A stretch of 64,000 nt of DNA from Escherichia coli (GTDB lineage Bacteria > Pseudomonadota > Gammaproteobacteria > Enterobacterales > Enterobacteriaceae): the NCBI RefSeq assembly GCF_003991155.1, contig NZ_CP031293.1; one strand, given 5' to 3'. This document shows positions 1 to 64,000 of the stretch, piece by piece. Below the pieces are notes generated by a model that saw only the letters and a list, made by a program, of their open reading frames with translations, was not told where the DNA came from and made no database searches. Numbering within the stretch: the first letter of the stretch is position 1; each line of letters begins with the position of its first letter. A program made the position numbers and the translations under genes.

Positions 1-976
1 CCATCGCCTGGAAGTCCAGCATCCCCTGAACATGTGCGACGCAGCTCTGTGCCGCTTCTTTTTGCAATCTGGCGTGTTGCTGTGGATCCTGCTGTGCAGC
101 GCGCCATTGTTCTACGCTCCAGCCCATCGGTAGGTAGCCATAAACCAGATCGTGAGCGGAAGTCTGGTCGGTCACCAGATCCGGCTTGATCGCCCCCTGA
201 CGTGCACGTTTCACCAGTTCAGGAACAATTTCCGCCGCATTGCCCAACAGCGCGATTGAAACAGCGTCTTTGCGCTCAGTATGGTATTTAATCAGCGCCA
301 GTGCATCATCGAGATCTTTCGCTTGTTTATCGACATAACGGGTACGCAGACGGAAGTCGATGCTACTTTGCTGGCACTCGATATTTAATGAACACGCCCC
401 CGCCAGAGTCGCCGCCAGCGGTTGTGCACCGCCCATACCACCTAGCCCTGCGGTCAGGATCCATTTTCCACTCAGCGAATTGTTGTAGTGCTGACGACCC
501 GCTTCAACAAAGGTTTCGAACGTTCCCTGCACAATGCCCTGACTACCGATGTAGATCCACGAGCCAGCGGTCATCTGGCCGTACATGAACAGACCTTTAC
601 GATCCAGTTCATTGAAATGATCCCAGTTGGCCCATTGCGGTACCAGGTTAGAGTTGGCAATCAATACGCGCGGCGCATCGGTATGCGTTTTAAACACGCC
701 TACGGGTTTACCGGACTGAACCAGCAGTGACTCATCAGCTTCCAGATTTTTCAGTGATTCAAGGATTTTGTCAAAACACTCCCAGTTACGTGCCGCACGA
801 CCAATACCACCATACACCACCAGATGCTGTGGATTTTCGGCAACGTCGGGATCAAGGTTGTTCTGCAACATCCGATAGGCAGCTTCGATCTGCCAGTTTT
901 TGCAGTGCAGCTGCGTACCGTGTGGCGCATGGATTACACGGCTGGTATCAATACGCGGGTCTGAAGGCTTACTCAT
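1..976 (-). CDS. hutU: Urocanate hydratase, N-terminal ~325 codons; 3' end lies beyond the window edge
   Basis: Minus-strand frame open to position 1; ATG at 974-976 preceded by GGAG; my translation [23 protein letters not shown]...[15 protein letters not shown]...[15 protein letters not shown]...[13 protein letters not shown] matches the urocanase family. Confidence 0.85.
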
Positions 977-1041
977 GAATCTTCTCCTGTTACTTGATAA
1001 AATTAAACGCTGTAATCGGTCAGAAAAAACGAACGAATGAA

Positions 1042-1060
1042 TATAGAAACGGTTTCTATA
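1042..1060. promoter_or_regulatory. Perfect 9-1-9 palindrome TATAGAAAC-G-GTTTCTATA about 70 bp upstream of the hutU start; candidate operator
   Basis: Palindrome read directly from the sequence; no match to a named operator consensus asserted. Confidence 0.3.
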
Positions 1061-1733
1061 ATTCCCGTTTATCATTTTGTATTATTAATTCATTTAGTGA
1101 ATATTGTTTGTCGTGGTATATTCACTATGAATATAAATTCAAAACCACCAACGCGTTGTATGCGAATTCAATATGCTTAATTTAACTTGTCGAAAAAGTG
1201 ATATTGTTGGCAAAATATTTTCTAATTTGAACATATGAATATGATGAGATTGCAAGATGTCAGTAATTTAATTATATGAGAAATGCGTTAATAACGACCA
1301 GATATTAGCGTAACAACAGGTGTTCCGACACCACACAGTGCGCATAACACAATGATATTTAAAATAAGATCTTCATTATTCGTCATAAAGACATGTTTTA
1401 TTATCATTAATAATCCATTTGTTTTCATCCCACTTTTGATAATTAAAAAACGGCAACAATGGATAGTTACCCGACGTAAAAACAGGCGTAAAAATAAATC
1501 TTAAAATATATCCACTGGAAATTATCATTTTTCATATTTTACAATCTGGCGTCGATAACTGACCCCTTTTATAACACCCCCGTTTGTTAATAGTCTTTTT
1601 TATCTTGTATTGATCGTCATTGCTGCATACACTACGCGCGTTTTCTTTCCCTTTTGCTGGCTGCTGACCGGAAAGACAAAATTACCCTCGCAATAAAGGG
1701 GGTTGTTTAACGTCTATATTTCAGGACAGCGTT

Positions 1734-3131
1734 ATGCATCATCTTTCAAGGCTTGATAAAGCCTTTCTGCGCAAAGGGATCCAACTTTCCCGCGCCAACA
1801 ATATTGTTTCATTATGTCGTCCATCAGGAGCCAGTGCCCACGTACTGCTGCCGGACGAACTGCCGCTGGAAGAAAAAGCAGTGACACAACTGCTTGATTT
1901 TGCAGAAGTGAAGATACCAGACCATCCAGGTTACGTACGCCAGACCTGTGCGACGCCAGATTTTCATCCCGGCAATGGCGTCCCCGTTGGCGCGGTAGTC
2001 GCCTCTACGCCGGATTTAGTCATTCCTGCGGCCATCGGCACCGATATTTCTTGTGGCATGCGGCTGCTGACGACCGGATTAACACTTGAGCAAGCCGAAG
2101 CGAATAAAGAAATAATCACTCAGCGGTTAACACAAGTGTTACTGCAAAATGAGCGCGATGTTCCGTTATCCGCACGAGCGTTCACCGCGCTTTTTGATGG
2201 CGGACCGGCAGATTGCATGTCGGCCTTGCCATCAGCAGGTCTCTGGACACGTACAAATATCCCCCGAATGACGCAAGAGATTGACCGCTGCATTGGGCTT
2301 AACGAGCATAACAGTCATTCGCGTTATGCCCCACCCGCCCTACTGGTAACGGACCGCCCATTACTCCGCGATCCTTGTCTTGGTACGCCGGGTTCAGGTA
2401 ATCATTTTATTGAACTTCAGGTGGTTGATAGCGTGGTTGATCGCCATGTTGCCTGGCAACAAGGGCTGAAAACGGGCGATATTGTGGTGATGATCCACAG
2501 TGGATCGCGAGATGTTGGCTTTTACGTCGGAAGACGCTGGATGGATCGCGCCCGTGCTGAATGGCCCACCGGACATAAACATCCACAAAGCGGGTTATAT
2601 GGCCTGGCAGGCGGACTGGCGGAGGAATATCTACAAGCGATGGGAATGGCGGCGCGTTACGCGTGGTTAAATCGCGTCACAATTGCCGAAATGGTGCGCG
2701 TATGTCTTGCCAATCTCTTTCATCAGGACAATTCGCATCTGGTGGTGGATGTGCCGCATAACATCATCCTTCGCGAGCATGAAATGAATATTCATCGCAA
2801 AGGTGCAACACCGGCACGCGCGGGCAATCTGGCGTTAATCCCCGGTTCAATGGGCGATTATTCGTGGCTTGCAGTCGGTTGCGGCAACCCGGAGTGGCTG
2901 TGGTCTTGCAGTCACGGAGCAGGACGCAGCCAGCGTCGGCAGGCCATGCACTCACGCGCGACTGAAGAGTCAACGTTGCCGTGGCAATGCGTCACATTGC
3001 GCGAAGAACGGCGTATTGAAGAAGCGCCAGCTGCTTATAAAGATATTGGTCCGGTTATCGAAGCCCAACAAGAGGCCGGATTAATTCATCCAGCGGTTAG
3101 ATTCCGACCGTGGTTAACGTTTAAGGCATAA
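1734..3131 (+). CDS. RtcB-family RNA ligase paralogue (465 aa)
   Basis: ORF translation carries RtcB-type motifs: VIPAAIGTDISCGMRL, GSGNHFIELQ, IHSGSRDVG, IPGSMGDYS, CSHGAGR, AYKDIGPV; start codon uncertain (weak RBS). Confidence 0.85.
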   Translation: MHHLSRLDKAFLRKGIQLSRANNIVSLCRPSGASAHVLLPDELPLEEKAVTQLLDFAEVKIPDHPGYVRQTCATPDFHPGNGVPVGAVVASTPDLVIPAAIGTDISCGMRLLTTGLTLEQAEANKEIITQRLTQVLLQNERDVPLSARAFTALFDGGPADCMSALPSAGLWTRTNIPRMTQEIDRCIGLNEHNSHSRYAPPALLVTDRPLLRDPCLGTPGSGNHFIELQVVDSVVDRHVAWQQGLKTGDIVVMIHSGSRDVGFYVGRRWMDRARAEWPTGHKHPQSGLYGLAGGLAEEYLQAMGMAARYAWLNRVTIAEMVRVCLANLFHQDNSHLVVDVPHNIILREHEMNIHRKGATPARAGNLALIPGSMGDYSWLAVGCGNPEWLWSCSHGAGRSQRRQAMHSRATEESTLPWQCVTLREERRIEEAPAAYKDIGPVIEAQQEAGLIHPAVRFRPWLTFKA

Positions 3132-3154
3132 AAAAAGGCCATCATATGATGGCC
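3130..3154 (-). terminator. Intrinsic terminator of the sdh-suc operon, shared by convergent genes (palindrome GGCCATCAT/ATGATGGCC plus U-run on minus strand)
   Basis: 18-bp perfect palindrome 3137-3154 flanked by a 7-A run 3130-3136, which is a U-run for the minus-strand transcript. Confidence 0.65.
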
Positions 3155-3229
3155 AACCATGTCGAAACCGACAGCCCTTCGCCATTCCTGTAGAGGGAAG
3201 CGGCGAGGGCTATTTCTTATTACAGATAT
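3130..3229 (-). ncRNA. sdhX: sucD 3'UTR-derived sRNA candidate (SdhX/RybD-like)
   Basis: About 100 nt between the sucD stop and the terminator; position corresponds to the known SdhX locus in E. coli; sequence identity not verified. Confidence 0.45.
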
Positions 3230-4099
3230 TTATTTCAGAACAGTTTTCAGTGCTTCACCGATATCCGCCAGGCTGCGAACGGTTTTCACGCCTGCGGCTT
3301 CCAGAGCAGCGAATTTCTCATCCGCAGTCCCTTTCCCACCGGCAATGATCGCACCTGCGTGACCCATACGTTTGCCTTTCGGCGCAGTCACACCAGCGAT
3401 GTAACCTACAACTGGCTTGGTAACGTGCTCTTTGATGTATGCAGCCGCTTCTTCTTCAGCGCTACCACCGATCTCACCGATCATCACGATCGCTTCGGTC
3501 TGCGGATCTTTTTCGAACATTTCGAGGATGTCGATAAAGTTAGAGCCAGGGATCGGGTCGCCGCCGATACCAACACAGGTCGACTGACCGAAACCGTAAT
3601 CCGTGGTCTGTTTAACCGCTTCATAGGTCAGTGTACCGGAACGGGAAACGATACCCACTTTACCCGGTTTGTGAATGTGACCAGGCTGGATACCGATTTT
3701 GCATTCACCCGGAGTGATAACGCCCGGGCAGTTCGGGCCGATCATGCGAACGCCCGCTTCATCCAGTTTCACCTTCACGGTCAGCATATCCAGCGTCGGG
3801 ATGCCTTCAGTGATGGTGATAATCAGTTTGATGCCTGCATCAATAGCTTCCAGAATGGAGTCTTTGCAGAACGGTGCTGGTACGTAGATAACAGAAGCGG
3901 TAGCGCCAGTAGCAGCAACAGCTTCACGCACGGTGTTGAACACCGGCAGGCCGAGGTGGGTGGTGCCGCCTTTACCTGGGGTTACGCCGCCAACCATTTT
4001 AGTGCCGTATGCAATAGCCTGTTCTGAGTGGAAAGTCCCCTGGCTACCGGTAAAGCCCTGGCAGATAACCTTGGTGTTTTTATCAATTAAAATGGACAT
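3230..4099 (-). CDS. sucD: Succinyl-CoA synthetase alpha subunit
   Basis: 289-aa ORF; translation [33 protein letters not shown]... Confidence 0.97.
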
Positions 4100-5265
4100 T
4101 ATTTCCCCTCCACTGCGGCAACAACCTGCTGAGCTGCATCCGTCAGACCTTTTGCTGCAATAATATTCAGGCCGCTGTCAGCCAGTTTCTTCGCGCCGAG
4201 TTCGGCGTTGTTACCTTCCAGACGTACCACGACCGGTACGTTAACACCCACTTCCGCTACCGCGCCGATGATACCGTCAGCGATCAGGTCGCAACGAACG
4301 ATACCGCCGAAGATGTTAACCAGAACGGCTTTCACTTTGTCGTCAGAGAGGATGATTTTGAACGCTTCGGTTACGCGCTCTTTGGTTGCGCCGCCGCCAA
4401 CGTCCAGGAAGTTAGCTGGTTCGCCGCCGTGCAGTTTAACGATGTCCATGGTGCCCATCGCCAGGCCTGCGCCGTTAACCATACAACCGATGTTACCGTC
4501 CAGCGCAACGTAGTTCAGTTCCCACTGTGCAGCCTGTGCTTCACGCGGATCTTCCTGCGACTGGTCACGCATTTCGCGCAGATCAGGCTGGCGGAACAGT
4601 GCGTTGCCATCAGCGCCCAGTTTGCCGTCGAGGCAAATCAGATCGCCCTGTTTGGTGATGACCAGCGGGTTGATTTCGATCAGCGCCAGGTCGCGCTCCA
4701 GGAAAATGGTCGCCAGGCCCATGAAGATTTTGGTGAACTGCTGAACCAGTTTACCTTCCAGACCCAGTTTGAACGCCAGCTCGCGTCCCTGATACGGCAT
4801 CGGGCCAGTCAGCGGATCAAGCGCAACTTTGTGGATCAGGTGCGGAGTTTCTTCCGCCACTTTTTCGATTTCCACGCCGCCTTCGGTGGAGGCCATAAAG
4901 ACCACGCGACGTGAACTACGGTCTACAACGGCACCGAGATACAGCTCTTTAGCGATATCGGTCGCTGCTTCAACCAGAATCTGGTTAACCGGTTGGCCAT
5001 TGGCATCTGTTTGATACGTTACCAGACGCTTGCCCAGCCAGTTTTCTGCAAAAGCACGGATGTCTTCTTTGCTGTTTACCACTTTCACACCGCCCGCTTT
5101 ACCGCGGCCACCAGCGTGAACCTGACATTTCACTACCCACGGACCGGCACCGATTTTTGAAGCGGCTTCTTCTGCTTCGCGCGGAGTAGTACAGGCATAA
5201 CCCACCGGTGCTGGTAAGCCATAGCGGGCAAAAAGTTGTTTTGCCTGATATTCATGTAAGTTCAT
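4099..5265 (-). CDS. sucC: Succinyl-CoA synthetase beta subunit
   Basis: 388-aa [21 protein letters not shown]...; stop overlaps the sucD start by 1 nt. Confidence 0.97.
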
Positions 5266-5305
5266 GTGTTCTGTCCATCCTTCAGTAATCGTTATCTTTT
5301 AAACC

Positions 5306-5336
5306 GTAGACCGACACCCTATCCACGTCGGTCTAC
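5306..5336 (-). other. Intercistronic hairpin between sucB and sucC (10-bp stem GTAGACCGAC/GTCGGTCTAC, 11-nt loop)
   Basis: Perfect inverted repeat read from the sequence; lies inside the operon transcript. Confidence 0.4.
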
Positions 5337-5358
5337 AGTGCAGGTGAAACTTAAACTA

Positions 5359-6576
5359 CTACACGTCCAGCAGCAGACGCGTCGGATCTTCCAGCAACTC
5401 TTTGATCGTTACCAGGAAGCCCACGGATTCGCGACCATCGATCAGACGGTGATCGTAGGACAGCGCCAGGTACATCATCGGCAGGATCTCAACCTGACCA
5501 TTCACCGCCATCGGACGATCTTTGATAGCGTGCATACCCAGAATTGCGCTCTGCGGCGGGTTGATGATCGGCGTAGACATCAGGGAACCGAACACACCAC
5601 CGTTGGTGATGGTGAAGTTACCACCGGTCAGATCTTCAACCGTCAGCTTGCCGTCACGGCCTTTAACTGCCAGCTCTTTAATTTTCTTCTCAATGTCTGC
5701 CATACCGAGGGTATCGACATCACGCAGTACCGGCGTCACCAGGCCGCGCGGCGTAGAAACCGCCATGCTGACGTCGAAATAGTTGTGGTAAACCACGTCA
5801 TCGCCGTCGATAGAAGCATTCACTTCCGGGTAACGTTTCAGGGCTTCAACCACCGCTTTCACGTAGAAGGACATAAAGCCCAGACGGATGCCGTGGCGTT
5901 TTTCAAACGCTTCACCGTACTGCTTACGCAGATCCATAATCGGCTTCATGTTGACTTCGTTGAACGTGGTCAGCATGGCGGTGGAGTTTTTCGCTTCCAG
6001 CAGACGCTCTGCCACACGCTTACGCAGGCGAGTCATCGGCACACGTTTTTCGCTACGTGCAGCCAGGGCCGGTTGCGCCGCCGGAGCAGCCGCTGCCGGA
6101 GCAGACTCTTTCGCCGGGGCTTTCGCCAGATGTTTTTCCACATCTTCACGGGTCAGACGACCACCTACACCGGTGCCTTTAATGGCGCTGGCATCAAGAT
6201 TGTGTTCAGCCAGCAGGCGACGGATCGCCGGGCTTAAAGCATCGTTGTTTTGCTCTTCCAGAGACGCCTGCTGGCGTTGCGCCGGAGTGGACGCTTTCTC
6301 TTCAGATTTGGCGCTGGTTTCTTTACCGGCGCTGTTGCCTTCACGCAGGCGACCAAGGATCTGACGAGACGTTACCGTTGTACCTTCATCTTCCAGAACC
6401 GCATCCAGAATGCCGTCTGCTGATGCCGGTACTTCCAGTACCACTTTGTCAGTTTCGATTTCTACCAGCACTTCATCACGTACGACTGCGTCGCCGGGTT
6501 TTTTATGCCAGGTTGCGACGGTGGCATCGGCTACGGATTCAGGCAGGTCAGGGACCAGAATATCTACGCTACTCAT
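5359..6576 (-). CDS. sucB: 2-oxoglutarate dehydrogenase E2 (dihydrolipoyllysine succinyltransferase)
   Basis: 405-aa ORF with lipoyl domain ([13 protein letters not shown]) and Ala/Pro-rich linker. Confidence 0.97.
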
Positions 6577-6590
6577 TGTGTATCCTTTAT

Positions 6591-9392
6591 TTATTCGACG
6601 TTCAGCGCGTCATTAACCAGATCTTGTTGCTGTTTCTGGTGAACGGACATATACCCTACCGCCGGAGAGGCGGAGGCCGGGCGGCCTGCATAACGCAGAG
6701 AAGCCCCAAACGGAATCACTTCACGGAAATGATGCTGGCTGCAGTACCATGCGCCCTGATTGAGCGGCTCTTCCTGGCACCAGACAAAATCCTTGACGTG
6801 AGCAAACTGCTGCAACACTTCCTGCATCGCTTTATGCGGGAACGGGTAGAGTTGCTCGATACGCACAATGGCGACATCGTGTTGATTGTTCTTACGACGC
6901 TGTTCCAGCAGGTCGTAATAAACCTTACCAGAACACATCACTACGCGCTTCACGCCCTTCGGATCAAGCTCGTCGATTTCACCGATGGCTGGCAGGAAGG
7001 TGCCGTTCGCCAGTTCTTCGAGGCTGGAAACCGCCAGCGGATGACGCAGCAGGGATTTCGGCGACATCACGACCAGCGGACGACGCATCCCGCGCAGCGC
7101 CTGACGACGCAGCATGTGGTAAACCTGTGCCGGGGTAGACGGTACGCACACCTGCATGTTTTGCTCAGCGCAAAGTTGCAGATAACGTTCCAGACGCGCG
7201 GAGGAGTGCTCCGGCCCCTGCCCTTCGTAACCGTGCGGCAGCAACATCACCAGACCACACATCCGGCCCCATTTCTGCTCGCCAGAGGAGATGAACTGGT
7301 CGATAACCACCTGAGCACCGTTGGCGAAGTCACCGAATTGCGCTTCCCAGATAGTCAGAGTGCGTGGTTCTGCGGTGGCATAACCGTATTCAAACGCCAG
7401 TACGGCTTCTTCAGACAGTACGGAGTCCCAGACACGGAACGCGCCCTGGCCGTTATGGATGTGTTGCAGCGGCGTGTAAGTGGAACCGTTAGACTGGTTG
7501 TGGATCACCGCGTGGCGGTGGAAGAAGGTACCGCGACCGGAGTCTTCACCCGACAGGCGAACCGGAATGCCTTCGTCAACCAGCGTGGCGTAAGCGAGGT
7601 TTTCCGCGCCGCCCCAGTCGAACAGTTTCTCACCAGCAGCCATCGCCTGGCGATCGCCATAAATCTTGGCAACGCGAGACTGCATTTCAACTGCTTCCGG
7701 CACCGTGCTGATGCGTTTAGCCAGTTCCTGCAGGCGCTTCATCTCAACTTTGTTCGGGTACTCTTCGTCCCATTCGTGGTTGAGGTACGGCGACCAGGTG
7801 AAAGAGTGCATGTTCATCGGACGCCACTCTGCTACAACGCAATCGCCAGCATCCAGCGCATCGCGGTACAGGTTAACCATCTCGGTGGCATCTTCCAGCG
7901 TCGCGACTTTTTCCTGCTCCAGCTTGTCAGCATAGATTTTGCGCGGCGTCGGATGTTTTTTGATTTTCTGATACATCAGCGGCTGGGTTGCGCTCGGCTC
8001 GTCGGCTTCGTTGTGGCCGTGACGGCGGTAGCACACCAGGTCGATGAAGACATCACGTTTAAAGGTGTTACGGAAATCGAGCGCCAGACGGGTCACAAAG
8101 GCAACGGCTTCCGGATCATCCGCGTTTACGTGGAAAATCGGTGCCTGAACCATCTTACCGATATCAGTACAGTACGGTGTAGAACGAGCATCCAGCGGAT
8201 TAGAGGTGGTGAAGCCAACCTGGTTGTTGATAACGATACGTACCGTACCGCCAACTTCATAACCACGCGCTTTCGACATGTTCAGGGTTTCCTGAACCAC
8301 GCCCTGCCCGGTCACTGCGGCGTCACCGTGGATGGTGATTGGCAGCACTTTGTTGCTGCTCGGCTCATCGAGTCTGTCCAGACGGGCACGAACAGAACCG
8401 ATAACTACCGGGCTGACAATCTCAAGGTGAGACGGGTTAAACGCCAGCGCCAGGTGCACCAGGCCGCCATCGGTCTGGAAGTCAGACGAGAAGCCCATGT
8501 GGTATTTCACGTCGCCCGTGCCGAGGTGTTCTTTATGTTTACCGGCAAACTCGTCGAACAAGTCTTGCGGTTTTTTACCCAGCACGTTCACCAGCACGTT
8601 CAGACGACCACGGTGCGCCATCCCGAGAACCACTTCGCGGGTGCCGCTGTTGCCAGCGTGGCGGATCATCTCTTTAAGCATCGGGATTAACGCGTCACCG
8701 CCTTCCAGCGAGAAGCGTTTTGCGCCAGGGAATTTTGCGCCGAGGTAACGTTCAAGGCCTTCAGCGGCGGTCAGTTCGCTTAAGAAGCGTTTTTTCTCTT
8801 CGCTATTGAAAGTCGCGCGACCAGACTCGATACGCTGTTGGATCCAGCGTTTTTCTTCGGTGCTGGTGATGTGCATATACTCGGCACCAATCGGGCCGCA
8901 GTAGGTTTGCTTGAGGGCTTCCAGCAGCTCGCCGAGTTTCATGGTTTCTTTGCCGCTGGCAAATGAACCGACGTTGAAGGTCTCCTGGAAGTCTGCTTCG
9001 GTCAGATCGTGGAAAGACGGATCCAGATCGGCCACTTTATCTTGCTGCCACAGTCCCAGCGGATCGAGATTCGCATGCTGGTGACCACGGAAGCGGTATG
9101 CGTTAATGAGCTGCAGGACTTTAACCTGCTTCACATTGGTGTCAGGGTCGGAGATCGTTGAAGAGTAACGTGAAGCGTCTTTCGCCAGGCGGCGGAAATA
9201 TTCACGCGTTTGAGAGTGGAATTGATCCGGTTTGACTCCCGTACCAGGTAACTGCTGGAACGTCGAACGCCAGTTAGCGTCAACCGAGTCAGGATCGGTT
9301 AAGAAGTCTTCATAGAGCTGTTCTATCCAGCTCTGGTTTGCGCCAGAGAGGTAAGAAGAGTCCAACCAGGCTTTCAAAGCGCTGTTCTGCAT
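6591..9392 (-). CDS. sucA: 2-oxoglutarate dehydrogenase E1
   Basis: 933-aa [34 protein letters not shown]... Confidence 0.97.
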
Positions 9393-9592
9393 CGTGATCC
9401 CTTAAGCATCTTTTTTATGCTTACTTCGCCGTGGATACTACCACGCACAGTGATGTGCGTGCCGGGGTTCACTTGCGAGCTCTTGTCTACGTAGTGGCTC
9501 GCGAAGGAACCTTTAAAAACTGTCTTAGTGTCAGGGGCAGTTTTTAAAGATTTCCTGAATAGCCGGGGGATTTCCCCGGCATCAACATTTAA

Positions 9593-10309
9593 TTACGCAT
9601 TACGTTGCAACAACATCGACTTGATATGGCCGATGGCGCGCGTCGGGTTCAGCCCCTTCGGACATACACTGACGCAGTTCATGATGCTGTGACAGCGGAA
9701 TACACTGAATGCATCGCTCAAACCGTCGAGGCGGCTGTCAGTCTCGGTATCACGGCTATCGATCAGGAAACGATATGCCGCTAACAAGCCTGCCGGGCCG
9801 ATAAACTTATCGGGATTCCACCAGAAAGACGGACAAGAGGTTGAACAACATGCGCAGAGAATACATTCATACAACCCGTCGAGTTTTTCGCGCTGCTCTG
9901 GCATCTGTAAATGCTCGCGAGCTGGCGGATTTTGTCCATTATTCAACAGGTAAGGCTTAATTTTCTCATATTGCGCATAGAATTGTCCCATGTCTACCAC
10001 CAAATCGCGGATCACCGGTAAACCTGGCAGCGGGCGAATCACAATCTTCTTGCCCGGCTGGTTGAGTGCCGAAATCGGGGTAATACAGGCCAGACCATTC
10101 TTGCCGTTCATGTTCAGACCGTCGGAACCGCACACACCTTCGCGGCAGGAGCGGCGGAACGACAGGCTGGGATCTTTCTCTTTCAGCTGGATAAGCGCAT
10201 CCAGCAGCATCATGTCGCGACCTTCTTCCGCTTCCAGGGTGTAATCCTGCATACGCGGAGCATCATCAACATCCGGGTTATAGCGATAAATTGAAAACTC
10301 GAGTCTCAT
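9593..10309 (-). CDS. sdhB: Succinate dehydrogenase iron-sulfur subunit
   Basis: 238-aa ORF with Cys clusters (CREGVCGSDG, CILCACCSTSCP, CHSIMNCVSVCP). Confidence 0.97.
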   Translation of the reverse strand: MRLEFSIYRYNPDVDDAPRMQDYTLEAEEGRDMMLLDALIQLKEKDPSLSFRRSCREGVCGSDGLNMNGKNGLACITPISALNQPGKKIVIRPLPGLPVIRDLVVDMGQFYAQYEKIKPYLLNNGQNPPAREHLQMPEQREKLDGLYECILCACCSTSCPSFWWNPDKFIGPAGLLAAYRFLIDSRDTETDSRLDGLSDAFSVFRCHSIMNCVSVCPKGLNPTRAIGHIKSMLLQRNA

Positions 10310-10324
10310 TTTCCTGTCTCCGCA

Positions 10325-12091
10325 TTAGTAAGTACGAATCTTCGGCGGGAATGCCGGGCGCAGTTTCGGTTCCATGTTGACGCTTCGGCGCGTCATGGAT
10401 TCCGACTCTGGCAGATACAGGGAGTGGCACAGCCAGTTTTCATCATCGCGATCCGGGAAGTCGAAGCGGCTATGCGCGCCACGGCTTTCGGTACGGAAGT
10501 TGGCAGAAACAGCCGTTGCATACGCCGTTTCCATCAGGTTATCCAGTTCCAGGCACTCAACGCGCTGGGTGTTGAACTCGCTGGAAGTGTCATCCAGACG
10601 GGCATTTTTCAGACGCTCGCGGATAACTTTCAACTGCTCAAGCCCTTTCGCCATCGCATCACCTTCACGGAAGACCGAGAAGTTATGCTGCATACATTCT
10701 TGCAGTGCTTTACGGATCGCCACCGGATCTTCACCGTTACGGTTGTTGTTCCAGCGATTCAGACGATCCAGAGACGCTTCTACATCAGACTCGCTGGCAT
10801 CGCGCAGTGCGCCCTGCTCGGCAATAGACTCTTGCAGATGCAGACCCGCTGCGCGACCAAAGACCACCAGGTCCAGCAGCGAGTTGCCGCCCAGACGGTT
10901 AGCGCCGTGTACCGATACACAAGCGATTTCACCAACGGCAAACAGCCCCGGAACAACCACATCTTCGCCTTTCTCGTTCACAGTCAGCGCCTGACCGGTC
11001 ACTTTGGTCGGAATACCGCCCATCATGTAGTGACAGGTTGGGATAACCGGAATCGGCTCTTTCACCGGATCAACGTGAGCGAAGGTACGGGAGAGTTCCA
11101 GAATACCCGGCAGACGGGATTCGAGAACTTCTTTACCCAGGTGATCGAGTTTCAGTTTCGCGTGTGGCCCCCACGGACCATCACAGCCGCGACCTTCACG
11201 GATTTCGATCATGATGGAACGCGCCACCACATCACGGCCCGCCAGGTCTTTGGCGTTCGGCGCATAACGCTCCATAAAGCGTTCGCCATGTTTGTTCAGC
11301 AGATAACCGCCTTCACCACGGCAACCTTCGGTGACCAGTACGCCCGCACCGGCAATACCGGTCGGGTGGAACTGCCACATTTCCATATCCTGTACCGGTA
11401 CGCCTGCACGGATAGCCATGCCGACACCGTCGCCAGTGTTAATGTGGGCGTTGGTGGTGGACTGATAAATACGCCCTGCCCCGCCAGTCGCCAGCACTGT
11501 CGCGCGAGCTTTAAAGTAAACCACTTCACCAGTTTCGATGCACAGTGCGGTACAACCGACCACTGCGCCATCCTGGTTTTTCACCAGATCCAGCGCATAC
11601 CACTCGGAGAAAATGGTGGTGTGGTTTTTCAGGTTCTGCTGATAAAGCGTGTGCAACAGTGCGTGACCGGTACGGTCAGCTGCCGCCGCAGTACGTGCCG
11701 CCTGCTCGCCGCCGAAGTTTTTCGACTGACCGCCAAACGGACGTTGATAGATACGACCATCATCAAGACGCGAGAACGGCAGGCCCATATGTTCCAGTTC
11801 CAGAATCGCTTCCGGCCCGGTTTTACACATATATTCAATCGCGTCCTGGTCACCGATATAGTCCGACCCTTTTACGGTGTCGTACATATGCCATTCCCAG
11901 TTATCTTCATGGGTATTACCCAGCGCAACGGTAATGCCGCCTTGCGCAGAAACGGTATGGGAACGGGTCGGGAAGACTTTAGAGAGCAGCGCACAGGTCT
12001 GACCGCTCTGGGAAATTTGCAGCGCCGCGCGCATACCTGCGCCACCGGCACCAATCACAACTGCATCAAATTCTCTGACTGGCAATTTCAT
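10325..12091 (-). CDS. sdhA: Succinate dehydrogenase flavoprotein subunit
   Basis: Start set at the internal Met ([19 protein letters not shown]...), which overlaps the sdhD stop; FAD-binding motif present. Confidence 0.95.
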
Positions 12092-12438
12092 CACACACCC
12101 CACACCACAACGAATCCATAAATCACGTAAACCACCAGAGCAACGACAATCACCAGTTGCAGCATCAGGCGCAAGGCCAGCGGTTTAACGTAGTCGGTCA
12201 ACACCTGCCACATGCCGATCCAGGCATGGATCAAGATAGAAAACAGCGCCAGCAGGGTGAACACTTTGGTGAACGCAGAGGCGAAGAAACCAATCCAGAC
12301 TTCATATGTCAGCTCGCCACTGGTAGCGAAAAAACCGACCATATAAATGATGTAGAGCGTCAGGACGATAGCGGTAGCGCGAACGAGGATGAAATCATGT
12401 ACGCCATTGCGTCCTAATGCGGAGGCGTTGCTTACCAT
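12091..12438 (-). CDS. sdhD: Succinate dehydrogenase membrane anchor subunit
   Basis: 115-aa hydrophobic [40 protein letters not shown]... Confidence 0.93.
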
Positions 12439-12821
12439 ACGAGGACTCCTGCGAGAAGTGAAAGCACGACAGTAATAACAAAGGAGATTTTGGCGGAGCG
12501 TTTACCCGCTTCGAATGTTTCTTCCAGATAGCCAAAATCCATCATCATGTGGCGAATACCTACGACGACGTGATATGCCAGAGCGGTAAGGATGCCCCAC
12601 ATGATAAATTTGACGAAGAAGCTGCCCATAATCGCAGAAGCTTGCTCGAAACCTTCAGGGGAAGAGAGGCTGGTACCCAGAAGCCACAGCAGGATGCCCA
12701 CTGCAACAAAGGTGATCACACCGGAAACGCGATGGAGAATGGACGCTATCGCCGTGACGGGGAACCGAATGGTCTGTAGGTCCAGATTAACAGGTCTTTG
12801 TTTTTTCACATTTCTTATCAT
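12432..12821 (-). CDS. sdhC: Succinate dehydrogenase cytochrome b556 subunit
   Basis: Start taken at [21 protein letters not shown]... (129 aa); the ORF track extends 5 codons upstream. Confidence 0.9.
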
Positions 12822-13529
12822 GAATAACGCCCACATGCTGTTCTTATTATTCCCTGGGGACTACGGGCACAGAGGTTAACTTTCTGTTACCTGGAGACGT
12901 CGGGATTTCCTTCCTCCGGTCTGCTTGCGGGTCAGACAGCGTCCTTTCTATAACTGCGCGTCATGCAAAACACTGCTTCCAGATGCGAAAACGACACGTT
13001 ACAACGCTGGGTGGCTCGGGATTGCAGGGTGTTCCGGAGACCTGGCGGCAGTATAGGCCGTTCACAAAATCATTACAATTAACCTACATATAGTTTGTCG
13101 GGTTTTATCCTGAACAGTGATCCAGGTCACGATAACAACATTTATTTAATTTTTAATCATCTAATTTGACAATCATTCAACAAAGTTGTTACAAACATTA
13201 CCAGGAAAAGCATATAATGCGTAAAAGTTATGAAGTCGGTATTTCACCTAAGATTAACTTATGTAACAGTGTGGAAGTATTGACCAATTCATTCGGGACA
13301 GTTATTAGTGGTAGACAAGTTTAATAATTCGGATTGCTAAGTACTTGATTCGCCATTTATTCGTCATCAATGGATCCTTTACCTGCAAGCGCCCAGAGCT
13401 CTGTACCCAGGTTTTCCCCTCTTTCACAGAGCGGCGAGCCAAATAACAAACGGGTAAAGCCAGGTTGATGTGCGAAGGCAAATTTAAGTTCCGGCAGTCT
13501 TACGCAATAAGGCGCTAAGGAGACCTTAA
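12822..13529. promoter_or_regulatory. Divergent gltA / sdhCDAB-sucABCD promoter region (708 bp, AT-rich)
   Basis: Large non-coding spacer between divergent TCA-cycle operons; individual sites not mapped. Confidence 0.6.
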
Positions 13530-14813
13530 ATGGCTGATACAAAAGCAAAACTCACCCTCAACGGGGACACAGCTGTTGAACTGGATGTGCTGAAAGGCAC
13601 GCTGGGTCAAGATGTTATTGATATCCGTACTCTCGGTTCAAAAGGTGTGTTCACCTTTGACCCAGGCTTCACTTCAACCGCATCCTGCGAATCTAAAATT
13701 ACTTTTATTGATGGTGATGAAGGTATTTTGCTGCACCGCGGTTTCCCGATCGATCAGCTGGCGACCGATTCTAACTACCTGGAAGTTTGTTACATCCTGC
13801 TGAATGGTGAAAAACCAACTCAGGAACAGTATGACGAATTTAAAACTACGGTGACCCGTCATACCATGATCCACGAGCAGATTACCCGTCTGTTCCATGC
13901 TTTCCGTCGCGACTCGCATCCAATGGCAGTCATGTGTGGTATTACCGGCGCGCTGGCGGCGTTCTATCACGACTCGCTGGATGTTAACAATCCTCGTCAT
14001 CGTGAAATTGCCGCGTTCCGCCTGCTGTCGAAAATGCCGACCATGGCCGCGATGTGTTACAAGTATTCCATTGGTCAGCCATTCGTTTACCCGCGCAACG
14101 ATCTCTCCTATGCCGGTAACTTCCTGAATATGATGTTCTCCACGCCGTGCGAACCGTATGAAGTTAATCCGATTCTGGAACGTGCTATGGACCGTATTCT
14201 GATCCTGCACGCTGACCATGAACAGAACGCCTCTACCTCCACCGTGCGTACCGCTGGCTCTTCGGGGGCGAACCCGTTTGCCTGTATCGCAGCAGGTATT
14301 GCTTCACTGTGGGGACCTGCGCACGGTGGTGCTAACGAAGCGGCGCTGAAAATGCTGGAAGAAATCAGTTCCGTTAAACACATTCCGGAATTTGTTCGTC
14401 GTGCGAAAGACAAAAATGACTCTTTCCGCCTGATGGGCTTCGGCCACCGCGTGTACAAAAATTACGACCCGCGCGCCACCGTAATGCGTGAAACCTGCCA
14501 TGAAGTTCTGAAAGAGCTGGGCACCAAAGATGACCTGCTGGAAGTGGCTATGGAGCTGGAAAACATCGCGCTGAACGACCCGTACTTTATCGAGAAAAAA
14601 CTGTACCCGAACGTCGATTTCTACTCTGGTATCATCCTGAAAGCGATGGGTATTCCGTCTTCTATGTTCACCGTGATCTTCGCGATGGCGCGTACCGTTG
14701 GCTGGATCGCCCACTGGAGCGAAATGCACAGTGACGGTATGAAGATTGCCCGTCCGCGTCAGCTTTACACCGGCTACGCGCAGCGTGATTTTAAGTCGGA
14801 TATTAAGAAGTAA
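13530..14813 (+). CDS. gltA: Citrate synthase
   Basis: 427-aa [42 protein letters not shown]... Confidence 0.97.
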
Positions 14814-14826
14814 AAATGACACCGAC

Positions 14827-14856
14827 AAAACCCTGCGTGTTCACGCAGGGTTTTTA
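14827..14856 (+). terminator. gltA intrinsic terminator (stem CCCTGCGTG/CACGCAGGG followed by TTTTT); probably bidirectional
   Basis: Hairpin and T-run read from the sequence; an A-run precedes the stem; the dctM stop is 4 nt beyond. Confidence 0.7.
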
Positions 14857-14859
14857 GTT

Positions 14860-16170
14860 CTACACCAACAGCAAAGATATTGCCGGGATATAGGTAATAA
14901 CCAACAGCAGTAAAATAAGACTAACCAGTAGTGGCACCGCTTCTCGCATAAATTGCCCGACAGAAACCTGCACGGTATTACATACCAGCAGCATCACCGT
15001 TCCGACAGGCGGTGATAACGTTCCTAACGATAAGTTGAGGATCATGATGATGCCAAAATGCACCGGATCAATGCCAAAATGAGCCACCACAGGTTTAAGT
15101 AATGGAACTAATATCAGCAGGATGGCACTACCTTCAAGAAACATGCCAAGCACCAGCAGCAATAGATTGATAATCAATAAAAAGACGTATTTATTATCAG
15201 TCAGAGATGTCACAAACTCCGCAACCGTGATACCTGCCCGCTCAAGGGAAAATATCCAGCCCAGCGCGGCACTCGCCATAATGATTAACATGACCGATGC
15301 CGTCGAACGCGCCGTCTCTGAGAGTGCTGTAAATACATGGCTGATTTTCAGTTCGCGATAAATTACAAAACCAATAAACATCACCAATAATACTGCTACG
15401 GCTCCAGCTTCCGTTGGCGTAAAGATATTTGCCCGAATACCACCGATAACCGCAACAATTAAGAACAGTGCTGGCCAGGCCTGCACCAGCGCCACTGACA
15501 CTTCTTTCGGTTTTGGCCAGTGTTCGCTGGAAGGTTTTAAACCGCGCCGAATAGCTACCAGCCATACAGTGACAATCAACATGGCGGAACACAGCAGACC
15601 GGGCAGGATCCCGGCCATAAACATGGAGCCGATGGAGACATCCGCCACCAGTCCGTAAAGGATCAGTGCAATACCCGGTGGAATAATTGGTGTAATCAGC
15701 GAACCACTTGCCGTTATCGCCGCCGCAAAGCCACGGGAATAACCTTTCTGTTCCATTTCCGGCACCATCATGCGCGATAACATCGCAGCATCCGCCAGGT
15801 TTGAGGCGCTAACGCCGCCCATCATGGTACTGACCAGAATATTAGCCCCACCCAGACCACCGCGCATTCTGCCAATCAACACGTTGGCAATTTGCAAAAT
15901 ACGCGCGGCAATACCGGTATAGCTCATTAACGTGCCTAATAAGATAAAAAATGGAATAGCTAACAGCGAAGGGGTTTGCGTCGTGGCAATCAAACGCTGA
16001 ATTGCTACCATTAACGGCACATTTGAATAGCAAAGGAAGTAGGTCAGAATGCCGCAAAACATCGCCAGCCATACCGGCATATTGATAAATAAACAGATGA
16101 ACATAAGCGGAATGATCATTAGCCAGTTATCCAGCCAGCTTCCCGCCAGTAATTCACTCAATGCTGTCAT
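14860..16170 (-). CDS. TRAP transporter large permease (DctM family)
   Basis: 436-aa polytopic membrane ORF; start overlaps the dctQ stop by 1 nt. Confidence 0.85.
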   Translation of the reverse strand: MTALSELLAGSWLDNWLMIIPLMFICLFINMPVWLAMFCGILTYFLCYSNVPLMVAIQRLIATTQTPSLLAIPFFILLGTLMSYTGIAARILQIANVLIGRMRGGLGGANILVSTMMGGVSASNLADAAMLSRMMVPEMEQKGYSRGFAAAITASGSLITPIIPPGIALILYGLVADVSIGSMFMAGILPGLLCSAMLIVTVWLVAIRRGLKPSSEHWPKPKEVSVALVQAWPALFLIVAVIGGIRANIFTPTEAGAVAVLLVMFIGFVIYRELKISHVFTALSETARSTASVMLIIMASAALGWIFSLERAGITVAEFVTSLTDNKYVFLLIINLLLLVLGMFLEGSAILLILVPLLKPVVAHFGIDPVHFGIIMILNLSLGTLSPPVGTVMLLVCNTVQVSVGQFMREAVPLLVSLILLLLVITYIPAISLLLV

Positions 16171-16631
16171 TATTCACCTTCCTTGCGTGGCGTTTTCTTG
16201 ATCAGGTGTAAGGCAGTAAAACAGGCGATACCGATTGCACCAACCGTGACCGCAATATCGATCCAAAACCAGGATATTTTTAATATTTGCGTGGTTTTAA
16301 ATGCTGTTCCGGCAGCTAATTTCCATGCTGACCAAGCCATCACACTCAGTAAAACAATAGATATCAGAGAGACAAATAACGTTAAAACACGTTGCACGCG
16401 TGGTGTCAGTGCATCAGCTAAAAATGGAATCGACAAATGGGTATTATCCCGCTCGGCAACGACCGCACCAAACATGACTACCCAAATCATTAATAAACCG
16501 GAAACCTCTTCTGTCCACTGTAATGGCATATGAAAACAGTAACGCATTATTACCGCAGCAATGGTCATGATTACCAATATAAAGAGCGTTAATACCGCAG
16601 CAACTTCAATCATTTTCCCTAAAAGACGCAT
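16170..16631 (-). CDS. TRAP transporter small permease (DctQ family)
   Basis: About 153 aa with 4 predicted TM segments; start chosen at the ATG (MRLLGKMIEV...) with AGAGG RBS rather than the upstream GTG. Confidence 0.8.
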   Translation of the reverse strand: MRLLGKMIEVAAVLTLFILVIMTIAAVIMRYCFHMPLQWTEEVSGLLMIWVVMFGAVVAERDNTHLSIPFLADALTPRVQRVLTLFVSLISIVLLSVMAWSAWKLAAGTAFKTTQILKISWFWIDIAVTVGAIGIACFTALHLIKKTPRKEGE

Positions 16632-16650
16632 AAACACCTCTGCTCTTAAC

Positions 16651-16672
16651 GGTCGGTGCCGAAACACCGACC
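16651..16672 (-). other. Intercistronic hairpin between the TRAP binding-protein and permease genes (GGTCGGTG..CACCGACC)
   Basis: 8-bp perfect inverted repeat with 6-nt loop, read from the sequence. Confidence 0.4.
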
Positions 16673-16690
16673 AGTCCTTATGCCATGAAG

Positions 16691-17659
16691 TTATTTCAGC
16701 TGTTGCTGAATAGTGTCATACAAACCAGGGGTCCATTCCGGGAATTGTTGATAGACTTTTAAGGCTTTTTCTTTGAAAGGGGCGACGTCAGGATAGATAA
16801 TTTCCACGCCCTGCTCCTGCATGGTTTTCAACATTGTCGCATCCTGCTCAGTGGTAATTTTCTGGCTATATAAACCAGCTTCATACGCTGTCTGGTGAAT
16901 AATATCTAACTGCGCAGGTGTCAGGGTACTGAAAAACGCTTCACCACCCAACCATAATGATGTATTGGTCAGATAGTTCACCATTGACAGATATTTCGCC
17001 TGCTCATGCAGTTTTTGCCCATACAGAACAGAAACCGGGTTTTCCACACCATCGATCATCCCCTGCGTCAGCGCCGGATAAACGTCTCCCAGCGGCATTG
17101 GCGTTGGGGTTGCGCCCATTGCTTCAATGGCTTTAATCTGCATAACGTTATTCGGCACGCGGATCTTCATCCCTTTCAGGTCTTCAGGTGTACGAATCGG
17201 TTTTTTAGCAATGATCTGCCTGGTACCGTACAGATAGTTGCTCATGACAATATGCACACCTTTTTCCCGTAGTTTCTGTTCTTTTTGTTTAAACCAGTCA
17301 CTGGCATAAATCGCAAACAGTTTCTGCGGATCTTCGGTTAAATAAGGCCCAAACAATATTCCCAGGTCTGCATCGTAGTCAGTTAAAAATCCCACATCAC
17401 TGATGGTGATAATATTCATCCCCATCAACGCTTGTTCAGTAATATCTTGTTTAGAACCTAACTGTGAACTTGGGTAAAGTTCGAAAACAATATCTCCATT
17501 GCTTTTTTTCTTCACAAGTTCTGCCCAGTGCTTCACTACTGTATCCGCTGGCTCGCCGGGGTTACTTTCATAGGCGATTTTGATAGTTACCGGTGCGGCA
17601 TTCAGCATCGGACTAAATAAAGCGAAAAGAAATAAAAGTGGTGTCAGTAATTTTTTCAT
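16691..17659 (-). CDS. TRAP transporter periplasmic solute-binding protein (DctP family)
   Basis: 322 aa; signal peptide MKKLLTPLLFLFALFSPMLNA; conserved KIRVP region typical of carboxylate-binding DctP proteins. Confidence 0.85.
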   Translation of the reverse strand: MKKLLTPLLFLFALFSPMLNAAPVTIKIAYESNPGEPADTVVKHWAELVKKKSNGDIVFELYPSSQLGSKQDITEQALMGMNIITISDVGFLTDYDADLGILFGPYLTEDPQKLFAIYASDWFKQKEQKLREKGVHIVMSNYLYGTRQIIAKKPIRTPEDLKGMKIRVPNNVMQIKAIEAMGATPTPMPLGDVYPALTQGMIDGVENPVSVLYGQKLHEQAKYLSMVNYLTNTSLWLGGEAFFSTLTPAQLDIIHQTAYEAGLYSQKITTEQDATMLKTMQEQGVEIIYPDVAPFKEKALKVYQQFPEWTPGLYDTIQQQLK

Positions 17660-17686
17660 TATTATTACCTGTAAGAGCTTTATCGA

Positions 17687-18883
17687 TTAACGGGGATCTG
17701 CCCGACAGACTGCACTTTTGCTGTAATCAAATGCTTTATACGTTAAAACAAACTCCTGATGTTCCAGTCGTTCTGCGGCACAATATTGACCGTTGGCGAC
17801 ATGTTCAATCACCTGCATAATATCGTCTGCAATATCGTCGAGCGTTGCGCCTTCGCTAATTACACGACCGGCATTAACGTCCATATCGTCAGATAAATGC
17901 TCCCACGTCTGCGGGTTATTACACACTTTAATAATAGGAGCGATCACTGAACCAATAACTGAACCGCGACCTGTGGTAAATAACACCATATGACAGCCAG
18001 AGGCGATAAGTTCCAGTGCTTCTGAGGAATCGTTAATATTCGGATACCCAAAACGAGGTTCACCATCAGGCACCACGTCCATCAACCAAAGCCCAGGAAA
18101 GGGCGTTTGTTGCGTCGGCAAAATAACGCCAGCAATCAGCGCATCGCCCGACTTGGTATAAGCCCCAAGGGATTTTTCTTCCTGAGTGGTTAAGCCGCCT
18201 TCAGCATTACCATTAGAAAAACTCCCCAGCCCCATCAAACTGTAATAACGTTCGGCTTTTGCCATTGCCACTTCGATGGCATCACGTGCCTGCGAACTAG
18301 CCGCGCGCGACATCATATGCTGCTCACAACCAAGCAACTCACCGCTTTCTTCAAAAATACAGGTAGCCCCTTTCTCCAGCAGTTGGTCAAAGGCACGTCC
18401 TACTGCCGGGTTACCCGTGATACCACTGGTGCCATCGGAGCCACCGCAGATAGTACCAACCACCAGGTCGCTCCAGTTCAGGATACAACGCGGTGTATCC
18501 GCAAGCTGTTCCAGCATTTCAGCGACCAACTGCTTACCCAGAGTAATGGTGTTGGTCGTGCCTTTATTTTCCTGAATGACCAGCGTATGGCACGGTCGCC
18601 CACTTTCTCGTACTTCTTGCTCCAGCCGACGGCGATCAAAATTCTCGCACCCCAGCGAAATAATCAGTACACCACCTACGTTGCTATGAATCGCCAGATT
18701 TTTTACCAGACGATAGCCATAATCGCTGGGATAACAACCTGAAAAACCAAAATACTGCACGTCGTGACAAGGAAATCCTTCGGCAATCTTTTTAGCGACA
18801 TGGCTGGCACACTCCACCATAAAGATTACCTGCACAGTATTACGAATACCCGGTCGACCATTTTGCCGTACATAACCTTCCAT
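17687..18883 (-). CDS. UxaA-family (altronate/galactarate dehydratase-like) large subunit
   Basis: 398-aa ORF MEGYVRQNGRPGIRNTVQVIFMVECASHV... resembling the C-terminal catalytic part of UxaA/GarD; start overlaps the small-subunit stop (TAATG). Confidence 0.8.
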   Translation of the reverse strand: MEGYVRQNGRPGIRNTVQVIFMVECASHVAKKIAEGFPCHDVQYFGFSGCYPSDYGYRLVKNLAIHSNVGGVLIISLGCENFDRRRLEQEVRESGRPCHTLVIQENKGTTNTITLGKQLVAEMLEQLADTPRCILNWSDLVVGTICGGSDGTSGITGNPAVGRAFDQLLEKGATCIFEESGELLGCEQHMMSRAASSQARDAIEVAMAKAERYYSLMGLGSFSNGNAEGGLTTQEEKSLGAYTKSGDALIAGVILPTQQTPFPGLWLMDVVPDGEPRFGYPNINDSSEALELIASGCHMVLFTTGRGSVIGSVIAPIIKVCNNPQTWEHLSDDMDVNAGRVISEGATLDDIADDIMQVIEHVANGQYCAAERLEHQEFVLTYKAFDYSKSAVCRADPR

Positions 18884-19194
18884 TATGCTTTTTCCTCTGG
18901 CTGATAGCCGGCATCATCATGATGAAAAATGGCGATGGCATTGCTGGCAAGATTATGGGAATGCACATGTTCACCCATGGCAATATCGCGAGTGGCGTGT
19001 CCGATAATGGCGCCGTATTTCAGAATCGAATCACCATTGTTCAGCGCTTCGCAGGCCAGTTTGTGACCCAGGGTAACGGAACTACAGGCCACCATTTCCC
19101 CCTCATCCCACCAGACAATATCGCCACTGGCGATGTCATTCAGCGCGACTACACAGTTATCTTTGGCATGTAGCTTTAACGCACGTTTGCGCAT
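18883..19194 (-). CDS. SAF-domain small subunit of the split UxaA-type dehydratase
   Basis: About 103 aa from MRKRALKLHAKDNCVVALNDIASGDIV... with GGAGG RBS; corresponds to the N-terminal domain of single-chain UxaA. Confidence 0.7.
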   Translation of the reverse strand: MRKRALKLHAKDNCVVALNDIASGDIVWWDEGEMVACSSVTLGHKLACEALNNGDSILKYGAIIGHATRDIAMGEHVHSHNLASNAIAIFHHDDAGYQPEEKA

Positions 19195-19208
19195 AATTCC
19201 TCCGTACA

Positions 19209-19964
19209 TCAGAAGCCGATCAATGCGCCGCCATCCACCACCAGCACCTGACCACTGACAAATGCCGCTGCGTCTGAAGCCAGATAAACCGCAGCCCAAC
19301 CGATATCTTCCGGCTTGCCGAATTTTTTCATCGGTGTCCGCCCCAGGATTTTGTTACGGCGTTCGTCATCACCTTCAATGGCCTTACGCAACATTGGTGT
19401 ATCGATCCAGCCTGGCGCAATACCGTTGACGCGAATCCCATGAACGGCAAGCTCCGTGGTCATACCGCGAATCATGCCGAGATAGGCTGACTTCGCTGCG
19501 CTGTAGCCAGTAACCAGAGGCTGCCCAAGAAATGAGGTCATCGATGCAGTAAAAAGCACACAGCCTTGACCGCGTTGTTTCATATGCGGCACCAGCGCTT
19601 TGGTTAACGCAAATGCGCCGACTACGTGAACGTCGAGTACTGACTCAAAATCACTGACGCTCATCTCTTCAATCGGTTTTTTGCAGTGATTGCCTGCGTT
19701 ATTGACCAGGATATCGATAGCCCCGTGTTCGCTAATAAGCGCATCAACTTTTTCCTGCGCGGCTGCGGTATCCCCGACATCCATTTGTATCCAACTGGCC
19801 TGCGACCCCAATGTTCCGGCGGTCGCTTGCGCCAGCTCGCCGTTCAGGTCAGCAATAATGACCTTCGCCCCGCTGACTATCATGCATTTCGCCATTGCCA
19901 GCCCCAGCCCACTGGCTGCACCGGTGATCAACGCGGTTTTGTTATGTAAAGAAAAAGCATTCAT
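19209..19964 (-). CDS. Short-chain dehydrogenase/reductase (KduD/IdnO-like)
   Basis: 251 aa; TGAASGLG nucleotide-binding motif, IDILVNNAG, YSAAK catalytic motif; AAGGAG RBS. Confidence 0.85.
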   Translation of the reverse strand: MNAFSLHNKTALITGAASGLGLAMAKCMIVSGAKVIIADLNGELAQATAGTLGSQASWIQMDVGDTAAAQEKVDALISEHGAIDILVNNAGNHCKKPIEEMSVSDFESVLDVHVVGAFALTKALVPHMKQRGQGCVLFTASMTSFLGQPLVTGYSAAKSAYLGMIRGMTTELAVHGIRVNGIAPGWIDTPMLRKAIEGDDERRNKILGRTPMKKFGKPEDIGWAAVYLASDAAAFVSGQVLVVDGGALIGF

Positions 19965-19975
19965 GGTGTCGCTCC

Positions 19976-20989
19976 TTAAAGGTCAATGAGGATTTTGGTA
20001 TACGCGCCGGGATCACTTGCCCAGTCGCTAAAAGCATGATCAGCCTGTTCCAGCGGGTAGTGAGCACTCACCAGATTGCTGACCGGATAACGCCCGGACT
20101 CCATCAATGCCAGCACGGCACGAAAATCCGCCACGGTGGCATTGCGCGAACCACGGATATCCAGTTCTTTCATCAGGAACTGCGCACTCTGATAACTCAC
20201 TGGCTGTTTGGCGTAACCGACATAAACCACACGACCGCTAAACGCCACCAACCCTGTAGCCTGTTCAATGGTTTGTTGATTACCCACCGCTTCAATCACC
20301 ACTTCCGGGCCGCGACCGTCATTTAACAGCACCAGTTCTGCCGCCACGTCACATTGCTGCGAATTAAGAAAACGTTGCGCACCGCATTCCAGGGCAATGT
20401 TCTGCTTGCGATCATCAATATCGATAGCAATTACGCGCGCCCCCATGGCGGATGCCGCGGCGATAGCGCCAAGGCCAATTACCCCACAACCGATAACTGC
20501 GACCCATTCACCCACATTAATTTGCGCACGTCTGGCCGCATGTAGTCCCACGGCCAGCGGTTCTACCAGCGCTAACTCATCAACACTTAAGGCATTACAG
20601 ACAATGACTTTATGTGCAGGCATCGTCAGTTGTTGCGCCATCCCCCCCTGACGTTGCACACCAAGAGTTTGGTTGTTTTTACAGGCGTTAGGACGACCGC
20701 TCAGACAGGAGCTGCACACGCCACACTCAGTGCAAGGCAGAACGACCACCCGGTCACCTGGCTTGATCGCCCCTGCCATATCGCCAGTTGCCAGCACCGT
20801 GCCGCCAATTTCATGCCCCGGAATACAGGGATAATTAACCAGCGGATTCAGTCCCCGCCATGTATTGAGGTCAGAACCACACAGTCCGACACGCTCAACA
20901 TTGATTAGCACTTCTCCTTTACCGCAGACAGGTTCGGGGATATCAACAAATCGCGCCTGACTTCCCTGCTCAATGGTTAATGCCTTCAT
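19976..20989 (-). CDS. Zinc-dependent medium-chain dehydrogenase (IdnD / sorbitol dehydrogenase-like)
   Basis: 337 aa; GLCGSDL, GHEIGG, structural-zinc Cys cluster CTECGVCSSC, GCGVIGLG NAD fold; AAGGAGA RBS. Confidence 0.85.
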   Translation of the reverse strand: MKALTIEQGSQARFVDIPEPVCGKGEVLINVERVGLCGSDLNTWRGLNPLVNYPCIPGHEIGGTVLATGDMAGAIKPGDRVVVLPCTECGVCSSCLSGRPNACKNNQTLGVQRQGGMAQQLTMPAHKVIVCNALSVDELALVEPLAVGLHAARRAQINVGEWVAVIGCGVIGLGAIAAASAMGARVIAIDIDDRKQNIALECGAQRFLNSQQCDVAAELVLLNDGRGPEVVIEAVGNQQTIEQATGLVAFSGRVVYVGYAKQPVSYQSAQFLMKELDIRGSRNATVADFRAVLALMESGRYPVSNLVSAHYPLEQADHAFSDWASDPGAYTKILIDL

Positions 20990-21001
20990 TCATTGCTCTC
21001 C

Positions 21002-21688
21002 TTACATTACGCCGAAGGTTTCAAAGGCCTGTACCGTGCTCATGCCATCACTGATGGCTTTGCGCACTTCACTTTCAGTTGCCACTTTTTCCAGGGCCTG
21101 GGTAATAACTTCTTTCTCAACAACCTGGGGAATAATCAGTAATCCATCACGATCACCAAACACGATATCGCCCGGATTCACCCGCACGCCGTGAAATTCA
21201 ATAGGTACGCCGAAGTCGATGACCTTGCCGCGCGGACCTTGATCTTGTGCGTAAGTGCCATGACAAAAGGTGGGAAATTTCAATTCAAGAATTTCAGCAG
21301 AGTCACGGGCGTAACCATCGAGTACCGCACCTGCTGCTTTCAGATGCATGGCACGGGTAGACATCAACCCGCCCCACAAGGCATAGCGCAGAGAGCTGCC
21401 CGTAGTGATGTAAACATCGTTCTCTTTGAGGGCATCCAGCGCTTCAAACATGATGCCAAACGGTTTTTCGCCAATCGCCGTCTTACCCGACGTCGATTTG
21501 GTTTCGTAAACGTCCGACTCCAGCACCGGCATTGCCCGGCCTGCCACCACCGTATTCACATCCAGCGGCTTGATTGCCGGAGAAACAAACTGGTGCATAT
21601 AGCCCAGCGTGTCGAGAATATCGCCAACCACGGCGGTAAATAGCCGGGTTTTCATCAAAGCAAAAAGTTCGTTATCACTCTTCCACAT
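21002..21688 (-). CDS. RraA-like protein, putative class II 4-hydroxy-2-oxoacid aldolase
   Basis: About 228 aa from MWKSDNELFALMKTRLFTAVVGDILD... (RraA/MenG-like fold family); first gene of the operon. Confidence 0.75.
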   Translation of the reverse strand: MWKSDNELFALMKTRLFTAVVGDILDTLGYMHQFVSPAIKPLDVNTVVAGRAMPVLESDVYETKSTSGKTAIGEKPFGIMFEALDALKENDVYITTGSSLRYALWGGLMSTRAMHLKAAGAVLDGYARDSAEILELKFPTFCHGTYAQDQGPRGKVIDFGVPIEFHGVRVNPGDIVFGDRDGLLIIPQVVEKEVITQALEKVATESEVRKAISDGMSTVQAFETFGVM

Positions 21689-21694
21689 TATTTT

Positions 21695-21728
21695 CACCCT
21701 GTAAGCCTGTTTAACAGGTTTACAGGGT
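21695..21728. promoter_or_regulatory. Nested perfect palindrome (ACCCTGTAA-G-CCTGTT-T-AACAGG-T-TTACAGGGT) at the 5' end of the operon; candidate operator or RBS-occluding RNA hairpin
   Basis: Read from the sequence; lies 7 nt upstream of the RraA-like start codon and overlaps its Shine-Dalgarno region. Confidence 0.35.
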
Positions 21729-21951
21729 AAGGAGAAAAAGCGCACAATACTGCGAAGGGCGTCACGAAAAAGTTGTGTATTTACTATTTCTTCGCCACTC
21801 TTTCACACAATATGTCTTTGATTCGCACTGCATGGCGGGCGCACAGGCGCAGTAGTCTATTGATAATCAAGGGTTCTGGAGGAAAATATGAAGGATACAG
21901 TCCCGGTATTCTGGATTTTACCGACCAGGAAAAAGTACAACAGGAGTAAAA

Positions 21952-22665
21952 ATGAGTGAGAGTGCGTTATTGACCAGCGTAACGTTATCGTCACAGGTCA
22001 AAAATCATATTCTTAATCTGATCGCCGAACAAAAATTGACACCGGGGATGCCAGTTCCCAGTGAAATTCAGTTGATTCAGAAATTGGGCGTCAGTCGGGG
22101 TATTGTGCGTGAGGCCTATCGTTCACTTGCCGCCCTGGGGATTCTGGAAACGCACAGCGGTAAAGTGCCACGGATCAAAAAATTTGATGATGAAGTGCTG
22201 CGCGTGGTGTTTGGATTTGCCCTGGCGACCGAACAAGTAACAACAGAGCAAATTCTTCAAGTACGTCGCTGGCTAGAGTTGGGCGTTGTGGAAGCTGCTG
22301 CCCGTAATGGCGGAGAAGAAGATTTTGCTAACCTACGGGCTGAAATGGCAAAAATCCGCGAACAGTTCGATGATGTCGAAAGCTTTATCACCCATGACAT
22401 CCGCTTCCATCAGTTACTCGCCGTTGCCTCAAAAAATCCGCTTTTTATGATGTTATTGCAGGCATTACATCAGCAATTGCGGCAATCCATCCAGGAGGGA
22501 TTAAACGCCCAAAGCGATCAGAAAGAGTATGGCAATCACATCATCACACTACACCAGAAAATCTGCGACGCTGTGTGTGCCAGAGATGTCGAAACGGCGA
22601 CTCAAGCCATGAAATCACACTTCGACAGCCCGGTCAGTGCACTGATCAATAATTCCTCGCCATAA
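21952..22665 (+). CDS. GntR-family transcriptional regulator (FadR-type C-terminal domain)
   Basis: 237 aa; N-terminal winged HTH (EIQLIQKLGVSRGIVREAYRSL) followed by an all-helical domain; divergent from the catabolic operon. Confidence 0.85.
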   Translation: MSESALLTSVTLSSQVKNHILNLIAEQKLTPGMPVPSEIQLIQKLGVSRGIVREAYRSLAALGILETHSGKVPRIKKFDDEVLRVVFGFALATEQVTTEQILQVRRWLELGVVEAAARNGGEEDFANLRAEMAKIREQFDDVESFITHDIRFHQLLAVASKNPLFMMLLQALHQQLRQSIQEGLNAQSDQKEYGNHIITLHQKICDAVCARDVETATQAMKSHFDSPVSALINNSSP

Positions 22666-22844
22666 GACTTATTTCAGTTCAATCGTTTACTCTTCCCTCT
22701 TTTACAAATGAGAGGGAGACAACGGTACTTAATACGCCCTTTAGCCAAAATCTGTCTTTTTCTTGATTACCGCTATTTTTTCGTTGAGGCGCATTCTTTA
22801 TGCTGTATCGATACACCAAAGGTAAGTTAAACAGGGAGTGACGG

Positions 22845-23891
22845 ATGCCAGTTTTGCAGTGGGGAATGTTATGTGTTCTGTCACTTCTCCTTTCTATTGG
22901 CTTCCTCGCTTTACATCTCCCGGCGGCACTCCTGCTTGGCCCGATGCTCGCCGGGATCATCTTCAGTATGCGCGGGGTTACCCTGCAACTCCCCCGCTCC
23001 GCTTTTCTCGCCGCGCAGGCCATTCTTGGCTGCATGATTGCGCAAAACCTGACCGGTTCGATCCTGACCACGCTAGCGGTGAACTGGCCGATAGTGTTAG
23101 CCATTTTACTGGTGACGCTGCTTTCCAGCGCCATCGTGGATTGGTTATTGGTGCGCTATAGCTCACTGCCTGGAAATACCGGTGCCTGGGGTTCTTCTCC
23201 TGGCGGCGCGGCGGCAATGGTCGCTATGGCGCAAGATTACGGCGCAGATATTCGCCTGGTGGCGTTTATGCAATATCTGCGAGTGCTGTTCGTCGCGGGG
23301 GCCGCTGTTCTGGTCACCCGCATGATGCTGGGCGATAACGCTGAAGCGGTTAACCAGCAGATCGTCTGGTTCCCGCCAGTGAGCATTAATCTCCTGCTTA
23401 CGATTTTGCTCGCGGTCGTTGCCGGTACGGCGGGATGCTTGCTACGTCTTCCTTCCGGCACGATGCTCATCCCGATGCTGGGGGGCGCAGTGCTCCAGTC
23501 TGGTCAGCTCATCACGATTGAACTCCCGGAATGGCTGCTGGCGATGGCATATATGGCAATTGGCTGGCGGATTGGTCTTGGTTTCGATAAGCAAATATTA
23601 CTGCGGGCATTGCGCCCACTGCCACAAATCCTGCTGTCGATTTTTGCTCTGCTGGCTATTTGTGCGGGTATGGCGTGGGGACTGACCCGGTTTATGCATA
23701 TTGATTTTATGACTGCCTACCTCGCCACCAGTCCCGGCGGGCTTGATACCGTGGCGGTCATCGCCGCAGGGAGCAATGCCGATATGGCGCTCATTATGGC
23801 GATGCAAACCCTGCGCCTGTTCAGTATTTTGCTGACGGGACCTGCCATTGCGCGGTTTATTTCAACCTATGCGCCGAAACGTACGGCCTAG
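22845..23891 (+). CDS. abrB: AbrB-family membrane protein (putative regulator/transporter)
   Basis: 348-aa polytopic [27 protein letters not shown]...; conserved position next to nei. Confidence 0.85.
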
Positions 23892-24679
23892 TGCTGACAG
23901 CCAGGGCACCAGTAAAACGGGCGAGATGACAGCGTGGTTTTCTCAATGATGCCGCCACAGCGTTCGCACGGTTCGCCATCACGATGAAAAACCTTAAAGC
24001 GAAACAGCGCCCCATGATATTTGTTTTCATCCACCTGCCCCCGCGTAGCGTAAGAAAGTCGCGGAATATCCAGTAACGCGTGTGCGAGTGCGTCCAGTTG
24101 CGCCGCATTGAGATCTTTCGCTTTATGATTTCCGGTCAACCCAACCTGCCAGAGGATCTCCACCCGCAAATAATTGCCAAGTCCTGCCAGAAACGCCTGA
24201 TCGAGTAGTAATCCAGCAAACTGACGGTTACGAAAGCGCGGTGACAATAATCGTTCCTTTACCACCTCTGGCGTCAGATTCGGATCCAGCACATCGGGAC
24301 CAACGCGTTGTAAAAACGGATGCGTGGTCAGTTGTTCCGGGGTCAACATCTCAATATCCGAGGCGCTATAAAGCAGAATGGTTTTGTCAACCGTTTGCAG
24401 TTTTACCCGCAATACTCGCGTGGTCTGCGGCTCTTCGCCGGTATCAACCACGCGCCAGACGCCGTAAAGCTGATTATGGCTGTAGAGCGTTAATTCGTTG
24501 GAAAAATGAGTTAACAACGCCTTACCACGCGTTTCCACATGGGTAACGTGTTGACCGATAAGTTGTGATTGATAAGATTTTAACTGCGGGAAGGCAAACC
24601 AGACATCAGTTAGTGGTTTGCCTTTGATCGCCGCCTCCAGGTTATCCGCTGCACGGCGGATCTCCGGGCCTTCAGGCAT
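23888..24679 (-). CDS. nei: Endonuclease VIII
   Basis: 263 aa; [18 protein letters not shown]-terminus and C-terminal zinc finger CERCGG...CPGCQ. Confidence 0.95.
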
Positions 24680-24714
24680 GGTGATATCCTTTTTTCATTC
24701 TTTATTAAGCGGGG

Positions 24715-25449
24715 TTATGCTGCGACAACAATCCCCTTTTCGGCAAATGTAGAGCGTAGTCGGCGGGCGAACGCCAGTGCGTGCTCGCCATCGCCATGCA
24801 GGCAGACCGTTTGCGCCGTGACCGTTGCCCATTCGCCGGTGATACTTTTGACTCTGCCGTGTTGCACCATCTCCAGCGTTTGCGCCAGCGCCTGTTCTTC
24901 GTTTTCAATCAACGCGCCTGGCTGGCTTCGCGGCACCAGCGAACCGTCTGCCTGATAACCGCGATCGGCAAACACTTCCTCGCGCGTTGTCAGGCCATAT
25001 TGCTTGCCTGCACGAATCAGCTCGCTTCCCGCCAGCCCGACGAGAATCAATGCCGGATCGCAAGCGTATACCGCTCTGGCGATGGCGTCTGCCAGTTGTG
25101 CCTCTTTCGCCGCCTGGTTGTATAACATGCCGTGCGGTTTGACATGACGCATTACACCGCCTTGCGCACGGGCAATCGCTGCCAGCGCGCCAATTTGATA
25201 CAGCGTCTGGGCGAAAGCGGTTTCTGGCGGCAGCTGCATGGCGCTGCGACCAAAATTTTCCCTGTCGGGAAAACTCGGGTGAGCGCCAATCGCGACACCA
25301 TTTTTTATTGCTTCACGCACGCAAGCCTGCATGGTTTGCGCATCGCCTGCATGAAATCCACAGGCAATATTGGCAGAGGAAACCAGCGTTAATAGCTCTG
25401 CGTCGCTGGCATAGCCTTCGCCCAGATCAGCGTTCAGGTCAATTTTCAT
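24715..25449 (-). CDS. pxpA: 5-oxoprolinase subunit A (LamB/YcsF family)
   Basis: 244-aa [23 protein letters not shown]... Confidence 0.9.
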
Positions 25450-26371
25450 TGTGCAGCCGCCACGCTAATTGTTCGAAATAACGTTGCTGATCTTGCCGTG
25501 CTTTAAGTGCCTCTTCCAGTGAACACTGGACAAAATGAATCGGCTGACCGAGCGGAATTTGCGCCAGATGGTACATATCAGCCTCGATGATACAGGCAAT
25601 ACGCGGATAACCACCGGTGGTCTGTGCGTCGTTCATCAACACAATGGGCTGCCCGTTATGCGGCACCTGCACCACGCCCGGTAACAAACCGTGAGATAAC
25701 AGTTCGCGATCGGTGGTACGTTTTAAAATTTGCCCCTGTAAGCGATAGCCCATTCGGTTACTTTGCGGGCTAAGCTGCCAGGGCGAACGCCAGAATGCAT
25801 CCTGCGAGGCGCGATCGAACTCATGATATTCCGGCCCCGGCAAGGCGCGAATGCGGTTGCCCCACAGCAGCTGTTTAACGCCCTGCGCTTCCATAAAATC
25901 ACGCTTCGATTTGCCAATCGGGAGTCGGTCACCATCCTTCAGTAAACGGCCTTCCAGCCCGCCAATCCCCACTTTGAGATCGGTGCTGCATGACCCCATT
26001 ACCGGCGGAACGTCAATACCACCCGCGACCGCCAGATAACTGCGCATCCCGTGCTGCGGGCGTTTAAGCGTTAAACGCTGGCCTGCTTTCATCGGCAATC
26101 GCCAGCCGGTCCAGACGGCGTTATCATCCAGCCGCGCTTCGCAACCGGCCCCCGTCAGAGCAAACCACCCATCAGTTTCGAACTCAACCGTTAACTGACC
26201 GAGCGTGATCTCCAGCGCGGGGGCATTGGCGTCATTACCCACCAGTAGGTTAGCAATGCGTAACGCGGGCATATCCAGTGCGCCGCAGTGGCTGATACCC
26301 GACTGGCGAAAACCGTGACGACCGCCATCCTGCACAGTGGTATACATGCCCGCACGAATAATCTTCAGCAT
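25439..26371 (-). CDS. pxpC: 5-oxoprolinase subunit C
   Basis: 310-aa ORF; position in the ybgIJKL-nei operon. Confidence 0.88.
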
Positions 26372-27021
26372 ACTCCCTCCTTTTGCGGTACAAAGCGCAC
26401 GCTGTCTCCCGGACGTAATAAGATGGGTTCGCCACGCGCCGGATCAAACAGGCTGAGTGAGGTATGACCAATCAACTGCCAGCCACCCGGCGTTGCCAGC
26501 GGATAAACACCAGTCTGCGGCCCGCCGATCCCGACAGAACCTGCCGGAACGAGCAAGCGCGGTTCAGCGCGCCGTGGCGTGTGTAGTTGTTCCGGCAAAC
26601 TCCCGAGATACGGGAAGCCCGGTTGAAAACCTAAAAACCAGACCACGTATTCCACGGAGGAGTGCAATTCAACAACCTGTTTTTCGCTCAACCCGCAATG
26701 CGCCGCGACCACCGCCAAATCCGGTCCGCCTGCACCACCGTAAACCACCGGAATTTCAATAAAGCGAGACTCCGGCTCCAGCGCCTCACTCTCCTCCCAC
26801 CAGCGTTGCAAACGCTCTATGGCATCCAGCGCCAGCGACTCAGGATTACGTAAAATCACCGTGATATTGTTCATCCCCGGTATCGCTTCAACCACATTTG
26901 GCATATCCACCAGACGCTGCGCCAGTCGCCAGATCCGTTTCTGGCTAGCCAGCGTCACCGGCGGTTCCAGCTCCAGCACTACCGCCGTTTCACCTATCAG
27001 ATAACAACGCGCTCGTTGCAC
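26365..27021 (-). CDS. pxpB: 5-oxoprolinase subunit B
   Basis: 218-aa ORF; overlaps pxpC. Confidence 0.88.
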
Positions 27022-27043
27022 TTTCGATCCCTCTGATTATTCG

Positions 27044-27787
27044 TTATGCAGGATTAGGAATATCAATAAAGGTCACATCAAGATCGGTATTTTCATTCAG
27101 CCACTCGCTCAACGCGCGAATACCACCGCGTTCAGTGGCATGGTGACCCGCAGCATAAAAATGCAATCCCTGCTCGCGGGCTGAATGAATGGTCTGTTCA
27201 GAAACTTCGCCAGTAATAAAAGCATCCACGCCAAAACGCGCGGCGCTATCGATAAAACTTTGCCCGCCCCCCGTGCACCAGGCGACGCGCTGGACCACCT
27301 CAGGTCCGGTATCGCCACACCATAACGGCTTACGTCCCAGACGCGCTTCAATCCAGGAGGCCAGTTCCAGTCCCGGCACAGGCATGGTCAGTTCGCCCCA
27401 CGGCACCAACGGCTCAATATCGCCCATGACCGTGATCCCCAGTAACGCCGCCAGCTGTGCGTTATTGCCCAGCTCAGGATGTGCGTCAAGCGGCAAATGC
27501 CAGCCATACAGGTTGATATCATTTGCCAGCAACGTTTTTAAACGGTTACGCTTCATGCCGCGAATGACCGGGGATTCACCTTTCCAGAAGTAGCCATGAT
27601 GCACAATGACCGCATCCGCGCCCAGACGCACCGCTTCATCGAGCAAAGCCTGGCTGGCGGTGACACCGGTAACAATTTTTTGCACCGTCTCTTTGCCTTC
27701 CACCTGCAAACCATTCGGCGCGTAATCACTAATCGCCGCGCTGTTCAGTTTTTCGTTAATCAGTTGTTCCAGTTCGGTGTTTTTCAT
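27044..27787 (-). CDS. ybgI: Nif3-family metal-binding protein
   Basis: 247-aa ORF MKNTELEQLINEKLNSAAISDYAPNGLQVEG... Confidence 0.9.
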   Translation of the reverse strand: MKNTELEQLINEKLNSAAISDYAPNGLQVEGKETVQKIVTGVTASQALLDEAVRLGADAVIVHHGYFWKGESPVIRGMKRNRLKTLLANDINLYGWHLPLDAHPELGNNAQLAALLGITVMGDIEPLVPWGELTMPVPGLELASWIEARLGRKPLWCGDTGPEVVQRVAWCTGGGQSFIDSAARFGVDAFITGEVSEQTIHSAREQGLHFYAAGHHATERGGIRALSEWLNENTDLDVTFIDIPNPA

Positions 27788-27874
27788 CTTCGCGCCTTCC
27801 GTATTCTGATAGCTACACCGTTAACATAGCGTTACCTCGCCTGTTCGTCGATAGCCAATCTTTTGACATATTAA

Positions 27875-29539
<1,665 letters not shown>

Positions 29540-29554
29540 CAGGCCAGCACCGAT

Positions 29555-29588
29555 GCCTGATAAGACGCTCGCTGCGTTTTATCAGGCT
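29555..29588. repeat. REP-like palindromic element between convergent dtpD and phr
   Basis: GCCTGATAAGACGC...GCGTTTTATCAGGC inverted repeat. Confidence 0.45.
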
Positions 29589-31000
29589 CCTTTCCTCGCT
29601 TCTTCGTACGCTGCCAGCGTTCGCAGCCTTGCCTCTTTGTGATCAACTATCGGTTGCGGATAATCCAGCGTCACACCTGCTTTCTGCGCCCACTTCCACG
29701 GCTCATGCACCACTTTCCCTGGCACATCGCGCAGCTCCGGGAGCCACTGGCGGATAAATTCGCCTTCGCGGTCAAATTTCTCACCCTGAGTTGTCGGGTT
29801 GAAAATACGAAAATACGGCGCTGCATCGGTTCCGGTTGAAGCGGCCCACTGCCAGCCACCGTTATTGGCTGCCAAATCACCATCAATCAGCTGCGACATG
29901 AAATATCGCTCACCTTCGCGCCAGTCGATCAATAAATCTTTCACCAAAAAACTGGCTGTAATCATCCGTAGCCGGTTATGCATCCAGCCAGTGCTGTTAA
30001 GCTGACGCATGGCAGCATCAACAATCGGGTATCCCGTTTTGCCTTCCTGCCAGGCCTTTAAATGCGCGGAATTGCTCTGCCACTGCACGCGGTCGGTCCA
30101 GACAATAAACGGACGATGTTTACACAGCGAGGGGTAATACGTTATCAGATGACGGTAAAACTCGCGCCAGATCAGCTCATTAAGCCAGATACTACCGGCC
30201 CCACCGTCCAGCGCCTGCGGCTGTTCCGCCAACAGGCGATGCAAACACTGGCGAGGCGATAACCCGCCCGTTGCCAGGCTGGCGGACAAACGGCTGGTGC
30301 CTTCTACCGCAGGGAAATCTCGCTGTTGCTCATACTCTCCGGCACCGTTCTGGCAAAACTGGCGTAATTGCGCAATCGCCGCTTTCTCTTCCACCGGGAA
30401 ATGCGCAGTATCGAAAGGCTGACGAGGATAATTCAGCGTAATGGATGGCGCGGGCTTTATCGATCCGCTACTACGAACTTTTGGTGCAGCGACGCACTCC
30501 GGCATCCCTTCCCGCAGCCGTTTCAGCCAGGCATTTTGAAAAGGCGTAAAGACTTTGTACATCTCATGATTGCCAGTCATCACCGCCCCCGGCGGCAGGA
30601 TCACGCTGTCGTCAAATCCTTCACACACCACGTTACGCAGCGTTCTCTCAACCTGCACATCCCGCGCCCGCTCATTCACCTCATACTGATAGTTATAAAA
30701 CAGATGGGTAACACGATTTTCCGCGCACACCTGTTTAACTATTTCGACGCTGGCGGCAAAGTCATCCACTTCATGAAACAGTAAAGGAATGCCTTTTTCC
30801 GCCAGCGCAATTTGTAGCCCATTCAGTTGAGCATTGATAAGTTCAGCCTGACGCGGCGACATGTTATGCGCCGCCCACTGGCGTGGTGTAGCGATATACA
30901 ACGCCAGCACGCGCGCAGACGAATTGCGGCAGGCGGCAGCCAGCGCGAGATTATCATGCTGACGTAAATCCTGGCGAAACCAGACCAGATGGGTAGTCAT
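29582..31000 (-). CDS. phr: Deoxyribodipyrimidine photolyase
   Basis: 472-aa ORF MTTHLVWFRQDLRQHDNLALAAAC... Confidence 0.93.
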   Translation of the reverse strand: MTTHLVWFRQDLRQHDNLALAAACRNSSARVLALYIATPRQWAAHNMSPRQAELINAQLNGLQIALAEKGIPLLFHEVDDFAASVEIVKQVCAENRVTHLFYNYQYEVNERARDVQVERTLRNVVCEGFDDSVILPPGAVMTGNHEMYKVFTPFQNAWLKRLREGMPECVAAPKVRSSGSIKPAPSITLNYPRQPFDTAHFPVEEKAAIAQLRQFCQNGAGEYEQQRDFPAVEGTSRLSASLATGGLSPRQCLHRLLAEQPQALDGGAGSIWLNELIWREFYRHLITYYPSLCKHRPFIVWTDRVQWQSNSAHLKAWQEGKTGYPIVDAAMRQLNSTGWMHNRLRMITASFLVKDLLIDWREGERYFMSQLIDGDLAANNGGWQWAASTGTDAAPYFRIFNPTTQGEKFDREGEFIRQWLPELRDVPGKVVHEPWKWAQKAGVTLDYPQPIVDHKEARLRTLAAYEEARKGA

Positions 31001-31506
31001 AAAACTCCTGAATGGCGCAAGTTAATCACACGCGGCCAAAGTTCGAAATAACGCTGCCCTGAAAGCCAGGCGTCAGGATAAAGCGCCATATAGTGTTTGA
31101 TACGCATCAGCGGCGCAAGAAGCGGTTGCTCGCCACCGCGATAACTGTCGATAAGCGCCGCCAGCTGCTGGCGTTCTGTGGAATCAATATGAGGGCGAAA
31201 ATAACCCTGAACGTGCATCAAAACATTGGTGTGGTCACGTCGGTTGGCGGGGTGAGAAAGCAAAACAACTACGCGTTGGCGGTACTGGTTGTAATAGTCA
31301 TCCAGATTTTGCCACTGGTGAATATCAGCCACGAACGGGCCAAGTTTGCGGTACTCGGGCTGGGAATGGGCCAGAAAGACGAGTTTATAGCGGCTGTGAT
31401 AATCGTTGAGTGCCCCGCGCGTTAGTCCTCGATCTTTGAGATTGTGTAACTCATGCAAAGCAAAAATGCGGATAAGGGTGCTGTCATCAAAAAGTTGTTG
31501 ATTCAT
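30997..31506 (-). CDS. ybgA: DUF1722-family protein
   Basis: 169-aa ORF overlapping the phr start by 4 nt. Confidence 0.85.
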   Translation of the reverse strand: MNQQLFDDSTLIRIFALHELHNLKDRGLTRGALNDYHSRYKLVFLAHSQPEYRKLGPFVADIHQWQNLDDYYNQYRQRVVVLLSHPANRRDHTNVLMHVQGYFRPHIDSTERQQLAALIDSYRGGEQPLLAPLMRIKHYMALYPDAWLSGQRYFELWPRVINLRHSGVL

Positions 31507-31544
31507 TACTGCTCCTGAACGGTTTACAGGAGTAAGTGTAGACG

Positions 31545-31584
31545 CCGAAAAAAGAAAACCGCCAGCGTTTCCACCGGCGGTTTT
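31545..31584 (-). terminator. Intrinsic terminator downstream of ybfA
   Basis: Stem AAAACCGCC/GGCGGTTTT followed by a U-run on the minus strand. Confidence 0.55.
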
Positions 31585-31606
31585 CTTTAAACGTCATGTT
31601 TGGCAA

Positions 31607-31813
31607 TCAGTAAAAATCACCGGTTGCCTTTTCGGCCTGATCCATCCACACCGGTTTATCGCTGGTTTTCGACCAGACGCGGTGCAGGTAGCTGTAAAAG
31701 CGGGCGCGGTCTTTCCAGAAAAGCATGAAAGGCAGCGCCAGAACGCCCGCTGCAACCGCATAAGTACGGCGTAAAAAGATAAGCCATGCAGGATATTCTC
31801 TGTAGAGTTCCAT
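31607..31813 (-). CDS. ybfA: Small membrane protein (DUF2517)
   Basis: 68-aa [36 protein letters not shown]... Confidence 0.8.
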
Positions 31814-32021
31814 ACTTTTCTCCCCCTTTTGTATCTACCCGGTGAATGGCACCGGAAAAATGAATTTGTTTATCTGATGAAAATAGTACCGCCTTTTGTG
31901 TAATTTTACTACTCATCCGACCACTTATTTTTGTTTATTGATGGTTTATTTACATTCACTGTGTAATTAAGTTACACAAAAGTTAAATTAATACTAAACA
32001 TTAGTTAAATCATGGCTTTTG

Positions 32022-32048
32022 CCATTTTTATACTTTTTTTACACCACG
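32022..32048 (+). promoter_or_regulatory. kdpFABC promoter with KdpE-binding region
   Basis: CATTTTTATACTTTTTTTACACCACGCCCG matches the T-rich direct-repeat KdpE site described for E. coli. Confidence 0.5.
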
Positions 32049-32125
32049 CCCGCAGATTTTTGCGAAATCTTTGCAGCCAGAATTCTACCCTTCCGATATC
32101 ACTTTTAGGCCACTGGAGGTGCACT

Positions 32126-32215
32126 GTGAGTGCAGGCGTGATAGCCGGCGTGTTGCTGGTGTTTTTATTACTGGGTTATCTGGTTTATGCCCTGATCAAT
32201 GCGGAGGCGTTCTGA
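32126..32215 (+). CDS. kdpF: K+-transporting ATPase subunit F (29 aa)
   Basis: GTG start; [29 protein letters not shown]; stop overlaps the kdpA start. Confidence 0.8.
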
Positions 32216-33888
32216 TGGCTGCGCAAGGGTTCTTACTGATTGCCACGTTTTTACTGGTGTTAATGGTGCTGGCACGTCCTTTAGGCAGCGGGCTGGCGCG
32301 GCTGATTAATGACATACCTCTTCCCGGTACAGCGGGCGTTGAACGCGTACTCTTTAGCGCGCTTGGCGTCTCTGACCGCGAGATGAACTGGAAGCAGTAT
32401 CTCTCAGCCATTCTTGGCCTGAATATGCTGGGGCTGGCGGTGCTTTTTTTTATGTTGCTCGGTCAGCACTATCTGCCGCTTAATCCACAGCAGTTGCCGG
32501 GGCTGTCGTGGGATCTGGCGCTCAATACCGCCGTCAGCTTTGTCACGAATACCAACTGGCAATCTTATAGCGGTGAAACCACGTTGAGCTATTTCAGCCA
32601 GATGGCGGGCTTAACGGTGCAAAACTTTCTTTCTGCCGCCAGCGGGATTGCGGTGATTTTTGCCCTCATCCGTGCGTTTACCCGCCAGAGCATGAGCACG
32701 CTCGGGAATGCCTGGGTCGATCTGCTACGCATCACGTTATGGGTGCTAGTCCCTGTGGCATTGTTGATCGCATTGTTTTTTATTCAACAAGGTGCGCTGC
32801 AAAACTTTCTGCCCTATCAGGCGGTGAATACCGTTGAAGGAGCGCAACAGCTGTTACCCATGGGGCCTGTAGCTTCTCAGGAAGCGATCAAGATGCTCGG
32901 TACTAACGGCGGTGGCTTCTTTAATGCCAACTCGTCGCATCCGTTTGAAAACCCAACCGCACTGACCAACTTCGTGCAAATGCTGGCGATTTTCTTGATC
33001 CCAACAGCGCTGTGCTTTGCCTTTGGTGAAGTGGCGGGCGATCGTCGCCAGGGGCGCATGTTGCTGTGGGCGATGTCAGTGATTTTTGTCATCTGCGTAG
33101 GCGTAGTGATGTGGGCAGAAGTTCAGGGTAATCCTCATCTGCTGGCGCTCGGCGCGGACAGCAGCATCAATATGGAAGGTAAAGAGAGCCGTTTCGGCGT
33201 GCTGGTCAGTAGCCTGTTTGCGGTCGTGACTACGGCGGCTTCCTGCGGCGCGGTGATTGCGATGCATGATTCGTTTACCGCTCTTGGTGGCATGGTGCCG
33301 ATGTGGTTGATGCAAATTGGTGAAGTGGTATTCGGCGGCGTCGGTTCCGGCCTTTACGGCATGATGCTGTTTGTTCTGCTGGCGGTGTTTATTGCTGGGC
33401 TGATGATTGGTCGTACACCGGAATATCTGGGTAAAAAAATCGACGTACGTGAGATGAAACTGACTGCACTGGCGATTCTGGTCACCCCGACGCTGGTGCT
33501 GATGGGCGCGGCGCTGGCAATGATGACCGACGCCGGACGTAGCGCCATGCTCAACCCTGGCCCGCATGGTTTTAGCGAAGTGCTGTACGCCGTGTCGTCC
33601 GCCGCTAACAACAACGGCAGCGCCTTTGCCGGATTAAGCGCCAACTCTCCATTCTGGAACTGTTTGCTGGCGTTGTGCATGTTTGTCGGTCGCTTCGGGG
33701 TAATTATCCCGGTGATGGCAATTGCCGGTTCGTTGGTGAGTAAAAAGAGCCAACCCGCCAGCTCCGGCACGCTGCCAACGCACGGCCCGCTGTTTGTTGG
33801 CCTGTTAATCGGCACCGTGTTGCTGGTTGGCGCACTGACCTTTATCCCTGCCCTGGCGCTTGGTCCGGTGGCGGAATATCTCTCCTGA
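32215..33888 (+). CDS. kdpA: K+-transporting ATPase subunit A
   Basis: 557 aa from [24 protein letters not shown]...; the ORF track's longer N-terminus is rejected. Confidence 0.95.
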
Positions 33889-33910
33889 TGATATTGAGTG
33901 AGCACTGAAT

Positions 33911-35959
33911 ATGAGTCGTAAACAACTGGCGCTATTCGAACCAACACTTGTCGTTCAGGCGCTGAAAGAAGCGGTGAAAAAATTAAACCCGCAGGCGCAA
34001 TGGCGCAATCCGGTGATGTTTATCGTCTGGATCGGCAGTCTGCTGACCACCTGTATTAGCATCGCGATGGCAAGCGGGGCGATGCCTGGCAATGTGCTGT
34101 TTAGCGCGGCCATTAGCGGCTGGCTGTGGGTCACCGTACTGTTCGCTAATTTCGCCGAGGCGCTGGCAGAAGGCCGCAGTAAAGCGCAGGCCAACAGTCT
34201 GAAAGGGGTGAAAAAAACTGCCTTTGCCCGCAAGCTGCGTGAGCCGAAATATGGCGCTGCGGCGGACAAAGTTCCCGCCGATCAACTGCGTAAAGGCGAT
34301 ATCGTACTGGTAGAAGCTGGCGATATTATCCCCTGCGATGGTGAAGTCATTGAAGGGGGCGCATCGGTCGATGAAAGCGCCATCACCGGAGAATCGGCAC
34401 CGGTGATCCGTGAATCCGGCGGCGATTTTGCCTCCGTCACTGGCGGCACGCGTATTCTTTCTGACTGGCTGGTGATTGAGTGCAGCGTTAACCCCGGTGA
34501 GACATTTCTGGATCGGATGATCGCAATGGTGGAAGGCGCACAGCGACGCAAAACGCCAAACGAGATTGCCCTGACCATTCTCCTGATTGCCCTGACTATC
34601 GTCTTTTTACTGGCAACCGCCACGCTGTGGCCGTTTTCCGCGTGGGGCGGTAATGCAGTCAGCGTAACGGTACTGGTGGCACTGCTGGTCTGTCTGATCC
34701 CAACCACTATTGGCGGCCTGTTGTCAGCGATTGGCGTCGCCGGGATGAGTCGGATGCTGGGCGCGAATGTGATTGCCACCAGCGGACGTGCAGTTGAAGC
34801 GGCAGGTGACGTTGACGTTCTGCTACTGGATAAAACCGGCACCATCACACTTGGTAACCGTCAGGCGTCGGAGTTTATCCCTGCGCAGGGCGTGGATGAA
34901 AAAACGCTGGCTGACGCCGCACAACTGGCTTCGCTGGCTGATGAAACGCCGGAAGGCCGCAGTATTGTGATCCTCGCCAAGCAGCGTTTTAACCTGCGCG
35001 AGCGCGATGTGCAGTCGCGCCATGCCACCTTTGTACCGTTTACTGCGCAAAGCCGGATGAGCGGGATCAACATCGACAACCGCATGATCCGTAAAGGTTC
35101 TGTCGATGCCATTCGCCGCCATGTTGAGGCTAACGGTGGTCACTTCCCTGCCGATGTTGATCAAAAAGTCGATCAGGTTGCGCGTCAGGGGGCCACGCCG
35201 CTGGTGGTGGTGGAAGGTTCACGCGTGCTGGGTGTTATTGCGCTGAAAGATATCGTCAAAGGCGGCATTAAAGAGCGTTTCGCGCAACTGCGCCAAATGG
35301 GCATTAAAACAGTGATGATTACCGGCGATAACCGTCTGACTGCCGCCGCCATTGCTGCGGAAGCGGGAGTTGATGATTTCCTCGCCGAAGCGACACCGGA
35401 GGCCAAGCTGGCATTGATTCGTCAGTATCAGGGGGAAGGCCGTTTGGTGGCGATGACCGGCGATGGCACCAACGATGCTCCGGCGCTGGCGCAGGCAGAT
35501 GTCGCGGTGGCGATGAACTCTGGTACTCAGGCGGCGAAAGAAGCGGGCAATATGGTGGATCTCGACTCTAACCCGACCAAGTTGATCGAGGTGGTGCATA
35601 TTGGCAAACAGATGCTGATGACCCGTGGCTCGCTGACCACCTTCAGCATTGCCAACGATGTGGCGAAATACTTCGCCATTATTCCGGCGGCATTCGCGGC
35701 AACATATCCGCAGTTAAATGCGCTGAACATCATGCGCCTGCATTCGCCCGACTCCGCCATTCTCAGTGCGGTCATTTTCAACGCCTTGATTATCGTCTTT
35801 TTGATTCCCCTGGCGTTAAAAGGCGTGAGTTATAAACCGCTTACCGCTTCTGCCATGTTGCGCCGTAACTTATGGATTTACGGTCTGGGTGGGCTGCTGG
35901 TGCCGTTTATTGGTATCAAAGTCATTGATTTACTGCTGACCGTTTGCGGTCTGGTGTGA
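33911..35959 (+). CDS. kdpB: K+-transporting ATPase subunit B (P-type ATPase)
   Basis: 682 aa; DKTGTIT phosphorylation motif and [10 protein letters not shown]. Confidence 0.97.
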
Positions 35960-35967
35960 GGTTTACC

Positions 35968-36540
35968 ATGAGTGGATTACGTCCGGCATTATCGACATTT
36001 CTCTTTTTGTTACTGATTACTGGCGGCGTTTACCCGCTGCTGACCACCGCGCTGGGGCAATGGTGGTTTCCCTGGCAGGCCAACGGTTCGTTGATTCGTG
36101 AAGGTGATACGGTGCGCGGTTCGGCATTAATCGGGCAGAATTTTACCGGCAACGGCTATTTTCATGGTCGCCCGTCGGCAACGGCAGAAATGCCCTATAA
36201 TTCACAGGCTTCTGGCGGGAGCAATCTGGCAGTCAGTAACCCGGAGCTGGATAAACAGATAGCCACACGCGTTGCTGCATTACGGGCCGCTAACCCGGAT
36301 GCCAGCGCGAGCGTTCCGGTTGAACTGGTGACGGCGTCGGCAAGCGGGCTGGACAATAACATCACCCCGCAAGCGGCGGCCTGGCAAATCCCACGCGTGG
36401 CGAAAGCGCGTAATCTCAGCGTTGAACAGCTCACGCAACTGATCGCAAAATACAGCCAACAACCGCTGGTGAAATATATCGGCCAGCCGGTCGTCAACAT
36501 TGTCGAACTCAATCTGGCGCTGGATAAGCTTGATGAATAA
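35968..36540 (+). CDS. kdpC: K+-transporting ATPase subunit C
   Basis: 190 aa from [25 protein letters not shown]... Confidence 0.93.
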
Positions 36541-39217
36541 CGAACCCTTACGTCCCGACCCCGATCGTCTACTGGAACAAACTGCCGCGCCGCATCGGGG
36601 GAAGCTGAAAGTTTTCTTCGGTGCCTGCGCAGGCGTCGGGAAGACCTGGGCGATGCTGGCAGAAGCCCAGCGACTGCGGGCGCAAGGGCTGGATATTGTG
36701 GTTGGCGTGGTAGAAACCCACGGGCGGAAAGATACCGCCGCAATGCTGGAAGGGCTGGCTGTTCTACCGCTAAAACGCCAGGCGTACCGTGGGCGGTACA
36801 TCAGCGAGTTTGATCTCGATGCCGCCCTCGCCCGCCGTCCGGCACTGATCTTAATGGACGAACTGGCGCACAGTAATGCGCCAGGTTCACGTCATCCTAA
36901 ACGCTGGCAGGACATCGAAGAGCTGCTGGAAGCTGGCATTGATGTTTTCACTACCGTCAACGTTCAGCATCTGGAAAGTCTGAATGATGTGGTCAGCGGC
37001 GTCACCGGAATTCAGGTACGGGAAACCGTGCCCGATCCTTTTTTTGATGCCGCCGACGACGTAGTACTGGTGGACTTGCCCCCGGACGATCTGCGCCAGC
37101 GACTGAAAGAAGGCAAAGTCTATATTGCCGGGCAGGCGGAGCGCGCCATTGAACATTTTTTCCGCAAAGGCAATCTGATCGCCCTGCGCGAACTGGCACT
37201 GCGCCGTACTGCCGATCGTGTTGATGAGCAAATGCGCGCCTGGCGGGGGCATCCTGGCGAAGAGAAAGTCTGGCACACGCGCGACGCGATCCTTTTATGC
37301 ATCGGGCATAACACCGGCAGTGAGAAACTGGTCCGCGCTGCGGCGCGGCTGGCGTCACGGCTGGGTAGTGTCTGGCACGCGGTGTATGTTGAAACCCCTG
37401 CCCTGCATCGCTTACCGGAGAAAAAACGTCGGGCAATTCTCAGCGCCTTACGTCTGGCGCAGGAGCTGGGCGCGGAGACGGCAACACTTTCTGATCCAGC
37501 GGAAGAGAAAGCGGTAGTGCGTTATGCCCGTGAACATAATCTCGGCAAGATTATTCTCGGTCGCCCGGCCTCGCGCCGCTGGTGGCGTCGGGAAACGTTT
37601 GCTGACCGACTGGCGCGTATCGCCCCCGATCTCGATCAGGTGCTGGTCGCGCTTGATGACCCACCCGCCCGCACGATTAACAACGCGCCGGATAGCCGCT
37701 CTTTTAAAGACAAGTGGCGGGTACAGATTCAGGGATGCGTGGTTGCCGCCGCGTTATGCGCCGTTATCACCTTAATTGCCATGCAGTGGCTGATGGCGTT
37801 TGATGCCGCCAACCTGGTGATGCTGTATCTGCTTGGCGTGGTGGTGGTGGCGCTATTTTATGGACGCTGGCCTTCGGTGGTCGCCACCGTCATTAATGTA
37901 GTGAGTTTCGATCTCTTTTTTATCGCCCCACGCGGCACGCTCGCCGTCTCTGATGTGCAATATCTGCTTACCTTCGCGGTGATGTTAACCGTCGGGCTGG
38001 TGATCGGGAACCTTACTGCTGGCGTGCGTTATCAGGCGCGGGTAGCCCGTTACCGCGAGCAACGCACACGGCACTTATATGAAATGTCGAAAGCTCTGGC
38101 TGTGGGCCGCAGTCCGCAGGACATCGCCGCCACCAGCGAACAATTTATTGCCTCCACGTTTCATGCCCGCAGTCAGGTGCTGTTACCCGATGACAACGGT
38201 AAATTGCAGCCGTTAACACATCCGCAAGGAATGACGCCGTGGGACGATGCCATCGCGCAGTGGAGTTTTGATAAAGGCCTGCCTGCGGGCGCGGGCACCG
38301 ACACGTTACCCGGTGTACCGTACCAGATTTTGCCGCTAAAAAGCGGCGAGAAAACCTACGGGCTGGTGGTGGTGGAACCGGGGAATCTGCGCCAGTTGAT
38401 GATCCCGGAACAGCAACGCCTGCTGGAGACGTTTACGCTGTTAGTCGCCAATGCCCTTGAGCGGCTGACACTGACCGCCAGCGAAGAACAGGCGCGGATG
38501 GCAAGCGAACGAGAACAGATCCGCAACGCCCTGCTGGCGGCACTTTCGCATGATTTACGCACGCCGCTTACGGTGCTGTTCGGTCAGGCAGAAATCTTAA
38601 CGCTCGATCTGGCAAGCGAAGGATCGCCCCACGCCCGCCAGGCCAGCGAGATTCGCCAGCATGTGCTGAACACGACCCGACTGGTGAATAATCTACTGGA
38701 TATGGCGCGAATTCAGTCCGGCGGCTTTAATTTGAAGAAAGAGTGGTTAACGCTGGAAGAAGTGGTCGGCAGCGCGCTGCAAATGCTGGAACCGGGTTTA
38801 TCGTCGCCCATCAATCTTTCTCTGCCAGAACCGCTGACCTTAATCCACGTTGACGGGCCACTGTTTGAACGGGTGCTGATTAATCTGCTGGAGAACGCGG
38901 TGAAATACGCGGGTGCGCAGGCCGAAATTGGTATCGATGCCCACGTTGAGGGCGAAAATCTACAACTGGATGTCTGGGATAATGGCCCCGGTCTTCCACC
39001 AGGCCAGGAGCAGACGATATTTGATAAGTTTGCTCGCGGGAATAAAGAGTCGGCGGTGCCGGGGGTAGGGCTTGGGTTGGCAATTTGTCGGGCGATTGTG
39101 GATGTACACGGCGGAACCATTACCGCGTTCAACCGACCGGAAGGTGGTGCCTGTTTTCGTGTTACACTTCCCCAGCAAACTGCCCCTGAACTTGAAGAAT
39201 TTCATGAGGATATGTGA
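36533..39217 (+). CDS. kdpD: Sensor histidine kinase KdpD
   Basis: 894 aa from [38 protein letters not shown]...; overlaps kdpC by 8 nt. Confidence 0.95.
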
Positions 39218-39891
39218 CAAACGTTCTGATTGTTGAAGATGAACAGGCTATTCGTCGCTTTCTGCGCACGGCGCTGGAGGGCGACGGGATGCGCGTCTTT
39301 GAGGCCGAAACGCTGCAACGCGGCTTGCTGGAAGCGGCAACCCGTAAGCCAGATTTGATTATTCTCGATCTCGGCCTGCCCGATGGTGATGGGATTGAGT
39401 TTATCCGCGACCTGCGCCAGTGGAGCGCGGTGCCGGTGATTGTGCTTTCCGCACGCAGCGAAGAGAGCGACAAAATCGCCGCGCTGGATGCCGGAGCGGA
39501 TGATTACCTGAGTAAGCCGTTTGGCATTGGCGAATTGCAGGCCCGTCTGCGCGTCGCTTTACGCCGCCACTCCGCCACCACCGCGCCCGATCCGCTGGTG
39601 AAATTTTCCGATGTGACCGTCGATTTAGCCGCCCGCGTGATTCACCGGGGTGAGGAAGAGGTGCATCTCACGCCGATTGAATTCCGCCTGCTGGCCGTGC
39701 TGCTCAACAACGCCGGAAAAGTGCTCACCCAGCGCCAGTTACTCAATCAGGTGTGGGGACCAAACGCGGTCGAACACAGTCATTATTTGCGTATTTATAT
39801 GGGGCATCTGCGACAAAAACTGGAACAGGATCCCGCCCGCCCCCGCCATTTCATTACTGAAACCGGTATTGGGTATCGGTTTATGCTTTGA
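39214..39891 (+). CDS. kdpE: Response regulator KdpE
   Basis: 225 aa OmpR-family regulator; overlaps kdpD by 4 nt. Confidence 0.95.
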   Translation: MTNVLIVEDEQAIRRFLRTALEGDGMRVFEAETLQRGLLEAATRKPDLIILDLGLPDGDGIEFIRDLRQWSAVPVIVLSARSEESDKIAALDAGADDYLSKPFGIGELQARLRVALRRHSATTAPDPLVKFSDVTVDLAARVIHRGEEEVHLTPIEFRLLAVLLNNAGKVLTQRQLLNQVWGPNAVEHSHYLRIYMGHLRQKLEQDPARPRHFITETGIGYRFML

Positions 39892-40124
39892 ATATTAATT
39901 TTAATACATCCTGCCTTTTATTAATTAAAGCCGTAATAATAAATACGGCTTTTTATCTTAAACAACACACAAAAATAACAATTCAATATTTTATATTACT
40001 GAGTAAAAAGCTCATCATTAAATAAATTAAGATTGATCATTTTTTATTGATCACCTTCACAGTTCAACCGTATTTCCTGGATAGAATACCTTCACCTTCA
40101 TTCACATCAGGAAAGGTAAATTAA

Positions 40125-40229
40125 ATGGAAAATAACAGCCGCACTATGCCCCATATAAGGCGGACAACTCATATTATGAAGTTTGCTCATCGCAATAGCT
40201 TCGACTTTCACTTCTTCAATGCCCGTTAG
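40125..40229 (+). CDS. speFL: speF leader arrest peptide (34 aa)
   Basis: Hand translation MENNSRTMPHIRRTTHIMKFAHRNSFDFHFFNAR-stop matches the described ornithine-sensing leader peptide; not in the ORF track (<60 aa). Confidence 0.85.
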   Translation: MENNSRTMPHIRRTTHIMKFAHRNSFDFHFFNAR

Positions 40230-40486
40230 TCTACCGACTAAGGGCACTTCAGCGTACAGGTCTTCCTGACTCTCTGTATTACAGGCATATGCCTGTATTC
40301 CGCAGTGCTCATTCTCTGTTAACCCTTGTATTATCAGCCACCGGACTGATAAGGGTTTCTGCATTCTGAAAAAAGCAAACTTCTGATTAATTTATCAGCG
40401 GGGTAACTTTGCTTTTTTTCCGGCACGATCGATTTCTCATTCGAGAAATTGAGGACCTGCTATTACCAAAAATAAAGAGTTGGAAA

Positions 40487-42685
40487 ATGTCAAAATTAAA
40501 AATTGCGGTTAGTGATTCTTGCCCGGACTGTTTTACCACGCAGCGAGAATGTATCTATATTAATGAAAACAGTAATATCGATGTGGCGGCAATAGTTTTA
40601 TCGCTCAACGATGTTACACGCGGAAAACTCGATGAAATCGATGCCACGGGTTATGGCATCCCGGTATTTATTGCTACTGAAAATCAAGAACGTGTACCCG
40701 CAGAGTATTTGCCCCGTATTTCGGGTGTCTTTGAGAATTGCGAATCGCGACGAGAATTTTATGGTCGTCAGTTAGAAACCGCAGCCAGCCATTATGAAAC
40801 TCAACTGCGCCCGCCCTTCTTCCGCGCACTGGTCGATTATGTCAATCAGGGTAACAGCGCGTTTGATTGCCCCGGTCATCAGGGCGGCGAATTTTTCCGT
40901 CGCCATCCGGCGGGGAATCAGTTTGTGGAATACTTTGGTGAGGCGCTGTTCCGTGCTGACTTGTGCAACGCGGATGTGGCAATGGGCGATCTGCTGATTC
41001 ACGAAGGCGCGCCATGCATTGCACAGCAACATGCGGCAAAAGTGTTTAATGCCGATAAAACATACTTCGTTCTAAATGGCACTTCATCTTCTAACAAAGT
41101 GGTTTTAAACGCCCTGTTAACACCGGGGGATCTGGTGCTGTTTGACCGTAATAACCATAAATCTAATCACCACGGAGCGTTGCTACAGGCTGGCGCAACA
41201 CCAGTTTATCTGGAAACCGCACGCAACCCGTATGGCTTTATCGGTGGTATTGATGCCCACTGCTTCGAAGAAAATTACCTGCGCGAACTGATTACAGAAG
41301 TCGCACCGCAGCGGGCAAAAGAGGCGCGTCCTTTCCGCCTCGCCGTTATTCAGCTAGGCACTTACGACGGTACGATTTATAACGCCCGTCAGGTGGTGGA
41401 TAAAATTGGTCATCTGTGTGACTACATCCTCTTTGACTCCGCATGGGTCGGCTATGAGCAGTTTATCCCGATGATGGCGGACTGTTCACCACTGTTGCTG
41501 GATCTTAATGAGAACGATCCGGGTATTCTGGTTACGCAATCTGTGCATAAACAGCAGGCTGGTTTTTCCCAGACTTCACAAATCCATAAAAAAGACAGCC
41601 ATATCAAAGGGCAACAGCGTTATGTACCGCACAAACGCATGAACAACGCCTTTATGATGCATGCCTCCACCAGCCCGTTCTATCCGCTGTTTGCCGCACT
41701 GGATATCAACGCCAAAATGCATGAAGGTGTCAGCGGTCGTAATATGTGGATGGATTGTGTAGTAAATGGCATTAATGCCCGCAAACTGATCCTCGATAAC
41801 TGTCAGCATATTCGTCCATTCGTACCTGAACTGGTGGATGGTAAACCCTGGCAGTCGTATGAAACAGCGCAAATTGCGGTTGATCTGCGCTTCTTCCAGT
41901 TTGTACCAGGTGAGCACTGGCATTCTTTTGAAGGCTATGCAGAGAATCAATACTTTGTCGATCCGTGCAAACTGTTGCTGACAACCCCAGGTATTGATGC
42001 ACGTAACGGCGAATATGAAGCGTTCGGTGTACCCGCGACGATTCTTGCTAACTTCCTGCGCGAAAATGGCGTAGTGCCGGAAAAATGCGATCTTAACTCC
42101 ATCCTCTTTCTGCTGACTCCGGCAGAAGATATGGCCAAACTTCAGCAACTTGCTGCTCTGCTGGTACGCTTCGAAAAACTGCTTGAGTCCGACGCGCCAT
42201 TATCAGAAGTACTGCCTTCCATCTACAAACAGCATGATGAGCGCTACACCGGTTATACCCTGCGTCAGTTGTGTCAGGAAATGCATGATTTGTATGCCCG
42301 TCACAACGTGAAACAACTGCAAAAAGAGATGTTTCGTAAGGAACACTTCCCACGTGTCAGCATGAATCCACAAGAAGCCAACTACGCCTATTTACGCGGT
42401 GAAGTGGAGCTGGTTCGTCTGCCGGATGCAGAAGGCCGTATCGCTGCAGAAGGTGCGCTTCCTTATCCTCCGGGTGTGCTGTGTGTTGTTCCGGGTGAAA
42501 TCTGGGGTGGTGCTGTTCTGCGTTACTTCAGCGCTCTGGAAGAAGGGATCAACCTGCTGCCAGGTTTTGCACCGGAGCTTCAGGGTGTCTATATCGAAGA
42601 ACATGATGGTCGTAAGCAAGTTTGGTGCTATGTCATCAAGCCTCGTGATGCGCAAAGCATCCTGTTGAAAGGGGAAAAATTATGA
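40487..42685 (+). CDS. speF: Inducible ornithine decarboxylase
   Basis: 732 aa from MSKLKIAVSDSCPDCFTTQRECIYINE...; the upstream extension in the ORF track is rejected. Confidence 0.95.
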   Translation: MSKLKIAVSDSCPDCFTTQRECIYINENSNIDVAAIVLSLNDVTRGKLDEIDATGYGIPVFIATENQERVPAEYLPRISGVFENCESRREFYGRQLETAASHYETQLRPPFFRALVDYVNQGNSAFDCPGHQGGEFFRRHPAGNQFVEYFGEALFRADLCNADVAMGDLLIHEGAPCIAQQHAAKVFNADKTYFVLNGTSSSNKVVLNALLTPGDLVLFDRNNHKSNHHGALLQAGATPVYLETARNPYGFIGGIDAHCFEENYLRELITEVAPQRAKEARPFRLAVIQLGTYDGTIYNARQVVDKIGHLCDYILFDSAWVGYEQFIPMMADCSPLLLDLNENDPGILVTQSVHKQQAGFSQTSQIHKKDSHIKGQQRYVPHKRMNNAFMMHASTSPFYPLFAALDINAKMHEGVSGRNMWMDCVVNGINARKLILDNCQHIRPFVPELVDGKPWQSYETAQIAVDLRFFQFVPGEHWHSFEGYAENQYFVDPCKLLLTTPGIDARNGEYEAFGVPATILANFLRENGVVPEKCDLNSILFLLTPAEDMAKLQQLAALLVRFEKLLESDAPLSEVLPSIYKQHDERYTGYTLRQLCQEMHDLYARHNVKQLQKEMFRKEHFPRVSMNPQEANYAYLRGEVELVRLPDAEGRIAAEGALPYPPGVLCVVPGEIWGGAVLRYFSALEEGINLLPGFAPELQGVYIEEHDGRKQVWCYVIKPRDAQSILLKGEKL

Positions 42686-44001
42686 GTCAGGCTAAATCGA
42701 ACAAAATGGGCGTCGTTCAGTTAACCATACTGACGATGGTCAACATGATGGGCTCCGGTATCATCATGCTGCCGACAAAGCTTGCCGAAGTTGGGACAAT
42801 CTCAATAATCTCCTGGTTGGTGACTGCCGTAGGCTCAATGGCGCTGGCATGGGCATTCGCAAAATGCGGCATGTTCAGCCGTAAATCAGGCGGTATGGGC
42901 GGTTATGCGGAGTATGCTTTCGGTAAATCAGGGAACTTTATGGCGAACTACACCTACGGTGTCTCGCTGCTGATTGCTAACGTCGCGATTGCTATTTCGG
43001 CGGTTGGTTACGGCACCGAACTGCTCGGCGCGAGTTTGTCGCCAGTGCAGATTGGTCTTGCGACCATCGGAGTGCTGTGGATTTGTACCGTGGCTAACTT
43101 TGGTGGTGCGCGCATTACCGGGCAAATCAGTAGCATTACTGTGTGGGGGGTCATTATTCCGGTCGTCGGTCTGTGCATTATCGGCTGGTTCTGGTTTAGC
43201 CCGACGCTATACGCTAACTCATGGAACCCGCACCATGTGCCGTTCTTTAGCGCTGTAGGTTCTTCCATCGCTATGACGTTGTGGGCTTTCCTTGGTCTGG
43301 AGTCAGCCTGTGCCAACGCCGAAGTAGTGGAAAACCCGGAACGTAACGTGCCAATAGCAGTCCTTGGCGGTACGTTAGGTGCGGCGGTGATTTATATCGT
43401 CTCCACCAACGTGATTGCCGGGATTGTGCCAAATATGGAGCTGGCAAATTCAACGGCACCATTTGGCCTGGCCTTCGCACAGATGTTCACACCAGAAGTG
43501 GGTAAAGTCATTATGGCGCTGATGGTGATGTCCTGCTGCGGTTCACTGCTTGGCTGGCAGTTCACCATTGCCCAGGTGTTTAAATCTTCATCTGATGAAG
43601 GCTACTTCCCTAAAATTTTCTCCCGTGTAACCAAAGTGGATGCACCGGTTCAGGGAATGTTGACCATTGTGATTATTCAGAGTGGATTGGCACTGATGAC
43701 CATTAGCCCGTCACTGAACAGCCAGTTCAACGTGCTGGTTAACCTGGCCGTGGTGACCAATATCATCCCGTATATTCTGTCGATGGCAGCATTAGTTATT
43801 ATTCAGCAGGTCGCCAATGTGCCACCGTCAAAAGCGAAAGTAGCAAACTTTGTTGCCTTTGTTGGTGCGATGTACAGTTTCTATGCGCTGTACTCATCCG
43901 GGGAAGAAGCCATGCTGTACGGTTCCATCGTGACCTTCCTTGGTTGGACACTGTATGGTCTGGTATCTCCACGCTTTGAACTGAAAAATAAACACGGTTA
44001 A
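42682..44001 (+). CDS. potE: Putrescine-ornithine antiporter
   Basis: 439-aa APC-family transporter; 4-nt overlap with speF. Confidence 0.95.
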   Translation: MSQAKSNKMGVVQLTILTMVNMMGSGIIMLPTKLAEVGTISIISWLVTAVGSMALAWAFAKCGMFSRKSGGMGGYAEYAFGKSGNFMANYTYGVSLLIANVAIAISAVGYGTELLGASLSPVQIGLATIGVLWICTVANFGGARITGQISSITVWGVIIPVVGLCIIGWFWFSPTLYANSWNPHHVPFFSAVGSSIAMTLWAFLGLESACANAEVVENPERNVPIAVLGGTLGAAVIYIVSTNVIAGIVPNMELANSTAPFGLAFAQMFTPEVGKVIMALMVMSCCGSLLGWQFTIAQVFKSSSDEGYFPKIFSRVTKVDAPVQGMLTIVIIQSGLALMTISPSLNSQFNVLVNLAVVTNIIPYILSMAALVIIQQVANVPPSKAKVANFVAFVGAMYSFYALYSSGEEAMLYGSIVTFLGWTLYGLVSPRFELKNKHG

Positions 44002-44012
44002 TAAAGCAAAGT

Positions 44013-44046
44013 AAAAAAGGGCGATCTTCTGACCGCCCTTTTTCTT
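44013..44046. terminator. Bidirectional intrinsic terminator between convergent potE and pgm
   Basis: A-run, stem AAGGGCG/CGCCCTT, T-run. Confidence 0.65.
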
Positions 44047-44057
44047 ATTAAATGTGT

Positions 44058-45698
44058 TTACGCGTTTTTCAGAACTTCGCTAACAATCTCAACCGCTTCT
44101 TTCTCGATCTGCTTGCGATGTTCTTCACCGAGGAAGCTTTCGCAGTAGATCTTATATGCGTCTTCCGTGCCTGACGGACGCGCGGCGAACCAGCCGTTGT
44201 CAGTCATCACTTTCAGACCGCCAATAGAAGCACCGTTGCCAGGCGCAGCGGTCAGGCGCGCGGTGATCGGGTCACCTGCCAGGGTGCTGGCGCTCACCAT
44301 TTCCGGAGACAGCTTAGACAGCGCCGCTTTTTGTGCGGAAGTCGCAGCTGCCTGCAAACGGTTGTAGCTCGGCGCACCAAAGCGTTTTGCCAGTTCGTTG
44401 TAGTGTTCCTGCGGGTTCTTACCGGTGACAGCGGTGATTTCCGCCGCCAGCAGACACATAATGATGCCGTCTTTGTCGGTGGACCACGGCGTGCCGTCGA
44501 AACGCAGGAAGGAAGCCCCTGCGCTCTCTTCGCCGCCAAAGCCGAAGCTGCCGTCGAACAGGCCATCAACAAACCATTTGAAGCCTACCGGCACTTCCAC
44601 CAGCCTGCGGCCCAAATCATTGACCACACGGTCGATCATCGCAGAAGAAACCAGCGTTTTACCAACGGCAACATCTTTGCCCCACTGCGGACGATGCTGG
44701 AACAGGTAATTGATCGCCACCGCCAGGTAGTGGTTCGGATTCATCAAACCTGCCGGAGTGACGATACCGTGACGGTCATAATCCGGGTCGTTAGCAAACG
44801 CCAGATCGAACTTATCACGCAGTGCCAGCAGACCCGCCATCGCACACTCGGAGGAGCAGTCCATACGGATCGCGCCGTCTTTATCGAGGTGCATAAAGCG
44901 GAAGGTTTGATCGACCTGATCGTTAACGATGGTCAGGTTAAGGTTGTAATACTCGCCAATACGCTTCCAGTATTCGATACCGGAACCGCCCAGCGGATCA
45001 ACGCCCAGCGTCAGGCCCGCTTTCTGAATCGCCGCCATATCAACGATATCGGCCAGACCTTCCACAAACGGCTGCACCAGATCCTGCTCTTTCACATGAC
45101 CGGATGCCATCGCTTCGTCGAGGGAGATACGCTTCACGCCTTTCAGGCCATCGGCCAGCAGTGCGTTGGCACGATCTTCCACCACTTTAGTGACGTTGGT
45201 ATCAGCCGGGCCACCATTTGGCGGATTGTACTTGATACCACCATCTTCCGGCGGGTTATGGGACGGTGTAATCACGATACCGTCTGCCAGTGGGCCACCT
45301 TTTTTATTGTGAACCAGGATGGCATTGGAAACGGCAGGCGTCGGAGTGAAGCCATTGTTTTCCTGCACAATAACATCAACGCCGTTCGCTGCCAGCACTT
45401 CCAGAACGGAAATGAACGCAGGTTCGGACAGGGCGTGAGTATCTTTACCCACATAGCAAGGGCCAGTGATGCCGTTTTTCGCACGTTCTTCAGCAATTGC
45501 CTGAGCGATCGCCAGAATATGCGGCTCGTTAAAGCTGTGGCGCGCTGCACTGCCACGGTGACCGGAAGTACCGAATTTCACCGCGTGCTCCGCATTCCCT
45601 GCTTCTGGTTTCAGTACATAATATTGCGCCGTCAGTTGGGCGACGTTAATCAAATCACTCTGTTGTGCAGGTTGGCCTGCACGGTTGTGGATAGCCAT
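44058..45698 (-). CDS. pgm: Phosphoglucomutase
   Basis: 546 aa from [22 protein letters not shown]...; active-site TSGHRGS motif. Confidence 0.93.
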
Positions 45699-45723
45699 TG
45701 CTTTGTCCTTTGTCTGCAACGTT

Positions 45724-46269
45724 TTAGATAGTTCCGCAAACCTTCTCAATCAATTCCGCCGGGAATTGCATCGACTGCATGATGTGTTCGATCATGCTGC
45801 ATTTACGGCCGGTGTTGGTGTTGGTGATCACCCAATACGGCGTACCAGGCACATGTTTCGGCTTGGTCTGATTACCATTTTTCAGCAGCGTTTGTTCATC
45901 TGCCGCAAAGTACACGCGTGTACGACCGTGCAACGATTCCGTTGCTTCGGCAAACGCCTGGGCGTCAAGAGAATATAGTGTAGACAACAGCAGCATAAAG
46001 CGATTGACCGCTCGCTTTTGCTCTGCGTATTCATCCGAAAGCAGAAGTTCACGCATTGCGCGAACCTTGTCTTTAATCGTTTTGACCGGCTTCGCTTCGA
46101 CGATAGCAGGTGACGCAACGCGAACCTCTTTCGTCACCGGAGCAGCAGGCTGTGATGCGGCGGAAAATTTCAACATACGCCGTAAAATGTCGGATGCGCT
46201 CTCGCCGATATGCTTAGTGTGGCTGGCAATATAGCTGTAGAGTTCATCATCAACTTCAATCGTTTTCAT
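45724..46269 (-). CDS. seqA: Replication-origin sequestration protein SeqA
   Basis: 181 aa from [35 protein letters not shown]... Confidence 0.9.
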
Positions 46270-46453
46270 CTTAATCCAGTGCAGTGTCTTAGCTGAATAC
46301 AAGTCGCCAGGAGTATATGAATAAATCCCGGCAGCGGATAGCGTCAAGCCTGGCTTGCAGAAAAACTCGGAATAAACCTTATTTGTTGCAGCCCTGTGGC
46401 ACAATGGTCAACATAATACCCTAACCCGACAACGCGAAAAAAAGAACTTTGCC

Positions 46454-47218
46454 ATGAAATTGAATATCCGCGCGCAAACTGCACAAAACCAGCACAATAA
46501 TTCTCCCATCGTTCTTGTCCATGGTCTGTTTGGCAGCCTCGACAACCTTGGCGTACTGGCTCGCGATCTGGTAAACGATCACAATATCATCCAGGTTGAT
46601 ATGCGTAACCACGGTCTTTCACCGAGAGATCCGGTAATGAATTACCCGGCGATGGCGCAGGATCTTGTTGATACCCTGGATGCACAGCAGATCGACAAAG
46701 CAACATTTATCGGTCACTCAATGGGCGGTAAAGCGGTAATGGCTCTTACTGCACTAGCCCCCGATCGCATTGACAAGCTGGTGGCGATTGATATTGCGCC
46801 GGTCGACTATCACGTACGCCGTCATGATGAGATTTTCGCGGCCATCAACGCAGTCAGTGAATCAGACGCACAAACACGCCAGCAAGCAGCGGCAATAATG
46901 CGCCAGCATCTTAATGAAGAAGGGGTGATTCAGTTTCTGTTGAAATCTTTTGTTGACGGGGAGTGGCGCTTTAACGTGCCAGTATTGTGGGATCAGTATC
47001 CGCATATTGTGGGTTGGGAGAAAATCCCGGCATGGGATCATCCTACCCTGTTTATCCCTGGCGGCAATTCTCCGTATGTTAGCGAGCAGTACCGTGATGA
47101 TTTACTGGCACAATTTCCACAGGCTCGGGCGCATGTGATTGCAGGCGCGGGTCACTGGGTCCATGCTGAAAAACCGGATGCGGTATTACGCGCTATCCGT
47201 CGCTATCTCAATGATTAA
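46454..47218 (+). CDS. ybfF: Alpha/beta-hydrolase esterase
   Basis: 254 aa; HGLFGS and GHSMGG motifs. Confidence 0.9.
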   Translation: MKLNIRAQTAQNQHNNSPIVLVHGLFGSLDNLGVLARDLVNDHNIIQVDMRNHGLSPRDPVMNYPAMAQDLVDTLDAQQIDKATFIGHSMGGKAVMALTALAPDRIDKLVAIDIAPVDYHVRRHDEIFAAINAVSESDAQTRQQAAAIMRQHLNEEGVIQFLLKSFVDGEWRFNVPVLWDQYPHIVGWEKIPAWDHPTLFIPGGNSPYVSEQYRDDLLAQFPQARAHVIAGAGHWVHAEKPDAVLRAIRRYLND

Positions 47219-47357
47219 CGCAACTGATTAAAAACCCAGCGTCCGCGTCGCTTTCCGCGCGTGGACGTTGGCGTGACTCCTCACGCTGATGTATTATGGC
47301 GCGCTATCCATCCGGGCAGAGGCCTGGCTGATTGTTTCCCCCGAAGTCACCAAGATC

Positions 47358-47651
47358 ATGGCCAAAGAACAAACGGACCGTACGACATTAGATCTGTTCG
47401 CGCACGAGCGTCGACCGGGACGACCGAAAACTAATCCGCTTTCGCGCGATGAACAGCTGCGTATTAATAAACGTAACCAACTAAAACGCGACAAAGTACG
47501 TGGCCTTAAGCGTGTCGAACTGAAGCTGAACGCGGAAGCTGTCGAGGCACTGAACGAGCTGGCGGAGTCGCGCAATATGAGCCGTAGCGAACTGATCGAA
47601 GAGATGTTAATGCAGCAACTGGCGGCGCTGCGTAGTCAGGGCATCGTTTAA
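47358..47651 (+). CDS. ybfE: Small DNA-binding protein YbfE
   Basis: 97 aa from [27 protein letters not shown]...; internal start chosen. Confidence 0.75.
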
Positions 47652-47790
47652 ATTTCCACTTTCATGTAGCACAGTGTGCAGTCCTGCTCGTTTGCTGATT
47701 CCGCAAGACTGCCTGTTCTGCTATGATTGCCTTTATCCGTGGGCAATTTTCCACCCCCATTTCAATAAGTTTCAAGAGGTTATTTCACTC

Positions 47791-48321
47791 ATGGCTATCA
47801 CTGGCATCTTTTTCGGCAGCGACACCGGTAATACCGAAAATATCGCAAAAATGATTCAAAAACAGCTTGGTAAAGACGTTGCCGATGTCCATGACATTGC
47901 AAAAAGCAGCAAAGAAGATCTGGAAGCTTATGACATTCTGCTGCTGGGCATCCCAACCTGGTATTACGGCGAAGCGCAGTGTGACTGGGATGACTTCTTC
48001 CCGACTCTCGAAGAGATTGATTTTAATGGTAAACTGGTTGCGCTGTTTGGTTGTGGCGACCAGGAAGATTACGCAGAATACTTCTGCGATGCATTGGGCA
48101 CCATCCGCGACATCATTGAACCGCGCGGCGCAACTATCGTTGGTCACTGGCCAACTGCGGGCTACCACTTCGAAGCGTCAAAAGGTCTGGCTGATGATGA
48201 CCACTTTGTCGGTCTGGCTATCGACGAAGATCGTCAGCCGGAACTGACCGCTGAACGTGTAGAAAAATGGGTTAAACAAATTTCTGAAGAGCTGCATCTC
48301 GACGAAATTCTCAATGCCTGA
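47791..48321 (+). CDS. fldA: Flavodoxin 1
   Basis: 176 aa from [27 protein letters not shown]... Confidence 0.93.
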
Positions 48322-48360
48322 TGTGATGCGGCGTAGACTCATGTCTACGCCGTATTAATA

Positions 48361-48379
48361 GATAATGCCAATCAAAATA
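48361..48379 (+). promoter_or_regulatory. Fur-box-like sequence in the fur promoter region
   Basis: GATAATGCCAATCAAAATA matches about 14 of 19 positions of GATAATGATAATCATTATC by eye; a second similar site TATAATGATACGCATTATC is at 48527-48545. Confidence 0.35.
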
Positions 48380-48530
48380 ATTGCTACAAATTTGTAACTT
48401 TTGCTGTTGTACCTGTACAATGTCCCGGTGTTCAAGTGGCCTTGCCGTTGTAAATGTAAGCTGTGCCACGTTTTTATTAACAATATTTGCCAGGGACTTG
48501 TGGTTTTCATTTAGGCGTGGCAATTCTATA

Positions 48531-48617
48531 ATGATACGCATTATCTCAAGAGCAAATTCTGTCACTTCTTCTAATGAAGTGAACCGCTTAGTAACAGGAC
48601 AGATTCCGCATGACTGA
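48531..48617 (+). CDS. uof: uof leader ORF upstream of fur (28 aa)
   Basis: MIRIISRANSVTSSNEVNRLVTGQIPHD-stop; stop overlaps the fur start, consistent with translational coupling. Confidence 0.7.
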   Translation: MIRIISRANSVTSSNEVNRLVTGQIPHD

Positions 48618-49056
48618 TAACAATACCGCCCTAAAGAAAGCTGGCCTGAAAGTAACGCTTCCTCGTTTAAAAATCCTGGAAGTTCTTCAGGAGCCGGACA
48701 ACCATCACGTCAGTGCGGAAGATTTATACAAACGTCTGATCGATATGGGTGAAGAAATTGGTCTGGCTACGGTATATCGCGTACTGAACCAGTTTGACGA
48801 CGCTGGTATCGTCACCCGCCACAATTTTGAAGGCGGTAAATCCGTATTTGAACTGACACAGCAACATCACCACGATCACCTGATCTGCCTCGACTGCGGC
48901 AAGGTAATCGAATTTAGTGATGATTCCATCGAAGCGCGTCAGCGTGAAATTGCCGCAAAACATGGCATTCGCCTGACTAACCACAGTCTCTATCTTTACG
49001 GTCACTGTGCCGAAGGCGATTGCCGCGAAGATGAGCACGCGCACGAAGGCAAATAA
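48610..49056 (+). CDS. fur: Ferric uptake regulator
   Basis: 148 aa MTDNNTALKKAGLKVTLPRLKILEVLQEPDNHHVSAEDLYKRLIDMGEEIGLATVYRVLNQF... Confidence 0.97.
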   Translation: MTDNNTALKKAGLKVTLPRLKILEVLQEPDNHHVSAEDLYKRLIDMGEEIGLATVYRVLNQFDDAGIVTRHNFEGGKSVFELTQQHHHDHLICLDCGKVIEFSDDSIEARQREIAAKHGIRLTNHSLYLYGHCAEGDCREDEHAHEGK

Positions 49057-49071
49057 GCCAGCCTGAACGAG

Positions 49072-49100
49072 AAAAGCCAACCTGCGGGTTGGCTTTTTTA
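49072..49100 (+). terminator. fur intrinsic terminator
   Basis: Stem AAGCCAACC/GGTTGGCTT followed by TTTTTT. Confidence 0.7.
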
Positions 49101-49139
49101 TGCAAGGGAAATAAGAAAAGCGAGAGTTACAGCTCTCAC

Positions 49140-49466
49140 TTATTTGTTATTACTGCGAATTTCCTGCCAGACCTTATCACAATCGGCTTTCACCGCCTGA
49201 TCATTTCCGGTTTGCGTTGCGCGCAGACACTGCTGATAATCCAGTACGCGGACACTTTCCTGGTCGGCAAACTGCTGATGTTGTTTCTCTTTCTTCAGCA
49301 CGTTTAACACGCTCTGGCAGGCTTCAATTTTTTCTGGCGAACCTTGTGCGGTGTTGATACAGGCGCTGTATGCCTCTTTCAGACGACTGTCTTCCTGTGG
49401 CGCGGTTGATTGCACACAAGCTACCAGCCCCGATGCCATTATGGCGATGAGAATCAGTTTTTTCAT
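49140..49466 (-). CDS. chiQ: Lipoprotein ChiQ
   Basis: 108 aa; signal peptide with lipobox LVAC. Confidence 0.85.
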   Translation of the reverse strand: MKKLILIAIMASGLVACVQSTAPQEDSRLKEAYSACINTAQGSPEKIEACQSVLNVLKKEKQHQQFADQESVRVLDYQQCLRATQTGNDQAVKADCDKVWQEIRSNNK

Positions 49467-49515
49467 AGCAAATTCCTCAAACGTGCGGCAGGCACAAAAC
49501 CTGCCGCGTCGGGCA

Positions 49516-50922
49516 TCAGAAGATGGTGAATGGTGCGATTACCATAAATTTCACGTCACGCTCATCCTGGAAGATGTTGCCGTAACCACCGCCCCAGCTT
49601 GGGATGTCGGAGTGGTTGTCGTATTCGGTGAAGTGCAGTTTGAACATCGTGCCTTTGGCGCGACCGTCCTGAATGGTGTACACCGCATCCAGGCTGTAGG
49701 CAGACTCTTCAATAGTCCGGTTTTTATCGTAGTACGCATCCGGATTGCTCTGCCAGGTCGCAGGTTTAGCATCCCATGCGTAAACGTAGGAAGCGCCGAT
49801 GGCGAAGCCTGGAAGATTCCAGTTTTTCAGGTCATACATCGCACCGAAGAAGATCGCTTTTTCGCCGTTGGCGTTGAAGTCGGAACGGTTATCCCACCAG
49901 ATATCCAGGCGACCGTTCGAGGAAGCGTAGGTTGGAGTCATACGTTGCAGGAAGTATCCCTGCTGACCGTCAGCCTTAACCCAGGTACCTTCGAGGCGCA
50001 AATCCACTACGTCAGCCGCCCGGTAACCAAAGGTCAACGCCTGCAGCCAGGCGGTGCCGTCATAAAGATCGTTGACGCTGCGATCGTCAACTTTATCGCG
50101 CGTACCATAGAACTGGTAGCTGGTGGTTAACGGGCTACCGGCGATATCAAATTTGTAGCTGGCTTTGGCAAAATATTGATCGATATACCCTTCGGCCTGA
50201 CCAAACGCCGCTTCCAGTACGAAGTTATTTTTGAAGTCGTACTTCGCCCCAAGGGAGTGTAGATAATCAACTTTGGTGGTTTTATCGTTCTGATAAAACT
50301 CATCCATTTCCAGATGCCACGGTGCTTTGTATTCGTTGGTCCACATGTAGGAGAAACTCAACGCACCAGCATCGCCATAATCAAAATTCGCCCCGGCTTC
50401 CGCCCCCTGATAAGTACCCGGCATAAAGCTCCAGTGCGGCGCTAACAGCGTTTGACCAGTTGGCTGAATGTAACCTGCCCTCGCCCAAACCGGACCGTAT
50501 TTAAATTTAGCCGCCGCTTTATACAGACTTATACCGCTTTTATCGCCGGACCAGTCTTCGTCATAGGCTTTATTACTTTTTGAAAACGCGATTTCGTTCG
50601 GGTGAGAGCTGTCGCCGTTTTCTGCCATTTCAATCGCTGTAAACGCGGCAATATCCAGACCGAACATATCAGCGGCATAGCCAGACTGAAAATCGAGATT
50701 AGCGTTCCAGGTGGAGTGAGAAAGGTTGGTTTTATATTTGTCGCCGTCGGTAACATCTTTACGGTCGCGTTCACGCTGCCAGTAATAGATACCGCCGGTT
50801 AAGGTTGAATCGTCGATGAATCCTTCGGCGCGAGCCTCCGGAATTGCCATAAAGCCCGACATAGCTGTAACACCGGCGATAGCCAGCGCCAGCGTACTAC
50901 GTTTGCCACTAAACGCACGCAT
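49516..50922 (-). CDS. chiP: Chitoporin (OprD-family outer-membrane porin)
   Basis: 468 aa; signal peptide; C-terminal ...FTIF beta-barrel signature. Confidence 0.93.
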
Positions 50923-51361
50923 GGGTTAATCCTCTTTGACGTATAAATTGCTGCACCAAAGGTGAACAGCGAAAAAAATAAAAATTAAAAAGTAGCGTTG
51001 AGAAAAGTCTCGCTGACTACAGGAACAGACTATTTTTCGCGACGCGAATTATCAATCTCTTTCTGTAATCAGAATGTAAGAACATGAGCAACCGCACATA
51101 TTTTGATGATTTTTGTTACAAGGCTTAAGTTGTAGTTGAAAGGTGTGTTGAAGAAAAAATGCGTGAATTTCCAGCAAGATGAAAGCGGTTACATTTTATT
51201 TAATTATGATTTGTAATTTTAAATTTGTTTTATGAATAAATTACGAAGCGGAATTAATTCGCGAAGAAAAGCAGAAAAAAACGCCGCAGAGCGCGGCGTT
51301 TGGGATTGTTTGCATATTTCTTTCCGGATGCGGCGTAAACGCTCTATCCGACAACGTAAAC

Positions 51362-53026
51362 TTACTCGCCTACTTTCGCCCAGGTATCACGCAGCCCAAC
51401 GGTGCGGTTAAATACCGGTTTTTCCGCCGTAGAATGGCGGCTGTCGAGGCAGAAATAACCTTCACGCTCAAACTGGAATGCTTTACCCGCAACCGCATCT
51501 TTCAGCGACGGTTCAGCAAAGCCCTGTTTGATCACCAGCGATTCCGGGTTAATCACCGACAGGAAATCATCCGCAGCACCAGGGTTCGGCACGCTGAACA
51601 GACGGTCATACAAACGGATTTCAACCGGCAGCGCATGTGCCGCGCTCACCCAGTGAATAACACCTTTGACTTTACGACCATCTGCCGGATCTTTGCTTAA
51701 GGTGTCGGCGTCATAAGTACAGAAGATGGTGGTGATATTGCCTTCGGCATCTTTCTCGACGCGTTCTGCCTTAATGACGTAAGCATTACGCAGACGCACT
51801 TCTTTACCCAGCACCAGACGCTTGTACTGCTTGTTAGCTTCTTCGCGGAAATCGGCGCGATCGATCCAAATCTCACCGCTAAACGGCACCTGACGGCTCC
51901 CCATTTCCGGTTTGTTCGGATGGTTCGGCATGGTAACCATTTCGCCTTCGCCCTGATAGTTTTCGATAACCAGTTTCACCGGATCGATAACCGCCATTGC
52001 GCGCGGGGCGTTTTCGTTGAGATCTTCACGGATGCAGGATTCCAGCGACGCCATTTCAATGGTGTTGTCCTGCTTGGTCACGCCGATGCGTTTGCAGAAC
52101 TCACGAATAGAAGCCGCAGTGTAACCACGACGACGCAGACCGGAAATGGTCGGCATACGCGGGTCATCCCAGCCTTCAACGTGCTTGTCTGTCACCAGCA
52201 GGTTCAGCTTACGCTTGGACATCACAGTGTATTCCAGATTCAGGCGCGAGAATTCGTACTGGCGCGGGTGAACAGGAATGGTGATGTTGTCCAGCACCCA
52301 GTCGTACAGGCGACGGTTGTCCTGGAACTCAAGCGTACACAGAGAGTGCGTAATACCTTCCAGCGCATCGCTGATGCAGTGGGTGAAGTCGTACATCGGG
52401 TAGATGCACCACTTGTTGCCAGTCTGGTGGTGTTCAGCAAACTTAATGCGGTACAGCACCGGATCGCGCATCACGATAAACGGCGAAGCCATGTCGATTT
52501 TCGCACGCAGGCAGGCTTTACCTTCTTCAAAACCGCCGGTACGCATTTTCTCGAACAGCGCCAGGTTCTCTTCAACGCTGCGATCGCGGTACGGGCTGTT
52601 TTTACCCGGCTGCGTCAAGGTGCCGCGGTATTCGCGGATCTGTTCCGGCGTCAGTTCATCAACGTACGCCAGGCCTTTATTGATCAGTTCGATCGCATAG
52701 GCGTGGAGCTGATCAAAATAATCGGAGGAGTAACGGACGTTACCAGACCAGTGAAAACCTAACCACTCAACGTCGTTTTTGATCGACTCAACATACTCGA
52801 TATCTTCTTTTACCGGGTTAGTGTCGTCGAAACGCAGGTTGCACTGGCCTTTATAGTCCTGGGCGATCCCGAAGTTCAGGCAGATAGATTTCGCATGGCC
52901 AATATGCAGATAGCCATTCGGCTCCGGCGGGAAACGGGTGTGTACTGTGGTGTGCTTACCACTGGCCAGATCTTCATCGATGATCTGACGAATAAAGTTA
53001 GTCGGGCGGGCTTCTGCCTCACTCAT
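51362..53026 (-). CDS. glnS: Glutaminyl-tRNA synthetase
   Basis: 554 aa; HIGH motif ([14 protein letters not shown]) and VMSK (KMSKS-class) motif. Confidence 0.97.
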
Positions 53027-53228
53027 CGTGGATTCCTCAAAGCGTAAACAACGTATAACGGCGTATGATCTTATAAGCGGGACAGGCTGACAACTGTTAG
53101 TTAGTGAAAATCGAAAATCTCACTGAGATTATGGGGATGATTGATGAAAAAAAAAGCGGCAGAGAAGATCTCCACCGCTTGTCATTGTTGGATGCGACGC
53201 TCAAGCGTCGCATCAGGCATAAAGAAGA

Positions 53229-55175
53229 TTACTTTTTGATTTCATACAGCGGCGTTTGACCCGCCACGACATGGCCCTGAGCTTTAATGATCAAGCCGCT
53301 GAAATCGTCGATATTGCTGCAAACCACCGGGCTAATCATCGAGCGGGCGTTTTCGTTCAGATAATCCAGATCCATTTCCAGAATCGGTTGCCCTGCGCTT
53401 ACTTTCGCGCCCTCTTCCACCAGACGTTTAAAGCCTTTACCTTCCAGCGCTACGGTGTCGATACCCATATGGACGACAATCTCCGCGCCTTTTTCAGTTT
53501 CCAGGCAGAATGCATGGTTGGTGTTGAAGATTTTCACGATAGTCCCTGCGGCTGGTGATACGACGATTTTATCTGTCGGTTTCACCGCCACACCGTCACC
53601 CACCGCTTTGCTGGCGAATGCTTCGTCAGGAACCTGATCCAGTGCCACAACATCACCGGTAACCGGCGATACCAGCTCCGCGATAGATACTGCGTTTGGT
53701 ACAGCCTGCGGTTTTGCTACAGGCGCGGCAGTTGCAGGCGCAGTTTCAGCTGTCGCAGCGGCTACCGGACCACGGGCAACAACTTTCTTCATTGCATCGC
53801 CAATGGATTCCGCTTTCGCGCCAACAATCACCTGAATAGTCTGTTTGTTCAGTTTCACTACCCCAGAAGCCCCCAGACGTTTACACATCGCATCGTTGAC
53901 GCGAGCTGAGTCAACCACGGTCAGGCGCAGACGAGTAATACAGGCGTCAATGGCTTTCAGGTTGTCAGTACCGCCAACCGCAGCAATATAGTTGGTTGCC
54001 AGTTGATTGAGACCTTCTTCAGTATTGCTGTTAGCCTCTTCAGTAACGATCTCGTCTTCTTTATCTTCACGACCTGGCGTTTTCAGGTTGAACATGCGGA
54101 TAACCAAACTGAACACCACGAAGTAGATAGCGAAGAAGACAACCCCCATCACCAGCAGCATCCAGACGTTCTGGCTGGCGGCCGGCAGGTTATACATCAA
54201 CGCGTAGTCGATAGCCCCCGCAGAGAAAGAGAAGCCGGCATGGATACCCAGCAACGTTGCCACAAACAGGCTGATACCGGTCAGCAGTGCGTGCAGGAGG
54301 TACAGCAGCGGTGCAAGGAACATGAACAGGAATTCCAGCGGCTCAGTCACACCGGTCAGGAACGCAGTAACAGCAACAGAAAGCAGCATCCCGCCAACCA
54401 TCGGACGACGCTCTTTCGGTGCTGCAAAGTACATCGCCAGCGCCGCACCCGGCAGACCGAACATCATGATCGGGAAGAAGCCGGACATGAACATCCCCGC
54501 GGTGCCGTCACCGGCATAGAAGCGGTTGATATCACCGTGGAAAACTGTACCCGCCGCGTTGGTGAATTCACCAATCTGGAACCAGGCGATGGTGTTCAGC
54601 ACCTGATGCAGACCGGTTGGGATCAGCAGACGGTTGATGAAACCAAAGATACCGGAACCCAGCGCGCCCGCAGAAACGATCCACTCGCCGCCTGCATGGA
54701 TAGCGTGCTGTACCGGCGGCCAGACGTAACCAAAAATGGCCGCCAGCACCAGGCAGAAGAAGCCGGTGGCAATCGGCACAAAGCGTTTGCCGCCGAAGAA
54801 ACTCAGGAAGTCCGGCAGTTTAATATCGGACCAACGGTTATAGGCTGCGCCACCAACCAGACCAGTAATGATACCCGCCAGTACACCCATGTTAATTTCT
54901 GGGTTGATGGTAACCATCGCTTTGGTTAACACAAAGTAACCTACCGCACCCGCCAGTGCCGCCGCACCTGCGCTGTCTTTCGACCAGCTGGATGCCACGC
55001 CGATGGCGAAGATTAATGCGAGGTTATCAAAAATCGCACCGCCCGCCTGGGCAATAAACGCAACGTTAAGTAAATCTGGCTGACCGAATCGCAGCAACAG
55101 CGCCGCCACCGGCAGCACCGCGATAGGGAGCTGTAACGCCCTACCGAGTCGCTGGAAAAAACCTAAAATATTCAT
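53229..55175 (-). CDS. nagE: PTS N-acetylglucosamine-specific EIICBA
   Basis: 648-aa ORF. Confidence 0.97.
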   Translation of the reverse strand: MNILGFFQRLGRALQLPIAVLPVAALLLRFGQPDLLNVAFIAQAGGAIFDNLALIFAIGVASSWSKDSAGAAALAGAVGYFVLTKAMVTINPEINMGVLAGIITGLVGGAAYNRWSDIKLPDFLSFFGGKRFVPIATGFFCLVLAAIFGYVWPPVQHAIHAGGEWIVSAGALGSGIFGFINRLLIPTGLHQVLNTIAWFQIGEFTNAAGTVFHGDINRFYAGDGTAGMFMSGFFPIMMFGLPGAALAMYFAAPKERRPMVGGMLLSVAVTAFLTGVTEPLEFLFMFLAPLLYLLHALLTGISLFVATLLGIHAGFSFSAGAIDYALMYNLPAASQNVWMLLVMGVVFFAIYFVVFSLVIRMFNLKTPGREDKEDEIVTEEANSNTEEGLNQLATNYIAAVGGTDNLKAIDACITRLRLTVVDSARVNDAMCKRLGASGVVKLNKQTIQVIVGAKAESIGDAMKKVVARGPVAAATAETAPATAAPVAKPQAVPNAVSIAELVSPVTGDVVALDQVPDEAFASKAVGDGVAVKPTDKIVVSPAAGTIVKIFNTNHAFCLETEKGAEIVVHMGIDTVALEGKGFKRLVEEGAKVSAGQPILEMDLDYLNENARSMISPVVCSNIDDFSGLIIKAQGHVVAGQTPLYEIKK

Positions 55176-55295
55176 CTTATTCCCCCTACGAGAACCCTAT
55201 TTGGCTCGTTTAAAGCCGTATTTTTATTTTGCTGCAAATTGTACTGCCGATGTTCTGTAATCAGATTGTTAGATCATCTGCTACAGAGTGTGTGA

Positions 55296-55415
55296 AAATT
55301 TAATTCGTATCGCAAATTAAACGCGTGTCTTTTGTGAGTTTTGTCACCAAATATCGTTATCATCACTCCCTTTTACTGGCTAAACCAGAAAACTTATTTT
55401 ATCATTCAAAAAATC
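55296..55415. promoter_or_regulatory. nagE-nagB divergent control region: two NagC operator-like sites and a CRP site
   Basis: AATTTAATTCGTATCGCAAATTAA (55296-55322), TGTGAgttttgTCACC (55333-55348), CTTATTTTATCATTCAAAAAATC (55393-55415), recognised from the known nag regulon architecture. Confidence 0.55.
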
Positions 55416-55508
55416 AGGTCGGATTGACGCCTGTCTGCGCAAATCCAGGTTACGCTTAAAGATGCCTAATCCGCCAACGGCTTACTTTTTACTTACTTGA
55501 GGTGAATA

Positions 55509-57517
<2,009 letters not shown>

Positions 57518-57525
57518 GAGAAAGT

Positions 57526-58746
57526 ATGACACCAGGCGGACAAGCTCAGATAGGTAATGTTGATCTCGTAAAACAGCTTAACAGCGCGGCGGTTTATCGC
57601 CTGATTGACCAGTACGGACCAATCTCGCGGATTCAGATTGCCGAGCAAAGTCAGCTTGCCCCCGCCAGCGTAACCAAAATTACGCGTCAGCTTATCGAAC
57701 GCGGGCTGATCAAAGAAGTTGATCAGCAGGCCTCCACCGGGGGCCGCCGCGCTATCTCTATCGTCACCGAAACCCGCAATTTCCACGCAATCGGCGTACG
57801 GCTTGGTCGTCACGACGCCACCATCACTCTGTTTGATCTTAGTAGCAAAGTGCTGGCAGAAGAACATTACCCGCTGCCGGAACGTACCCAGCAGACGCTG
57901 GAACATGCCCTGCTTAACGCCATTGCTCAGTTTATTGATAGCTACCAGCGCAAACTGCGCGAGCTGATCGCCATTTCCGTGATCCTGCCAGGACTTGTTG
58001 ACCCGGACAGCGGCAAAATTCATTACATGCCGCATATTCAGGTAGAAAACTGGGGGCTGGTAGAAGCACTGGAAGAACGTTTTAAAGTGACCTGTTTTGT
58101 CGGCCACGATATCCGCAGTCTGGCGCTGGCAGAGCACTACTTCGGTGCAAGTCAGGATTGCGAAGACTCCATTCTGGTGCGTGTCCATCGTGGAACCGGG
58201 GCCGGGATTATCTCTAACGGGCGAATTTTTATCGGGCGCAACGGCAACGTCGGTGAAATTGGCCATATTCAGGTCGAACCGCTGGGTGAACGCTGCCACT
58301 GTGGCAACTTTGGCTGCCTGGAAACTATCGCCGCCAACGCTGCCATTGAACAACGGGTGTTGAATCTGTTAAAGCAGGGCTACCAGAGCCGTGTGCCACT
58401 GGACGACTGCACCATCAAAACTATCTGCAAAGCCGCGAACAAAGGCGATAGCCTGGCCTCGGAAGTGATTGAGTATGTCGGTCGTCATCTGGGTAAAACC
58501 ATCGCCATTGCTATCAACTTATTTAATCCGCAAAAAATTGTTATTGCTGGTGAAATCACCGAAGCCGATAAAGTGCTGCTCCCTGCTATTGAAAGCTGCA
58601 TTAATACCCAGGCGCTGAAGGCGTTTCGCACTAATCTGCCGGTGGTACGTTCTGAGCTGGATCACCGCTCGGCAATCGGCGCTTTTGCGCTGGTAAAACG
58701 CGCCATGCTCAACGGTATTTTGCTCCAGCATTTGCTGGAAAATTAA
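57526..58746 (+). CDS. nagC: ROK-family repressor NagC
   Basis: 406-aa ORF. Confidence 0.97.
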   Translation: MTPGGQAQIGNVDLVKQLNSAAVYRLIDQYGPISRIQIAEQSQLAPASVTKITRQLIERGLIKEVDQQASTGGRRAISIVTETRNFHAIGVRLGRHDATITLFDLSSKVLAEEHYPLPERTQQTLEHALLNAIAQFIDSYQRKLRELIAISVILPGLVDPDSGKIHYMPHIQVENWGLVEALEERFKVTCFVGHDIRSLALAEHYFGASQDCEDSILVRVHRGTGAGIISNGRIFIGRNGNVGEIGHIQVEPLGERCHCGNFGCLETIAANAAIEQRVLNLLKQGYQSRVPLDDCTIKTICKAANKGDSLASEVIEYVGRHLGKTIAIAINLFNPQKIVIAGEITEADKVLLPAIESCINTQALKAFRTNLPVVRSELDHRSAIGAFALVKRAMLNGILLQHLLEN

Positions 58747-58793
58747 TGTGCTTTTATAGTGGCGCTTATTGTTGTCAATATTCTGGGTAGTCC

Positions 58794-59546
58794 ATGACCA
58801 TTAAAAATGTAATTTGCGATATCGACGGCGTGCTGATGCACGATAACGTCGCCGTACCGGGTGCAGCGGAATTTTTGCACGGGATTATGGATAAAGGCCT
58901 GCCGCTGGTGTTGCTGACCAACTATCCTTCGCAGACCGGGCAAGATCTGGCGAACCGCTTTGCCACTGCCGGTGTCGATGTACCTGACAGCGTGTTTTAT
59001 ACCTCTGCAATGGCGACCGCCGATTTCCTGCGTCGCCAGGAAGGCAAGAAAGCGTATGTGGTGGGCGAAGGCGCACTGATTCATGAACTGTACAAAGCCG
59101 GTTTCACTATTACCGATGTGAACCCTGATTTCGTGATTGTTGGCGAAACGCGTTCCTACAACTGGGACATGATGCATAAAGCAGCCTATTTCGTCGCTAA
59201 CGGTGCACGCTTTATCGCCACCAACCCGGACACCCACGGGCGCGGTTTTTATCCGGCCTGTGGCGCGTTGTGTGCAGGCATCGAAAAAATCTCCGGACGT
59301 AAACCGTTCTATGTTGGTAAGCCGAGTCCGTGGATCATCCGCGCGGCATTAAACAAAATGCAGGCGCATTCGGAAGAAACGGTGATTGTCGGCGATAACC
59401 TGCGTACCGATATTCTGGCGGGCTTCCAGGCGGGTCTGGAGACGATTCTGGTGCTTTCTGGTGTTTCATCGCTCGACGATATCGACAGTATGCCGTTCCG
59501 CCCAAGCTGGATTTACCCGTCGGTCGCTGAAATCGACGTTATCTGA
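58794..59546 (+). CDS. nagD: UMP phosphatase (HAD family)
   Basis: 250 aa MTIKNVICDIDGVLMHDN... Confidence 0.95.
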   Translation: MTIKNVICDIDGVLMHDNVAVPGAAEFLHGIMDKGLPLVLLTNYPSQTGQDLANRFATAGVDVPDSVFYTSAMATADFLRRQEGKKAYVVGEGALIHELYKAGFTITDVNPDFVIVGETRSYNWDMMHKAAYFVANGARFIATNPDTHGRGFYPACGALCAGIEKISGRKPFYVGKPSPWIIRAALNKMQAHSEETVIVGDNLRTDILAGFQAGLETILVLSGVSSLDDIDSMPFRPSWIYPSVAEIDVI

Positions 59547-59552
59547 ATAGCA

Positions 59553-59585
59553 ACCACGCCTCAGGGCGTGGTTTCTTATTTTTAG
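59553..59585 (+). terminator. Intrinsic terminator after nagD
   Basis: Stem ACCACGCC/GGCGTGGT followed by a T-run. Confidence 0.65.
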
Positions 59586-59802
59586 CCATCATTAAAATCA
59601 TCCTATTCAATAAAACCCGCCCAAAATTATCGATCCATCAATAAATACGTCACCACACCCTATCCTTTTTCACAAATCAGCAATCGCCATTACGTTTTTT
59701 ATTTTTCCACCGCCAAATCGCTTGCGCACAGTGCTACTTTGCGGCATTTTTTTAAACAAGCAAACACAACAAGCAACAAATACCAGGTTAACGGAGAAGG
59801 TT

Positions 59803-61467
59803 ATGTGTTCAATTTTTGGCGTATTCGATATCAAAACAGACGCAGTTGAGCTGCGGAAGAAAGCCCTCGAGCTGTCACGCCTGATGCGTCATCGTGGCCC
59901 GGACTGGTCCGGTATTTATGCCAGCGATAACGCCATTCTCGCTCACGAACGTCTGTCAATTGTTGACGTTAACGCAGGGGCGCAACCTCTCTACAACCAA
60001 CAAAAAACCCACGTACTGGCGGTAAACGGTGAAATCTACAACCACCAGGCACTGCGCGCCGAATATGGCGATCGTTATCAGTTCCAGACCGGATCTGACT
60101 GCGAAGTGATCCTCGCGCTGTATCAGGAAAAAGGGCCGGAATTTCTTGACGACTTGCAGGGCATGTTTGCCTTTGCCCTGTACGACAGCGAAAAAGATGC
60201 CTACCTGATTGGTCGCGACCATCTGGGGATCATCCCACTGTATATGGGCTATGACGAACATGGTCAGCTGTATGTGGCCTCAGAAATGAAAGCCCTGGTG
60301 CCGGTATGCCGCACGATTAAAGAGTTCCCGGCGGGGAGCTATTTGTGGAGTCAGGACGGCGAAATCCGTTCTTATTATCATCGCGACTGGTTCGACTACG
60401 ATGCGGTGAAAGATAACGTGACCGACAAAAACGAGCTGCGTCAGGCACTGGAAGATTCCGTTAAAAGCCATCTGATGTCTGATGTGCCTTACGGTGTGCT
60501 GCTATCTGGTGGCCTGGATTCCTCAATCATTTCCGCTATCACCAAGAAATACGCCGCCCGTCGCGTGGAAGATCAGGAACGCTCTGAAGCCTGGTGGCCG
60601 CAGCTGCACTCCTTTGCTGTAGGTCTGCCGGGTTCACCGGATCTGAAGGCAGCCCAGGAAGTGGCAAACCATCTGGGCACTGTGCATCATGAAATTCACT
60701 TCACTGTACAGGAAGGTCTGGACGCCATCCGCGACGTGATTTACCACATCGAAACCTATGATGTGACCACTATTCGCGCTTCAACACCGATGTATTTAAT
60801 GTCGCGTAAGATCAAGGCGATGGGCATTAAAATGGTGCTGTCCGGTGAAGGATCTGATGAAGTGTTTGGCGGTTATCTATACTTCCACAAAGCGCCGAAT
60901 GCCAAAGAACTGCATGAAGAGACGGTGCGTAAACTGCTGGCCCTGCATATGTATGACTGCGCGCGTGCCAACAAAGCGATGTCAGCCTGGGGCGTGGAAG
61001 CACGCGTTCCGTTCCTCGACAAAAAATTCCTTGATGTAGCGATGCGCATTAACCCACAGGATAAAATGTGCGGTAACGGCAAAATGGAAAAACACATCCT
61101 GCGTGAATGTTTTGAAGCGTATCTGCCTGCAAGCGTGGCCTGGCGGCAGAAAGAGCAGTTCTCCGATGGCGTCGGTTACAGTTGGATCGACACCCTGAAA
61201 GAAGTGGCGGCGCAGCAGGTTTCTGATCAACAGCTGGAAACTGCCCGCTTCCGCTTCCCGTACAACACGCCGACGTCCAAAGAAGCGTATCTGTACCGCG
61301 AGATCTTTGAAGAACTGTTCCCGCTTCCGAGCGCCGCTGAGTGCGTGCCGGGCGGTCCTTCCGTCGCGTGTTCTTCCGCTAAAGCGATCGAATGGGATGA
61401 AGCGTTCAAAAAAATGGACGATCCATCTGGTCGTGCGGTTGGTGTTCACCAGTCGGCGTATAAGTAA
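59803..61467 (+). CDS. asnB: Asparagine synthetase B (glutamine-hydrolysing)
   Basis: 554 aa from MCSIFGVFDIKTD... (N-terminal Cys nucleophile); upstream ORF extension rejected; GGAGAAGG RBS. Confidence 0.95.
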   Translation: MCSIFGVFDIKTDAVELRKKALELSRLMRHRGPDWSGIYASDNAILAHERLSIVDVNAGAQPLYNQQKTHVLAVNGEIYNHQALRAEYGDRYQFQTGSDCEVILALYQEKGPEFLDDLQGMFAFALYDSEKDAYLIGRDHLGIIPLYMGYDEHGQLYVASEMKALVPVCRTIKEFPAGSYLWSQDGEIRSYYHRDWFDYDAVKDNVTDKNELRQALEDSVKSHLMSDVPYGVLLSGGLDSSIISAITKKYAARRVEDQERSEAWWPQLHSFAVGLPGSPDLKAAQEVANHLGTVHHEIHFTVQEGLDAIRDVIYHIETYDVTTIRASTPMYLMSRKIKAMGIKMVLSGEGSDEVFGGYLYFHKAPNAKELHEETVRKLLALHMYDCARANKAMSAWGVEARVPFLDKKFLDVAMRINPQDKMCGNGKMEKHILRECFEAYLPASVAWRQKEQFSDGVGYSWIDTLKEVAAQQVSDQQLETARFRFPYNTPTSKEAYLYREIFEELFPLPSAAECVPGGPSVACSSAKAIEWDEAFKKMDDPSGRAVGVHQSAYK

Positions 61468-61475
61468 GAAATGCG

Positions 61476-61505
61476 AAACAGCCCCGGTAAAATCCGGGGC
61501 TGTTT
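61476..61505. terminator. Bidirectional terminator between asnB and the convergent 145-aa gene
   Basis: Stem AACAGCCCCGG/CCGGGGCTGTT. Confidence 0.55.
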
Positions 61506-61508
61506 CAG

Positions 61509-61946
61509 TTATTGAGGTGCTTGTTGATTCTGATATGCAGTAAGGAAATGTTCCGGGTTTGCCACATCACTGTTTGACAACTCATTACTGTAGGCCACCG
61601 ACCAGGTCGCCTGCTCATCCGGAATATGCAGGCTGCCATTCCCCTCTTTCAGGCGTAATAACTCAAAAGATTTGCCCTTAATTACGGCGGTATAGGATTT
61701 TTCACCTTCCTGTAATGCTTTCACTTTACAGCGAAAAATCTGGCCATCGATGTCATTATCAACATGCGATACCTGAATGAGGGCTTCATTAGAGGCTTTC
61801 GGCCCTATCCGCATCATCCACACCACAGCGCCTTCCTGCCCACGATAGCCAAAAACATATTTACCGATTTCCGGTTTGACCGTATCGGCAAACGCAGATT
61901 GCATAAGTAATAACGCACCCATCAGCGCCGTCATAAAACGCAGCAT
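61509..61946 (-). CDS. Hypothetical secreted protein (145 aa, cleavable signal peptide)
   Basis: ATG with GAGGGAA RBS; N-terminus MLRFMTALMGALLLMQSAFA-DTVKPE...; no family recognised. Confidence 0.65.
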   Translation of the reverse strand: MLRFMTALMGALLLMQSAFADTVKPEIGKYVFGYRGQEGAVVWMMRIGPKASNEALIQVSHVDNDIDGQIFRCKVKALQEGEKSYTAVIKGKSFELLRLKEGNGSLHIPDEQATWSVAYSNELSNSDVANPEHFLTAYQNQQAPQ

Positions 61947-62209
61947 AGTATTCCCTCAATAAATCGCCTGAAGTGGTAGCAGAGATGCAGGCGTAGCGAT
62001 CCCTGCCCTGTCCTGTTGCAACGGGCCAGTATTTCATAGATTAATTTCCCACCACTATTGTTGAATTCCGAATTTCATCCTGTATGACAAAAGAATGGCT
62101 GTAGGGTGGGGAAAAAACACAAAGTAAACAATAATTGACGAATATAGCGCCACGCTGTTCGCAACCTAACCAAACAGTCACTTTCGAGCAATTTTCCTTG
62201 AAAAAGAGG

Positions 62210-62246
62210 TTGACGCTGCAAGGCTCTATACGCATAATGCGCCCCG
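62210..62246 (+). promoter_or_regulatory. tRNA operon promoter (-35 TTGACG, 17-bp spacer, -10 CATAAT, GC-rich discriminator)
   Basis: Read from the sequence; the GCGCCCCGC discriminator is typical of stringently controlled stable-RNA promoters. Confidence 0.55.
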
Positions 62247-62278
62247 CAACGCCGATAAGGTATCGCGAAAAAAAAGAT

Positions 62279-62355
62279 GGCTACGTAGCTCAGTTGGTTA
62301 GAGCACATCACTCATAATGATGGGGTCACAGGTTCGAATCCCGTCGTAGCCACCA
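62279..62355 (+). tRNA. metT: tRNA-Met (elongator, CAU)
   Basis: GGCTACGTAGCTCAGTTGGTTAGAGC...CTCATAA...GGTTCGAATCC...CCA cloverleaf. Confidence 0.93.
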
Positions 62356-62363
62356 TCTTTTTT

Positions 62364-62448
62364 GCGGGAGTGGCGAAATTGGTAGACGCACCAGATTTAG
62401 GTTCTGGCGCCGCAAGGTGTGCGAGTTCAAGTCTCGCCTCCCGCACCA
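62364..62448 (+). tRNA. leuW: tRNA-Leu (UAG), long variable arm
   Basis: GCGGGAGTGGCGAAATTGGTAGACGC...TTTAGGT...GAGTTCAAGTCTCGCCTCCCGCACCA. Confidence 0.9.
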
Positions 62449-62471
62449 TTCACCAGAAAGCGTTGTACGGA

Positions 62472-62546
62472 TGGGGTATCGCCAAGCGGTAAGGCACCGG
62501 TTTTTGATACCGGCATTCCCTGGTTCGAATCCAGGTACCCCAGCCA
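62472..62546 (+). tRNA. glnU: tRNA-Gln (UUG)
   Basis: TGGGGTATCGCCAAGCGGTAAGGCACCGGTTTTTGATACCGG...CCA. Confidence 0.92.
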
Positions 62547-62580
62547 TATTCTTCGAGTAAGCGGTTCACCGCCCGGTTAT

Positions 62581-62655
62581 TGGGGTATCGCCAAGCGGTA
62601 AGGCACCGGTTTTTGATACCGGCATTCCCTGGTTCGAATCCAGGTACCCCAGCCA
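62581..62655 (+). tRNA. glnW: tRNA-Gln (UUG), identical copy
   Basis: Same sequence as the 62472-62546 copy. Confidence 0.92.
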
Positions 62656-62670
62656 TCGAAGAAACAATCT

Positions 62671-62747
62671 GGCTACGTAGCTCAGTTGGTTAGAGCACAT
62701 CACTCATAATGATGGGGTCACAGGTTCGAATCCCGTCGTAGCCACCA
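62671..62747 (+). tRNA. metU: tRNA-Met (elongator, CAU), second copy
   Basis: Identical to the 62279-62355 copy. Confidence 0.93.
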
Positions 62748-62795
62748 AATTCTGAATGTGTCGAATGTGTTCGGCAAATTCACAAACCAATTTGT

Positions 62796-62870
62796 TGGGG
62801 TATCGCCAAGCGGTAAGGCACCGGATTCTGATTCCGGCATTCCGAGGTTCGAATCCTCGTACCCCAGCCA
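62796..62870 (+). tRNA. glnV: tRNA-Gln (CUG)
   Basis: TGGGGTATCGCCAAGCGGTAAGGCACCGGATTCTGATTCCGG...CCA. Confidence 0.92.
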
Positions 62871-62907
62871 ATTTATTCAAGACGCTTACCTTGTAAGTGC
62901 ACCCAGT

Positions 62908-62982
62908 TGGGGTATCGCCAAGCGGTAAGGCACCGGATTCTGATTCCGGCATTCCGAGGTTCGAATCCTCGTACCCCAGCCA
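62908..62982 (+). tRNA. glnX: tRNA-Gln (CUG), second copy
   Basis: Identical to the 62796-62870 copy. Confidence 0.92.
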
Positions 62983-62985
62983 CAT

Positions 62986-63012
62986 TAAAAAAGCTCGCTT
63001 CGGCGAGCTTTT
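62986..63012 (+). terminator. Intrinsic terminator of the tRNA operon
   Basis: Stem AAAAGCTCGC/GCGAGCTTTT followed by a T-run. Confidence 0.7.
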
Positions 63013-63027
63013 TGCTTTTCTGCGTAT

Positions 63028-63110
63028 ATTCAATGTCGAATGCGATGTTGACACGTCTTATCCTTCAAAGTCGGATGCGACGCTGACGCGTCTTATCCGA
63101 CCTACGGTTG
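63028..63110. repeat. REP/BIME-like palindromic units
   Basis: CGAATGCGATGTTGACACGTCTTATCC and GTCGGATGCGACGCTGACGCGTCTTATCCGACCTAC resemble REP consensus. Confidence 0.5.
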
Positions 63111-63135
63111 GCATGCATCCGGCAATGTTGTAAGG

Positions 63136-64000
63136 CTACAACCCTAACGCATATTTCAGCGCCTGACGTTTCAACACGCCAGCACGCTCCGCCGCCATCA
63201 AACCAAGATTACGCACAAAACGCAGCGGCGGCAGATTATTACTGAATCCGGCATAAAACAGATCCATACCGCTTTGCATAATGAAGTTATCCGCCATACG
63301 CCGCATCTGGTAACGCTTGAGGACAGGATAACTGGCCCACGCTTCACCGTAGCTGCGGGCATTCACCAGAACGTCAATCAGCGCATCAACATCGCGATAA
63401 CCGAGGTTAACCCCCTGCCCCGCCAACGGATGAATGGTGTGCGCGGCATCGCCCACCAGCGCAAGCCCTGGTTGCACATACTGCAACGCATGGCGACGTG
63501 TCAGCGGAAACGCACCAGCGGCAAGCGGTGTCACGTAACCCAGACGCGACGGGAAATGCTTCGCGATTTCCGCCTGGAGCTGCGCCATATTCATATTCTG
63601 CAACTGGCGAATACGCGCCGGAGAGTCATACCACACCAGCGACGCCCAGTTATCAAACAGCGGCAAAAACGCACGCGGCCCGTCCGGAGTAAACTGCTGC
63701 CAGGTGCTGTCGCCGGGATCATTCTCGCACTGTACGCTAATCAACATACACGACTGCGCATACTGCCAGGCATGAACGCCAATTCCCGCTATCTGCCGCA
63801 CCTGCGAATTTGCGCCATCGGCACCAATCACCAGCTTCGCGCGGATCGTTTCACCGCCCTTCAGTTCCAGCTCCTGAAGATCATTATGGCGATGCAGCGC
63901 AATCAGCGAGCCTGGCACACGTAACGTTACTTTCGGATGCGCTTCCAGCGCCTGCCACAGCGCCTGTTGCAGGACAGTGTTTTCCACCATGTAGCCAAGC
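63136..64000 (-). CDS. ubiF: Ubiquinone biosynthesis FAD-dependent hydroxylase, C-terminal ~288 codons; 5' end beyond the window
   Basis: Minus-strand frame open to the window end; translation ...GADGANSQVRQIAGIG...HPLAGQGVNLGYRDVDALIDVL... Confidence 0.9.
   Translation of the reverse strand, partial: LGYMVENTVLQQALWQALEAHPKVTLRVPGSLIALHRHNDLQELELKGGETIRAKLVIGADGANSQVRQIAGIGVHAWQYAQSCMLISVQCENDPGDSTWQQFTPDGPRAFLPLFDNWASLVWYDSPARIRQLQNMNMAQLQAEIAKHFPSRLGYVTPLAAGAFPLTRRHALQYVQPGLALVGDAAHTIHPLAGQGVNLGYRDVDALIDVLVNARSYGEAWASYPVLKRYQMRRMADNFIMQSGMDLFYAGFSNNLPPLRFVRNLGLMAAERAGVLKRQALKYALGL

Follow-up and report, generated by a model that had tools for sequence, protein, structure and literature searches.

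Intercistronic hairpins of the malE-malF type, which protect the 3' end of the upstream message in operons whose parts decay at different rates, were reportedly described by Newbury et al. in 1987. The 3'-protective hairpins mapped by term-seq in E. coli are stable, with energies of -15 to -31 kcal/mol, and carry no U-tracts (Dar & Sorek 2018, PMC5927463). In five ABC transporter operons, those for maltose, polyamine, arginine, histidine and methionine, the stabilised gene was always the one coding for the binding protein, and mglB-mglA is listed as a further such pair in the S3 table of the same work (PMC5927463).

We examined a stretch of 64,000 nucleotides of Escherichia coli DNA, referred to below as the window, which carries an operon for a TRAP transporter with a hairpin between its dctP and dctQ genes. 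A stem-loop between these two genes was reportedly noted in early TRAP papers, and Forward et al. (1997) are said to have found one in the dctPQM operon of Rhodobacter capsulatus; other TRAP operons of this kind would offer the same junction in the same transporter family, with unrelated sequences. Our full-text literature search found no open-access paper describing a dctP-dctQ hairpin. As in the malE-malF, hisJ-hisQ and artI-type cases, the stem-loop described here lies 3' of a binding-protein gene and 5' of the genes for the membrane subunits, and it also shares with the malE-malF type the lack of a U-tract, comparable stability (about -15 to -20 kcal/mol), conservation of the structure in relatives and the logic of an excess of binding protein. 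It differs in serving a TRAP (secondary) transporter instead of an ABC system, and the mapped examples of the malE-malF type have term-seq 3' ends and measured half-lives. The malE and hisJ elements also lie in REP/BIME repeats, while the dctP-dctQ hairpin is single-copy: each of 660 E. coli genomes has it at exactly one place (blastn E <= 10), the window holds one copy, and a dispersed REP/BIME repeat was therefore rejected.

The TRAP operon and its dctP-dctQ junction

The accessory operon lies on the minus strand and, together with its regulator gene, makes up an island at about 14860-22665 between gltA and abrB (Table 1). According to the RefSeq annotation of an identical locus, its genes code in order for an RraA-family protein, a Zn-alcohol dehydrogenase, an SDR, two UxaA-family subunits, DctP, DctQ and DctM, and the gene for a FadR/GntR-family regulator lies divergently upstream. 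The Pfam scores of DctP, DctQ and DctM are all well above the cut-offs and their genes are adjacent, as in a DctPQM-type TRAP transporter operon. The island was present in 660 of 5426 complete E. coli genomes, ST131 and IAI39 included, and is about 98% identical throughout among the strains. Since the closest relatives of DctP outside Escherichia (72-76% identity) belong to Citrobacter, Edaphovirga and Alphaproteobacteria such as Rhodospirillum and Azospirillum, the distribution suggests that the island, consisting of this 8-gene sugar-acid-type catabolic/TRAP operon and its regulator, was acquired horizontally. The annotation of E. coli AR_0058 (locus L004, 620-1061) treats dctQ as a pseudogene with a frameshift, next to an intact dctP and an intact hairpin.

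Table 1. Features of the dctPQM region, in positions of the window
Feature	Position	Strand	Remarks
gltA	13530-14813	+	convergent with dctM
Bidirectional intrinsic terminator, operon end and convergent gltA	14827-14854	.	AAAA-CCCUGCGUG-AAC-CACGCAGGG-UUUU
dctM, large membrane subunit	14860-16170	-	Pfam DctM PF06808, E = 9.1e-109
dctQ, small membrane subunit	16170-16631	-	ATG 16631; Pfam DctQ PF04290, E = 1.6e-30
dctP-dctQ intercistronic spacer, 59 nt	16632-16690	-	between dctP stop and dctQ ATG
dctQ Shine-Dalgarno GAGG	16637-16640	-	5 nt 5' of ATG 16631, 10 nt 3' of hairpin
Hairpin core	16651-16672	-	5' arm GGUCGGUG 16672-16665; 3' arm CACCGACC 16658-16651
Hairpin loop UUCG	16663-16660	-	closed by U.G pair 16664/16659 (RNAfold)
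dctP, substrate-binding protein	16691-17659	-	stop TAA 16693-16691; Pfam DctP PF03480, E = 6.8e-65; RefSeq

The start of dctQ is given by RefSeq for the identical locus and by tblastn alignments, which for most orthologues start at residue 1; a GTG at 16667, which the ORF listing offered as the start and which falls inside the hairpin, goes against both the annotation and the alignments and was discarded. The stop codon of dctQ overlaps the start of dctM (ATGA) in E. coli, and 46 of the 58 orthologous loci show the same overlap. The complex of DctQ and DctM has a 1:1 composition (PMC5812351), which fits a translational coupling of dctQM and a separate handling of dctP.

The first-pass annotation had placed an 8-bp GC-rich stem in a 59-nt spacer between the dctP stop and the dctQ start. 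The gene coordinates agree exactly with that spacer, and the arms are GGTCGGTG and CACCGACC, with six of the eight pairs G-C. Read as RNA, the spacer is CUUCAUGGCAUAAGGACU-GGUCGGUG-UUUCGG-CACCGACC-GUUAAGAGCAGAGGUGUUU, and the hairpin is laid out as GGUCGGUG(U)-UUCG-(G)CACCGACC, that is, eight Watson-Crick pairs and the closing U.G, to which RNAfold adds a weak extension of three pairs. The nine-pair stem starts 18 nt 3' of the dctP stop, and its 3' edge is 19 nt from the dctQ ATG. The Rfam 15 covariance models gave no match at E <= 1 on either strand of the region 14000-22000.

The hairpin has a predicted energy of -15.0 kcal/mol alone and of -17.0 to -17.7 kcal/mol in a 45-nt segment ending 3-5 nt past the stem, and the whole 59-nt spacer folds at -21.0 kcal/mol (z = -2.61), a value equalled by 5 of 200 shuffles (p ~0.03). 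The window holds a single occurrence of the exact palindrome pattern, where 0.02 would be expected. It also holds 31 hairpins with at least 9 pairs, at least 6 of them G-C, and a loop of 3-8 nt, where random sequence would give about 10, and because the class is this common, one such hairpin is no proof of function. Several others, at 29555-29587, 31551-31588, 44013-44044, 48324-48357, 53154-53214 and 61474-61507, resemble terminators or REP-like palindromes. Considered alone, then, the E. coli hairpin is only mildly improbable, and it is the comparative data that carry the case. A neutral palindrome that arose by chance and has no function in E. coli would agree with the modest statistics from E. 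coli alone, and about a third of the window's hairpins of this class are expected by chance; the conservation of the spacer within the species, described next, does not speak against it either.

Conservation of the hairpin across orthologous operons

The spacer was identical in five sampled E. coli genomes, and its 46-nt core was identical in 659 of the 660 genomes that carry the island, an invariance that carries no information, since strains share about 98% identity over the entire island. We therefore rely on a DctP-based scan with one genome per species, which returned 60 loci at 63-98% protein identity and allowed the dctP-dctQ spacer to be delimited in 58 operons of Gamma-, Alpha- and Betaproteobacteria, among them Escherichia albertii, E. 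whittamii, Citrobacter, Edaphovirga, Affinibrenneria, Azospirillum, Paracoccus, Brucella/Ochrobactrum, Cohaesibacter, Lampropedia and others. The spacer measured 50-175 nt in every one of these 58 orthologues. A contiguous stem of at least 8 bp was found in 48 of them, with a median of 12, and in 45 the stem was longer than in 95% of dinucleotide shuffles; the median folding z-score was -3.1, and z-scores were weak in GC-rich genomes. In 2136 windows of the same length taken from flanking coding DNA of the same loci, 13% reached 8 bp (Mann-Whitney p ~1e-25).

To remove redundancy, the spacers were clustered at 75% identity, giving 30 clusters. Contiguous stems of at least 8 bp were present in 25 of these, and in 29 when interrupted stems are counted, the four additional clusters (Citrobacter, L014, L028 and L053/L055) having strong interrupted or compound stems. 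Affinibrenneria (L012) was the sole cluster among the 30 with no convincing hairpin between dctP and dctQ. The stem sequences are unrelated between clusters: the Escherichia arm GGUCGGUG is replaced by CCACGGUGC in Edaphovirga, CCGGGCGGGGC in Azospirillum, GCCAUGUCGCGGC in Brucella and GCCCGCCGC in Paracoccus. UNCG tetraloops were found in four independent clusters. The spacers of L053 and L055 (3976-4057) are an identical 82 nt with a second small hairpin, GGGTCGTGACCC, inside the loop of a Brucella-type hairpin; one of the two loci is from Brucella pseudogrignonensis and the other from 'MAG: Xylophilus sp.', a contig that may be mis-binned.

Covariation was seen in the 19 spacers from Brucella, Ochrobactrum and Falsochrobactrum, for which RNAalifold independently predicted a 13-bp helix with 98.3% of cells paired and four pairs altered on both sides. 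The covariation observed in this group was matched by none of 500 column shuffles, slid registers paired at 22-55%, and G.U pairs were common in the stems. Two sequences of the Azospirillum group differ at paired positions: in one, both sides of a G-C pair have changed to give A-U, and in the other C-G has become U.G. Substitutions within Escherichia are few, and they lie beyond the stem, change the loop from UUCG to UACG (both UNCG-type) or, in E. albertii, turn the outermost G-C pair into G.U. As judged from these comparisons, the persistence of structure through turnover of sequence shows that the hairpin at the dctP-dctQ junction is under selection, and a functionless chance palindrome becomes very unlikely when hairpins occupy the same position in 29 of 30 independent clusters, with covariation.

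Folding of the two strands was also compared. The Escherichia spacer folds at -21.0 kcal/mol in the sense and -15.3 kcal/mol in the antisense direction, and the sense strand had the advantage in 41 of 59 pooled loci (p = 5e-4). By cluster, however, the count was 18 against 12 and no longer significant (p = 0.22), so that strand asymmetry was not robust enough to be kept as proof of action at the RNA level.

Beyond the orthologues, we sampled plasmids and chromids for genes of more distant TRAP binding proteins (26-34% identity). Eight of these genes stand in dctP-to-dctQ order. A strong hairpin was present at the junction in six of these eight paralogous operons, from Azospirillum, Pararhizobium, Pseudomonas, Maritalea, Paracoccus and Agrobacterium; it was missing from the other two, one with a 25-nt spacer and one, from Thermus, whose genes overlap. 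On these sequences the hairpin looks common in proteobacterial TRAP operons and not universal, and since Affinibrenneria and two paralogues lack it, it is dispensable.

Candidate mechanisms

The first-pass annotation had offered two mechanisms, a partial terminator and an RNA-stability element. In the first, the hairpin would work as a leaky intrinsic terminator, or attenuator, at which some RNA polymerases stop and fewer transcripts reach dctQM. The hairpin does resemble a Rho-independent terminator in its GC-rich stem, short tight loop and place at the end of a cistron, and the stem is followed by UU. It is unlike one in lying within an operon, directly ahead of a functional dctQ ribosome-binding site, and in lacking a U-tract: only 2 of the first 8 nt past the stem (tail GUUAAGAG) are U, the terminator consensus scan left the hairpin unflagged, and membership of the Rho-independent class was rejected for want of the U run. 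A terminator with the full anatomy stands at the end of the same operon, where the 46-nt gap between gltA and dctM holds the perfect palindrome AAAACCCTGCGTGTTCACGCAGGGTTTT with A-tract and U-tract flanks; it served as the positive control within the window, and the dctP-dctQ tails are poorer in T than it is. They are also poorer than the operon-end hairpins of their own loci, since the number of T in a 12-nt window had a median of 7 for hairpins after dctM and 4 for those between dctP and dctQ (same loci, paired Wilcoxon p = 2.5e-4). Only 7% of the orthologous hairpins have at least 5 T in the 8 nt past the stem, and 93% have fewer. T-rich tails at L064 (6 of 8), L019, L025 and L026 (5 of 8 each) and L060 (CGTTTTTGG) count on the side of attenuation, and in these lineages some attenuation or termination may indeed take place; an attenuator and an exonuclease barrier can, moreover, act together. 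For the E. coli hairpin we consider leaky termination possible, if rather unlikely, and the partial terminator is thus the part of the earlier proposal that fared poorly.

The position of the hairpin relative to dctQ is constrained. Its 3' edge lies at least 16 nt from the dctQ start in all 24 hairpin-bearing clusters, where uniform placement predicts 9.4 of the 24 to be closer than that (p ~3e-6), and in 21 of 25 clusters it lies 16-28 nt 5' of the start. A Shine-Dalgarno sequence can still be recognised in front of most dctQ genes, and the dctQ ribosome-binding site is left free by the hairpin. A role as an anti-Shine-Dalgarno element was rejected, the accessibility of the ribosome-binding site in 26 representative spacers being 0.49 against 0.48 in controls with a shuffled 5' flank (p = 0.62). 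In the minimum-energy fold, a CUUC just past the dctP stop pairs with the GAGG of dctQ, and the Brucella-group spacers have an analogous outer helix. An internal promoter for dctQM was likewise rejected, as the spacer has no promoter-like site and the total for the region is at chance level.

The constrained placement could mean that the hairpin serves dctQM, either as a 5' cap against RNase E, as in papBA, or by insulating the dctQ ribosome-binding site from pairing with the upstream coding sequence. Keeping the ribosome-binding site clear, however, explains the constraint equally well. The papBA-type 5'-protective hairpin is similarly intercistronic and sets differential stability within an operon, but it stabilises the downstream gene, while here the stoichiometric logic, like the ABC precedents, points to the upstream gene; stabilisation of the membrane subunits would run contrary to that logic and to the ABC operons of PMC5927463. 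We hold a role on the dctQM side to be distinctly improbable.

An action at the DNA level was considered as well, in which the palindrome would be bound by the FadR/GntR-family regulator of the operon as an internal operator or roadblock. FadR-type operators have TGGTC/GACCA cores, which were counted in support of this reading. The arms do form a perfect 8-bp inverted repeat, and the 9-mer of the 5' arm, CTGGTCGGT, recurs at 21920-21928 in the divergent promoter region beside the regulator gene. The 9-mer has four copies in the window against 0.36 expected from shuffles; the other two are at 164-172 and 61597-61605, and, as it spells the common codons CTG-GTC-GGT, its repetition may be chance. 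The half-sites are 14 nt apart and not adjacent, the G.U pairs common in the stems speak against a DNA site, and the sequence of the hairpin is wholly different among orthologous operons in which the structure persists. An operator at the junction seems to us most improbable.

A separate palindrome with 15-bp arms (ACCCTGTAAGCCTGTTTAACAGGTTTACAGGGT) lies at 21696-21728. It stops 8 nt short of the start codon (21688, minus strand) of the RraA-family gene, the first in the operon, and overlaps its likely Shine-Dalgarno; it could be an operator for the FadR/GntR-family regulator or a 5'-UTR hairpin.

The reading we favour, with a probability of roughly 0.55, is that the dctP-dctQ hairpin is a 3' exonuclease barrier of the malE-malF type that stabilises the upstream mRNA, dctP included, relative to dctQM. 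The junction presents the sequence-level features of that class, namely a stable stem-loop just 3' of dctP, no U-tract and a structure present in orthologues, and its energy of -15 to -17.7 kcal/mol is within the -15 to -31 kcal/mol range of the term-seq-mapped protective hairpins, at the weak end. According to this model, the whole operon would be transcribed as a single mRNA and dctQ translated from its own free ribosome-binding site. RNase E would cut the poorly protected dctQM part, and the 3'-to-5' exonucleases PNPase and RNase II would degrade the message back to the hairpin and stall there, so that the upstream part ending with dctP would outlive dctQM. Like malE-malF and hisJ-hisQ, the operon would consequently yield more of the periplasmic binding protein than of the membrane complex, in which Q and M stand 1:1. 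We infer that RNA 3' ends form at the hairpin, that the two parts differ in half-life and that the protein ratio results from this. Since dctP is the sixth of the eight genes, such a barrier would stabilise the upstream enzyme genes too and would not act on dctP specifically.

The stability element of the first-pass annotation is thus the mechanism that would fit better, given the missing U-tract, and the purpose suggested there, an excess of binding protein over the membrane subunits, agrees with a junction hairpin under selection and with the precedent of the ABC operons (PMC5927463), the function itself being something that we infer. In our ranking the exonuclease barrier is the most likely mechanism, ahead of leaky termination, which is followed by a role on the dctQM side; a DNA operator and chance share the last place. 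A wider proposal would make the hairpin a family-wide module of proteobacterial TRAP operons, fixed in position 5-25 nt past the stop of dctP and 16-28 nt ahead of the start of dctQ. It would have a dual role, blocking exonucleases for dctP and supplying a processed 5' end or standby site for dctQM. One processing step dependent on RNase E would then fix the ratio of P to QM, and growth rate or an sRNA, for instance, could regulate that step. We find this extended version unlikely.

Meaning for TRAP transporters

No concept is changed by these results, and the hairpin would join a known class of protective hairpins. From the sequences compared here, its role is probably an ordinary one, to let the cell produce the binding protein in larger amounts than the membrane subunits. 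For the annotation of operons, this means that a U-less hairpin past a binding-protein gene is not to be taken as an operon boundary, and in heterologous expression of TRAP transporters, deletion of the spacer would change the ratio of P to QM. If the exonuclease-barrier reading is correct, TRAP transporters would share with ABC importers a post-transcriptional device for an excess of binding protein, one that would have been kept by selection in three proteobacterial classes despite complete turnover of its sequence.

Follow-up and report, generated by a model that had tools for sequence, protein, structure and literature searches.

Members of the UxaA/GarD dehydratase superfamily (COG2721), such as UxaA (D-altronate dehydratase, EC 4.2.1.7) and GarD (galactarate dehydratase, EC 4.2.1.42), are single chains of three domains, and the four conserved cysteines of the superfamily are proposed iron ligands (PMC6336799). 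Their characteristic reaction turns a sugar acid into a 2-keto-3-deoxy acid by dehydration and depends on Fe2+ or Mn2+. A characterised member of the family prefers D-arabinonate and turns over D-altronate, L-galactonate and L-fuconate weakly (PMC6336799); all three share the C2-C4 configuration of D-arabinonate. Enzymes of this type can also be built from two polypeptides. SuyAB, the (2R)-sulfolactate sulfo-lyase (EC 4.4.1.24), is a two-subunit superfamily member that lacks the dehydratase cysteine set (PMC6336799), for P. mimosarum, gene context has led to the proposal of a two-subunit L-fuconate dehydratase (A19U_RS0100650/655; Watanabe et al. 2019, PMC6336799), and the split pair Cj0482/Cj0483 lies within the L-fucose cluster of Campylobacter jejuni (PMC9100392). 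JGI annotation likewise uses the names 'altronate dehydratase small subunit' and 'large subunit'. Another relevant system is the L-galactonate pathway of E. coli K-12, which imports, oxidises, reduces and dehydrates its substrate by means of the MFS transporter LgoT, LgoD, UxaB (a member of the mannitol-dehydrogenase family) and UxaA.

The window analysed here, a stretch of 64,000 nucleotides from Escherichia coli (contig NZ_CP031293.1), carries a small and a large gene of this kind side by side (Table 1). Since the two-subunit form has been published (PMC6336799, PMC9100392) and is named by JGI, the novelty that the original prediction implied for such an architecture was overstated; the pair, too, is already two genes in RefSeq. 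Its reading of the genes themselves follows directly from the sequence. The small ORF runs from an ATG at 19194-19192, preceded by the ribosome-binding site GGAGG (19203-19199) at a gap of 4 bases, to a TAA at 18885-18883, and the large ORF from an ATG at 18883-18881 to a stop at 17689-17687. The stop of the first thus overlaps the start of the second within TAATG (18885-18881), with one base in common. A GAGGA motif lies 9 nt upstream of the large-ORF ATG, inside the small ORF, and translational coupling of the two is plausible. E. albertii, E. whittamii and Sodalis have the same TAATG overlap. Given that three other orthologous loci (L004, L011 and L012) have gaps of 4-25 nt and Shine-Dalgarno sequences of their own at the junction, neither overlap nor coupling is a conserved requirement. 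A scan for promoters and terminators gave a result at the level of chance.

Table 1. Genes of the operon, in transcriptional order, and its divergent regulator (coordinates are positions in the window).
Feature	Coordinates	Strand	Description
RraA-like protein	21002..21688	-	228 aa; first operon gene; RefSeq 'RraA family protein'
Zn-dependent alcohol (polyol) dehydrogenase (Zn-ADH)	19976..20989	-	337 aa; NCBIfam and PDB matches to polyol and aldonate Zn-ADHs
SDR oxidoreductase	19209..19964	-	251 aa; NCBIfam and PDB matches
Small subunit gene	18883..19194	-	103 aa; SAF (beta-clip) domain; RefSeq WP_001361279.1, 'UxaA family hydrolase'
Large (catalytic) subunit gene	17687..18883	-	398 aa; GD_AH_second and GD_AH_C domains; RefSeq WP_000399430.1
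TRAP solute-binding protein DctP	16691..17659	-	322 aa; match to PDB 4OVT
TRAP small permease DctQ	16170..16631	-	RefSeq CDS; NCBIfam YiaM-like
TRAP large permease DctM	14860..16170	-	TIGR00786 dctM, 390 bits, above cutoff
FadR/GntR-family (FCD) regulator, divergent	21952..22665	+	RefSeq annotation; NCBIfam GntR/FCD

Homology searches place both proteins inside the UxaA/GarD family, as had been expected. The small ORF matches the Pfam SAF domain (PF08666, E 6e-11) and has the N-terminal domain of UxaA as its closest solved structure (PDB 3K3S, E 4e-16). The large ORF matches GD_AH_second (PF04295, E 3e-26) and GD_AH_C (PF20629, E 4e-75), and its closest solved structure is GarD (6U7L, E 1e-31). 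When joined, the two proteins (501 aa) align end to end with K-12 UxaA (495 aa, 32% identity) and with GarD (523 aa, 29% identity), matching them in length and domain order. The small subunit corresponds to the N-terminal ~105 residues of these enzymes, and the gene junction maps to residue ~107 of UxaA and ~119 of GarD, in the linker past the SAF domain, so that the domain boundary and the gene junction coincide. In the alignment, 47 residues of the large subunit are invariant in UxaA and GarD, including the cysteines Cys25, Cys79 and Cys146; Cys50, which all 56 of the 56 split homologues share, sits three columns away from the fourth UxaA/GarD cysteine in the three-sequence alignment. The resemblance of the pair to UxaA and GarD, together with its conservation across genomes, is far beyond chance, and by its SAF domain, catalytic domains and cysteines the pair is assigned to this superfamily.

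Taken further, the two ORFs are predicted to encode the SAF and catalytic subunits of a single sugar-acid dehydratase, and the two polypeptides would form one complex. Fused single-chain forms (P0040 and P0047, 63-67% identical, with a low-complexity linker) occur inside the same clade, which indirectly supports one enzyme specified by two genes. Moreover, the small and large genes are adjacent and co-oriented at every locus compared, and across taxa a SAF gene of ~90-105 aa stands beside a catalytic gene of ~390-410 aa.

The pair belongs to an eight-gene operon in which it follows genes for an RraA-like protein, a Zn-ADH and an SDR and precedes those for the TRAP transporter DctPQM; the divergently transcribed GntR-family regulator is probably its repressor. 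The operon and regulator lie between gltA and abrB, where they take the place of the fimbrial genes ybgOPQD. This island is present in ~12% of complete E. coli genomes, the operon recurs in E. albertii and E. whittamii, and it is horizontally acquired. The literature searched yielded nothing on an E. coli island between gltA and abrB. Among the encoded proteins, the RraA-like one has weak NCBIfam and PDB matches to HMG/CHA aldolase and RraA, and the Zn-ADH is 35% identical to K-12 LgoD. The SDR matches gluconate 5-dehydrogenase and KduD-type enzymes amid generic FabG-type ones in NCBIfam and the PDB; for the SDR and the Zn-ADH, these comparisons do not discriminate between substrates. DctP is 68% identical to PDB 4OVT (Oant_3902), with a TM-score of 0.91-0.97 between structure model and PDB entry in a fold search. 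The 4OVT structure was presumably solved with L-fuconate bound, and 4O8M is taken here to be an L-galactonate-bound structure.

The survey of gene context covered 12 individual locus look-ups, a small sample; a genome-contig search with a single protein returned 4 loci. A core of RraA-like, SDR, small and large genes is kept in all seven orthologous loci, with RraA-like orthologues that are 58-82% identical and SDR orthologues, adjoining the split pair, that are 57-76% identical. An orthologue of the Zn-ADH is found in Sodalis and L021 (69-74%) and is missing from the other four loci, three of which have a uronate isomerase directly downstream. In L004 this is UxaC, accompanied by a PaeX-like pectin acetylesterase, and in L011 and L020 it is a Bh0493-type uronate isomerase (E 5e-155 to PDB 2Q08). 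In L021, a canonical single-chain UxaA, UxaB and a PfkB-family (KdgK-like) kinase adjoin the split set. Orthologues of the GntR regulator (42-61%) stand beside core genes in L004, L010, L012 and L020.

The transporter has a context of its own. DctP orthologues (67-76% identical) are found beside LgoD in Citrobacter and Salipiger (L013, L015), and a further one (L014) lies next to a Zn-ADH of the E. coli island type, 48% identical to that of the island. In Citrobacter farmeri, the E. coli-type TRAP binding protein stands in for LgoT at the syntenic lgoD-lgoR site, and in Salipiger it accompanies LgoD, UxaB and single-chain UxaA. These positions, at the lgo site and beside LgoD, tie the imported ligand to L-galactonate. 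An island-positive strain still has lgoT-lgoR-lgoD intact, and 5393 of the 5426 genomes carry lgo.

The best overall explanation, in which moderate confidence seems warranted, is a route from L-galactonate through D-altronate to pyruvate, in which both the substrate and the parts played by the Zn-ADH, SDR and RraA-like protein are predicted from sequence and gene context. The TRAP system would import L-galactonate, possibly L-fuconate too. The Zn-ADH, by analogy to LgoD, would oxidise the imported hexonate at C5 to D-tagaturonate, which the SDR, as a D-tagaturonate (5-keto-aldonate) reductase, would convert to D-altronate. The two-subunit dehydratase would then form 2-keto-3-deoxy-D-gluconate (KDG), the very reaction of UxaA, and the RraA-like protein, with its class II pyruvate-lyase fold, may act as a metal-dependent lyase that cleaves KDG to pyruvate and D-glyceraldehyde, which would make the module independent of KdgK and Eda. 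A uronate isomerase yields D-tagaturonate, so that a reductase and then an altronate dehydratase are the expected next steps. The original prediction had entertained a substrate other than altronate or galactarate; context in the relatives points, if anything, toward altronate.

This proposed logic of import, oxidation, reduction and dehydration is that of the K-12 L-galactonate pathway, yet every step is non-orthologous: a TRAP system instead of the MFS transporter LgoT, the island Zn-ADH instead of LgoD, an SDR instead of the mannitol-dehydrogenase-family UxaB, and a split dehydratase instead of single-chain UxaA, with the RraA-like enzyme as an extra. Unlike UxaA, which belongs to the exuR regulon, the pair comes from an accessory island that also encodes a dedicated transporter, a regulator and an RraA-like lyase. 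Several observations weigh against the altronate route, namely its redundancy with the intact lgo genes, the presence of UxaA, UxaB and a kinase in L021 already, and identities of only 32% between the pair and canonical UxaA and 35% between the Zn-ADH and LgoD. In the literature searched, no paper on UxaA together with RraA and no precedent for an RraA-like protein as a KDG aldolase were found; the one sugar-acid RraA-like enzyme encountered, FlDet, is a 2-keto-3-deoxy-glucarate dehydratase/decarboxylase (PMC8563752). Two other routes through the dehydratase were considered and rejected. Gluconate, reached from L-idonate by way of 5-keto-gluconate, and mannonate, reached from L-gulonate by way of fructuronate, both lack the C2/C3 configuration of the family, a rule drawn from Fischer projections of the known family substrates available for comparison.

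The main rival is direct dehydration of the imported acid, with the pair acting as an L-fuconate and/or L-galactonate dehydratase and the SDR and RraA-like protein acting downstream, a possible but rather doubtful arrangement. In one variant, the SDR could be a 4-dehydrogenase and the RraA-like protein a 2,4-diketo-acid C-C hydrolase, doing the work that an FAH-family hydrolase does in the Xanthomonas route; in a second variant, the RraA-like protein would be an aldolase producing pyruvate and L-lactaldehyde or L-glyceraldehyde. The Zn-ADH would then belong to an L-galactonate branch of its own that leads into host UxaB and UxaA. The enzyme count fits such a scheme (a dehydratase, an SDR and one C-C cleaving enzyme), as does the presumed L-fuconate ligand of 4OVT. 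It would also bring a function missing from E. coli, which would account for the coexistence of the island with lgo and uxa genes. TRAP systems with dual specificity for L-fuconate and L-galactonate have been reported (PMC5507952).

Published and sequence relatives lend further weight to L-fuconate. The proposed P. mimosarum enzyme (PMC6336799) has the same fission into adjacent SAF (~90-105 aa) and catalytic (~390-410 aa) genes, and Cj0482/Cj0483 lie in an L-fucose cluster (PMC9100392). The nearest sequence neighbours outside the clade, with large subunits 56-59% identical to that of E. coli (L006, L022 and L023, defined as L-fuconate type by context), are found in L-fucose-type clusters with an aldo-keto reductase, an amidohydrolase-2 (lactonase-type), an SDR, an FAH-family hydrolase and a RhaM-type mutarotase; that their substrate would be L-fuconate is a further observation against the altronate route. 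The E. coli clade, however, keeps its own partners, an RraA-like protein, a non-orthologous SDR (33-35% identical to the L-fucose-cluster SDR) and a Zn-ADH or uronate isomerase. L-fucose dehydrogenase, lactonase and mutarotase occur in none of the seven core loci, and the clade is also without the FAH hydrolase. Furthermore, UxaC- and Bh0493-type isomerases and pectin genes, which would have no role in L-fuconate catabolism, flank the core in L004, L011 and L020. The substrate of the E. coli pair may differ from that of its L-fuconate-type relatives and be D-altronate.

An aldarate route is improbable. Here the pair would be a GarD-like enzyme acting on galactarate or a related diacid, and the RraA-like protein, like FlDet, would lead to alpha-ketoglutarate semialdehyde; just this downstream step is known from a characterised RraA-like enzyme (PMC8563752). 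GarD is indeed the sole NCBIfam match for either subunit, but the scores of 38 bits (small) and 163 bits (large) are far under the cutoff of the GarD equivalog TIGR03248 (730.85 bits). An aldehyde (alpha-ketoglutarate semialdehyde) dehydrogenase or a uronate dehydrogenase is found in none of the seven loci, and the TRAP context indicates a mono-acid, L-galactonate. TRAP systems and paired dehydrogenases are also found in sulfonate pathways, and the operon could in principle be one for sulfonate degradation, with the pair as a SuyAB-type (2R)-sulfolactate sulfo-lyase. That is very improbable even though SuyAB is the classic two-subunit member of the superfamily (PMC6336799): the pair has the dehydratase cysteines that SuyAB lacks, SuyAB eliminates sulfite and sits among sulfonate genes, no sulfite exporter, sulfite dehydrogenase or sulfonate gene is present in any locus, and the contexts seen are those of hexuronates, hexonates and pectin.

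Finally, the two ORFs do add up to one UxaA in length and domain order, as would the non-functional fragments left when a nonsense or frameshift mutation, or a sequencing error, interrupts a uxaA-like gene in decay, but this reading is effectively refuted by the identical arrangement in many complete genomes, by its persistence across genera at 50-74% protein identity with varying junction spacing, by the dN/dS of both ORFs and by the sizes of the closest homologues. Of 5426 complete E. coli genomes, 660 contain the stretch over its full length at 99% identity or more; all ten of the records listed annotate two 'UxaA family hydrolase' coding sequences. E. albertii, E. whittamii, Sodalis, Propionivibrio and four metagenome loci also have two separate genes, and among the 120 closest homologues of the large subunit, 117 have the length expected of a split protein; a word-index search with the small subunit gave 13 matches, close relatives only. 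Both ORFs are under purifying selection, with dN/dS against E. albertii of 0.10 for the small and 0.07 for the large ORF and an overall range of 0.07-0.15 (0.10-0.15 for the small ORF). The claim that the split is no frameshift or assembly artefact is therefore borne out by these genomes, the split orthologues and the dN/dS values, and the split reflects a gene fission at the domain linker that is stably inherited.

The further suggestion that the split form may mark a subfamily with a different substrate is not supported in that form. The substrates proposed for split enzymes are varied (sulfolactate, L-fuconate and, for the present pair, probably altronate), and the fused forms P0040 and P0047 fall within the same clade, so that the split defines no substrate class. 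Fission and re-fusion are evolutionarily labile in the UxaA/GarD family, and split architecture is therefore no predictor of substrate.

With two-subunit UxaA/GarD enzymes already published and annotated, the architecture alone matters little; the interest lies in the function of the operon, an accessory set of genes present in about one of every eight complete E. coli genomes. The operon may provide a high-affinity, TRAP-dependent route for L-galactonate or L-fuconate, acids that arise when sugars of dietary pectin and mucin are oxidised and reduced. The four-gene core could, tentatively, represent an undescribed, self-contained non-phosphorylative branch of hexuronate or hexonate catabolism with the RraA-fold protein as the missing cleavage enzyme, and no description of a role for the RraA-like protein in sugar-acid catabolism by this operon was found in the literature searched. 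In such a branch, the RraA-fold protein may be an aldolase of a new kind that acts on 2-keto-3-deoxy-hexonates, or else an acylpyruvate-type hydrolase in place of the FAH-family enzyme. If this is true, ~12% of E. coli, along with relatives such as Sodalis and Propionivibrio, would gain a route to pyruvate that bypasses KdgK and Eda or, alternatively, an L-fuconate route otherwise missing from E. coli.

The minus strand of the window encodes a UxaA-type dehydratase as two adjacent genes, one for a small SAF-domain subunit and one for a large catalytic subunit. The original prediction of two ORFs with a TAATG overlap and a GGAGG ribosome-binding site is exactly borne out by the minus-strand sequence and the ORF list. 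A single A is common to the small-ORF stop and the large-ORF start, the GGAGG lies 4 bases ahead of the small-ORF ATG, and the stop of the SDR gene lies 14 nt upstream of the small ORF. The ORF lister also offered a 138-aa small ORF with a TTG start overlapping the SDR gene; it was rejected, the 103-aa form being backed by RefSeq and all orthologues. Termination-reinitiation coupling of the large to the small ORF is plausible in E. coli, and independent initiation from a GAGGA within the small ORF, 9 nt upstream of the large-ORF ATG, would be equally possible. The overlap is common to Escherichia species and Sodalis; in Propionivibrio and two metagenome-derived loci (L011 and L012) the ORFs are separated by 4-25 nt, and the large ORF has its own Shine-Dalgarno sequence in the longer two spacers.

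Positions in the window of the split dehydratase genes and associated features
Feature	Position	Strand	Length	Source
Small ORF	ATG 19194, TAA 18885-18883	minus	103 aa	sequence and ORF list
Large ORF	ATG 18883-18881, runs to 17687	minus	398 aa	sequence and ORF list
GGAGG	19203-19199	minus		
TAATG overlap	18885-18881	minus		
Nine-gene sugar-acid block	14860-22665			
NCBIfam NF009399 match	21002-21688			

The structural reading as a two-gene UxaA-type enzyme is correct. By Pfam, the small protein has a SAF domain and the large one GD_AH_second and GD_AH_C. Among solved structures, the small protein matches an isolated altronate hydrolase N-terminal domain (3K3S, E 4e-16), and the match of the large one is to galactarate dehydratase, over residues 195-503 (6U7L, E 1e-31). 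When concatenated (501 aa), the pair gives an end-to-end alignment with K-12 UxaA (495 aa, 32% identity) and GarD (523 aa, 29% identity). This alignment also confirmed the proposed coincidence of domain boundary and gene junction, as the junction maps to UxaA residue ~107 and GarD residue ~119, within the post-SAF linker. Aligned with 55 homologues, UxaA and GarD, the large subunit retains 47 invariant positions including Cys25, Cys79 and Cys146; Cys50, invariant in the split set, falls 3 columns off the fourth family cysteine in a three-sequence alignment. The family cysteines are proposed iron ligands, conserved in all members except SuyAB (Watanabe et al., PMC6336799). On the strength of these domains, structure matches, full-length alignment and invariant residues, the predicted placement within the UxaA/GarD superfamily is solid. 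Scores on the GarD equivalog model, 38 bits for the small and 163 bits for the large protein, fall far below its cutoff of 730.85 bits.

Neither a frameshift nor an assembly error accounts for the split, as had been anticipated. The window is chromosomal E. coli DNA. Of 5426 complete E. coli genomes, 660 contain the 1.7-kb stretch at ≥99% identity and full coverage, on the chromosome in every case; all 10 records listed show 100% identity and annotate two 'UxaA family hydrolase' CDS. Split orthologues (50-60% identity for the small subunit, 61-74% for the large) occur in E. whittamii, E. albertii, Sodalis, Propionivibrio dicarboxylicus and four metagenome-derived loci, and comparison with the remaining Escherichia copies gives a dN/dS of 0.07 for the large ORF and 0.10-0.15 for the small one. 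Among the best 120 large-subunit homologues, 117 are 375-425 aa long and lack SAF. A pseudogene reading of the pair is effectively excluded.

The pair belongs to a minus-strand operon between gltA and abrB (RraA-like, Zn-ADH, SDR, small, large, DctP, DctQ, DctM) with a divergent FadR/GntR regulator; the stops of gltA and the convergent DctM gene are only 46 bp apart. Since the K-12 interval holds the ybgOPQD fimbrial operon instead, the sugar-acid block is an accessory island, which 660 of 5426 complete E. coli genomes carry, as do E. albertii and E. whittamii.

Across seven orthologous loci outside Escherichia, the RraA-like, SDR, small and large genes are retained in all seven, the remaining components being variable. 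Zn-ADH is kept in Sodalis (74% identity), which has an MFS anion transporter where E. coli has the TRAP system, and in metagenome-derived L021 (69%), whose TRAP system is related (DctP 49% identical). In three of the four loci that lack Zn-ADH, a uronate isomerase gene lies directly downstream of the large subunit. The Propionivibrio locus encodes UxaC and a PaeX-like pectin acetylesterase. In L011 (11437-12687) and L020 (9341-10594), both metagenome-derived, a 416-417 aa ORF (75% identical between the two) matches nothing in Pfam or NCBIfam, yet its homology to the uronate isomerase Bh0493 of Bacillus halodurans is strong (PDB 2Q08, E 5e-155); both profile libraries seem to lack this enzyme family. 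Uronate isomerases yield D-tagaturonate or D-fructuronate, the textbook next steps being a reductase and then altronate dehydratase. L011 is surrounded by pectin-degradation genes and includes an enolase-superfamily dehydratase. Dak1/Dak2 kinase genes lie near L020; that they would fit a glyceraldehyde product is only suggestive. L021 (5083-13814) carries the split set (RraA-like, Zn-ADH, SDR, small, large) together with convergent single-chain UxaA, UxaB and a PfkB-family (KdgK-like) kinase; the presence of both sets in one locus speaks against simple redundancy of the two dehydratases.

The TRAP binding protein has its own contexts. E. coli DctP shares 68% identity with Oant_3902, an Ochrobactrum protein of solved structure, and orthologues 67-76% identical occupy LgoT's place at the syntenic lgoD-lgoR locus of Citrobacter farmeri. 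In Salipiger a DctP orthologue adjoins LgoD, UxaB and single-chain UxaA; in another locus (L014) one adjoins a Zn-ADH 48% identical to that of the window. The opgB-lgoD-lgoR-tsr locus, with DctPQM in C. farmeri and the MFS transporter LgoT in K-12, is a clean example of non-orthologous transporter replacement.

The conserved core, the uronate isomerases in loci without Zn-ADH and the binding-protein contexts lead to a simplest route, judged about equally likely to be right or wrong. Imported L-galactonate would be oxidized by Zn-ADH to D-tagaturonate, which the SDR would reduce to D-altronate; the split enzyme would dehydrate this to 2-keto-3-deoxy-D-gluconate (KDG), and the RraA-like protein, present in every locus, would cleave KDG. 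Confidence is no higher because the route would duplicate an existing one, lgo being nearly universal in E. coli (genome search with the K-12 lgoT-lgoR-lgoD region) and kept in island-positive strain 2016C-3878, and because in L021 canonical single-chain UxaA, UxaB and a PfkB-family kinase immediately adjoin the split genes. The native L-galactonate locus also varies between genomes: coverage of lgoT-lgoR-lgoD is below 80% in ~1000 of 5393 genomes, and 846 match at only 80-90% identity. The RraA-like protein, although its database matches are weak, is a member of the class II pyruvate aldolase/decarboxylase fold (PMC5065237). A literature search found no paper on a partnership between a split dehydratase and an RraA-like protein. 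The NF009399 match is to a 501-aa 'fumarylacetoacetate hydrolase family protein' with an RraA-like domain at 340-475, a natural FAH-RraA fusion and a hint that the two C-C cleaving folds are functionally linked.

That the pair dehydrates L-fuconate or L-galactonate directly is a serious rival, if a rather doubtful one, on several grounds. Outside the clade, the closest relatives (56-59% identity) come from gene clusters that are clearly of the L-fucose type, with aldo-keto reductase, amidohydrolase-2, small, large, SDR, MFS, RhaM and FAH hydrolase genes; the enzyme count equals that of the E. coli core (dehydratase, SDR and one C-C cleaving enzyme), with RraA-like in FAH's place. From C2 to C4, D-altronate, L-galactonate and L-fuconate are configured like D-arabinonate. 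A characterised family member prefers D-arabinonate and turns over the other three weakly, and specificity can differ even at 67% identity (PMC6336799). In one such cluster, from Sphingomonas phyllosphaerae (L006, 7703-9004), the SAF small subunit has no gene of its own: a 433-aa ORF has an aldo-keto reductase (probably L-fucose dehydrogenase) as its N-terminal part, the SAF subunit as its last ~95 residues, and an ATGA overlap with the large subunit. Either AKR and SAF are truly fused here, or an internal start has gone unrecognised. An aldarate route with an FlDet-like RraA enzyme (PMC8563752) is a minor alternative, and a SuyAB-like reading is effectively excluded.

The two-subunit form has precedents. 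SuyAB is one, and a two-subunit L-fuconate dehydratase was inferred from Paraburkholderia mimosarum gene context (Watanabe et al. 2019, PMC6336799); in the Campylobacter L-fucose cluster, Cj0482 (88 aa) and Cj0483 (389 aa) are annotated as altronate hydratase N- and C-terminal parts (PMC9100392). The names 'altronate dehydratase large subunit' and 'small subunit' are in use in JGI annotation. The two-gene architecture is already known, the E. coli pair being an uncharacterised member, and novelty is low. Two homologues in the same clade, P0040 (531 aa, 67% identity) and P0047 (560 aa, 63%), genuinely carry both parts on one chain, SAF being followed by a 35-60 residue Ala/Pro/Thr-rich low-complexity linker and then the catalytic part, which suggests secondary re-fusion. 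Their existence is good, though indirect, evidence that the E. coli pair would act as one enzyme. It also shows fission and fusion to be labile within one clade, so that the split, once proposed to mark a subfamily with a different substrate, does not by itself define a substrate class.

Follow-up and report, generated by a model that had tools for sequence, protein, structure and literature searches.

An RraA-like protein encoded on an Escherichia coli accessory island is a candidate retro-aldolase for 2-keto-3-deoxy sugar acids

What does a protein of the RraA fold do as the first gene product of a sugar-acid operon? The gene in question lies at 21002..21688, on the minus strand, of the window, the whole 64,000-nucleotide stretch of Escherichia coli contig NZ_CP031293.1 that was analysed. 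A first-pass annotation had named two functions for the family, inhibition of RNase E and aldol cleavage, and had asked whether the second applies here. Both functions exist in the family; as a full list they fall short, given FlDet, an RraA-family 2-keto-3-deoxy-glucarate dehydratase/decarboxylase from Flavobacterium sp. UMI-01 (PMC8563752). Judged by its sequence, the product is a metal-dependent enzyme with the RraA/aldolase fold and without a role as RNase E regulator, and we lean towards the view that this enzyme is a Mg2+-dependent retro-aldolase acting on a 2-keto-3-deoxy-hexonate.

The open reading frame runs from ATG 21688 to a stop codon at 21002, coincides with the RefSeq call and specifies 228 amino acids, which we describe as a predicted class II (Mg2+) pyruvate-enolate-forming lyase. 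Since all homologues open with the N-terminal sequence MW(K/x)xDxELF, ATG 21688 rather than the upstream GTG 21745 is taken as the start. The product is 100% identical to a protein of E. coli 2016C-3878 whose coding sequence PGAP labels 'RraA family protein' (WP_000265973.1), and a Pfam search matches residues 18-184 to PF03737 (RraA-like; E 1.3e-31; model positions 1-151/152).

This gene is the first of eight on the minus strand, separated by gaps of -1 to 59 nt and carried on a 7.9-kb accessory island present in ~12% of E. coli strains (about one in eight genomes). It is followed by genes for a Zn-dependent medium-chain dehydrogenase of the polyol/aldonate dehydrogenase type (Zn-ADH; 19976..20989) and a short-chain dehydrogenase (SDR; 19209..19964) that is gluconate-5-dehydrogenase/KduD-like by score only; the nearest solved structures and NCBIfam models are non-specific for both. 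Next come the two genes of a split UxaA/GarD-family sugar-acid dehydratase, encoding a small SAF-domain subunit (18883..19194) and a large subunit (17687..18883) that keeps C25, C50, C79 and C146, the four Cys positions of iron-dependent dehydratases. These positions are absent from SuyB, and identity of the split UxaA with a SuyAB-like sulfolactate sulfo-lyase was rejected. The operon ends with a TRAP transporter consisting of the solute-binding protein DctP (16691..17659; 68% identity to PDB 4OVT, Ochrobactrum anthropi Oant_3902), the small permease DctQ (16170..16631) and the large permease DctM (14860..16170), all likewise on the minus strand. A bidirectional hairpin terminator, AAAACCCTGCGTG-TTC-ACGCAGGGTTTTT, can be read from the sequence at 14829..14856, between the convergent gltA and dctM. 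The reading frame, the RefSeq identity and the eight-gene layout agree with the earlier description of 21002-21688 as the promoter-proximal gene of a catabolic operon. The dehydratase is indeed co-operonic with it, as had been claimed, although not adjacent, the two dehydrogenase genes separating the split UxaA from the RraA-like gene.

A FadR/GntR-family (FCD) transcriptional regulator is encoded divergently from the operon (21952..22665, plus strand), and 18 of the 80 loci surveyed below have a homologous regulator in the same divergent arrangement with the RraA-like gene. Between the two lies an unstranded palindrome of 16+1+16 nt with the core AACCTGTTnAACAGGTT (21696..21728), 8 nt upstream of the RraA-like start codon; E. 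albertii, Entomohabitans and Sodalis keep the core, a Succinivibrionaceae MAG has a degenerate version of it, and its distance from the ATG differs. The palindrome is probably the operator of the divergent regulator. An RNA hairpin sequestering the ribosome-binding site is disfavoured because the distance to the start codon varies between genera, from -40 to -110. PADLOC returned no matches, and we therefore draw no link to a defence system. The BEN2908 paper was considered as an account of the island and describes another island.

The AlphaFold model of the RraA-like protein (pLDDT 96.7) has a TM score of 0.79 to the HMG/CHA aldolase 3NOJ and 0.72-0.81 to other long forms; for E. coli RraA the score, normalised to the query, is 0.54-0.56. 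Foldseek matches the model with probability 1.00 to 5IR2, 3K4I, 2C5Q, 3NOJ, 5X15 and 1Q5X. Key residues (G106, G107, R128, D129, E132 and E205) were placed by the numbering of 3NOJ (PMC5065237). R128 corresponds to R123, the Arg that stabilises the pyruvate enolate; D129 to D124, the Asp that ligates the metal directly; and E205 to E199', the Glu contributed by the C-terminal helix of the neighbouring subunit. The stretch G107-X20-R128-D129-S-A-E132 fits the second-carboxylate motif G-X20-R-D-X2-E, of which D-X20-R-D is the alternative form. All 221 relatives compared keep G106, R128 and D129 unchanged. Positions 107 and 132 co-vary perfectly in the 120 sequences with 60% identity or more: the pair is G/E in 106 of them and E/G in the remaining 14, which means that exactly one carboxylate is always kept. 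E205 is retained in all 120 close relatives and in 67 of the 73 that are more distant. The metal- and pyruvate-binding residues, whose loss the first-pass annotation had regarded as decisive against an aldolase, are thus all present: R128, D129, a second carboxylate and E205. Such a set of residues would also support oxaloacetate decarboxylation, beta-elimination (as in FlDet) and 2,4-diketo acid hydrolysis.

A single search returned more than 7,700 proteins at E <= 0.001, and a genome scan confirmed at least 515 genomic loci for the subfamily, which spans Proteobacteria, Bacteroidota and Chloroflexota. Genomic context was surveyed in 80 genomes/loci, with members 61-98% identical. A sugar-acid dehydratase (UxaA, UxuA or enolase family) or KduI lies within 8 kb in 49 of the 80, and in 40 of the 56 that have at least 5 kb on both flanks; the three dehydratase families are mutually unrelated, and KduI constitutes a fourth context. 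An SDR is found within 7 kb in 50 loci, often directly adjacent. A PfkB (KdgK-like) kinase occurs in only 7 loci, an aldehyde dehydrogenase in one and a DHDPS-type gene in one, and no aldolase appeared among the other recurrent neighbour families of the 80 loci that could be annotated. Pfam and NCBIfam searches of neighbour families 4, 15, 21 and 46 returned nothing, while family 6 gave only a weak solute-binding-protein match. About 30% of loci, mostly from Variovorax and other Burkholderiales, hold the gene as a singleton that adjoins a GntR regulator and lacks sugar-acid neighbours.

Several classes of cluster can be distinguished. The minimal class A cluster (L013) contains only the RraA-like gene, an SDR and a split UxaA. 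Class B, from Bacteroidota, combines an SDR with a 7-bladed lactonase, a UxuA-like dehydratase and an MFS transporter, in operons that also hold a CoA-transferase and an enoyl-CoA hydratase; class C, from rhizobia, combines an SDR with an SMP-30 lactonase, UxuA and an ABC transporter. In class D the sole SDR adjoins KduI in the fashion of KduD, and in loci L004, L015 and L020 an SDR, an enolase-type dehydratase, a GFO dehydrogenase and an MFS transporter stand beside the RraA-like gene. Classes B and C are built from largely different parts, each set supplying an aldose dehydrogenase, a lactonase and a dehydratase, and C-C cleavage alone remains for the RraA-like gene. Both classes display the co-location expected of the non-phosphorylative 'Route I' sugar pathway (dehydrogenase, lactonase, dehydratase, aldolase), namely dehydrogenase, lactonase and dehydratase with kinases and other aldolases scarce. 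In the E. coli island the TRAP transporter would bring in the acid itself, and the first two steps of Route I are therefore needless there. One protein, P0269 (UxaA_C::RraA-like), was considered as a Rosetta-stone fusion, looks like a truncated chimera and was set aside. A literature search found no paper joining RraA with UxaA, fuconate, galactonate or TRAP transporters.

The catalytic residues, the dehydratase link in 49 of 80 loci and the non-orthology to RraA favour the aldolase role over the RNase E regulator, as the earlier reading had proposed. Because FlDet exists, and as retro-aldol cleavage and 2,4-diketo acid hydrolysis are inseparable by sequence or context, the aldolase stands as the best-supported assignment rather than as a demonstrated activity. 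The analysis shows the gene, its operon, the fold, the conserved and co-varying catalytic residues and the association with dehydratases; what reaction is catalysed, on which substrate, and what the two dehydrogenases contribute we infer as follows. The RraA-like enzyme would be a divalent-metal C-C lyase of the RraA/HMG-CHA-aldolase fold and would complete a sugar-acid pathway, encoded by the island, that needs no kinase ('non-phosphorylative'). The TRAP transporter would take up an L-hexonate resembling L-galactonate or L-fuconate. Zn-ADH and SDR would either invert C5 by oxidation and re-reduction before dehydration or process the aldehyde product, and the split UxaA-type dehydratase would yield a 2-keto-3-deoxy-hexonate (KDG or its 6-deoxy analogue), which gene order suggests is the substrate of the RraA-like enzyme. 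The 2-oxo-acid would then be chelated on a Mg2+ whose ligands are D129, E132 and, from the neighbouring subunit, E205', R128 would stabilise the pyruvate enolate, and retro-aldol cleavage between C3 and C4 would release pyruvate and glyceraldehyde or lactaldehyde.

Clues to the substrate come from the TRAP binding protein, which resembles an L-fuconate binder. The ligands of 4OVT and 4O8M we take to be L-fuconate/L-galactonate. Oant_3902 and Asuc_0158 are listed among proteins with 'known ligands' (bioRxiv supplement). Elsewhere, orthologues of DctP (65-74% identical) sit with Zn-ADH, UxaB, UxaA and KdgK, which suggests that the RraA-like gene fills the KDG-processing slot in the E. coli island. 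The island's Zn-ADH (compared with LgoD-like enzymes) and UxaA share only 32-36% identity with their counterparts in canonical L-galactonate clusters, so that this comparison does not fix the island's substrate, and the island enzymes were rejected as orthologues of the LgoD-UxaB-UxaA-KdgK route, only the TRAP binder being orthologous. E. coli already possesses KdgK/Eda, and a second route for KDG itself would thus be redundant. A 6-deoxy-2-keto-3-deoxy-hexonate has no 6-OH for phosphorylation by KdgK.

The frequent adjoining SDR also suits a dehydrogenase-plus-hydrolase pair of the 'Route III' type, in which the SDR would oxidise C4 of the 2-keto-3-deoxy acid and the RraA-like protein would hydrolyse the resulting 2,4-diketo-3-deoxy acid to pyruvate and L-lactate or D-glycerate. 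In Xanthomonas and Herbaspirillum the Route III hydrolase belongs to the fumarylacetoacetate-hydrolase family, for which the RraA-like protein would substitute. Such a role accords with the SDR that 50 of 80 loci have within 7 kb, often directly downstream, with the three-component minimum of class A, and with L004, L015 and L020, which mirror the Xanthomonas L-fucose cluster with its hydrolase slot vacant. No enzyme is encoded nearby that could oxidise an aldehyde product, which counts against the aldolase, and the missing aldehyde dehydrogenase is what two acid products would lead one to expect. Cleavage of a hydrated 4-ketone would likewise leave a metal-bound pyruvate enolate, and a heteromeric UxaA-type L-fuconate dehydratase serves such a route in Paraburkholderia mimosarum (PMC6336799). 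However, classes B and C import a neutral sugar, have a lactonase and contain one SDR only, which is required as the aldose 1-dehydrogenase and so leaves no 4-dehydrogenase; the only SDR of class D sits KduD-like beside KduI; and the SDRs of other classes are ~26-31% identical to that of E. coli, whereas the RraA-like proteins are 61-67% identical among themselves. L-KDF 4-dehydrogenase is absent from the best 60 PDB matches of the E. coli SDR, and we know of no hydrolase activity in the RraA fold. On balance we consider hydrolysis unlikely.

Elimination of the 4-OH after enolisation, in the manner of FlDet, would instead give a diketo or semialdehyde product with the C3-C4 bond intact. FlDet, alone among RraA-family enzymes in having a demonstrated activity on a 2-keto-3-deoxy sugar acid, has the same G-D...R-D core (PMC8563752), and the CoA-transferase and enoyl-CoA hydratase of class B could handle a longer-chain acid. 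When aligned with the FlDet sequence (taken from the supplement of PMC8563752), however, the RraA-like protein is only 29% identical, compared with 63-80% among FlDet orthologues; FlDet, with its D-X20-R-D motif, belongs to the RraAS2/HMG-CHA-like branch, and the subfamily signature Y146, Q148, Q150, K155 and E57 is missing from it at the aligned positions. An aldehyde dehydrogenase is missing in 79 of the 80 loci, a semialdehyde dehydrogenase was found in none of them, and no aldarate-forming (uronate dehydrogenase) step is evident; orthology to FlDet was rejected and a dehydratase or dehydratase/decarboxylase of this kind appears quite improbable. A general oxaloacetate decarboxylase or 4-hydroxy-2-oxoglutarate/HMG aldolase that neighbours the sugar-acid genes and does not use their product would fit the activities of every characterised active RraA-like protein (PMC5065237, introduction), database names such as 'putative 4-hydroxy-4-methyl-2-oxoglutarate aldolase', and the Burkholderiales singletons. 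Yet the protein scores far below the cut-offs of the LigK/PcmE equivalogs (61 vs 179 bits for NF006731, 53.9 vs 304.5 for TIGR02798), protocatechuate 4,5-cleavage/gallate and hydroxyproline genes are not nearby, and repeated independent linkage to three unrelated dehydratase families and KduI is hard to explain on this reading, which seems very unlikely. As for regulation of RNase E or the degradosome in the manner of E. coli RraA or RraB, the fold is held in common with E. coli RraA, and the long-form S. coelicolor RraAS2 inhibits RNase ES (PDB 5X15 title). Identity to EcRraA is nevertheless 22% (E 0.089), without orthology; the score against the RraA equivalog NF006875 is 42.7 bits with a cut-off of 136; EcRraA has lost G101, D102 and D124, whereas the RraA-like protein keeps its co-varying metal site; and the gene belongs to an accessory island, within a catabolic operon that is substrate-specific. 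More than 1000 E. coli/Enterobacteriaceae contigs encode the genuine RraA protein, for which reason rraA is taken as a core gene, and a regulatory role for the island protein seems barely credible.

Neither of the current database labels, 'RraA family protein / regulator of RNase E' and 'putative HMG aldolase', suits the genomic setting. Should the subfamily be assigned the C-C cleavage step in sugar-acid pathways that need no kinase, thousands of annotations would be corrected, a function would be defined for an accessory metabolic island in about 1/8 of E. coli genomes, and the step of bacterial non-phosphorylative routes given to an 'unidentified aldolase' (PMC12994016) would be filled. The RraA fold, best known through the RNA-degradosome regulator, would then be primarily an enzyme scaffold. 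A bolder extension, which we regard as doubtful, is that the subfamily constitutes a third, convergent route for cleaving non-phosphorylated 2-keto-3-deoxy sugar acids, physiological in E. coli, or, more radically, the first RraA-fold C-C hydrolase. The former would open 6-deoxy-hexonates, such as L-fuconate from host/mucin fucose oxidation, to ~12% of E. coli strains; the latter would cleave 2,4-diketo-3-deoxy acids and replace the FAH-family hydrolase of Route III.

How the proposed retro-aldolase relates to known systems can be summarised by fold and chemistry. E. coli RraA (1Q5X; P0391) has the core fold and PF03737 in common with it; that protein is a short form of 161 aa, without the N- and C-terminal helices and without the metal-site residues (D-A...R-Q), in contrast with the 228 aa of the RraA-like protein. 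T. thermophilus RraA (1J3L) and S. cerevisiae Yer010c (2C5Q), which in work of Mazurkewich et al. from 2014 reportedly have HMG aldolase/OAA decarboxylase activity, share the metal motif G-X20-R-D-X2-E/D; they are 23-26% identical to the RraA-like protein, TtRraA being a short 164-aa form, and neither lies in a sugar-acid operon. The HMG/CHA aldolase (LigK/ProA/GalC; P. putida F1, 3NOJ) has the same long alpha-beta-beta-alpha RraA fold, the Arg-Asp pair and the trans-subunit Glu, and the chemistry expected is a Mg2+-bound pyruvate enolate (PMC5065237). It is 20% identical, its second carboxylate is D102 rather than the X2-E position, its substrate-facing loop reads AQGTVKETL in place of YAQDQGPRGK, and its context is aromatic ring cleavage instead of sugar-acid catabolism. 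FlDet resembles the RraA-like protein in fold, length, divalent-metal activation and use of a 2-keto-3-deoxy sugar acid, and differs in catalysing elimination and decarboxylation rather than C-C cleavage and in its partner, an alpha-ketoglutarate-semialdehyde dehydrogenase, which is missing at RraA-like loci. The class II 2-keto-3-deoxy sugar-acid aldolases of the HpcH/HpaI fold (E. coli YfaU/RhmA and GarL) and the class I KDG/KDF aldolases of the DHDPS/NAL fold (Sulfolobus KDG aldolase and Veillonella FucH) match the reaction and pathway position proposed here; their folds are unrelated to that of the RraA-like protein, which would therefore be a convergent third solution.

In this stretch of E. 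coli chromosome, the RraA-like gene is a 228-aa ORF on the minus strand (21002-21688), running from an ATG at 21688 to a stop at 21002. RefSeq names its product 'RraA family protein' (WP_000265973.1) and Pfam assigns it to the RraA-like family (PF03737, E 1.3e-31), both in agreement with the first-pass annotation. All homologues begin MWxxDxELF, which confirms the ATG at 21688 as the start and rules out an upstream GTG. The gene was correctly described as promoter-proximal, being the first of eight co-directional genes with intergenic gaps of -1 to 59 nt. It is followed by a Zn-dependent dehydrogenase, an SDR, the small and large subunits of a split UxaA/GarD-type dehydratase, and DctP, DctQ and DctM, which constitute a TRAP transporter. 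The dehydratase said to be adjacent does belong to the operon, but the Zn-dependent dehydrogenase and the SDR intervene. A hairpin shared with the convergent gltA marks the 3' end of the operon, and a FadR/GntR regulator (21952-22665) is transcribed divergently. Comparison of this 7.9-kb island (14860-22665) with K-12 MG1655 (747921-752795) places it between gltA and abrB, where K-12 has the ybgOPQD fimbrial operon. The island is 100% identical in strain 2016C-3878 and is carried by 660 of 5,426 complete E. coli genomes. Elsewhere in the window, seven tRNA genes (62279-62982; Met, Leu, Gln, Gln, Met, Gln, Gln) form the ordinary metT-leuW-glnUW-metU-glnVX array of E. coli.

At 21696-21728 a palindrome of 16+1+16 nt (ACCCTGTAAGCCTGTT / AACAGGTTTACAGGGT) reaches to 8 nt from the RraA-like start codon, overlapping the likely ribosome-binding site. 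Orthologues of the gene elsewhere are preceded by the same core, AACCTGTTnAACAGGTT, at about -40 to -110: it is conserved in E. albertii, Entomohabitans and Sodalis, and degenerate in a Succinivibrionaceae MAG. The palindrome probably serves the divergent FadR/GntR regulator as its operator; an RNA switch is the less likely reading.

The island protein was aligned jointly with the P. putida HMG/CHA aldolase (3NOJ), the relevant part of which was recovered from a PDB alignment; with T. thermophilus RraA and yeast Yer010c, also obtained via PDB alignment; with FlDet, the RraA-family 2-keto-3-deoxy-glucarate dehydratase/decarboxylase of Flavobacterium sp. UMI-01, taken from the supplement of its paper; and with E. 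coli RraA, checked by exact look-up. The recovered 3NOJ numbering (G101, D102, R123, D124, E199) agrees with the residues published in PMC5065237, where homologues are described, citing its ref. 21, as carrying 'one of two motifs'. The comparison of metal- and pyruvate-binding residues proposed in the first-pass annotation finds R128 at the position of the essential Arg-123 of 3NOJ, D129 at that of the metal ligand Asp-124 and E205 at that of Glu-199'; position 107, equivalent to D102, is Gly, and Glu-132 lies three residues past the Asp, the metal motif reading exactly G-X20-R-D-X2-E. In 2014 Mazurkewich and co-workers, the authors of that reference, reportedly found this motif in the aldolase-active TtRraA and Yer010c, and no activity in E. 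coli RraA, which has D-A...R-Q at the motif positions; the HMG/CHA aldolase has D-X20-R-D instead. G106, R128 and D129 are invariant across 221 relatives. In the 120 sequences that share 60% identity or more, positions 107/132 are G/E in 106, E/G in 14 and no other pair, so that a single carboxylate is kept at one position or the other, as expected from selection on the metal site.

The AlphaFold model (pLDDT 96.7) resembles the long forms 5IR2, 3K4I, 3NOJ and RraAS2 (TM 0.81, 0.80, 0.79 and 0.78), but E. coli RraA only at TM 0.54-0.56. Identity to E. coli RraA by BLAST is 22% (E 0.089), and at 42.7 bits the protein falls short of the NCBIfam RraA equivalog cut-off, which is 136. Given these values and the active site, there is almost no support for an RNase E regulator, a role that we regard as hardly credible. 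In sequence it shows all the features that mark the catalytically active branch of the RraA-like superfamily, and it is predicted to be an enzyme, as first proposed. The solved structure that matches best in both fold and sequence, 5IR2 (27% identity, WGG...RD motif), was described on deposition as a 'novel cellulase' of gut-metagenome origin despite its RraA fold, a label that seems questionable, or surprising at the least.

Relatives of the island protein form a large, tight subfamily (61-82% identity, Enterobacteria to Bacteroidota) with signature residues Y146, Q148, D149, Q150, R153, K155, R51 and E57, which are altered outside it. Genomic contexts were surveyed at 80 loci by calling and clustering ORFs, a step that is crude in high-GC genomes, and annotating recurrent families. 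Five classes were distinguished, and about 30% of the loci are singletons without informative neighbours. Class A (13 loci in Enterobacteria, Succinivibrionaceae, Rhizobium tropici, Bacteroidales, Pontibacter and Maribacter) contains the RraA-like gene, sometimes a Zn-ADH, an SDR and split UxaA. Class B (about 20 Bacteroidota) combines it with a LacI regulator, a GH38-like hydrolase, a sugar-porter MFS, an SDR, a 7-bladed lactonase and a UxuA-like dehydratase. Class C (about 10 rhizobia/Rhodobacterales) has a sugar ABC transporter, an SDR, an SMP-30 lactonase, a regulator and, directly upstream of the RraA-like gene, a bona fide UxuA. Class D (about 7 Flavobacteriia) has KduI, an SDR, a glycosidase, AraC and, ahead of the RraA-like gene, a BT3233-family gene, and a small class has an SDR and an enolase-superfamily dehydratase. 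A sugar-acid dehydratase or KduI lies within 8 kb at 49 of the 80 loci, and at 40 of the 56 whose flanks both extend to 5 kb or more. PfkB kinases occur at seven loci, an aldehyde dehydrogenase at one (a weak match) and a DHDPS-type enzyme at one; no aldolase was found among the recurrent annotatable neighbour families of the 80 loci. UxaA, UxuA, enolase-type dehydratases and KduI/KduD all yield 2-keto-3-deoxy-gluconate-type acids, and the common denominator of these neighbourhoods is therefore the 2-keto-3-deoxy acid substrate class originally suggested.

Class B operons (L026, L031, L036, L044, L072 and about 15 other Bacteroidota loci; for example L044 6014-17650) also encode a type III CoA-transferase, an enoyl-CoA hydratase and a protein of 383 aa that weakly matches solute-binding proteins, none with an obvious role in a sugar-acid route, and a conserved 139-aa ORF without a Pfam match follows the MFS gene. 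A 471-aa protein from outside the window (P0269) combines truncated versions of both domains, UxaA large-subunit and RraA-like (the latter 52% identical to the island protein), and is either a genuine fusion or an assembly/gene-calling chimera. The profile search also matched NF009399 (PRK12764), a 501-aa family in which a fumarylacetoacetate-hydrolase domain is fused to an RraA-like domain, hinting that the two folds are functionally connected, as consecutive steps or as alternative C-C-cleaving modules.

The island DctP shares 68% identity with 4OVT (O. anthropi Oant_3902) and 43% with 4O8M (A. succinogenes), whose organisms were confirmed and which both have 'known ligands'; they were reportedly solved with L-fuconate and L-galactonate. 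PMC5507952 describes a TRAP system of dual L-fuconate/L-galactonate specificity from the same study. DctP orthologues in Pseudomonas, Salipiger and Citrobacter lie beside Zn-ADH, UxaB, full-length UxaA and KdgK, the canonical L-galactonate route, to whose enzymes the island Zn-ADH and UxaA are only 32-36% identical. The island UxaA large subunit is 55% identical to the split UxaA of Snuella sedimenti (L004), and a heteromeric UxaA-type enzyme of Paraburkholderia is an L-fuconate dehydratase (PMC6336799). Sequence relationships thus point to a non-canonical route on the island, probably for an acid of the L-galactonate/L-fuconate type, with the RraA-like enzyme taking the position of KdgK/Eda. 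A 6-deoxy intermediate would not be phosphorylatable by KdgK, so that, speculatively, a kinase-independent lyase could be useful although E. coli has KdgK and Eda. At the Snuella locus (3350-8872), the gene directly upstream of the split UxaA, an MFS transporter and a GH29 alpha-L-fucosidase encodes a second RraA-like paralogue, of 218 aa, which has an E-X20-R-D motif and shares about 30% identity with the E. coli protein; at least two RraA-like clades thus partner this dehydratase type.

Retro-aldol cleavage, hydrolysis of a 2,4-diketo (4-oxidised) acid and FlDet-type beta-elimination share a metal-bound pyruvate-enolate logic. On the reaction, most is learned from classes B and C: from largely different parts, each assembles one dehydrogenase, a lactonase and a dehydratase, handling an imported neutral sugar by the classical non-phosphorylative Route I lacking only the aldolase, for which the RraA-like gene is the sole recurrent annotated candidate. 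Residues and gene neighbourhoods make an aldolase on balance probable; under this reading no class is short of a step, although 'spare' dehydrogenases remain in class A. Hydrolysis of a 4-oxidised acid by the RraA-like enzyme would fit the minimal class A cluster, the L004-type cluster with an SDR and an enolase-type dehydratase, and the lack of aldehyde dehydrogenases near RraA-like genes, but requires a second dehydrogenase that classes B and C lack; the only SDR of class D adjoins KduI, and with gaps thus left in classes B, C and D this hydrolysis is unlikely.

A dehydratase of the FlDet type is quite improbable, given that identity to FlDet is 29%, that the motif is of another type and that no semialdehyde dehydrogenase lies near the RraA-like genes of the 80 loci. 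We give very little credence to a generic OAA/HMG enzyme; the island protein scores far under the equivalog cut-offs of the HMG/CHA aldolase, of which it is not an orthologue.

An aldolase is already suggested by names in use in databases ('putative 4-hydroxy-4-methyl-2-oxoglutarate aldolase'), which makes the choice of enzyme over regulator nothing new; novelty, if the reading is true, would lie in the substrate class and the role in the pathway. No paper connecting UxaA, fuconate, galactonate or TRAP systems with RraA-family proteins came up in the literature search. RraA goes unmentioned in a 2026 review of fucose catabolism, and a 2026 JBC paper still refers to an 'unidentified aldolase' in a bacterial non-phosphorylative route (PMC12994016). 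The island protein is an orthologue neither of E. coli RraA nor of FlDet, and it differs from the HMG/CHA aldolase in having Gly at 107 and Glu-132 in place of the D102 carboxylate. The class II aldolases YfaU/RhmA and GarL have the HpcH fold, and the KDG/KDF aldolases the DHDPS fold; if the RraA-like enzyme is an aldolase, it would parallel their function in a third fold.

Follow-up and report, generated by a model that had tools for sequence, protein, structure and literature searches.

Regulators of the GntR family bind sites of the general form NyGT-Nx-ACNy, and in most FadR-subfamily groups GT and AC are separated by 3 nt, in some by 2 nt (Suvorova et al. 2015, PMC4494728). [quoted passage not shown] Palindromes with additional symmetry occur as well, for example the site of the HutC-type regulator SdhR, TCTTATGTCTTATATAAGACATAAGA (PMC4494728). 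For the AnsR group of the FadR subfamily, the supplement of PMC4494728 predicts the motif ACCTGTcaGACAGC and lists sites such as ACCTGTCAGACAGCC along with the helix GVSRSVIREALRS. Among FadR-type sugar-acid repressors, DgoR binds inverted repeats that overlap its own promoter (PMC11705089). On its (GGTATA)3 site, E. coli NanR fills repeated boxes only a few bp apart cooperatively with several dimers, and a 32-residue N-terminal extension is needed for this (PMC8012715).

We analyzed a stretch of 64,000 nucleotides of Escherichia coli DNA (64 kb, referred to as the window), in which a nested palindrome lies between the gene of a FadR/GntR-family regulator and a divergent catabolic operon. Compared to the operators of the FadR subfamily (PdhR, LldR, ExuR/UxuR, DgoR, and the FadR boxes), the palindrome has the same 17-bp 7-3-7 layout with GT and AC 3 nt apart, the same placement in a divergon between regulator gene and catabolic operon, nearer to the structural operon, and a regulator with the same GntR winged helix-turn-helix and FCD domains. 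In contrast, the half-site is CCTGT rather than TTGGT or TTGTA, and an extra conserved box on each side extends the site to a 33-bp nested palindrome. The likeness to DgoR lies in the putative sugar-acid operon and in inverted repeats that would here overlap the promoter. The core CTGT-N3-ACAG is identical to that of AnsR (predicted ACCTGT-N3-ACAGC), and the helices are nearly identical (GVSRSVIREALRS for AnsR versus GVSRGIVREAYRSL here). However, AnsR is a regulator of Actinobacteria and Rhizobiales with other target genes, and no nested outer boxes are reported in its listed 15-21-mers. The exact motif of the window was absent from the supplement of Suvorova et al., where only the related AnsR core was present. 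Sites of the SdhR type resemble the palindrome in that each arm is a direct repeat of the half-site, which makes the palindrome nested, although SdhR belongs to the HutC subfamily. NanR was the best NCBIfam match of the regulator (119 bits, below the curated cut-off of 260). However, the NanR site consists of direct repeats of one box, whereas the site here is an inverted pair of direct repeats, and approximately 10 residues precede the helix-turn-helix of the regulator compared to 32 in NanR, so that an extension of the NanR type is missing.

The regulator, filed as WP_000004201/WP_000004202, possesses domains PF00392 and PF07729 and carries the RefSeq name FadR/GntR family. Together with 8 further genes it makes up a cassette (14860-22665) that is accessory and lies on the chromosome between gltA and abrB/nei. 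The cassette was found in 663 of 5,426 complete E. coli genomes (about 12%), always in the chromosome; its carriers include ST131 strains such as JJ1886, and also E. whittamii and E. albertii. Judging by its gene content, the operon appears to serve the catabolism of a sugar acid, either an aldonate or a uronate. A literature search on the operon and its regulator found no paper characterizing them, and a paper on L-threonate dehydrogenase was checked and was unrelated to the operon. The first gene of the operon begins with ATGTGG at the position of 21688 in all enterobacterial homologues. A GTG at 21745 was considered as the start of this gene and was rejected as a mere upstream extension of the reading frame, since the homologues begin with ATGTGG at 21688. 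E. coli isolate 30602_1#109 (L026) has ATA in place of the ATG at the equivalent of 21686-21688; RefSeq annotates a shorter RraA-family protein from a downstream start in this isolate, and the outer arm of its palindrome carries ACTCTGTAA. On the regulator side, a 23-codon upstream open reading frame, MKDTVPVFWILPTRKKYNRSKNE, with a strong GGAGG Shine-Dalgarno sequence occupies 21888-21959 of the plus strand, and its stop codon overlaps the ATG of the regulator gene. Eight of its 23 residues differ in the E. coli allele L002; in E. albertii, 15 nt are deleted and the Shine-Dalgarno sequence is weakened. The reading frame is probably not a conserved peptide; it could provide translational coupling into the regulator gene.

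On the plus strand, the palindrome reads ACCCTGTAA-G-CCTGTT-T-AACAGG-T-TTACAGGGT, in which outer 9-bp arms enclose an inner 6-1-6 palindrome with a single noncomplementary G/T pair between them. A repeat search returned inverted arms of 16 nt at 21696-21711 and 21713-21728, 94% complementary and 1 nt apart, whose sole mismatch is the G/T "spacer" pair. A preliminary description of this DNA had reported the nested perfect palindrome, with its 9-bp outer repeat around 6-1-6, at 21695-21728. The sequence and the end were correct; the start had been placed one base early and is at 21696. The same description had the palindrome ending 7 nt upstream of the start codon and had located the only Shine-Dalgarno-like purines in the 3' arm, and both statements held: exactly 7 nt (GAAAATA) precede the ATG at 21688, and CAGGGUG lies in that arm. 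The features of the locus, and the palindromes of related loci, are summarized in Table 1.

Table 1. Features of the cassette and its intergenic region in the window, and palindromes at related loci
Feature	Position or locus	Strand	Remarks
Zn-dependent alcohol dehydrogenase, short-chain dehydrogenase, two-part UxaA-type dehydratase, and TRAP transporter DctPQM (rest of operon)	14860..20989	-	
RraA-family gene (class II aldolase-like), first in operon	21002..21688	-	starts with ATG 21688
Complete nested palindrome, predicted operator	21696..21728	.	dyad at 21712; minus strand ACCCTGTAAACCTGTTAAACAGGCTTACAGGGT
Outer gene-side additional box ACAGG	21698..21702	-	overlaps Shine-Dalgarno-like CAGGGTG (21695-21701)
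Inner core, 17 bp, 7-3-7 with GT-N3-AC; predicted primary site for one regulator dimer	21704..21720	.	minus strand AACCTGT-TAA-ACAGGCT
Promoter-like TTTACA-18-CACAAT toward regulator gene	21719..21748	+	consensus match only
Outer promoter-side additional box CCTGT	21722..21726	-	8 nt upstream of inner CCTGT, same orientation
Candidate -10 hexamer TACCCT of a putative class II CRP-dependent promoter	21724..21729	-	position fits a CRP site at -41.5
CRP-like site, cGTGA-N6-TCgCA on minus strand	21751..21766	.	cGTGAcgccctTCgCA; center 46.5 bp upstream of dyad; matches 8/10 core positions
Divergent FadR/GntR-family regulator, GntR winged helix-turn-helix and FCD	21952..22665	+	recognition helix GVSRGIVREAYRSL
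Palindrome of other E. coli, E. whittamii, E. albertii	L002-L004, L025-L027		window-like, with outer-arm variants
Palindrome of Entomohabitans	L005		AGCCTATCAACCTGTTAAACAGGTTAACAGC
Palindrome of Succinivibrionaceae MAG	L006		ATCAACCTGTCAGACAGTCTGAT
Palindrome of Citrobacter/E. coli MFS-type cassette adjoining aceBAK	L028/L029		AACCTATAAACCTGTTTGACAGGTTTATAGGTT
Palindrome of Sodalis ligni	L030		CCTGTAAACCTGTTTGACAGGTTTCAAGG
Palindrome of Serratia	L031		CCTATCAACCTGTTTGACAGGTTGATAGG
Palindrome of marRAB-adjoining locus	L032		GCTATCAACCTGTTTGACAGGTTGATAGGC
Palindrome of C. braakii	L033		perfect 23-1-23 palindrome around ACCTGTCAGACAGGT
Palindrome of marRAB-adjoining locus	L036		ACCTGTAAACCTGTTTGACAGGTTTACAGGT
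Palindrome of A+T-rich metagenomic locus	L037		core only

In the window, no other palindrome combined 16-nt arms with 1 mismatch or fewer; of 30 dinucleotide shuffles, 29 contained none of this kind. A pattern search of the window with 3 mismatches allowed returned 1 match compared to 0.00 expected. The palindrome is far beyond chance. When a 47-nt stretch containing it was compared by BLAST to the 5,426 E. coli genomes, exactly 1 copy per genome was found in 660 genomes, and no copy was found on plasmids. At a lower arm length (at least 12 nt, at most 1 mismatch), the window had 18 matches from approximately 10 distinct palindromes, compared to a shuffle mean of 0.8. Those at 49071-49098, 53190-53215, 62987-63014, 44015-44042, 48327-48354, 59549-59576, 61477-61504, and 29557-29585 are probably terminators or REP elements. 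A perfect G+C-rich palindrome at 14827-14854, AAAACCCTGCGTG-TT-CACGCAGGGTTTT, flanked by A/T runs and situated between the convergent gltA and dctM, resembles a bidirectional intrinsic terminator.

Loci from other lineages were gathered by means of the RraA protein and the homologues of the regulator. The nested palindrome was present in the intergenic region between regulator and operon at every examined locus in which the regulator is divergent from the structural operon, and it accompanied orthologues or paralogues of the regulator in about 10 lineages and at least 4 genomic contexts. The neighboring chromosomal genes vary by locus, and the transporter is of either the TRAP or the MFS type. 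What these palindromes share is an invariant CCTGT-N3-ACAGG core and, in each arm, a pair of CCTRT boxes that are 8 nt apart. Alphaproteobacterial RraA homologues (L007-L024) lie inside operons without a divergent regulator and were therefore uninformative for the site; likewise, no usable site was obtained from a Martelella locus with the regulator at the operon end (L034) or from a locus with a different context (L035).

A paralogous cassette (L028/L029, L032, L036, L030, L031, and L033) has an MFS instead of a TRAP transporter and a regulator approximately 62% identical to that of the window. It is situated by aceBAK in Citrobacter and some E. coli, by marRAB in other Enterobacteriaceae, and near gyrA in Serratia. 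If both cassettes were present, a strain would possess two regulators with nearly the same operator core, so cross-talk is possible. On the C. braakii-type metagenome contig L033, the putative operator lies inside the perfect 23-1-23 palindrome CACACTCATCATATACACCTGTC-A-GACAGGTGTATATGATGAGTGTG (L033:2530-2590), 125 nt from the start codon. When metagenome contigs were scanned with a degenerate pattern, 21 matches were obtained: 10 were the cassette, 1 (L047) lay beside a distant GntR regulator, 2 (L041 and L045) had related palindromes, and the last 8 fell in A+T-rich DNA, had no regulator in the vicinity, and are probably due to chance. The L047 site (L047:2204-2228), ACCTGTCAACCTGTCnGACAGGTTGACAGGT, is a perfect nested palindrome on a high-G+C metagenomic contig, with eda-kdgK-like genes on one side and the regulator gene on the other; the recognition helix of the regulator, GVSRPVVREAFRSL, is similar to that in the window, and its gene is found between the eda/kdgK-like genes and a mannitol-dehydrogenase-like gene. 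Because this regulator is only 29.5% identical and yet has a perfect nested palindrome beside it, the CCTGT-box architecture appears to be wider than the RraA cassette.

Neither CCTGT nor ACAG varied in any of the 14 sites, whose hosts range from E. coli to Succinivibrionaceae. When the 11 non-redundant sites were aligned at the dyad, the information content was approximately 2 bits at CCTGT (-6 to -2) and ACAGG (+2 to +6), and the invariant T at -12 and -10 was mirrored by a near-invariant A at +10 and +12. Information content was high from -14 to +16, fell to about 0-0.7 bits in the flanks, and was essentially nil past approximately ±17. A weight matrix trained on non-Escherichia sites only gave the window site a score of 39.6 bits. 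In the same scan, the next independent position of the 64-kb window reached 8.8 bits, so that neither the vicinity of the regulator gene nor the rest of the window yielded a second operator. A core match with 1 mismatch at 40273 was considered as a second site and was rejected as lacking extended similarity. On the minus strand the site has the FadR-subfamily form, G14T15-TAA-A19C20, and this GT and AC are invariant in all 14 sites. The recognition helix was GVSRG[IV][IV]RE[AS]YRSL in all loci carrying the motif, save for one Ser-to-Lys change (GVSKG) in L028. This agreement of helix and motif is correlative and is consistent with an operator of the FadR subfamily.

The distance between the palindrome and the structural operon was not constant. 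In TRAP-type Enterobacteriaceae loci, 6-12 nt separated the palindrome edge from the start codon, and 23-29 nt (24 bp in the window) separated the dyad from the ATG; at all other loci, these distances were 49-125 nt and 66-142 nt, respectively. Since the distance to the ATG varies between loci, the conserved object is the DNA site and not its relation to the ribosome-binding site.

A CRP-like site is the best intergenic match to TGTGA-N6-TCACA in the window. At 13 of 14 loci, the best CRP-like match of the intergenic region took one of five positions upstream of the dyad. Counted from the dyad to its center, these were -46.5 or -47.5 bp for TRAP-type loci and L028, -36.5 or -38.5 bp for MFS-type loci, and -26.5 bp for the Succinivibrionaceae locus L006. 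Across the loci L002-L006, L028-L033, and L036, this spacing shifts between lineages by steps of approximately 10 bp, or roughly one helical turn. A promoter scan gave no consensus sigma-70 promoter for the minus strand. Entomohabitans (L005) has TAGCCT at the place of the candidate -10 hexamer. Activating CRP sites sit at -41.5 or further upstream, so a transcription start upstream of approximately -5 from the dyad would be excluded, which would make the 5' arm a part of the promoter. The dyad lies 46.5 bp downstream of the CRP-like site and 24 bp upstream of the ATG, so that the operator is predicted to overlap -10 to +20 of a CRP-dependent promoter; a promoter that avoids the palindrome would have no room between the CRP-like site and the ATG. 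For the window we infer a class II promoter, in which the operator would span about -11 to +22 and no more than a portion of the inner hairpin would be present in the mRNA; among the lineages, some fit a class I and others a class II CRP model. In the other direction, the -35 hexamer of the promoter-like sequence facing the regulator gene lies inside a palindrome arm, so autoregulation is possible.

Taken together, these data suggest that the palindrome is most likely the operator of the divergent FadR-type regulator, with a canonical 17-bp core, unusually well-conserved auxiliary boxes, and an overlapping promoter that probably depends on CRP. The preliminary description had called the palindrome, as DNA, a plausible operator for the divergent GntR-family regulator, and the comparison of loci lends this strong support through the co-occurrence in about 10 lineages, the GT-N3-AC core of the FadR subfamily, and the single copy. 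A dimer of the regulator would recognize the 17-bp core AACCTGT-N3-ACAGGyT, and on either side a CCTRT box lying 8 bp further out may serve as an auxiliary half-site that recruits or stabilizes further subunits. The bound regulator would then block RNA polymerase at the CRP-dependent promoter, acting in repression rather than activation, and a sugar acid or intermediate of the pathway would bind the FCD domain and cause the regulator to be released. Ligand-responsive control of the operon can reasonably be expected from the FCD effector domain. Several observations count against the operator, however. One FadR-type dimer cannot reach boxes 26 bp apart, and the 23-1-23 palindrome of C. braakii exceeds any plausible dimer footprint. 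The proposed -10 hexamer TACCCT is a weak one, and the agreement of the CRP-like site with the CRP core is limited to 8 of 10 positions. Symmetric double substitutions in the outer arms, moreover, are also predicted by a hairpin.

These double substitutions keep the outer arms complementary and were found at 7 pairs and in 18 cells, a cell count reached by 0 of 500 shuffles. They fit a hairpin, a homo-oligomer site with co-evolving half-sites, and correction of quasipalindromes alike, and do not separate the three. Template-switch "correction" of quasipalindromes is a mutational mechanism. Binding of a protein needs either co-evolving half-sites or such correction to account for the double substitutions, whereas an RNA hairpin would account for them directly, and an E. 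coli allele (L002) has a compensatory change from C-G to U-A in the outer stem. A fully transcribed palindrome would fold (approximately -20 kcal/mol), sequester the Shine-Dalgarno-like CAGGGUG, and lower or condition translation, either as the main function of the palindrome or, in Escherichia, as a second layer on the operator. The preliminary description had held that the hairpin would occlude the Shine-Dalgarno sequence, and folding of the 5' UTR reproduced this burial in silico for RNA containing both arms: the hairpin dominated the fold (-27.3 kcal/mol for an 81-nt leader; z = -3.9 for 101 nt), and the unpaired probability of CAGGGUG was approximately 0. Starting transcription inside the palindrome, as on the promoter model, left the Shine-Dalgarno bases still predicted to be paired in a much weaker fold (-9.5 versus -27.3 kcal/mol). 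The CAGG of the Shine-Dalgarno region is within the arm in all Escherichia alleles. However, burial as a means of control was not conserved. The start-codon gap of 7 nt in the window is 49-125 nt in other lineages, and with gaps ranging from 6 to 125 nt no conserved pairing of the Shine-Dalgarno sequence with an upstream anti-Shine-Dalgarno sequence was found. The Shine-Dalgarno sequence lies outside the palindrome in Entomohabitans (L005) and in E. albertii (L004), where it is canonical (AAGGAG and AGGAAG, respectively), and at all MFS-type loci. The majority allele, TTACAGGAC, which JJ1886 shares with others to a total of 546 of 660 E. coli genomes, forms two A-C mismatches at the outermost pairs, is without "GGGTG", and leaves ACGAAA free. 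Among the non-Watson-Crick cells of the sense strand, A-C (11) outnumbered G-U (4), so that the G-U wobble bias of an RNA stem was not seen on this strand. The stem bases, moreover, are invariant over a large phylogenetic distance; a purely structural element has no such need, and protein recognition explains such constancy in very distant taxa. Activation from a CRP site centered at -46.5 relative to the dyad is incompatible with transcription that begins upstream of the palindrome, and the 5' arm therefore probably does not enter the RNA. A search of Rfam 15 in E-value mode returned only two sub-threshold miRNA-precursor matches (19.9 and 19.6 bits versus a gathering threshold of 76), and no ligand-sensing element was found. 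The Shine-Dalgarno bases would be buried, if the palindrome were fully transcribed, as in the leader hairpins of RNA thermometers and translational operators, but the relation of hairpin to Shine-Dalgarno sequence is unconserved here, and neither a sensing element nor an Rfam match accompanies it. We therefore consider translational control by the hairpin improbable; the Shine-Dalgarno overlap looks like a side effect confined to the Escherichia lineage and at most secondary. A slim chance is also given to a combined scenario, in which a four-box 33-bp operator (two CCTRT boxes per arm, 8 bp apart) would be held by two dimers or a tetramer, a geometry structurally undescribed for FadR-type proteins, and a deletion in the Escherichia TRAP type would have set the site against the start codon. 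In that scenario, the palindrome would also act in the mRNA, as a hairpin covering the Shine-Dalgarno sequence of read-through or upstream-promoter transcripts, and the outer double substitutions would reflect selection on the dual role.

Binding of another factor, either a global regulator or, in some E. coli, the paralogous regulator of the MFS-type cassette, would leave the palindrome a DNA site with a different owner. Cross-binding is conceivable, given that the paralogous cassettes of E. coli and Citrobacter have 62%-identical regulators and nearly the same core. However, the only constant companions of the site are the regulator and the RraA/UxaA operon, while all other surroundings change, and the 64-kb window had no second site; we regard another factor as very unlikely. 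To our knowledge, the motif is also unlike the CRP, Cra, LacI-family, or KdgR consensus. A stable G+C-containing hairpin in intergenic DNA of an accessory island could, alternatively, be a generic repeat or structural element, such as a REP/BIME, a transposon end, or an intrinsic terminator. A REP/BIME would require many copies per genome, whereas the palindrome had a single match in the window and the one copy per genome described above, with none on plasmids. The preliminary description had itself raised recurrence at many genomic sites as grounds for abandoning a regulatory role, and the search for such copies was negative. Neither strand has a U/T tract after the palindrome, a terminator scan made no call, and the palindrome is situated between two divergent start codons and not at gene ends, all of which speak against an intrinsic terminator. 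The probability of a generic element is, in our estimation, next to nil.

The operator proposed here for the FadR-type regulator reveals no new regulatory principle and is unsurprising to a specialist. Within the GntR family, the palindrome is a clean and strongly conserved case of the architecture with additional half-sites. The motif CCTRTmAACCTGT-N3-ACAGGTTkAyAGG may be used as a search tool for further members of the regulon, and the predicted operator could guide the design of reporters or biosensors for finding the sugar acid that acts as inducer. The prediction would thus be useful for establishing both the inducer and the regulon of an uncharacterized accessory operon of E. coli.

Follow-up and report, generated by a model that had tools for sequence, protein, structure and literature searches.

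A stem-loop between a FadR/GntR-family regulator gene and abrB of Escherichia coli: a candidate 3'-end element of the regulator transcript lying away from the segment breakpoints

The inverted repeat TCCCTCT/AGAGGGA between the FadR/GntR-family regulator gene and abrB is best explained as the 3'-end stem-loop of the regulator transcript, which may act as an exonuclease barrier or as a weak pause site or terminator; we give this reading about an even chance. It is favored because the hairpin lies on the sense strand after the stop codon, folds more stably as sense RNA and has no U-tract, with a mild excess of C over G in the sequence downstream, as reported for the 3' ends of Rho-dependent E. 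coli transcripts after exonuclease trimming, which carry stem-loops without a U-tract and a C-over-G bias downstream (PMC6061677). The hairpin itself is real and moderately better than chance, and it is not exceptional. The window (the whole stretch of DNA analysed, 64 kb) is 100% identical to the chromosome of E. coli 2016C-3878, and its relevant features are collected in Table 1.

Table 1. Features of the gltA-abrB interval and of the regulator-abrB junction (window coordinates).
Feature	Coordinates	Strand	Remarks
gltA	13530-14813	+	
Bidirectional terminator, left end of the variable segment	14827-14856		AAAA-CCCTGCGTG-TTC-CACGCAGGG-TTTTT, between convergent gltA and dctM
Seven-gene catabolic cassette	14860-21688	-	TRAP transporter dctMQP, two UxaA-family subunits, SDR, Zn-dependent alcohol dehydrogenase, RraA-family protein
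FadR/GntR-family regulator	21952-22665	+	237 aa; PF00392 and PF07729; divergent from the cassette; hairpin in its 3' flank
Junction segment	22666-22755	none	90 bp, found only in the regulator-abrB arrangement
Extended imperfect hairpin	22682-22726	+	16 pairs, interrupted by a bulged U and an internal loop (RNAfold)
Core hairpin	22694-22717	+	7-bp stem, spacer 22701-22710
abrB upstream block	22756-22844	+	Conserved in all arrangements of the locus (K-12 type, E. albertii, divergent lineage); presumably the regulatory region of abrB itself
abrB	22845-23891	+	348 aa; PF05145
nei	after abrB	-	

A 7-bp stem without a U-run after the regulator stop codon had been predicted originally, and both the sequence and a script run on it confirm this stem: the arms (22694-22700 and 22711-22717) are exact reverse complements separated by 10 nt, and five of the seven pairs are G-C. 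In the RNAfold structure, an additional U22701-G22710 pair closes the spacer to an 8-nt loop (22702-22709), and the core folds with -13.4 kcal/mol. The extended hairpin reaches -18.2 kcal/mol on the plus strand (z = -4.1; none of 200 dinucleotide shuffles folds as well), compared with -13.3 kcal/mol (z = -2.6) on the minus strand, and the RNA of the plus strand is the more stable because of G-U pairs. The regulator stop codon occupies 22663-22665, and the hairpin, which is contained in the 179-nt intergenic region, starts 17-29 nt past it on the regulator sense strand (29 nt for the core). The distance from the end of the core hairpin to the abrB start codon is 128 nt.

On neither strand does a T-run come after the stem; the next 15 nt (tail GACAACGGTACTTAA) contain only 3 T, and a consensus scan that detects other terminators in the region finds none on either strand of 22666-22844. 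A promoter scan reveals no promoter in the regulator-abrB intergenic region, and on inspection by eye, the TTTACA of the loop lacks a usable -10 partner. The C/G ratio over the 80 nt after the stem is approximately 1.5; it is 1.4-1.6 in 78-nt windows that begin at 22720-22740 and falls below 1 from 22760 on, and the bias is mild and not specific.

Several controls place the hairpin within the range of what this DNA commonly contains. A perfect 7-bp inverted repeat with a loop of 3-12 nt arises in 8.8% of the dinucleotide shuffles of the intergenic region, and 99 such repeats are present in the window, in which the specific pattern TCCCTCT-N6-14-AGAGGGA occurs once. Among all 51-nt windows of the 64 kb, a folding energy of -18.2 kcal/mol belongs to the best 4.4%, and a 51-nt fold that is equal or better lies within 110 nt of the stop codon for 18 of the 34 annotated genes in the window. 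The intergenic region as a whole (179 nt, z = -1.08) is not unusually structured. A scan of 21600-23000 against Rfam 15 (E up to 10) yields no family match near its gathering score; the only match that touches the region, to the eukaryotic snoRNA model sn2991, scores 17.4 bits (E = 6.7), where the gathering score is 60.

Comparison with known kinds of 3' structures shows where the hairpin fits best. In terms of the features taken from PMC6061677 for protective stem-loops of Rho-dependent transcripts, the hairpin is a stable stem-loop soon after a stop codon, with neither a U-rich tract after it nor an A-tract before it and with a mild C-over-G bias; the resemblance is one of sequence features. 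Intrinsic terminators share with the hairpin a G+C-containing stem-loop directly 3' of a gene and a folding energy in the usual range. However, at least about 5 U among the 8 nt right after the stem are expected of an intrinsic terminator, which the hairpin does not have, and its loop of 8-10 nt is at or above the usual upper limit. The hairpin that follows ybgO in K-12-type genomes, GCCCTTT-N8-AAAGGGC, is the closest counterpart in position and geometry: it lies just past the stop codon of the gene that precedes abrB, its core stem has 7 bp and its loop has 8 nt, and both hairpins are located 35-45 nt upstream of the conserved abrB block. The two differ in that their sequences are unrelated (neither anchored nor local alignments are significant) and the K-12 tail is somewhat richer in T.

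The 3' flanks of the same regulator in other lineages provide a further comparison. The sequence past the regulator stop codon is unrelated there to that of the window, yet a stable hairpin follows. In E. albertii, an 11-bp stem lies 11 nt past the stop codon (z = -5.0); in the lineage represented by locus L013, a hairpin past the stop codon (z = -3.3) is accompanied by a perfect 16-bp stem. The latter is situated in the regulator-ybgD spacer (L013 10798-10836, AUUAUUUCUCUCUCCC ... GGAGAGAGAAAUAAU), folds with -22 kcal/mol (z = -6.4) and has no U-run. By analogy, the hairpins of E. albertii, the L013 lineage and K-12 ybgO may be regarded as independent support for a 3' stem-loop in the regulator transcript.

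If the hairpin is such a stem-loop, transcription of the regulator would run past the stop codon and, with no U-tract after the hairpin, would terminate there poorly by the intrinsic route, if at all. Transcripts would end further downstream, probably by the action of Rho in the untranslated, mildly C-over-G stretch, or would read into abrB. Exonucleases acting in the 3'-to-5' direction would then trim the RNA back to the stem-loop, and this barrier would fix a stable 3' end. A role as a weak terminator, which the original prediction also entertained, is plausible. The hairpin would belong to the regulator's own 3' flank and would have been retained when ybgDQPO was lost, with the end of the deletion approximately 35-40 bp downstream.

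The breakpoints of the variable segment were located by comparison with other genomes. A query with the junction has a full-length match in 660 of the 5,426 complete E. coli genomes (12%), which are exactly the carriers of the regulator; in nearly all remaining genomes, the matching part begins only at query position 357-359, which corresponds to 22756-22758 of the window. In pairwise and multiple alignments and in anchored extension with shuffles, homology with K-12-type genomes begins at ~22756, 39 bp past the stem. With genomes in which the cassette and ybgDQPO occur together (E. albertii and the divergent Escherichia lineage, loci L007 and L013-L016), homology ends at the stop codon, 22665, which is 29 bp before the stem. 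The original statement that the region adjoining abrB is a boundary of a variable segment is thus borne out by the homology breaks at 22665/22666 and ~22756. The same prediction had also raised the possibility that the island edge is marked by the hairpin as a recombination scar, and had suggested alignment with genomes that lack the island as a check. That alignment places a breakpoint at ~22756 and not at the hairpin; the other break, at 22665/22666, comes from the genomes with both segments. Because the breakpoints map elsewhere, the edge-marker reading fails on the prediction's own terms; in addition, the segment is single-copy, and no end repeats of at least 8 bp, integrase or tRNA accompany it. 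For the mapping of island borders here, 22665/22666 and ~22756 should be used rather than the hairpin.

The 90 bp between these breaks are present at one place in each of the 660 genomes and in none of the other 4,766, and all 660 join the regulator directly to abrB through them. E. whittamii and several draft or metagenome contigs are further carriers. In metagenomes, the plain hairpin pattern is found in five contigs, all with identical left and right context, and the pattern scan reveals no hairpin with another right-hand context. The segment has no match in plasmids, and its two phage matches of ~20 nt, to unrelated phages (E 0.2-0.8), are at chance level.

A search for the source of the 90 bp by blastn-short against all fetched loci, and by global, local and anchored alignments with shuffles, does not identify one. 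The comparison covered the ybgO-abrB, regulator-ybgD and gltA-ybgD spacers of K-12, AHB3, EC12, the L013 lineage and E. albertii. It yields no more than two 9-mers, TTTACTCTT (shared with L013) and ACGCCCTTT (shared with EC12), whose diagonals are inconsistent, and the best local alignment to the ybg spacers has a z-score of 3.5 before correction for the number of comparisons. A tblastn search of the junction with the Ybg proteins (261-nt database) gives no coding similarity below E = 0.03. Positions 22734-22746 were considered as a remnant of the ybgO hairpin arm, and this assignment was dropped. Between E. albertii and the L013 lineage, the ybg spacers are likewise unalignable, so the missing similarity of the 90 bp carries little weight; the flanks of ybg evolve fast, and the same result would therefore be expected if the 90 bp were the regulator's native 3' flank.

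Sequence variation in the junction is limited. Five variable sites are observed in the 90-bp segment (22673, 22703, 22709, 22724 and 22755), of which none is in the core stem and two are in the 8-nt loop, and no compensatory change is observed. In one E. coli genome (strain 22872), the variant G22724A removes one base pair from the outer helix, which indicates that only the core stem is well supported. The lack of covariation and the nonsignificant pattern of the polymorphisms are explained by the near-invariance of the junction across all known carriers. A scan of genome contigs for more diverged copies that could reveal covariation returns Escherichia only. Relatives of the regulator with 88-97% identity (P0003-P0006) are frameshifted or truncated copies with the same junction, and the next one, from Entomohabitans, is 68% identical and has its stop codon 3 nt from the convergent sbcB.

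Two further palindromes lie near the junction. The first gene of the minus-strand cassette, which encodes the RraA-family protein, is preceded by a near-perfect palindrome with 16-nt arms (ACCCTGTAAGCCTGTT A AACAGGTTTACAGGGT, 21696-21728) located 8 nt upstream of its start. The core of this palindrome, CCTGTTTAACAGG, is invariant in E. albertii, divergent Escherichia and Entomohabitans, in spite of the 68% identity of the regulator in the latter, and the palindrome is a good candidate for an operator of the FadR/GntR regulator or, alternatively, for a 5'-UTR element. A perfect 12-bp palindrome, TGTATCGATACA (22804-22815), lies within the upstream block of abrB; K-12-type E. coli and the L013 lineage have it without change, E. 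albertii differs in its left half, and it is a possible regulator site for abrB.

The reading as a 3' stem-loop has to be weighed against a chance inverted repeat that has no function and lies in a short, nearly neutral junction sequence, which we regard as a serious rival, though a less probable one. The frequency of 7-bp repeats in the shuffles and in the window agrees with it, as do the rank of the fold among the 51-nt windows, the equal or better folds near the stop codons of half of the genes, the unremarkable z-score of the whole intergenic region, the absence of covariation and of an Rfam match, and the natural variant G22724A. However, the local fold is better than that of every shuffle (z = -4.1), its site right after the stop codon and the bias of stability toward the sense strand fit a function, and two other lineages also have hairpins after this gene, in 3' flanks of unrelated sequence. 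It is improbable that the hairpin works as a Rho-independent terminator and insulates abrB from transcription of the regulator: the stem-loop, with its high share of G-C pairs, is suitably placed just past the stop codon and upstream of abrB's conserved block, but so few T follow the stem, and the consensus scan is negative here and positive elsewhere in the region. The terminator at the other end of the cassette, by comparison, is canonical, with an A-run, a 9-bp GC-rich stem and TTTTT. The least probable of the readings is that the repeat is a DNA site for a dimeric regulator, either the neighboring FadR/GntR protein or one that controls abrB. The perfect 7-bp arms, their 10-bp spacing and their place between a regulator gene and the promoter region that comes next would suit such a site. 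Nevertheless, the divergent promoter region of the cassette (21689-21951) does not contain the arms, and the palindrome at 21696-21728 there, conserved even in Entomohabitans, is a much better candidate; all genomes in which abrB comes after ybgO lack the segment with the hairpin and still conserve the upstream block of abrB; and the greater stability on the plus strand points to RNA rather than DNA.

The remaining alternatives concern the origin of the segment. The 90 bp could be, wholly or in part, a recombination scar, that is, filler from the deletion of ybgDQPO (arising, for instance, when a template switch copies neighboring sequence in inverted orientation) or the remnant of a mobile-element end, and we consider this unlikely. 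In favor of it, homology breaks off on both sides of the segment, searches of the ybg operon and its flanks in K-12, the L013 lineage and E. albertii detect no source, and the regulator-abrB junction is the only place where the segment is observed. Against this, the hairpin is at neither break, the ends of the cassette (14760-14900 compared with 22640-22800) have no common k-mer of at least 8 nt in either orientation, no integrase or tRNA is present in the annotation of the identical strain, and the single-copy state, the lack of plasmid matches and the chance-level phage matches give no sign of a repeated element or an IS end; the rapid evolution of the ybg flanks also makes the missing similarity expected for a native 3' flank. 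A combined scenario, in which the 90 bp are filler from the ybgDQPO deletion and the inverted repeat is a footprint of template switching that was later kept for a stable transcript end or for the shielding of abrB, is very unlikely; in a less far-reaching variant, the stem-loop would end a small 3'-UTR-derived RNA. With island boundaries (att sites, direct repeats) and repeated elements such as REP/BIME, ERIC and MITEs, the hairpin shares a position close to the end of a segment that some E. coli have and others lack. It differs from them in being single-copy, in the absence of end repeats, of an integrase and of a tRNA, and in its distance of 29 and 39 bp from the breakpoints. A repeated extragenic element (REP/BIME, ERIC or MITE) was rejected for the hairpin: the segment is single-copy in each genome, and the arm pattern occurs once in the window.

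The arrangement of genes in related genomes changes the interpretation of the locus. In K-12 and AHB3, the fimbrial operon ybgDQPO precedes abrB, and a remnant of it does so in EC12; in the 660 E. coli genomes with the regulator, the 90-bp junction leaves no room for ybgDQPO between the regulator and abrB. Both segments are present in E. albertii and divergent Escherichia, in the order gltA, cassette, regulator, ybgDQPO, abrB (loci L009-L016), and in these lineages the cassette is positioned as in the window, and the gltA 3' end and terminator beside it are those of the window. Because these lineages have the cassette there and keep ybgDQPO, the junction is better read as the site of ybgDQPO loss. 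Of the original description of an island, the variable segment stands, and the island status is doubtful in view of this shared position; the "island" looks like an old Escherichia segment. The G+C content of the cassette (43-54%) is close to that of its surroundings, and a literature search did not find the cassette as a named island. Ybg fimbriae have been described as core-associated, often disrupted and mostly absent in uropathogenic strains (PMC3559732). From the comparison within Escherichia, the simplest reading is that the ancestor had both segments, that most E. coli lost the cassette and that this lineage lost ybgDQPO.

The flanks of the interval also differ from K-12. The last 48 bp of gltA and the terminator (14766-14856) match E. 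albertii and the L013 lineage instead, and the left homology break with K-12-type genomes is consequently inside the gltA coding sequence. On the other side, the first ~400 bp of abrB have 86-90% identity to K-12, and identity is at least 97% in most 100-bp windows from ~24300 on, with scattered dips to 94-96% beyond. Divergence that extends into abrB is typical of an old structural polymorphism. The abrB alleles of E. coli fall into several identity classes, which suggests an old polymorphism linked to the structural difference.

Other states of the locus and of the cassette are observed. In EC12 (L005 8543-8938), only a 3' fragment of ybgO is left between gltA and abrB, a fourth state of the locus, in which most of the fimbrial operon was deleted independently. 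In E. coli ET245 (L020 6287-6983), an IS1 separates ybgO from abrB; it is inserted within the conserved block upstream of abrB, and the alignment of this genome with the window starts only at ~22791. In Entomohabitans teleogrylli and a related contig (L018 and L019), the cassette and regulator are found in the same order elsewhere in the genome, adjoining the exonuclease I gene sbcB, and the regulator and sbcB have convergent stop codons 3 nt apart. The occurrence at another genomic place indicates that the module is portable between genera. Additionally, the abrB product, labeled "AbrB family transcriptional regulator", is very hydrophobic and resembles a polytopic membrane protein, which makes the label "regulator" doubtful.

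The hairpin itself matters little, since gene-end stem-loops of this kind are common and this one is simply unannotated, and the lasting value of the analysis lies in the locus map and the breakpoints. In the corrected map, the gltA-abrB interval has two segments, the TRAP/sugar-acid-like cassette with its regulator and the Ybg operon; E. coli lineages keep either the cassette or ybgDQPO, and E. albertii and the divergent lineage have both.

Follow-up and report, generated by a model that had tools for sequence, protein, structure and literature searches.

In the 64-kb stretch of DNA analyzed here (hereafter the window), ybfA and ybgA are separated by an intergenic spacer of exactly 100 nucleotides (nt), as given by the list of open reading frames (ORFs) and the sequence itself. 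The TGA stop codon of ybfA occupies positions 31609-31607 and the ATG start codon of ybgA positions 31506-31504, which fixes the spacer at exactly 31507-31606. Near the spacer, phr, ybgA, and ybfA are encoded on the minus strand and the kdp operon on the plus strand, with ybgA being the first gene of a ybgA-phr pair in which it overlaps the start of phr by 4 nt. Gene names are those of the RefSeq annotation of NZ_CP029747.1, which is identical to the window over this region. The YbfA product has 100% amino acid (aa) identity to K-12 YbfA, and the YbgA product has 95% aa identity to K-12 YbgA. The features of the locus are as follows.

28058-29539, plus strand: dtpD (ORF list and annotation of NZ_CP029747.1)
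29582-31000, minus strand: phr (ORF list and annotation of NZ_CP029747.1)
30997-31506, minus strand: ybgA, DUF1722 protein, 169 aa (ORF list and annotation of NZ_CP029747.1)
31507-31606, minus strand: the 100-nt ybfA-ybgA spacer, an unoccupied Rhs insertion site (sequence and K-12 comparison)
31512-31532, minus strand: translation-initiation region of ybgA (fold and sequence conservation)
31545-31554, minus strand: 10 nt without a K-12 counterpart (CTTTTTTCGG on the minus strand), the K-12 insertion point (BLAST breakpoints)
31548-31588, minus strand: predicted intrinsic (rho-independent) terminator of ybfA (RNA fold and conservation)
31607-31813, minus strand: ybfA, DUF2517 protein, 68 aa (ORF list and annotation of NZ_CP029747.1)
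From 32128, plus strand: kdpF, followed by kdpA, kdpB, and kdpC

Content of the ybfA-ybgA spacer

As minus-strand RNA, the spacer folds into a 17-bp stem closed by a GAAA loop (window 31551-31588), with 9 of the 17 bp forming a GC-rich core. The folded strand reads AAAGAAAACCGCCGGUG-GAAA-CGCUGGCGGUUUUCUUU, followed by further U, and the U-tract UUUUCUUUUUU lies directly after the hairpin, downstream of the ybfA stop codon on the coding strand. This fold has a minimum free energy of -42.7 kcal/mol, as opposed to -23.2 ± 3.1 kcal/mol for 200 shuffled sequences (z = -6.2), and none of the 200 shuffles folded as well as the spacer, indicating that the hairpin is real and well beyond chance. The structure begins 18 nt past the ybfA stop codon and combines a GC-rich stem (CCGCCGGUG/CGCUGGCGG) and its GAAA tetraloop with a 5' A-tract and the U-tract, such that, on its predicted fold, it is a textbook intrinsic terminator for ybfA. 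The hairpin is also present in K-12, Escherichia albertii, Escherichia whittamii, E. coli JSWP006, and two divergent Escherichia genomes (L004 and L006, described below).

Canonical intrinsic terminators of Enterobacteriaceae likewise possess a GC-rich stem, a stable GNRA-type GAAA tetraloop, and a 3' U-tract, and there is nothing unusual in the ybfA terminator by comparison. The 5' A-tract renders it symmetric and similar to a bidirectional terminator, although there is no converging gene at this locus. A simple terminator scan did not list this structure, in our reading because the stem runs into the T-tract and leaves too few unpaired T residues to satisfy the tail rule.

The Shine-Dalgarno sequence of ybgA (AGGAG, 31512-31516) is situated 5 nt before the ATG and, in the RNA fold, makes up the 3' arm of a small CUCCUG/CAGGAG hairpin spanning 31512-31532. 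K-12 and every other allele compared, whether empty or occupied, preserve the sequence of this initiation region, and the hairpin may have a regulatory role. The ORF list contains no ORFs within the spacer besides overlaps from ybfA and ybgA, and a promoter scan of 31300-32200 found no sigma-70-like promoter. A search of 31200-32300 against Rfam (E ≤ 1) detected no known RNA family in the spacer; three matches, to two miRNA families and to Leu_leader, were rejected as chance-level hits (19 to 22 bits versus gathering scores of 50 to 90). Judged from its sequence, the spacer appears to contain nothing beyond the predicted ybfA terminator and the ribosome-binding site of ybgA.

The K-12 insertion point and the states of the site in E. 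coli

In K-12 MG1655, the interval between ybfA (729134-729340) and ybgA (739001-739510) contains rhsC, ybfB, ybfO (a pseudogene), ybfC, ybfQ, ybfL (a pseudogene), and ybfD. BLAST comparison of the reverse-complemented window with the K-12 ybfA-ybgA stretch returned two collinear blocks. The first, covering kdpF, ybfA, and the terminator, matches K-12 up to window position 31555, and the second resumes at 31544, beginning CGTCTACAC, 38 nt before the ybgA ATG. The pairwise comparison thus assigns the entire K-12 excess of 9,570 bp to a single point of the spacer, and the positions of the two breakpoints indicate that the K-12 element interrupts the ybfA terminator within its T-tract. On either side, the kdpFABC-ybfA and ybgA-phr-dtpD flanks of K-12 are collinear with the window at 93 to 97% nucleotide identity. 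Neither the whole 9,570-bp K-12 insert, ybfL and ybfD included (blastn), nor the 1,397-aa K-12 RhsC protein (tblastn) has a match anywhere in the 64-kb window. Direct repeats flanking the K-12 element were sought by inspection only, and a TATCA pentamer near both of its ends, which is absent from empty sites, was judged to be a chance occurrence.

The first-pass annotation had described this interval as 100 bp containing a terminator hairpin and as the apparent empty counterpart of the multi-kilobase rhsC element of K-12 with its associated small ORFs. The ORF coordinates and the fold bear out the first two points, and the pairwise alignment with K-12 that it suggested recovered the element between collinear flanks, with ybfA not directly adjoining ybgA in K-12. 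Its statement that the strain lacks the RhsC locus agrees with the searches of the window and applies to this locus, not to the whole genome. Calling the site empty is justified by the base-for-base alignment of the spacer with the 100- to 101-nt spacers of other Escherichia lineages (see below).

Jackson et al. 2009 (PMC2935791) designated this site, between kdpA and phr, as Rhs "position 5," and the E. coli W genome paper refers to the same site as "b0699-b0706." The window shares the chromosomal site and collinear flanks of the K-12 RhsC element at position 5 but has no YD-repeat core, toxin tip, immunity gene, or ISAs1/H-repeat. More specifically, the GC-rich YD-repeat core ORF of ~3.7 kb that defines Rhs elements is absent from the 100-nt spacer and from searches of the 64-kb window, the C-terminal toxin tip and immunity ORF are absent from the spacer, and blastn detected no Rhs-associated H-repeat/ISAs1 transposases (ybfD and ybfL in K-12) in the window. 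Because every defining feature of the family is lacking, the spacer is an unoccupied site rather than a member of the Rhs family. Its flanks are collinear with those of K-12, the breakpoints collapse to one point (31555/31544), and the sequence at the breakpoint is homologous to that of island-free lineages and outgroups and contains no remnant of an element.

The empty RhsC site is an already known and common difference among strains. In a set of 5,426 complete E. coli genomes, the uninterrupted empty junction occurs in 1,308 (24%) as a contiguous match to a 220-nt query centered on the window spacer, and 1,097 genomes have a best match to the query with an identity of 99% or more. The K-12 left junction (ybfA, the terminator, and the first 110 nt of the element) is contiguous in 3,720 genomes (69%) and the K-12 right junction in 3,206 (59%). 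The remainder after the empty and K-12-type left junctions, about 400 genomes (about 7%), represents other states of the site. No megablast match to the rhsC core was obtained in 1,523 genomes (28%), and genomes having any rhs core sites possess a median of 6.

Individual strains illustrate the range of these states. Strain H8 has an IS1 inside an otherwise empty spacer, and strains of O157:H7, O103, and O111 are occupied. At this site, the ST117 strain 20Ec-P-124 (NZ_AP017610.1; locus L086, 10819-24018) carries a 13.2-kb Rhs element comprising a DcrB-related fragment, a 1,544-aa RHS protein that is larger than and different from that of K-12, one or more orphan RHS tips, two ISAs1 copies, a ybfD pseudogene, a SymE toxin, and an HNH/EndoVII polymorphic-toxin ORF. 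In JSWP006 (NZ_CP147083.1; locus L084, 14059-15807), the site holds a 1.75-kb segment with three small ORFs and no Rhs core, one ORF being annotated as an (orphan) immunity protein of a CDI system, and this segment represents a relic or, alternatively, an islet with an orphan immunity gene. It begins at the same T-tract point as the K-12 element and ends one base earlier, and this near coincidence of ends indicates that independent elements have repeatedly used the same few bases inside the ybfA terminator T-tract.

Distribution of the empty site across lineages and species

At least 40 chromosomes, among them those of 2016C-3878, CREC-544, MRY15-117, and MRY15-131, match a 24-kb portion of the window (20000-44000) with 100% identity. 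The last three strains have been reported as ST457, and one ST457 isolate has been typed as phylogroup F. By this identity, the strain represented by the window belongs to ST457, phylogroup F. LWY24 (NZ_CP054556.1), which was typed as ST93 in its publication, is also 100% identical to the window over the 24 kb, reflecting either a discrepancy in typing or labelling or a region common to unrelated STs.

Lineage-associated absence of RhsA-B-C-F-type elements has precedent in B2 strains: CFT073, 536, APEC O1, and E2348/69 were listed with zero rhs genes (Jackson et al. 2009). The phenomenon is the same in the window, although the window comes from ST457 of phylogroup F. Over 700 nt, the ybgA flank of the window differs from the B2-type junction by ~3.5%. 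ST117 belongs to phylogroup G, close to B2. The ST117 strain is occupied, and ST457 (phylogroup F) is empty, as are the B2 strains listed without rhs genes, a pattern that cannot be explained by a single gain on one branch. The empty state is a coarse, homoplasic lineage marker that does not cleanly follow the tree. The proposal in the first-pass annotation that the missing locus helps to type the lineage is therefore sustained only in a coarse sense, since some 24% of complete E. coli genomes share this homoplasic state. Absence of Rhs elements in particular lineages has been known since the ECOR surveys, in which Hill and colleagues (1995, Genetics 141:15) reportedly found a correlation between Rhs content and clonal group.

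The state of the site outside of E. coli was surveyed by a YbfA scan of one genome per species in a GTDB-based collection, which yielded 80 loci, none of them from E. fergusonii, and the non-Escherichia loci with informative downstream sequence represent 69 species of Enterobacteriaceae. In 68 of these 69 species, ybgA or phr starts 45 to 1,165 nt after ybfA, and an RhsC homologue is present at the site in none of the 69. The only multi-kilobase ybfA-phr gap outside Escherichia (1 of 69) occurs in Salmonella enterica subsp. arizonae CCUG 6322T (locus L056, 4297-8084); it is ~3.8 kb long and without an RhsC homologue.

Within Escherichia, both states are encountered. The occupied or K-12-junction genomes and the empty ones are listed below.

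E. albertii (L080): rhsC homologue with 92% aa identity, which begins 248 nt past ybfA; K-12 left junction and leader shared
E. whittamii Sa2BVA5 (L003): K-12 left junction shared; contig ends soon after
Escherichia sp. MOD1-EC7003 (L005): K-12 left junction shared; contig ends soon after
"E. coli" E69 (L004): 101-nt empty spacer
"E. coli" SCPM-O-B-8794 (L006): 101-nt empty spacer
E. coli JNEC-KY204: empty spacer of 100 nt; 87% identity across the 220-nt query

The elements of E. albertii, E. whittamii, and MOD1-EC7003, like the segment in JSWP006, begin at the K-12 left insertion point. L004 and L006 are divergent at the level of species, with 88 to 90% nucleotide identity to the window in ybgA-phr, and the empty spacers of the window, L004, L006, and JNEC-KY204 align base for base through the insertion point. 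In E. whittamii (L003, 9873-11441), whose assembly is labelled as ~8.6x coverage, the sequence past the left junction has a high GC content and broken ORFs, and it runs for 1.8 kb before the contig stops; tblastn found no RhsC match in this 1.8 kb.

Origin of the empty site and other lineage differences

We consider it likely that the window carries a pre-insertion allele, one either never occupied or regained by recombination through the flanks. Under this reading, the window would present the intact pre-insertion form of the ybfA-ybgA spacer, and K-12, together with the majority of other E. coli, would have acquired inside the terminator T-tract an Rhs polymorphic-toxin element made up of an rhs core gene, a toxin tip and its immunity gene, orphan tips, and ISAs1/H-repeat copies. 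The allele of the ST457 strain would never have received the element or, by an alternative route, the empty allele would have been regained via homologous recombination across the conserved flanks; it is possible that the ST457 lineage was once occupied and later had its allele replaced by an empty one. Several lineages possess one and the same alignable spacer, and the decayed site of JSWP006 looks different, which argues that the window holds the ancestral pre-insertion allele and that the event at this site was probably an insertion rather than a deletion. On the sequence, a simple deletion scar can be excluded.

Speaking against this reading, the insertion is itself old, with an rhsC homologue in E. 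albertii and the K-12 left junction in three Escherichia genomes. Given an occupied allele that is old and that has the same junction across species, both alleles must have either persisted or moved by homologous recombination between their flanks, and their spread among Escherichia would be attributable to such recombination or to long-term polymorphism.

The two flanks differ in their divergence from K-12, with nucleotide identities of 93.4% on the ybgA-phr side (29582-31506) and 97.1% on the kdpA-ybfA side (31607-33888), and the 5' end of ybgA is especially variable. The higher divergence of ybgA-phr could stem from long-standing linkage with one of the two alleles, empty or occupied. By extension, the two states could form an old trans-species polymorphism that is maintained by balancing selection on toxin and immunity and is moved by flank recombination, an idea that we put forward tentatively and regard as having the smaller share of the probability. 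Occupied alleles would then be those of E. albertii, E. whittamii, MOD1-EC7003, and E. coli of groups A, B1, E, and G, and empty alleles those of two cryptic lineages and E. coli of groups B2 and F, with the lower identity of ybgA-phr (93.4% versus 97.1% for kdpA-ybfA) being the footprint of long-lived linkage.

Loss of the element offers another account of the empty site, whereby the ancestor of E. coli carried the element and phylogroups F (ST457) and B2 deleted it cleanly, leaving the 100-nt spacer. This is exactly the history proposed for position 5 by Jackson et al. [quoted passage not shown] It accords with the shared left junction in E. albertii, E. whittamii, and MOD1-EC7003, which indicates that the element predates or crosses species boundaries, and with the occupied ST117 among empty F and B2 relatives. 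However, to recreate the same spacer, spontaneous deletion would need single-base precision in several lineages independently; no direct repeats that could mediate excision were seen on inspection around the K-12 element; the true decay product in JSWP006 retains 1.75 kb; and outside Escherichia none of the 69 informative species has an Rhs homologue at the site. We therefore view clean deletion as improbable. Loss through homologous replacement by an empty allele is indistinguishable from the explanation that we prefer and is already part of it.

That the element is present in the strain and was collapsed or skipped during assembly has a negligible probability: Rhs cores are multicopy repeats (a median of 6 places per genome having any) that often break short-read assemblies, and the E. 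whittamii and MOD1-EC7003 contigs do stop soon after ybfA, but at least 40 complete genomes, the PacBio-finished MRY15-117 and MRY15-131 among them, are essentially identical over 24 kb including the junction, the same uninterrupted junction recurs in 1,308 complete genomes, and independent species have a junction sequence that can be aligned with it.

Returning to the pre-insertion reading, its small added value is that 69 species of Enterobacteriaceae and two divergent Escherichia lineages point to the 100-nt spacer as the ancestral form, which qualifies the published inference of rhs at this position in ancestral E. coli. Otherwise, that an ST457 chromosome is without the RhsC polymorphic-toxin element at the kdp-phr site has little importance beyond bookkeeping. 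The absence bears on the capacity of the strain for contact-dependent competition, and the empty and occupied states constitute a simple presence/absence marker of PCR size.

Two further places in the window differ in gene content from K-12. At the left edge of the window (1-3131), sucD is followed by the start of hutU and a gene of the RtcB family (1734-3131); K-12 has mngR and mngAB after sucD and is not known to carry hut genes. Between gltA and abrB, the annotation of an identical genome places a ~7.8-kb cluster (window 14860-22665) encoding a GntR/FadR regulator, an RraA-family protein, a Zn-dependent alcohol dehydrogenase, an SDR oxidoreductase, a split UxaA-family hydrolase, and a DctPQM-like TRAP transporter. 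In JSWP006, the fimbrial genes ybgOPQ adjoin abrB in place of this cluster, and K-12 likewise has ybgOPQ next to abrB. The gltA-abrB cluster is another lineage-specific replacement in the window.
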